From Myxococcota bacterium (GTDB taxonomy: Bacteria > Myxococcota > Myxococcia > Myxococcales > Myxococcaceae), in the NCBI GenBank assembly GCA_049322255.1, contig JBMORE010000152.1, forward strand, positions 49,080 to 69,079: DNA of 20,000 nucleotides, given 5' to 3'. The notes below the pieces were generated by a model. That model searched no databases. It saw nothing but the letters and a program-made list of their open reading frames with translations, and was not told where the DNA came from. Made by a program: the position numbers and the translations under genes. Shown piece after piece: positions 1 through 20,000 of this stretch; position 1 is the first letter of the stretch; every line of letters starts with the position of its first letter.

Positions 1-910
1 CTTTGTCCTTGCCGCGCTTCGCCATTTCGAGCGCACCAGCGGCGTCTCCTTCTTCGTACTTGGCGAGAATGACCGCCTTCTTCGGGGCCGGCTCTTCCTG
101 CTTGGCTTCGATCTTTTCGTCTTCCGCGGTGGTTTTGGCCACCAGGGGGCTCTTCTTCGAGGCGGCCACGGCGGGTGTGGGCTTGACGATGGGTTCAGGC
201 GGAGGTGGCCGCGGTGGCTCCGCCTCGCGCTCCTTCTCGGCCCGCTCGCGCTGAGGCGGGTCGTTGTCCCGAGCGGGCTTGGAAGGCTCGGCGGGTGGTT
301 GGGTCACGACCGGTGGCGCGTCGAGCTGCACCAAGGGGGGGCGAAGCTGCCCCTCCTGCTGGCTCGCCCCCGAGGGCAACTTGAGGAGGGCGAACATGAG
401 CACGCCGGCGAGGCCGAACCCCACCACGCCGGCAAAAATCGCCACCCGCATCGTCGAAGGGCCCTTGGGCGAGGGGCGAAAGACCCGATCGGTTGGTTCG
501 GCGCTCAAGAGCGCCGCCGAGCTCCTCTGGGGCTTGGGCCTGGCCGGCGCCCTGGTCTCCACCGGCGAACGGGACGGCGGCTCCGCCTCGTGCAGCTTGA
601 GCAGCGCGTTGCCCATCGCGATTTCATCACCTGGGTAAATCTCCATCTCGGCGGCGATCTTGGTCTTGTTGACGAAGGTGCCGTTCTGGCTGCCGAGGTC
701 TCGAATGTAGAAGCGGTTGCCGGTGCGGGTGAGCTGGGCGTGGCGACGGCTGATCGAGGGGTGCTTCAGCCGCAGGTCGGAGATCGACGCGCGGCCGATG
801 ACCACCGGCCCCTGCTTGACGGGGATGAGCTGCCCCGCGCCGGGCCCGCGCTCGACGTAGAGAAACCACGGATTCCCGCCGCGCGCGGGCTGGTCGTAGG
901 AAGGCGCCAT
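1..910 (-). CDS. FHA-domain single-pass membrane protein (3' end runs off the window; absent from the supplied ORF track)
   Basis: Manual translation from ATG at 910, which is directly preceded by an in-frame TAG: MAPSYDQ...VVIGRASISDLRLKHPSISRRHAQL...IRDLGSQNGTFVN, containing the FHA motifs GR, SxxH and DLGSxNGT. Then a hydrophobic segment VAIFAGVVGFGLAGVLMFALL and a Pro/Glu/Lys-rich linker. No stop before position 1. Confidence 0.9.
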   Translation of the reverse strand, partial: MAPSYDQPARGGNPWFLYVERGPGAGQLIPVKQGPVVIGRASISDLRLKHPSISRRHAQLTRTGNRFYIRDLGSQNGTFVNKTKIAAEMEIYPGDEIAMGNALLKLHEAEPPSRSPVETRAPARPKPQRSSAALLSAEPTDRVFRPSPKGPSTMRVAIFAGVVGFGLAGVLMFALLKLPSGASQQEGQLRPPLVQLDAPPVVTQPPAEPSKPARDNDPPQRERAEKEREAEPPRPPPPEPIVKPTPAVAASKKSPLVAKTTAEDEKIEAKQEEPAPKKAVILAKYEEGDAAGALEMAKRGKDK

Positions 911-927
911 CTAGAGACTAGGGTCGC

Positions 928-935
928 ATTATAGT
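928..935. promoter_or_regulatory. Overlapping divergent sigma70-type -10 elements between the FHA gene and cysS
   Basis: ATTATAGT reads TATAAT on the minus strand (933-928) and TATAGT on the plus strand (930-935), inside a 31-bp intergenic gap in otherwise GC-rich DNA. Confidence 0.6.
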
Positions 936-941
936 GCCGCC

Positions 942-2387
942 GTGATTCGGGTTTTCAATACGCTTACCCATCAGAAGGAAGAGCTGGTTCCGTTGCAGCC
1001 GGGCAGGTTGGGCATCTACGTCTGCGGCCCGACAGTCTACAGCTTCGTGCACATCGGCAATGCGCGCACGTTCACCTCGTTCGACGTGGTGGTGCGCTAC
1101 CTGCGCTACCGGGGCTTTCAAGTGACGTACGTCCGCAACTACACCGACGTGGACGACAAAATCATCAACGCCGCCAAGGAGACCAAAGAGGACCCGATCG
1201 AGCTCGCCGCGCGCTTCGTGCGCATCTTCCGCGAGGACGCGGCGGCGCTGCACCTTGTCGAGCCCGACGTGTCCCCCAAAGTCTCGGACCACATCCCGGA
1301 GATCATCGGCATCATCGAGAAGCTGTTCGCCCACGGCGTCGCCTACGCTTCGCAAGGAGACGTCTACTTCGCGGTGGGCAAGTACCCTCCTTACGCCAAG
1401 CTCTCCAAGCGAAACCTCGAGGACTTGAAGGCGGGGGCGCGGGTGGAGGTAGGCGAGCAGAAGCGCGACCCGCTCGACTTCGCGCTGTGGAAGGCGGCCA
1501 AGCCAGGGGAGCCAGCGTGGGACAGCCCGTGGGGAAAAGGCCGGCCGGGTTGGCACATCGAGTGCTCGGCGATGAGCGCCAAGTACCTGGGAGAGACCTT
1601 CGACCTCCACGGCGGCGGCGTCGACCTCATTTTCCCCCACCACGAGAACGAGATCGCCCAGAGCGAGGCGGCCTCCCACCGACCCTTCGCCCGCTACTGG
1701 CTGCACTGCAACTTCCTCGACCTCGAGGGAGCGAAGATGTCCAAGAGCCTGGGCAACGTGGTGCGCCTGCGCGATGCGCTCACCCGCGTCGACCCGGAAG
1801 CGCTGCGCTACTTCTTCCTCTCCACCCACTACCGAAGCCCGCTCTCCTTCTCCGACAAGGCGCTCGCCGACGCCGACAGCCGCGTGGAGTACTTCTACGA
1901 GACGCTCACCAAGGTCGATGAGCGGCTGGGAGGAAGGGACTTCGGCGCAGGGCCGGTGCACGGCGAGCCGGAGCGCTTTCTCGCCGACTTCCAGGCGGCG
2001 ATGGACGACGACTTCAACTCCGCGGGAGCGCTGGCGGCGGTGGCCGGCCTGTTCACCGCGATGAACGAGCTCACCGACAAGCCGCCGGTAAAGGACAAGG
2101 CGGTGGTCGGGCGCACGCTCCGGGCGCTCCGAGCACAGGTGGCGCCGATCGCGGGGGTCTTGGGAGTGCTGGAGGACGAGCCGACTTCCTGGTTGCTCCG
2201 CCGGCGCGATCGGGCAGTGAAACAGAAAGGTATCGATCAGATGAAGGTGGAAGAGCTGGTGGCACGACGGGACCAGGCACGGGCGGCCAAAGACTTCGCC
2301 GCCGCCGACCAGCTGCGCGCCGAGCTCAAAGCGATGAGCGTGGAGGTGATGGACACCTCCGCGGGTACGACATGGAAGGTGGCATGA
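942..2387 (+). CDS. cysS: Cysteine--tRNA ligase
   Basis: [12 protein letters not shown] (HIGH-type), [38 protein letters not shown] and KMSKSLGN motifs, plus a C-terminal anticodon-binding region. GTG start. Confidence 0.98.
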
Positions 2388-4066
2388 AGAAGACGGCGAC
2401 AATCCTGGCGGTGGTCCTGGGCGGGGCGGCGGTGACGGCAAGCGGGGCGCCTCCCTCGGCGGCGGAGCGGAGGGCTGCCAGGCAGATCTCCGCGGCGGCC
2501 ATCCTCGCGCACACGCGCTTCCTCTCTTCCGACTTGCTCGAAGGACGCGGGCCCGCCACCCAGGGTGACCGGCTGGCACAGGAGTACATCGCCGCCCAGT
2601 TCGAGGCGCTGGGGCTTTTAGGCGGAGCGCCCGACGGCAGCTACTTTCAGCGCTTCGATCTGGTCGGCGTCGACGGCCACCCGGACAGTCTTTCGCTCCA
2701 GGCCGGCGGAAAGTCGCTCGAGCTCGAGTACCAATCCGACTTCATTGCGGTGGCGGGCTCGCAGGAGCCGCAGTCGAAGCTGCAAGACGCCGAAGTGGTG
2801 TTCGTCGGCTACGGCATCGTCGCTCCGGAGTTCGCCTGGGACGACTACAAGGGCGCTGACCTCAAGGGGAAGGTGCTGCTGATGATGAACAGCGACCCCG
2901 AGGACGACCCGGCGCTGTTCGCGGGCAAGACGAGGCTGTGGTACGGCCGGTGGGACTATAAGTACGAGATCGCCGCCCAAGTCGGCGCGGCGGGGGCGAT
3001 CATCATTCACACCACCCCCTCGGCCGGCTACCCCTGGCAAGTGGTGCAGACCTCGTGGGCGGGAGAGCAATTCGAGCTTCCTTCGGCGGGCGAGCCGCGA
3101 CTTCGAGTTCGAGGCTGGACCACCGAGGAGGCGTCGCGCCGGTTGGTGTCGTTGGGCGGCAAAGACCTCGACACGCTGCGCGGTGCGGCGCAAAAGCGCG
3201 ACTTTCGCCCGGTGCCCTTGGGGGTGCGCCTCTCCACCGCCTTCAAGAACGTCGTCCAGCGCAGGCAGACCGCCAACGTGCTCGGCGTGCTTCCCGGCTC
3301 GGACAAGGTGCACGCGCAGGAAGTGGTGGTGCTCACCGCGCATCACGATCACTTGGGCCGCAAGGAGGGCGCCCAGCAGGGCGAAGACGCCATCTACAAC
3401 GGAGCGGTGGACAACGCGTCGGGTGTGGGTGCGCTGTTGGCGATCGCGCGGGCGATGACCTCTTTGTCCAGGTCGCCCAAGCGCACGGTGCTCTTCGCCG
3501 CCGTCGCCGCGGAGGAACAGGGACTGCTCGGCTCGGCCTACCTGGTCGACCACCCGCCGGTGCCGGTGGGGCGAATGGCGGCGAACATCAACATCGACGG
3601 GCTCAACATCTGGGGGCGAACCAAGGACGTGACGGCGATCGGCCTGGGCAAGTCGAGCATCGACCTGACGCTGAAGGAGCAGGCAGCGCTGCAACAGCGC
3701 GTGGTCAAGCCCGACCAGCTCTCCGACCGCGGGTTCTTCTATCGCTCCGACCAGTTCAACTTCGCCAAGAAGGGCGTGCCCGCGACCTACTTCGGCAGCG
3801 GCTTGGACTTCGCCGGCAAGCCGGAAGGGTGGGGGAAGAAGACCCGAGAGGAGTGGGAGGGCTCGCGCTACCACCAGCCTTCTGACGAGGTGACCCACCA
3901 GTGGGACCTCACCGGCGCGGTGGAGGACACCCAGCTCTACTTCCACGTCACCGTGCAGCTGGCCAACGCCAGGGCGATGCCGGTGTGGAACAAGGGCGAC
4001 GAGTTCGAGGACGAGCGCCGCCAGGCGTTGGAGGCGTTGCGCTCGACCGGGGCGGCGACGAAGTAG
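2384..4066 (+). CDS. Secreted M28-family metallopeptidase with PA domain
   Basis: Signal peptide [19 protein letters not shown]. Zn-ligand motifs AHHDHLG, GAVDNASG, AEEQGLLGS, NIDG and YHQPSD. PA-domain motif VFVGYGIVAPEFAWDDYKG. ATG 2384 overlaps the cysS stop (ATGA). Confidence 0.92.
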   Translation: MKKTATILAVVLGGAAVTASGAPPSAAERRAARQISAAAILAHTRFLSSDLLEGRGPATQGDRLAQEYIAAQFEALGLLGGAPDGSYFQRFDLVGVDGHPDSLSLQAGGKSLELEYQSDFIAVAGSQEPQSKLQDAEVVFVGYGIVAPEFAWDDYKGADLKGKVLLMMNSDPEDDPALFAGKTRLWYGRWDYKYEIAAQVGAAGAIIIHTTPSAGYPWQVVQTSWAGEQFELPSAGEPRLRVRGWTTEEASRRLVSLGGKDLDTLRGAAQKRDFRPVPLGVRLSTAFKNVVQRRQTANVLGVLPGSDKVHAQEVVVLTAHHDHLGRKEGAQQGEDAIYNGAVDNASGVGALLAIARAMTSLSRSPKRTVLFAAVAAEEQGLLGSAYLVDHPPVPVGRMAANINIDGLNIWGRTKDVTAIGLGKSSIDLTLKEQAALQQRVVKPDQLSDRGFFYRSDQFNFAKKGVPATYFGSGLDFAGKPEGWGKKTREEWEGSRYHQPSDEVTHQWDLTGAVEDTQLYFHVTVQLANARAMPVWNKGDEFEDERRQALEALRSTGAATK

Positions 4067-4092
4067 AAGGCCGTCGACCCTCCCGTGGTGAG

Positions 4093-4128
4093 TGGACTCG
4101 TATGTTCCATTTTAATTATAAATATGGA
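4093..4128 (+). promoter_or_regulatory. AT-rich promoter with an overlapping imperfect palindrome (putative operator) upstream of the ATPase
   Basis: TGGACT (4093-4098), 18 bp, TATAAA (4117-4122). The inverted repeat TCCAT-N13-ATGGA (4106-4128) has an all-A/T spacer. Confidence 0.55.
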
Positions 4129-4131
4129 CTT

Positions 4132-5271
4132 ATGTTTTCCAGATTGCTGCGCCCCCCCAAGGACAAGAGCTTTTTTCTCTTTGGGCCGCGGGGAACGGGA
4201 AAGTCGTACTGGGTACGTCAGCAGTTTCCCGAGGCGGTCTACATCGACCTCCTCGAATCCGATGCCTACACGGAATTGCTCGCCTCACCGCAGCGCCTGG
4301 AGCAGAGGCTGCCGCCCAACTACTCGGGCTGGGTGGTGCTGGACGAGGTTCAGCGGGTGCCTGACCTCCTCAACGAGGTGCATCGGCTCATCGAGCGGCG
4401 CCGCCTCCGTTTCGTGCTGACGGGCTCGAGCGCGAGGAAGCTTCGGCGCAAGGGGGTGAACCTCCTCGCGGGCCGAGCACTGGTGCTGGCGATGCACCCG
4501 CTCACGGCCACCGAGCTGGGCGAGCGCTTCGACCTTCGGCATTCGCTGCGATTCGGCCAGCTGCCCAGTGTGTACGTGGAGAAAGAGCCGGACCGCTACC
4601 TTTCGAGCTACGTAAGGACGTACCTGCGAGAGGAGGTCCTGCACGAGGGGCTCACTCGCAACCTGGCGGCATTCACTCGCTTCCTGGAAGCAGCAAGCTT
4701 CAGTCAGGCAAACGTGCTGAACGTGTCCCAAGTGGCGAGGGACTGCCACGTGGAGCGAAAGGTGGTGGAGGACTATTTCACCATTCTCGAGGACTTGATG
4801 ATCGGCACCCGGCTTCGAGCCTTCACCCGCAGAGCCAAGCGCGCGATCGTCGCCCACCCCAAGTTCTTCTTCTTCGATGTCGGGGTCTGGCGGATCTTGC
4901 GACCCAAGGGCCCCTTGGACATCGACAATGAGCTCGACGGGGCGGCCTTGGAGACGTTGGTGTTTCAGGAGCTTCGGGCGACGAACGATGCCCTCGAACT
5001 GGGCTACGAGCTGTTCTTCTGGAGGACGTCGGCGCCCGCGTCACAAGAGGTCGACTTCGTGCTCTACGGCCCACGCGGGCTCAAGGTGATCGAGGTGAAG
5101 CGCGCTCCTCGAGTGACGCGGGAAGATTTCCGAGGTCTGCGAGCTTTTCTGGCCGATTATTCGATGGCTGAGGCATTTCTCGTCCATGGAGGAACGTCGA
5201 GCAGCTTCGAGGATGGCGTTCGAGTCTTGCCGGTGGGGGAGTTCCTTCGCACGTTGTCCAAGCTGGTGTGA
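4132..5271 (+). CDS. AAA+ ATPase (AAA_14-like) with central HTH and C-terminal DUF4143 / PD-(D/E)xK-like domain, 379 aa
   Basis: Walker A GPRGTGKS, Walker B VVLDEVQR, TGSSAR and LAGRA. HTH-like LNVSQVARDCHVERKVVEDYF. C-terminal KFFFFDVG, LETLVFQEL, EVDFV and IEVK. Start set at ATG 4132 (MFSRLL); the longer ORF from 3901 overlaps the peptidase. Confidence 0.88.
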   Translation: MFSRLLRPPKDKSFFLFGPRGTGKSYWVRQQFPEAVYIDLLESDAYTELLASPQRLEQRLPPNYSGWVVLDEVQRVPDLLNEVHRLIERRRLRFVLTGSSARKLRRKGVNLLAGRALVLAMHPLTATELGERFDLRHSLRFGQLPSVYVEKEPDRYLSSYVRTYLREEVLHEGLTRNLAAFTRFLEAASFSQANVLNVSQVARDCHVERKVVEDYFTILEDLMIGTRLRAFTRRAKRAIVAHPKFFFFDVGVWRILRPKGPLDIDNELDGAALETLVFQELRATNDALELGYELFFWRTSAPASQEVDFVLYGPRGLKVIEVKRAPRVTREDFRGLRAFLADYSMAEAFLVHGGTSSSFEDGVRVLPVGEFLRTLSKLV

Positions 5272-5345
5272 TGCGGACGCGAGGGTTCCTGCGCGAATCC
5301 AGAGGCTCTCACCGCATTTGACGCGTCAGGAATTCATCAGTCTCG

Positions 5346-6159
5346 ATGCGTTCGAGCTCTCCGCGCGGACCCAGCCCGGGCAGCAGCGATTGGCGTCGCC
5401 CGCATCATCGCGGCCTGGAGGTGAAGCATTTGAGCGACGTCTACGAGCTGGTCAGCCTCGGCAACCATCTCGCGAAGGTGGCGCCAAATACCTTGAACGG
5501 CGACGCCACCTCCGCCTTCTCCACCCGCGGTGGTGCCCAGCGGGCGTCCGCCCGCGCCGGCCTTCGTCCCACCTTCAGCGCCGCGAAGAGGGGTAACGGT
5601 GTCGGGCATCGGCCACCTCGAGTTGGTGGGTGCGGCACAGCACGTCACAGACGGAAGCGTGGGAACCTTACGGCTGCGCATCGACGGCTCCACCGCCGGA
5701 GTGCTCACCAGCTACGACCTCGCCGCGCTTCGCTCGTGCGACTGCCCCGGCGAAATCGACGTGATTCACCTTATCAGTGGACAGCTCGTGGGCTGGCTCG
5801 CCAGCGGCTCGCGCGGGCTGGTCGGGCTCACGCTCGGAGCGACCGCGGCGCTTGCTCCGGACATCGACCTGCTCGGACCGACGATCGGCGCCGTGGCGAT
5901 GTGGAAGCTCCCGGGCCCGCTGTCCCTCGAGGGCCAGCTCGCGGTGACGTCGATCACCTTCGTCGCTGTCGACTCCCGCGCCGCGCTCGTGCTGAGGGTC
6001 GGCGCGCTACAGTTCTTCGCCGGCTACCGGTACGCGTACCTGAACGACAAGGCCCAGGTCGACGACGTCGAGCGGTCGGACACGCTCGCGGGCCCGTTCG
6101 CCGCGATCGGATTCACCTGGGAGCCGCACCGCGGCGCCCCAGCGAGCCATAGGCGATGA
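5346..6159 (+). pseudogene. Probable frameshifted gene for an outer-membrane beta-strand-rich hypothetical protein
   Basis: The 5530-6159 frame has amphipathic beta-strand character and ends ...GYRYAYLND...LAGPFAAIGFTW. It is closed upstream by TGA at 5494-5496 and has no good start or signal peptide. The adjacent frame (5346-5495) reads as plausible protein (EVKHLSDVYELVSLGNHLAKVAPNTL). Removing one A at 5496-5497 fuses the two. Confidence 0.5.
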
Positions 6160-6174
6160 GCTCGAGGACTCGAC

Positions 6175-6203
6175 TTGACTTAGTCCACGACTAAGCCCAT
6201 GTT
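6175..6203 (+). promoter_or_regulatory. TA-operon promoter with perfect palindromic operator
   Basis: -35 TTGACT (6175-6180), 17 bp, -10-like CATGTT (6198-6203). The inverted repeat CTTAGTC-cac-GACTAAG (6179-6195) lies across the spacer. Confidence 0.75.
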
Positions 6204-6210
6204 CAACACC

Positions 6211-6441
6211 GTGAAGGTCAACGTTCACGAGGCGAAAACGCACTTCTCGAAGCTGCTTGCGAAGGTTGCGGCTGGCGAGGAGGTGACCATCACCAAGGCG
6301 GGCCGGCCGGTCGCGCGCTTGGTACCGCTCGAGGCGAAGCCAGTGGCTCGGCCGCTTGGCTTGGACGCCGGGCGGTTCGAGGTGCCCGAAGACTTCGATG
6401 CTCCACTGCCCGCCGAGGTTTTGCGGCATTTCGAAACGTGA
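6211..6441 (+). CDS. Phd/YefM-family antitoxin (type II TA)
   Basis: VNVHEAKTHFSKLL...GEEVTITKAGRPVARLVP...EDFDAPLP is typical of the family. GTG 6211 is preferred over ATG 6199, which falls inside the predicted -10 box. Confidence 0.92.
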   Translation: MKVNVHEAKTHFSKLLAKVAAGEEVTITKAGRPVARLVPLEAKPVARPLGLDAGRFEVPEDFDAPLPAEVLRHFET

Positions 6442-6836
6442 AGGCGCTCCTCGACACGCACGTGTGGCTGTGGTCGCTGTGCGCGCCCGAACGGCTGTGC
6501 GAAACGGCCCGCGCGGCCATCTCCGACCCGGCGAACGAAGTTTATTTGTCCGCCGCGAGCGCCTGGGAGATGGCGATCAAATTCGCTCTCGGGAAGCTCC
6601 CGTTGCCGGAGCCCCCTGGTGAGTACGTCCCTGCCCGGATGAAAACACAGGGCATCTCGCCGCTCCTGGTGAGCCACGCGCACGCGCTCCGCGTCGCATC
6701 GCTGCCGCCTCACCACAGCGACCCATTTGACCGGCTCTTGATTGCGCAGGCACAGGCGGAGGGCCTGATGCTCCTGACGGCCGACCCGCAATTCAAGCCG
6801 TACGCGGTGCGGCTCCTCTGGGCAGCAGCGCCGTGA
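6438..6836 (+). CDS. vapC: VapC-family PIN-domain toxin (ribonuclease)
   Basis: LLDTHVWLW, SAASAWEMAIK, HSDPFDRLLIAQA and LLTAD supply the conserved acidic PIN residues. GTGA overlap with the antitoxin stop. Confidence 0.93.
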   Translation: MKALLDTHVWLWSLCAPERLCETARAAISDPANEVYLSAASAWEMAIKFALGKLPLPEPPGEYVPARMKTQGISPLLVSHAHALRVASLPPHHSDPFDRLLIAQAQAEGLMLLTADPQFKPYAVRLLWAAAP

Positions 6837-6939
6837 GCTTCCCCGGCCAGAGCGTGGCAGGCTCCGAATGAACGGAGGGTGGCCATCCGGGCGGCCGGCG
6901 CGAGCATGGCGGGTCGGTGGGTGTTAAACCGTCCGAGGG

Positions 6940-9027
<2,088 letters not shown>

Positions 9028-9029
9028 TC

Positions 9030-10946
9030 ATGGACGCGGCCCTCGCCGAGAAGCTCGCCAACCTCCCCACCGCCCCGGGCGTCTACGTGATGAAGGACCG
9101 CGGCGGGGTGGTGATCTACGTCGGCAAGGCGGTGAACCTGCGCGCGCGGGTGCGCTCGTATTTTTCGCGCGCCTCCTCCGACAGCCGGGCGTTCGTCGGG
9201 CTGCTCCACGACCTTTTGGGCGACATCGACACGGTGGTGGTGTCGAACGAGAAAGAGGCGCTGCTTCTGGAGAACGAGCTCATCAAGCGTCACAAGCCGC
9301 GCTTCAACGTCCAGCTGCGGGACGACAAGAATTTCATCTGCGTAAGGCTCGATCTGTCGCACCCCTACCCCCGACTGGAGGTGGTGCGCCGCTTCAAGAA
9401 AGACGGCGCGCGGTACTTCGGCCCCTATTCCTCGGCGGGGGCGATTCGCGAGTCCTTGCGCATCATCAACCGCTACTTCCAGCTGCGCACCTGCTCGGAT
9501 CACGCGCTGGAGCATCGCCGCCGTCCGTGCCTGCTCTACCAGATCGGCCGCTGCCCGGCGCCGTGCGTCTACCCGATCGCCCCCGAGGAGTACCAAAAGA
9601 ACGTCGAGGCGGTGGTGCTCTTCCTCGAGGGCAAGGCAGGCGAGCTGGTCGACGGCCTGCGGACACGCATGAAGGCGGCGGCGAAGGAGCTGAAGTTCGA
9701 GGAGGCGGCCGCCTTGCGTGACCAGCTCGTCGCCCTCGAGCGCAGCCTGGAACGGCAGAAGATCGCCGTCATCGAGCCGATCGACCAAGACGTGTTCGGC
9801 TTCTACCGCGAGGCGGATCGGCTGCTCATCTACGCGCTCTACGTGCGGCAGGGGCGGCTCACCGGCGGCCAGCCCTTCTACTTCAGCGGGCAGGAGTTCC
9901 CCGACGACGAGCTGCTCCTCTCCTTCGTGAACCTCTACTACGATCATGACAACTTCGTTCCCAAGGAGGTGCTCCTGCCCTTCTCTCCCGGGGGGCTGGA
10001 GGCGCTGGGAGAGCTGCTCTCGGAGCGCAAGGGCGAGAAGGTGCGGGTGTGGGTGCCCAAGCGGGGGGAGAAGCTCGAGCTGTTGCAGATGAGCGTGAAG
10101 AACGCCGAGGCGGCGTTTCACGAGCGCCGGCGCAGCAAGGACGAGACGGCGGCCATTCTCGAGCGCTTGCGCCAAAAGCTTCATCTGGCACGGGTGCCTC
10201 GCCGCATGGAGTGCTTCGACGTCTCGCACTTTCAGGGCGCGAGCGTGGTGGCTTCGCAGGTGGCGATCACCGACGGAGAGCTCGACCGCGCGCGCTACCG
10301 CCGCTTCCAGGTGAAGACGGTCGCCGGAAACGACGACTTCGCCAGCATGTACGAGGTGGTCGGTCGGCGGGTGCGGCGAGGGGTGGTGGAGGACGATTTG
10401 CCCGACCTCATCGTCATCGACGGCGGCAAGGGGCAGCTCGCCTCGGCGCACGCGGCGATCCGCGACGCGGGCATCACCGGGGTGGACCTGGTGGCGCTGG
10501 CCAAGAGCCGCGATCTCGAGGTGGCCGATCGCGACGCGGCTTTCGCCAAGAGCCCCGAGCGCATCTTCCTCTTGGGGCGTAAAGACCCTGTGGTGCTGCC
10601 GCAGCGCTCGGCCGAGCTGTTCATGCTCACCCGCCTGCGCGACGAGGCGCATCGCTTCGCGATCACCTTCCAGCAAGCACGCATGCGGAAAATGAGCTTC
10701 GCCTCGGTGCTGGAGGACATTCCCGGAGTGGGGGCAGGACGAAAGCGCGCGCTCTTGCGGCACTTCGGCAGCCTTCGGCGCATTCAGAAGGCGTCGATCG
10801 AAGAGCTGGCCGACGTGGGTGGCGTGGGTCCGGCGGTGGCCGAGCGCATTCACGCTTTCCTCCACGGATCGGCCGAGCTCCTGGGCCGGGACGCGATTCG
10901 CGAAGCGTCGTTGGAAGACGCTTCGGGGTCCCCCGCCGAGGGGTGA
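9030..10946 (+). CDS. uvrC: Excinuclease ABC subunit C, 638 aa
   Basis: GIY-YIG domain (PGVYVMKD...[17 protein letters not shown]), four-Cys region, UVR domain, RNase H-like domain ([29 protein letters not shown]) and HhH ([13 protein letters not shown]). ATG 9030 follows the uvrB stop after a 2-nt gap. Confidence 0.98.
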
Positions 10947-10978
10947 TGATTACAATCGTCAGGTGTCGGGGTTTTTCA

Positions 10979-11008
10979 TTGCGACGTGCCGTCTCGGTGA
11001 CGTATAGC
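10979..11008 (+). promoter_or_regulatory. Putative sigma70-type promoter for the DUF507 gene
   Basis: TTGCGA (10979-10984), 18 bp, TATAGC (11003-11008). The downstream gene has a GAGGAG Shine-Dalgarno. Confidence 0.4.
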
Positions 11009-11030
11009 GGACAGAGTTTCGAGGAGTGTT

Positions 11031-11549
11031 ATGCGGCTCTATCCCAAGGTGATTCCGATCATCTCGCGCGAGTGCGTGCAGCGCTTGATGCAAGATGGTG
11101 ACATCGAGGTCGAGACAATGCGCATTGCCGACGCCGAGATGGATATGTCGGCGATCATGCGCGAGTACCTCGCCAACGAGGAACGGGTGAACCAGGCGAC
11201 CCGCGAGGCCCTGGAGCGGCGCGGCTACGACCACAGCAAGTTCAACCAGGTCAAACGTGAGATGGCCGACGTCCGCGGGTTCAAGACGGGTGAGGAGGGG
11301 ATCGAGTACGTCATCAACCAGATGATCGAGTTCCTCCTCATCAGCCGGAACGTGGAAGAGGTGTTCTCTCCCGACAATCAGCTGCGCCTGAAGATCTTCT
11401 CCATCATGAAGAAGCACCTCGACGTCGACGACGAGATCGACAAGGAAGCGCGCGCCCGTCTGAAGCACCTGCAGGAAGGGACCTCGGCCTTTGACATCGA
11501 ATACAACAAGACGGTCGAGCAGATTCGCCGCGCCCGTGGCCTGATTTAG
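11031..11549 (+). CDS. DUF507-family protein
   Basis: 172 aa, strong RBS and good high-GC codon bias. MRLYPKVIP...NVEEVFSPDNQLRLKI...DVDDEIDKEARARLK...RRARGLI resembles DUF507 (recognised from memory); two similar helical halves. Confidence 0.75.
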   Translation: MRLYPKVIPIISRECVQRLMQDGDIEVETMRIADAEMDMSAIMREYLANEERVNQATREALERRGYDHSKFNQVKREMADVRGFKTGEEGIEYVINQMIEFLLISRNVEEVFSPDNQLRLKIFSIMKKHLDVDDEIDKEARARLKHLQEGTSAFDIEYNKTVEQIRRARGLI

Positions 11550-11560
11550 CACCACGCCTC

Positions 11561-11594
11561 CCCTTTCCCTGTGGGAGAGGGCAAGGGTGAGGGG
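11561..11594 (+). repeat. boxC/REP-like intergenic repeat (single copy)
   Basis: CCCTTTCCC-TGT-GGGAGAGGG-CAAGGGTGAGGGG, a hairpin plus purine tail. It matches the two copies at 16006-16095. Confidence 0.8.
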
Positions 11595-11658
11595 CGTGAA
11601 TTGCCCCAGTTGTCCCCGCCTTGCCGGCTGGCCACCTTCTCAACAAGGAGGCGAGCCA

Positions 11659-12774
11659 ATGCAGCGATGGGTATTCGCGGCGGTATTGCTCTGCTCCAGT
11701 TTCGCCTTCGCGGCCGACGAGGCCAGCGCAGTCACGACCGAGAGCAGAGGGTACTTCAACACCGGCCCAGCCCCCTACGCGGACTACTACCAGCTGGGAG
11801 ATGGTCAGGTGACGCTGACGGTGGTGGATAGGGTAGTCACCCCCAGCGCGTACGAGGGAGATTCGGCGACATTCGATTTTCGCTTCCGCGTTGGTGCCCA
11901 GGAGTATCGGGTCGAGCTGGCGAGCGTGGGCTTGCCACAGGATGCGCCTTTGCTGCCGGCGCTCGCTGGGCAGCCCGTTTTCGGTGGCGTAGCGCTCGAC
12001 ATCCTGGTGCATGGAAACGCTCCGGTGGGCTCGTGGGCGACGACCCAGGCGCTCGCGGCCATCGCCGTCTGGGGACGCGGGCGCATCTACCTCGGCGGTC
12101 AGCTGGTGACCGACCAGGCGTTCGTCACAGTGATGGCGCTCTCTTTGGGCACCCACGCCGACGACGAAACACACCGGCTGCTCCCGGAGGCCCGGCCGGG
12201 AGACCACGAGCTTTTGGTGCTCGCCACCCACCTGCCGACCGATGTCATTCCCAAAGGCTTCCTCCAGTTCGAATTCGAGCGGGTGCAAATCACCCTCCGA
12301 GGCGAAGGGTTGCCGGAGGAACCTCTCCTGCCCAACGTGACGCCGCGCCTGCCCGAGGAGGTGGGGGTGTCGCTCCTCTCACGCCGGGCGGCAACCCAGT
12401 ACCCCGGAATCGGAGCCTCGGCACCCACTTCTGCTGCACCCGCGGTCGAAATAGCCCCCACCGTGGCAGTGATCGAGCCGCTCGGCGCCGCTCCCGCTGC
12501 TCCCTTGGTCCCAACGGTCTTGCCCGCGAATACAGCTGCCGCCGCGGCGATTCCGCAGGCGGTGGAGCCAGCGAACGCTGCGCCGGCGACGGCGTTGCCC
12601 ACCACCGAGTCTCCGAGCAACGCGGCACCGGCGACAGCGCTGCCCACCACGGTGCCTCCGGGCAATGCGGCGCCGGCGACGCCTCTGCCCGCAACGACGC
12701 CTCCCGCAAACGCTGCCCCCGCCACGCCGCTGATCACGACTCCGCCACCGCTCAACGCGGCTCCGGTGCCCTGA
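11659..12774 (+). CDS. Secreted hypothetical protein with beta-rich N-domain and C-terminal Pro/Ala/Thr tandem repeats, 371 aa
   Basis: AAGGAGG RBS before ATG 11659, signal peptide MQRWVFAAVLLCSSFAFA, a globular region, then a repeat tail. Confidence 0.8.
   Translation: MQRWVFAAVLLCSSFAFAADEASAVTTESRGYFNTGPAPYADYYQLGDGQVTLTVVDRVVTPSAYEGDSATFDFRFRVGAQEYRVELASVGLPQDAPLLPALAGQPVFGGVALDILVHGNAPVGSWATTQALAAIAVWGRGRIYLGGQLVTDQAFVTVMALSLGTHADDETHRLLPEARPGDHELLVLATHLPTDVIPKGFLQFEFERVQITLRGEGLPEEPLLPNVTPRLPEEVGVSLLSRRAATQYPGIGASAPTSAAPAVEIAPTVAVIEPLGAAPAAPLVPTVLPANTAAAAAIPQAVEPANAAPATALPTTESPSNAAPATALPTTVPPGNAAPATPLPATTPPANAAPATPLITTPPPLNAAPVP
12484..12771 (+). repeat. Coding tandem repeat, 45-nt / 15-aa period, about 6.4 units
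   Basis: Units start at 12484, 12529, 12574, 12619, 12664, 12709 and 12754. Consensus is NAAPAT(A/P)LPTTxPPx. Confidence 0.9.
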
Positions 12775-12786
12775 CTTTTCGAAAAA

Positions 12787-12814
12787 TTGACCGCTCCTCG
12801 ACCGCCTGTAGCCT
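12787..12814 (+). promoter_or_regulatory. Putative sigma70-type promoter of a leaderless gene
   Basis: AAAAA-TTGACC (12787-12792), 16 bp, TAGCCT (12809-12814). The ATG follows after a 7-nt gap, with no SD. Confidence 0.55.
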
Positions 12815-12821
12815 CTGCTAC

Positions 12822-13169
12822 ATGCGCAACGTCCAGCTCGTCTCCTCGCCCACGCCCTCGGGAGTCAACGATGCGGTGAAGGAGGCCGTCGATCGGCTGG
12901 AGCAGACGCTGCCGTCACGCGAGGACTGCGCGGTGCTGGCTGACTTCCTCGAAGACGACCTTCGCGAGGGGTTGGAGGCGCTGGAGGAGGTCGACGCGCA
13001 TTTTCACGACATCCTCGATGCGTTGCGGGAGGAGCGGCCCTCGCCGATTCGGCTCCTCGAGGCAAGCGACGACTTCCGGGTGCTCCGCCGGCTCGAGTAC
13101 TTGATGGTGGTGGTGTCACAGCTTCGGCGACGGCTCGCCCAGGCGGCGGGGAAGTTGAAAGAGCGGTAA
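12822..13169 (+). CDS. Small acidic alpha-helical hypothetical protein, 115 aa
   Basis: C-terminal part of ORF 12033..13169 from ATG 12822 (MRNVQLV...LEDDLREGLEALEEVDAHF...LRRRLAQAAGKLKER). It has helical periodicity and fills the gap between neighbouring genes. Confidence 0.8.
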   Translation: MRNVQLVSSPTPSGVNDAVKEAVDRLEQTLPSREDCAVLADFLEDDLREGLEALEEVDAHFHDILDALREERPSPIRLLEASDDFRVLRRLEYLMVVVSQLRRRLAQAAGKLKER

Positions 13170-13178
13170 CCTCGCACT

Positions 13179-14242
13179 TCACCACTTGAGGGTCTCTTTG
13201 CCCTGGGTGCGGGCCTTCTTGTCCCCGGGGCGGCTGAAGGCGGTGAGGGTGGCGCGGACGGCGCCCAAGTCGATCGAGCCCACCGCGGCGAGCGGCAGCC
13301 GGCGCTCGTCGGCGGAGATCCACACGTGGATCTCCCGGCGCCAGCGGTGATCATCGAGCCGCACCGCCTCGCCCGAAAGATGCCAGGCCGTAAGCTCGCC
13401 CAAAGGAGACGGGACGCGCTCCTTCCCCTCCACCTGGCCGCTCAAACGCCAGAGGCGGCGAATGCCGTAGACGTCGAAGCACACGGGCAGGCCTTCCTTC
13501 AGAGGCAGCTGGCGCATGAGGTAGATGGCGCCGGCGACGTCCAGCCCGTCGTGCGCGTAGCGGTACTCGCCCTGCCCCGAGGCGGCGCCGACGGTGTACC
13601 GCACCTTCACTTGGTTGCCCTTGGCGCGAAAGGCCACCTCGGCGGTCTTGCGCACCTCGTTCTCGGTGGAGTCCTCCAGGTAGCGGGTGGGGCGCAACGT
13701 CTTGGGGCTCAAGTAGCTCGTCGCCTGGCCCTTCACCCGTCGCACTTTGGAGAAGAAGGTGTTGGTCTGCGCGTGCACCTCGATGGGCAGCTGGCCGTCC
13801 TTTTGCGGCAAGACGCGCATGGTCATCTTNNNNNNNNNNNNNNNNNNNNNNNNNNNNNNNNNNNNNNNNNNNNNNNNNNNNNNNNNNNNNNNNNNNNNNN
13901 NNNNNNNNNNNNNNNNNNNNNNNNNNNNNTGGGGCTCAAGTAGCTCGTCGCCTGGCCCTTCACCCGTCGCACTTTGGAGAAGAAGGTGTTGGTCTGCGCG
14001 TGCACCTCGATGGGCAGCTGGCCGTCCTTTTGCGGCAAGACGCGCATGGTCATCTTCCCCGCTTGCGCCCCCATGGCGTCGAGGTCGAACTCGAGCACCT
14101 CGCCAGCGCCGAACGCCCAGGGCGCTTTCACCACCGGGAGCGGTCGGCATTGCGCGTCACTGGGCGGCGGTTTGGGAAGAGCAGGCGCCGGCGTCGAGGC
14201 CGCAGCGAACAAGGTGAGAGTAAGGAGCGCGTTCACCACCAT
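13179..14242 (-). CDS. DUF3108-family exported protein (278 aa once the assembly duplication is collapsed)
   Basis: ATG 14242 with GAGGT RBS and signal peptide MVVNALLTLTLFAAA. Motifs AFGAGEVLEFDLDAMGAQAG, PSPLGE and WISADERRLP. Removing the 100 N plus one 127-bp copy gives an uninterrupted 837-nt ORF. Confidence 0.8.
13703..14056. other. Scaffold gap (100 N, 13830-13929) flanked by an exact 127-bp direct duplication; assembly artefact
   Basis: 13703-13829 is identical to 13930-14056. Confidence 0.93.
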
Positions 14243-14290
14243 CGAGTGTACCTCGAAAGGAACGCCCACTCGGACGGCGGTCTCCAGCCG

Positions 14291-16003
14291 TTATTCGCTG
14301 GTCGCCATCTCATCTGACAGGTAGGCGGCCAGGCGCTCGCGCACCGCCTGCCACTCGCGAGGAGAATCGGTGATGTCGTAGCCAGAGCGCACCAGCCGGC
14401 GCACGCTCGCGCGGGCAAGCGAAGACGCACCGCGCCGTTGTGCCAAAGACAGCCACTCGAAGTCCTCCAAGCCGTCGCGGATGTGCTTGAGCCGCAAGGA
14501 CTCGATGGGGATGGGCGTCTGCCCTCCGATGCGGTCGGGCGTGCCTGGGTAGAAGAGGGTGCCATCGCCGTTGCCGCCGAAGGAGAGGACGCCCTCCCAC
14601 GGGTCGCTCTCGTGGAACTGGTAGACGGTGTCGAAGTACAGCTCGCCGTCGACGCCTGCCAGAAAAGCCAGCGGCCCCATCGCCCGGTTCCGGGCAGCGC
14701 TGTGGTCGACCATGTACGAAGCCCAGCGCGAGTACGCCCGCTCTACCTCCAAGTCCTCCACCGGCCCGAGGTCGCAGCCGTGGGCGTTGCAGCTCTGGTA
14801 CCACCAGACGCGTCGCCCATGTCCCAGCCGTGCGCGCAGCTCGTGGGGCGCAGTGACGCGGGGACACGTCGCGAGGCCTGTGCGGGGGAAAAAGCAGTTC
14901 AGCGTGGGGCAGAGGATGTCCGCCGCGTCCTTCAGCTCTTCGTCGAGGCCGGTCGTCACCAAGACGTCGATGCCCCCCGCCCGCCGCACGCGCGCCGCTT
15001 GCCGCTTCACCAGAGGGTAGTCCTCGGGAGCGGGCTCGTCCTTGGCGTAGAAGAACAGCCGCGCCTTCCAGCCCTTCTCTTGGAAGTGCTGCTGGAAAGC
15101 ACGGTAGTAGGCGACCTTTTCCTCTTCGGTCTTCGCCTGGGGTGAGTCGCGCACGTCGGAGGTGGTGAAGCGCGCGCCGGAGGGCAGGGCGGTGCCTTCG
15201 AGAAACGGCGCCATCTCGGCGTCGTAGGCGGTGAAGTCGACTCGGAGTTGCCCGCCCTCGAAGCTCACCTCGGGTGGCTCGATGCCCATGCCGTACGCCG
15301 AGAGCCGATGGGTGAGCAACGAGGTCGCGTAGCGGCGAAGGAGCACCCGCGCTTGGTCGCTCGTCCCGTCGACCTCGTGCCCGTGAGCGAGCGAGTAGAT
15401 GGAGATGCCGAAGCTGTTGGGCAGCGAGGAGGTCGCGGGCAAGGTGAAGGGAAGCACCTGGGCGGCCAGCTCGATGCGCTGCGCCCGCCGGCCCTTCGCG
15501 GTGAGGACGACCGCGCCCCGGTAGAGGCCGGGCTTTTGCGTCGCGGGAACACAGAGCTCGAGGTAGAGCACCAGCGGGCGCTCCTGGGTGGAGTCGTGCG
15601 GGAGCGCCGCTCGCCGCTCCTGGGTGTAGGCGTCGATGGCAGGAATGAGCGGATCAGGCCACAGCCCTGGGGCCCCCTCTGCGTTGGAGGGCACTTCGAC
15701 GGGCACGTAGCCCACGCGGTAGAGGCGCGCCAGCATCGCCGGGCCCGGTCCGGTGAGCGCTTCGAGGCGCGCATCGACTTTTTGGGCGGGAGGGGGAACG
15801 GCGAGTTGCACTGCCTCGCACTCCTGGCGCGCCACGAGCAGCTTCGCCGACGTCGAACCGCTCGGAACCTGCCCGGGGCGAATCTTTTCCAGGGCGCTGA
15901 CCGCGCCGGCCCAGGGTTTCGGTTCTGCGCGATGGGTGGCAGTGGCCCCAAGCAACACAGCGAACGAAAGGAATGTGGCGCTCATCGCGCCCACGCTGCG
16001 CAT
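14291..16003 (-). CDS. Secreted DUF4091-domain protein, putative GH123-like glycoside hydrolase
   Basis: Signal peptide (start at 16003 or 15985), an N-terminal beta-sandwich-like region (WPDPLIP, PGLYRG), a FYAKDEP acidic pair and WWYQSC. The C-terminal GNGDGTLFYPG...IESLRLKHIRDGLEDFEWL is characteristic of DUF4091. Confidence 0.78.
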   Translation of the reverse strand: MRSVGAMSATFLSFAVLLGATATHRAEPKPWAGAVSALEKIRPGQVPSGSTSAKLLVARQECEAVQLAVPPPAQKVDARLEALTGPGPAMLARLYRVGYVPVEVPSNAEGAPGLWPDPLIPAIDAYTQERRAALPHDSTQERPLVLYLELCVPATQKPGLYRGAVVLTAKGRRAQRIELAAQVLPFTLPATSSLPNSFGISIYSLAHGHEVDGTSDQARVLLRRYATSLLTHRLSAYGMGIEPPEVSFEGGQLRVDFTAYDAEMAPFLEGTALPSGARFTTSDVRDSPQAKTEEEKVAYYRAFQQHFQEKGWKARLFFYAKDEPAPEDYPLVKRQAARVRRAGGIDVLVTTGLDEELKDAADILCPTLNCFFPRTGLATCPRVTAPHELRARLGHGRRVWWYQSCNAHGCDLGPVEDLEVERAYSRWASYMVDHSAARNRAMGPLAFLAGVDGELYFDTVYQFHESDPWEGVLSFGGNGDGTLFYPGTPDRIGGQTPIPIESLRLKHIRDGLEDFEWLSLAQRRGASSLARASVRRLVRSGYDITDSPREWQAVRERLAAYLSDEMATSE

Positions 16004-16005
16004 CT

Positions 16006-16095
16006 CCCTCTCCCTTTGGGAGAGGGTAGGGGTGAGGGGTGTCAGATCGACGAATTCACGCCCTTCACCCTCGCCCTCTCCCAGAGGGAGAGGGG
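16006..16095. repeat. Inverted pair of boxC/REP-like repeats
   Basis: CCCTCTCCC-TTT-GGGAGAGGG-TAGGGGTGAGGGG (16006-16039) and its inverted counterpart CCCTTCACCCTCG-CCCTCTCCC-AGA-GGGAGAGGGG (16061-16095), with a 21-bp spacer. Confidence 0.88.
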
Positions 16096-16099
16096 TGAA

Positions 16100-16879
16100 T
16101 CAGGGGACATCGACGGCGGCGAGGCTTCGGCCCGGCTTGTAGTCGGTGAGGTCGGCGGTGATGCTGCCCACCAAGAACTCTGCTTCCACCCGCACCGGCA
16201 CGCGCGCCTCGTCGGTGGTGAGGTAGGCGTAGAGATCGCGCTTGGCGGCGAGCTTGCCGGAGAACTGGGTGGCCACCCGCACCTTGAACACATCGCGCTC
16301 GCCCAGCGGGGTGGACAGCTTCTGCACCCCCTCGACAGTGGCCTTGAGGATGAAGCTTCTCGCGCCGGTGAACACCGGCATCTCATGCGTCTGACCGATG
16401 GCGAGCGCCTTGTTGCGCAAGGCGAAGGTGACCGCCGCCATGTCCATGGAGAAGGGAGCGACCTCGTGGGTCTCCTCCACCTCGCTGGCGCCGTGGTTCT
16501 GCTTGGTCACGTGAGCGCTGGTGCCCTCGAGGCGAATGCGCTGGCGGCGGCGCTTGCGGTTCTCCTCGGCGAACAGGTCGCTCCCGATGGTTCTGTGCTC
16601 GGCGTGGTCCCAGTAGGTGACGAACTTGTCCTTGATGTCATAGAGCGCCCCCAATGACTCGCTCTTGGCCAGGGCGACGATGGGCCACACCGTGCGGCCC
16701 CAGTGCTGCATCTCCGAGCCGACGGTGATTTCGGCGGTGCCCGCGGTCATGCCCAAGAAGGCGACCTTGAAGGTCAGCTGCTCTCCTGGCCCGAAGGCGG
16801 ACCGGGGAGCGGCTTCGTTGGACGCCGAGGCTCCCATGCCAACGAGCATCGCTGAGGTCACTACCAAACGGCAGAGCAT
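16100..16879 (-). CDS. DUF3108-family exported protein, 259 aa
   Basis: ATG 16879 with GGAGA RBS and signal peptide MLCRLVVTSAMLVGMGASA. Motifs AFGPGEQLTFKVAFLGMTAG, STPLGE and YLTTDEARVPV. Clearly paralogous to 13179..14242. Confidence 0.82.
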   Translation of the reverse strand: MLCRLVVTSAMLVGMGASASNEAAPRSAFGPGEQLTFKVAFLGMTAGTAEITVGSEMQHWGRTVWPIVALAKSESLGALYDIKDKFVTYWDHAEHRTIGSDLFAEENRKRRRQRIRLEGTSAHVTKQNHGASEVEETHEVAPFSMDMAAVTFALRNKALAIGQTHEMPVFTGARSFILKATVEGVQKLSTPLGERDVFKVRVATQFSGKLAAKRDLYAYLTTDEARVPVRVEAEFLVGSITADLTDYKPGRSLAAVDVP

Positions 16880-16993
16880 GCGGGTGTCTCCAACGGCCTT
16901 CAGCGAGAGGGTAGGTGCGCGGTGGGGGTTGACGCCAGGCCCCTCCCTGGCATTCAAGGGGTGTACAATTGCCTACCTTTGGGAGTCATCCTC

Positions 16994-19144
16994 TTGGTCG
17001 CCCTCAACACCCAGACCCCCCGCCTGCCATTCCTGCCCGTATGCGGCCTGGTTGCCTGTCTGTGGGGGTGCCCAGGGCCGACGCCTCCGCCTCCTCCGGC
17101 GAAAATCCCCACCACCTACCGGATCATCTCCGGGGTCTCCATGGGCGGCTTAGGAGCTTCGGCGCTGGGGTTTTCCCGCCCCGAGCGCTTCGACGCCGTC
17201 GCCTCCCAAGGGGGGCCTTTCGACGCGGCGCTCTTGCTCCGCACCATCGACCGGTTCCACCTGGCGGGCTTTTGCACCCTCGCCGAGCTCGAGGCCATCG
17301 CCGCCCGTGACCCTTCGCTGCTCAACGACCCCAAAGAAATCTCCCTGTGCGCCCGGCGGACCCCGAACATCGCCAACGAGCGCTCGCAGGACTTCAACCA
17401 CTGGGTCTACACCACCAACGGCGGAGACTTCGAGCGGGACAAGTACAGCGACCTCTTCAGCGACCTCACTCTGGCGTACGGCAATGTCCTCTACGAAAAC
17501 CCTGAGTCGGCCTTCGCGCCGCCGGGAGTGCCGGTGGAATGGGCGCGTCATCCTCCCGCCGATGCGTGCCAAACCCCGGTGCGCCTCCAAGGCTTCAAGA
17601 ACGCCGAGTACAACCCCCAGGGCACCTACGACGTCATCACCTTTTGCGACCAGCAGCAGCGGCTCTTCTTCTGCCGCGGCAACATGGAGCCGGTCGATTT
17701 CTGCTCCGATCCAGCCAACGTGCGCACCCCGCTGCCGATGGCTCAGGAGGAGACCTTCGCCGCCGCCTACTGCGCCACCCAGGGCGGCTTTGCGCAGGCC
17801 ACGAAAGACAGCCAACCGCTCTACATGCTGAACCATGCGGGCGTCTTCGACCCCTGCCGCGAATCGACCCTCCCCCTGGTGGTGGCCTTGGCGGTGGACA
17901 TCAACGGCAACGGCCGGCGCGACTACGGGGAGCCGGTCGTCAACAACGGCTGGGAGCGCTTCGACGACGTCGGCGCCGACGGCTGTGCCGATGGGTTCGA
18001 AGACGGCAGCGGAGGTTGTCTTCCCACCGCCAACGGGGGCGGCGCCGACCCCAACGGCGACAACTACGACGCCGACTCGAACCCCCACGGCACCGAGAGC
18101 AACTGGACCTGGGAGGAGGGCGAGCCCTACCGCGACTTCGGGCTCGATGGGGTGCCGGGGACCTCCGACGTCGGCGAAGGCAACGGCCAGTACGACATGA
18201 GCTCGGGCCGGCGCGCCATGTTCGCGATGGATTCACGCACCCACCTGCGCAAGATGTCACCCGAGGCGCGCGCGCGCATCGACGTGCTCGCCGACGGCGG
18301 CATTCGCGACCTGTTCAACTTCGGGCTCATGGCCAGGCAGGTCTTCGGCCTGTTGCGCTCCTACCGCACGACGCCCACCGGCAGCTACCGGGACTTCATC
18401 GAGATTCCGGGCATGACCGACCGCCGCACCGGCAACTTCAGCCCTTGGAACCAGCGGTGGAAAACGGTGCCGCGCGATCTGCTCATGGTCTACGGCAAGG
18501 AGAACCCGACCGACGAGGACCGAGTGGAGGGAGAGGGCGACCACGTGGGAACGGCGCTACAGGCTGCGAGCCGCTTCTACACCCTGTTCAATTGGGCAGC
18601 GGCCACCTACCCCAACCTCGAGCGGCCGTCGACGCCGCTGGGAGGCGCGTCGGCGAGCGAGCGTCAGAAGGTGATCTGGTACGACTCGGCGTTGCTCGGC
18701 GCCAAGCGGGAGTACGGCATCTCGCTGCCCCCGGGCTACGACCTGCCCGAGAACCAAGACAAGCGCTACCCGGTGCTCTACCTCTTGCACGGCTATGGAA
18801 TGGACCCCAGGAGCTTCATGGCCACTTCCCTGATCACCGACACCTACGTCACCGATCCCGACGTGAAGCTGCGGCCGATGATTCTCGTCTTCCCCAGCGG
18901 CCGGTGTTGCTTCGTCCACCTGGCGAGCGGAGCGAGGGACTGCCGGGAGACCGACGACGACGGCGTCGACTTGAGCGACCTGCCGGGCTGGGAGCGCGAG
19001 TGCCACAAGGGCAATTTCTACGTCAACCGCCAAGGCTTTTTTCGGGGTGATGAGCGAGCATACGGCGACGCCTTCTTCGAGCTGATGGAGTACATCGATC
19101 AGAACTACCGCACCGTCCCCGCTGCCGAGGTGGAGGCCCGTTGA
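16994..19144 (+). CDS. Lipoprotein, alpha/beta-hydrolase esterase family (PF00756-like), with permuted motif order and a large insertion
   Basis: Lipobox LWG-C (Cys codon 17069) and a Pro linker. GVSMGG nucleophile elbow, DGGIRD, GEGDH, and C-terminal LPPGY...RYPVLYLLHGYG...PMILVFP...ELMEYIDQNYRT. The start is uncertain; TTG 16994 was chosen for its GGGAG SD 8 nt upstream. Confidence 0.82.
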   Translation: MVALNTQTPRLPFLPVCGLVACLWGCPGPTPPPPPAKIPTTYRIISGVSMGGLGASALGFSRPERFDAVASQGGPFDAALLLRTIDRFHLAGFCTLAELEAIAARDPSLLNDPKEISLCARRTPNIANERSQDFNHWVYTTNGGDFERDKYSDLFSDLTLAYGNVLYENPESAFAPPGVPVEWARHPPADACQTPVRLQGFKNAEYNPQGTYDVITFCDQQQRLFFCRGNMEPVDFCSDPANVRTPLPMAQEETFAAAYCATQGGFAQATKDSQPLYMLNHAGVFDPCRESTLPLVVALAVDINGNGRRDYGEPVVNNGWERFDDVGADGCADGFEDGSGGCLPTANGGGADPNGDNYDADSNPHGTESNWTWEEGEPYRDFGLDGVPGTSDVGEGNGQYDMSSGRRAMFAMDSRTHLRKMSPEARARIDVLADGGIRDLFNFGLMARQVFGLLRSYRTTPTGSYRDFIEIPGMTDRRTGNFSPWNQRWKTVPRDLLMVYGKENPTDEDRVEGEGDHVGTALQAASRFYTLFNWAAATYPNLERPSTPLGGASASERQKVIWYDSALLGAKREYGISLPPGYDLPENQDKRYPVLYLLHGYGMDPRSFMATSLITDTYVTDPDVKLRPMILVFPSGRCCFVHLASGARDCRETDDDGVDLSDLPGWERECHKGNFYVNRQGFFRGDERAYGDAFFELMEYIDQNYRTVPAAEVEAR

Positions 19145-19653
19145 AGGACGACGAGCACGACTTCACGCCGGTGACACGGGTGGGCGTTCGGCGGGTCGAT
19201 GCCGCCGAGCTGGTTTTGCAGGACGAGGTGCTCAACAAATGCGTGCTGGTGACGGCCCTCGGCCCCGAGCGTGCGGGGGCGCTGCTCCGGCTGGGGTTGG
19301 CCCGTCGCTACCCGGACAAGGCGGTGGTGTTTCGACAGGAGGAGGGAGGCGACTCGCTCTTCTTGGTGCTGCGCGGCGAGACGCGGCTGTTCGTACGCGA
19401 GGGAAGCGACTCCATCGAGCTGGGCGCGGTCAGCAAGGGCGAGGTCTTCGGAGAGGGGGAGGTTCTCTCCGAGGGAGGCGTGCGATCGTCCTCGGTGATC
19501 GCTGCCAGCGAGCTCGACGTGCTCGAGCTGCCGCGCAAGAGGGTGCGTGAGGCGGCCGAAGATTGCCCCGAGCTTTTGGTTCAGTTGCAGGCGCTGCGCG
19601 ACAAGCGCCAAGCCGCGCTCGAGGAGATGGCCAGCTTTCTCAACCGTTGGTGA
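19141..19653 (+). CDS. Stand-alone cyclic-nucleotide-binding domain protein (no HTH)
   Basis: VVFRQEEGGDSLFLVLRG...GEVFGEGEVL...RSSSVIA matches a cNMP beta-roll with the FGE and R of the phosphate-binding cassette. The TTG start overlaps the upstream TGA (TTGA). Confidence 0.85.
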   Translation: MKDDEHDFTPVTRVGVRRVDAAELVLQDEVLNKCVLVTALGPERAGALLRLGLARRYPDKAVVFRQEEGGDSLFLVLRGETRLFVREGSDSIELGAVSKGEVFGEGEVLSEGGVRSSSVIAASELDVLELPRKRVREAAEDCPELLVQLQALRDKRQAALEEMASFLNRW

Positions 19654-19665
19654 GGAGACGAAGCG

Positions 19666-19878
19666 ATGCCGGTCGACCAGCACTACGACGAGAGCGACGA
19701 GAAGGAAGAGGCGGGCGGCCCGCGCTCCTTCAAAGAGTTCGACTGCCCCAGCTGCAACGCCAACAACCCCGTGGGCGAGCCCTTCAGCGATGGCGATGAG
19801 GTGCTGTGCAACTACTGCGGCAGTGAGTACCGGGTCATCGTCAGCGACGAGGGGCGGCTGCGGTTGAAGGAGATCTAG
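19666..19878 (+). CDS. Small acidic zinc-ribbon protein, 70 aa
   Basis: GAGGAG RBS. FDCPSCNANN...VLCNYCGSEY gives two CxxC knuckles. Confidence 0.82.
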   Translation: MPVDQHYDESDEKEEAGGPRSFKEFDCPSCNANNPVGEPFSDGDEVLCNYCGSEYRVIVSDEGRLRLKEI

Positions 19879-19883
19879 CTGTA

Positions 19884-20000
19884 CTAACCGCGCTCGCCGA
19901 AGATGGCGGTGCCCACCCGGACGAAGGTGGCGCCCTCCTCGATCGCCACCTCGAAGTCGAAGGTGCTGCCCATGGAGAGCTCGGGCAGCAAGAGCGCGCG
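19884..20000 (-). CDS. yggS: YggS/PLPBP pyridoxal-phosphate homeostasis protein, 3' fragment (absent from the ORF track)
   Basis: Manual translation [38 protein letters not shown] matches the YggS C-terminal signature LSMG..D...AI.EGAT.VR.GT.IFG.R. Confidence 0.92.

Follow-up and report, generated by a model that had tools for sequence, protein, structure and literature searches.

The gene at positions 16994..19144 of the window, i.e., the 20,000-nucleotide stretch of DNA analysed here, very probably encodes a natural circular permutant of the PF00756/CE1 fold, made as a lipoprotein and predicted to act as an esterase with a Ser49-Asp439-His517 triad outside the cytoplasm (this gene and all its features lie on the + strand). 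Circular permutation of the alpha/beta-hydrolase core is, to our knowledge, rare in nature. One case is named in two reports (PMC3531081, PMC2666664), comprising the PHB depolymerase of P. funiculosum together with the type-2 catalytic domains, and the arrangement has so far been solved in one bioplastic-degrading enzyme only. A second case would show, as an experiment of nature, at which points the fold can accommodate new termini, and the one considered here concerns a large family that by sequence appears to come from ordinary CE1/esterase-D enzymes and is cut at the same loop. It also exposes an annotation problem, as the family sits in PF00756 through two weak partial matches and has no Pfam or NCBIfam model of its own, and it makes a widespread predicted esterase of the myxobacterial surface or periplasm, with an unexplored lid, a target for substrate discovery (e.g., polysaccharide esters, polyesters).

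The coding sequence was taken from the list of open reading frames and comprises 716 aa between a TTG start and a TGA stop (19142-19144); a public gene call (P0001, 716 aa) is 100% identical and likewise starts at TTG 16994. Read from GTG, the open reading frame spans 16922..19144 (740 aa), and a Shine-Dalgarno-like GGGAG was recognised in the sequence 8 nt upstream of the TTG (16981..16985). The chain opens with a signal peptide and lipobox (16994..17071; L-W-G-C26, alternatively L-V-A-C22), assigned by sequence reading and by the conservation of Cys26, which was found in all 31 aligned homologues covering that column, and a lipobox-like regular expression was positive in 25/38 homologues. 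The protein is predicted to be a lipoprotein from this lipobox with its invariant cysteine, as judged by eye and by regular expression. Then follows a Pro-rich tether (PGPTPPPPPAK, 17072..17104), visible in the sequence and modelled with low confidence (pLDDT 47-59), and right after lipobox and Pro linker comes TTYRIISGVSMGG, which contains Ser49 (codon at 17138). The codons of Asp439, His517 and His599-Gly600 are located at 18308, 18542, and 18788-18793, respectively, NYRT stands 9 codons before the stop, and the motifs quoted in the initial annotation were all recovered in place when the sequence was read.

The C-terminal 170 residues resemble the N-terminal half of PF00756/CE1 feruloyl esterases in Pfam, PDB sequence searches and hhalign, and the N-terminal 35 residues resemble the nucleophile strand, which in those enzymes directly follows that half. 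The whole-protein PF00756 score (34.3 bits, E 2.8e-08) passes the gathering cut-off of 22 bits and is made up of two stretches, with profile positions 115-151 at residues 65-101 of the 740-aa frame (41-77 of P0001) and profile positions 1-46 in a C-terminal piece at about 565-614 of P0001. The initial annotation had supposed that a motif search would annotate one half only, which did not hold, as Pfam reports both halves as separate stretches. The collinear order of PF00756 (beta1-4 with HG, nucleophile strand, Asp, His) is absent from the protein; the elbow G-x-S-x-G-G and the HG after beta3 are present as GVS49MGG and LLH599GYG, and both align with their counterparts in 7xrt and P0169. The family profile matched the feruloyl esterase chain 7xrt_A with an E-value of 2.3e-15, where chain residues 26-105, 117-140, and 142-188 correspond to 545-626, 675-697, and 28-74 of the family profile. 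In BLASTP against the canonical P0169, residues 561-710 aligned with 133-256 (E 3e-16, 32% identity) and residues 43-81 with 260-294. When the alignment of close homologues (A1) was compared with 20 canonical domains by hhalign, 565-714 corresponded to 1-119 (prob 94.2, E 1.2e-7) and 41-74 to 117-150 (prob 90.4, E 1.4e-6). The out-of-order match lies far beyond chance.

For a re-permutation test, a canonical HMM was built from 20 canonical PF00756 domains. With it, the native protein gave two out-of-order matches (hmm 123-155 at residues 42-74 and hmm 1-123 at 565-713), and the re-permuted sequence gave one collinear match over hmm 1-155 with 39.8 bits, both as the initial annotation had anticipated. 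Across 49 family members the out-of-order pair was obtained natively in 36 and a single match after re-permutation in 39, with the median best-domain score rising from 16.7 to 33.6 bits. The chain is broken precisely in the loop that leads from helix alphaB (..NYRT) into the nucleophile strand.

The first portion of the permuted hydrolase, the N-block (17105..17212), was delimited by the PF00756, 7xrt and P0169 matches and by DSSP, and contains beta5, the nucleophile elbow GVS49MGG, helix alphaC and beta6 (DSSP on the model: strand 43-48, helix 50-61, strand 68-72). Its Ser49 aligns with the residue that distinguishes 7xrt from its S150A mutant 7xrv. The beta7-to-alphaF part (18287..18628), defined by invariance, DSSP and superposition with 1jt2, consists of strand 430-436, helix 443-457, strand 496-500, and helix 521-536 on the model, and carries Asp439 (DGGIRD) as the predicted acid and His517 (GEGDHVG) as the predicted base, both assigned by their invariance and their position after beta7 and beta8, respectively. 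The C-block (18629..19141; PF00756, 7xrt, P0169 and model matches) comprises beta1-beta4, the H599-G600 oxyanion loop, a Cys-rich insert (C638, C639, C650, and C670), helix alphaB, i.e., FFELMEYIDQNYRT, and a 9-residue tail closing with the invariant Arg716.

Both blocks are significantly similar to CE1/PF00756 enzymes (7XRT BT_4077, 8BBP wtsFae1B, 6RZN, 1JJF XynZ, and the CBM48-CE1 protein P0169), with which they have in common the GxSMGG elbow, the oxyanion strand YPVLYLLHG, the beta4 motif PMIxVxP and the helix closing in NYRT, and either half can be superposed on its counterpart in their structures (Z 8-9.6). The protein differs from these enzymes in that its halves are swapped, the cut falling within the loop of 3 residues that separates ..NYRT from R-x-I-x-G-x-S-M-G-G, in its 358-residue lid after beta6 and Cys-rich insert after beta4, and in having a lipoprotein anchor instead of a CBM48 or dockerin context. 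Its Asp/His half, unlike the two blocks, is not alignable with theirs by sequence (third hhalign match to the canonical enzymes, prob 1.6, not significant).

An AlphaFold2 model (pLDDT 90.8, pTM 0.88) has the strand order beta5-6-7-8-1-2-3-4. Region 39..543 of the model superposes on the C-terminal half of 1jt2 (Z 9.4-9.6) and region 549..710 on residues 125..262 of 8bbp/6rzn (Z 8.2-8.3). The single alpha/beta unit expected by the initial annotation was recovered, as model residues 40..706 align as a whole to a single-domain hydrolase, 2d80_A (VIA-align, chain 30..338, Z 16.0, rmsd 3.6, 232 residues aligned). Among 48,161 PDB representatives 2d81_A alone extends across both blocks, with Z 15.9 against 9.6 for the next best match, and ordinary hydrolases cover one half of the model, either 36..545 or 549..710 (Z ≤9.4 in the comparison that gave 2d80_A, under 10 overall). 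The nucleophile of 2D80 is given as S39 in a table of PMC7034887, and Ser49 would match it if the stretch starting at model residue 40 and chain residue 30 is ungapped.

The lid (17213..18286, 358 aa) is inserted between beta6 and beta7 and was delimited by invariant columns and by a stand-alone model, in which it reached a pLDDT of 91.0. The position after beta6 is the usual lid site of the fold. The insert is bigger than the catalytic core and contains 10 invariant cysteines as well as acidic and Gly-rich loops, e.g., D302-x-N-x-N-G-x-x-D-x-x-E313, and these acidic loops are the most conserved part across the phylum. Disulfide bonds are likely to stabilise it, and Ca2+ probably does so too, judging from the acidic loops, which we take to be EF-hand-like and DxDxDG-like motifs. 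Searches for relatives of the lid returned no Pfam match, no usable ESM Atlas match, a best Foldseek E-value of 0.16 and a best Z of 2.3 among 48,161 PDB chains, weak or absent matches that do not amount to proof of a new fold.

The swapped arrangement is kept in hundreds of myxobacterial relatives. Homologue searches gave 689 matches, the best 120 of which are all 665-751 aa long with 90-100% coverage, and matches were present in 112/301 Myxococcota genomes (E 1e-18 or better in 101); at E 1e-30 or better the family comprises 121 clusters at 50% identity. In alignment A1, Ser49 is present in 33/33 of the sequences covering it, D439 and H517 each in 38/38, and H599 in 37/38, and none of the 38 has any residue beyond Arg716. 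All 28 loci examined are collinear, and the 16 distant loci hold all four motifs, with chains that end ≤15 residues past YR[TV]. Of 150 cluster representatives listed, 3 short fragments were left out; 67 of the remaining 147 span both model ends, and 66 of these are collinear, while in 66 the tail is no longer than 29 residues.

An artefact, either an assembly mis-join or a tandem duplication truncated so that a second nucleophile domain was lost, is suggested by the unusual order alone and is hardly credible. The homologues share the order, with the same ends, in many independent assemblies, and the next gene downstream encodes a cNMP-binding protein. A second GxSxG domain following NYRT, which the initial annotation had named as evidence for a truncated duplication, occurs in none of the homologues examined, and no tandem or unpermuted intermediate was seen among them. 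Proteins of 1254-3580 aa were not found either, in itself weak evidence. P0322 is the sole representative of the 147 with a long C-terminal tail, and this tail consists of DUF7450 repeats and contains no esterase half. Roughly half of the full-span representatives have N-terminal extensions of 150-318 aa; 14 long representatives were scanned, in which the extensions had no PF00756 match and no best PF00756 stretch placed profile positions 1-115 ahead of the nucleophile. A further alternative, by which the fold was kept and catalysis was not, leaving a lipoprotein whose large lid would serve in binding or in a structural role, draws on the size of the lid relative to the core and the phylum-wide conservation of its acidic loops, as well as on one homologue (P0029) in which Pro replaces His599. 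Pseudoenzymes usually lose catalytic residues, whereas Ser, Asp and His are invariant here in close (33/33 or 38/38) and distant (16/16) homologues and the HG loop is retained in 53/54, and we regard this alternative as very unlikely.

The topology as such has a precedent in the type-2 PHB depolymerases, P. funiculosum 2D80 among them (PMC3531081, PMC2666664). In these reports, 2D80 is described as a circular permutant in which beta1-4 have been shifted from the N-terminus to the C-terminus (PMC3531081), and the type-2 order as lipase box, Asp, His, and an oxyanion His that is C-terminal to the triad (PMC2666664), which is identical to the order S49, D439, H517, H599 found here. The protein might be a very diverged type-2 enzyme, a polyester depolymerase descending from one ancient permutation shared with Penicillium funiculosum PhaZ, and this would agree with 2D80/2D81 giving the best structural match and the sole collinear one (Z 16, 232-237 residues), and with the layout of true type-2 domains of Myxococcota (GxSxG at 13-14, HG at 226-229). 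As in type-2 PHB depolymerases, the nucleophile is ~10-25 residues from the start of the mature chain. We nevertheless consider a type-2 descent improbable. Identity to 2D80/2D81 in the structural alignment is 12-13%, a sequence relationship is undetectable, and 2D80, with 318 residues, has no large lid. NF050059 (type-2 dPHAscl, cut-off 280 bits) did not match the gene, either at the protein level (E-values up to 10) or in a whole-genome search, nor did the family profile match 2d80 at E-values up to 10, and the Pfam and NCBIfam matches of the gene are to PF00756-type families only. In hhalign, A1 matched three true type-2 domains at the nucleophile elbow only (35 columns, prob 9.4), against prob 90-94 for both blocks with canonical PF00756, and the C-block is 32-34% identical to CE1 esterases over 87% of its length. 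A true type-2 enzyme is encoded in three genomes (G083, G179, and G208), each of which has a member of this family as well, so the genes are separate.

A descent of the family from the PF00756/CE1 lineage, and not from type-2 PHB depolymerases, is what these comparisons suggest, and because of this origin by sequence its permutation was probably an event independent of the type-2 one. The argument for independence is the absence of sequence similarity, and very old common descent would look alike. We propose, tentatively and at a little less than an even chance, that this is a second, independent instance of the same permutation, within PF00756/CE1, in a large undescribed family with a lid of new fold built on disulfides and Ca2+ loops and with, probably, a new polymer substrate. 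If true, nature would have opened the alpha/beta-hydrolase fold repeatedly in the loop that precedes the nucleophile strand. A literature search outside subscription journals found no report of circular permutation in esterase D, CE1 or myxobacterial esterases.

In the permuted PF00756/CE1 esterase that we favour, the chain would begin at beta5 with Ser49 on the elbow, depart into the 358-residue lid after beta6 and rejoin the core at beta7, placing Asp439 after beta7 and His517 after beta8, before continuing through beta1-beta4. The loop after beta3 (His599-Gly600) would then complete the oxyanion hole together with the backbone NH of Met50, and the C-terminal tail would end beside the N-terminal strand. 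Cys26 and the Pro-rich linker would tether the enzyme to a membrane, and it would hydrolyse esters in a bulky or polymeric substrate, for which an acylated polysaccharide or a polyester is our guess. The neighbouring genes gave no clue to the substrate. A divergent DUF3108 gene adjoins this one in 7/11 loci of same-family genomes and also in L068-L070, and lies 2-4 kb off in G208 and G186, and in the remaining 7 of 12 regions no such gene was found in the 6.5 kb upstream; a functional link was rejected and the association read as plain synteny.

Candidate split forms were also discarded, as the 23 best short C-block matches are fragments, and three of them on longer contigs (P0124, P0127, and P0131) begin at a Met internal to the family protein and seem to be truncated gene calls. 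In the ESM Atlas, clusters of 505 aa and 413 aa were flagged in other phyla. Short-lid representatives of 495-582 aa exist as well, with a signal peptide and GxSMG at residues 40-54, and in two of this group (P0371 and P0381) YR[TV] stands 4-5 residues before the end.

The circular permutation in the esterase lipoprotein is real, conserved and clean, and the gene product is predicted to be a lipid-anchored enzyme that has a novel lid and works as a Ser-Asp-His esterase. Its plus-strand ORF (16922..19144) contains a public gene call (P0001, 716 aa, identical protein) running from a TTG start at 16994, with GGGAG 8 nt upstream, to a TGA at 19142-19144. The protein begins with MVALNTQTPRLPFLPVCGLVACLWGC, followed by PGPTPPPPPAKIP and TTYRIISGVS49MGG, and ends with ...FFELMEYIDQNYRTVPAAEVEAR directly before the stop codon. 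The Ser, Asp and His codons that the initial annotation had placed at 17138, 18308 and 18542 were accurate and correspond to Ser49, Asp439 and His517; in a PDB sequence search, the counterpart of Ser49 in 7xrt was the residue mutated in 7xrv (S150A).

The initial annotation had also proposed that the halves of a PF00756-type esterase are swapped, with the nucleophile half first, and the sequence comparisons bore this out. Pfam matched PF00756 to the ORF protein (34.3 bits, cut-off 22) in two stretches, the N-terminal one covering profile positions 115-151 and the C-terminal one positions 1-46. CE1 feruloyl esterases were the top matches among PDB sequences, and the family profile aligned with 7xrt_A (E 2.3e-15) in blocks (7xrt_A 26-105 to profile 545-626, 117-140 to 675-697, and 142-188 to 28-74), so that the canonical neighbours, where ..TYRV ends and ESRYRAISGLSMGG starts, correspond to the C- and N-termini of the permuted esterase. 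The nearest canonical relatives of the C-terminal block (beta1-beta4 with the HG loop) were CBM48 + PF00756 proteins of ~377 aa (32-34% identical to it across 87% of its length), and BLASTP against one of these (P0169) aligned residues 561-710 to 133-256 (E 3e-16) and 43-81 to 260-294. The same two out-of-order alignments were recovered with hhalign (prob 94 and 90) between the family alignment and 20 canonical PF00756 domains taken from related genomes. An HMM built from these 20 domains was run on P0001 in its native form and after in-script re-permutation: the native protein gave two out-of-order matches (hmm 123-155 at residues 42-74, 18.7 bits; hmm 1-123 at 565-713, 15.2 bits), which became a single collinear match (hmm 1-155, 39.8 bits), the outcome anticipated in the initial annotation. 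The test was repeated on 49 sequences of the family, made up of 16 distant loci and those 33 of the 38 alignment rows that reach the Ser column. Natively, 36 of the 49 gave the out-of-order pair; once re-permuted, 39 gave a single spanning match, and the median best-domain score rose from 16.7 to 33.6 bits.

The AlphaFold2 model, generated from the 38-sequence alignment (mean pLDDT 90.8, pTM 0.88), starts the core with beta5 (residues 43-48, then Ser49), alphaC (50-61) and beta6 (68-72), followed by a long insert, and continues with beta7 (430-436), alphaE (443-457), beta8 (496-500), alphaF (521-536), beta1-2 (558-577), beta3 (594-598), beta4 (630-634), alphaB (690-704) and a final short strand (711-713). 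The top VIA-align match was 2d80_A, the Penicillium funiculosum PHB depolymerase (Z 16.0, rmsd 3.6 Å, 232 residues aligned), spanning model residues 40..706 on 2d80_A 30..338, whereas every canonical alpha/beta-hydrolase covered only part of the model, with its C-terminal half on 36..545 or its N-terminal half on 549..710, at Z ≤9.4. A Foldseek-independent search of 48,161 PDB representatives returned 2d81_A as the sole chain across both blocks (Z 15.9 vs 9.6 for the next), and Foldseek itself gave its longest alignments for 2d81 and 2d80, which came second and third in its ranking.

The topology has a published precedent, as this kind of permutation is already known from descriptions of the P. 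funiculosum enzyme and of type-2 domains. Passages of the PHA Depolymerase Engineering Database paper define type-2 catalytic domains by an oxyanion element C-terminal to the triad and count the P. funiculosum enzyme as one of these (PMC2666664); elsewhere, the 2D80 nucleophile is given as S39 (PMC7034887), and a canonical bacterial PHBase is described as superposing on 2D80 despite its different topology (PMC9601781). Judging from the model, 2D80/2D81 would share their topology with the permuted esterase, and a very old common descent with the type-2 PHB depolymerases is conceivable. At the sequence level, the two probably do not belong to the same lineage: the NCBIfam type-2 model NF050059 matched neither P0001 nor the gene in its genome, and the family profile did not match the 2d80 sequence (both at E up to 10). 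True type-2 domains were found with NF050059 in only 3/301 genomes of the phylum (loci L065, L066 and L067; 352-372 bits), and all three genomes also carry the permuted esterase family. With hhalign, the nucleophile elbow was the one part of these domains that aligned with the family (prob 9.4, 35 columns). Both blocks of the permuted esterase are instead clearly PF00756/CE1-like. From these observations we infer that a separate permutation event would have occurred at the equivalent loop. The permuted esterases are apparently an independent, much larger second family, of which no description was found in our literature search.

The lid (residues 74-431) exits the core after beta6, described as the usual lid site (PMC11878206), and rejoins it at beta7. 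Ten of its Cys are invariant among close family members, and a second insert after beta4 has four further invariant Cys, two of which are the vicinal pair C638-C639. Across the phylum, conservation within the lid is highest in acidic and Gly-rich loops (D302, R309, E313, P314, D325, G327, E377, D381, G383, D385-G-V387, D392, G394-E-G396), which may resemble EF-hand and DxDxDG Ca2+ loops. Folded alone, the lid reached a pLDDT of 91.0; no structural relative was found among 48,161 PDB chains (two reached Z 2, best Z 2.3), with Foldseek (best E 0.16) or in the ESM Atlas (no usable match).

All rows of the 38-sequence alignment carry Asp439, His517 and Gly600, 37/38 carry His599, Arg716 is the last residue in all 38, and Ser49 occurs in 33/33 rows reaching its column, the remaining five being gene calls that begin at the Met of SMG. 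A word-indexed search yielded 689 relatives, the best 120 of which had 665-751 aa and 90-100% coverage, the named ones among these being labelled as Myxococcaceae, Archangium or Myxococcota MAGs. A collection scan with patterns drawn from the lid, which says nothing about lid-less relatives, gave 141 relatives (the best 80 all myxobacterial-type MAGs, judging by their titles). Whole-genome searches placed the family in 112/301 genomes and 71/137 genera of the phylum; 101 of the matches had E 1e-18 or better, and the remaining 11 scored weakly and could represent different esterases. All 28 translated loci were collinear, and the 16 distant loci kept GxSMG, G[IV]RD, HVG and HGxG, with a stop ≤15 residues past YR[TV]. 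In an exhaustive search of 1.84 billion representatives, 121 clusters matched at E 1e-30 or better, and 67 of 147 analysed cluster representatives covered both model ends; 66 of these 67 were collinear and 66 had a C-terminal tail of ≤29 residues, the long-tailed exception (P0322) carrying DUF7450 repeats. About half of the 67 are extended at the N-terminus by 150-318 aa, and Pfam matched none of these extensions in 14 representatives scanned. Distant representatives of 800-1100 aa with such extra residues before the nucleophile block include P0272, P0287, P0310, P0324, P0322 and P0276, the last with six DUF4215 repeats. In shorter members (495-582 aa), a signal peptide is present and GxSMG falls at residues 40-54; longer or tandem forms of the permuted esterase (1254-3580 aa) were looked for and none was found. 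Two genomes of the same order each have a pair of family genes no more than 6 kb apart, in G192:C5 (9141-11249 and 12845-14953, identical scores) and in G157:C62 (11859-14009 and 14437-16587). In four genomes the family match is interrupted by a single in-frame stop codon, TGA or TAG (G186:C1:1919456-1921528, G180:C71:2542-4596, G178:C99:3107-5173 and G005:C122:29086-30963); these matches could be pseudogenes or reflect sequencing errors.

Downstream, a cNMP-binding ORF (19141-19653, +) has a TTG overlapping the esterase stop codon (cgTTGA). As a terminator-like hairpin (19186-19210, +; 9 pairs followed by TGGTTTTGCA) is found 42 nt past that stop, the cNMP gene may in fact start further downstream; such sites are equally frequent in shuffled sequence (2 found vs 1.7 expected). 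The following 70-aa ORF (19666-19878, +) had no Pfam match and looks zinc-ribbon-like by eye (CPxC...CxxC). Upstream, in order from the esterase, lie a divergent DUF3108 gene directly adjacent (16100-16957, -), a GH123-like exported protein of 570 aa (14291-16003, -; PF13320, E 3.7e-10), a further DUF3108 gene (13179-14150, -), and uvrC and uvrB (6940-10946, +). A functional DUF3108-esterase link was considered and set aside as synteny: the neighbour recurs in same-family genomes and is absent within 6.5 kb upstream in 7/12 regions from more distant ones. The order uvrB-uvrC, DUF3108, esterase is retained in same-family genomes (L068-L070), and in L069 and L070 both DUF3108 genes are present without the GH123-like gene in between.
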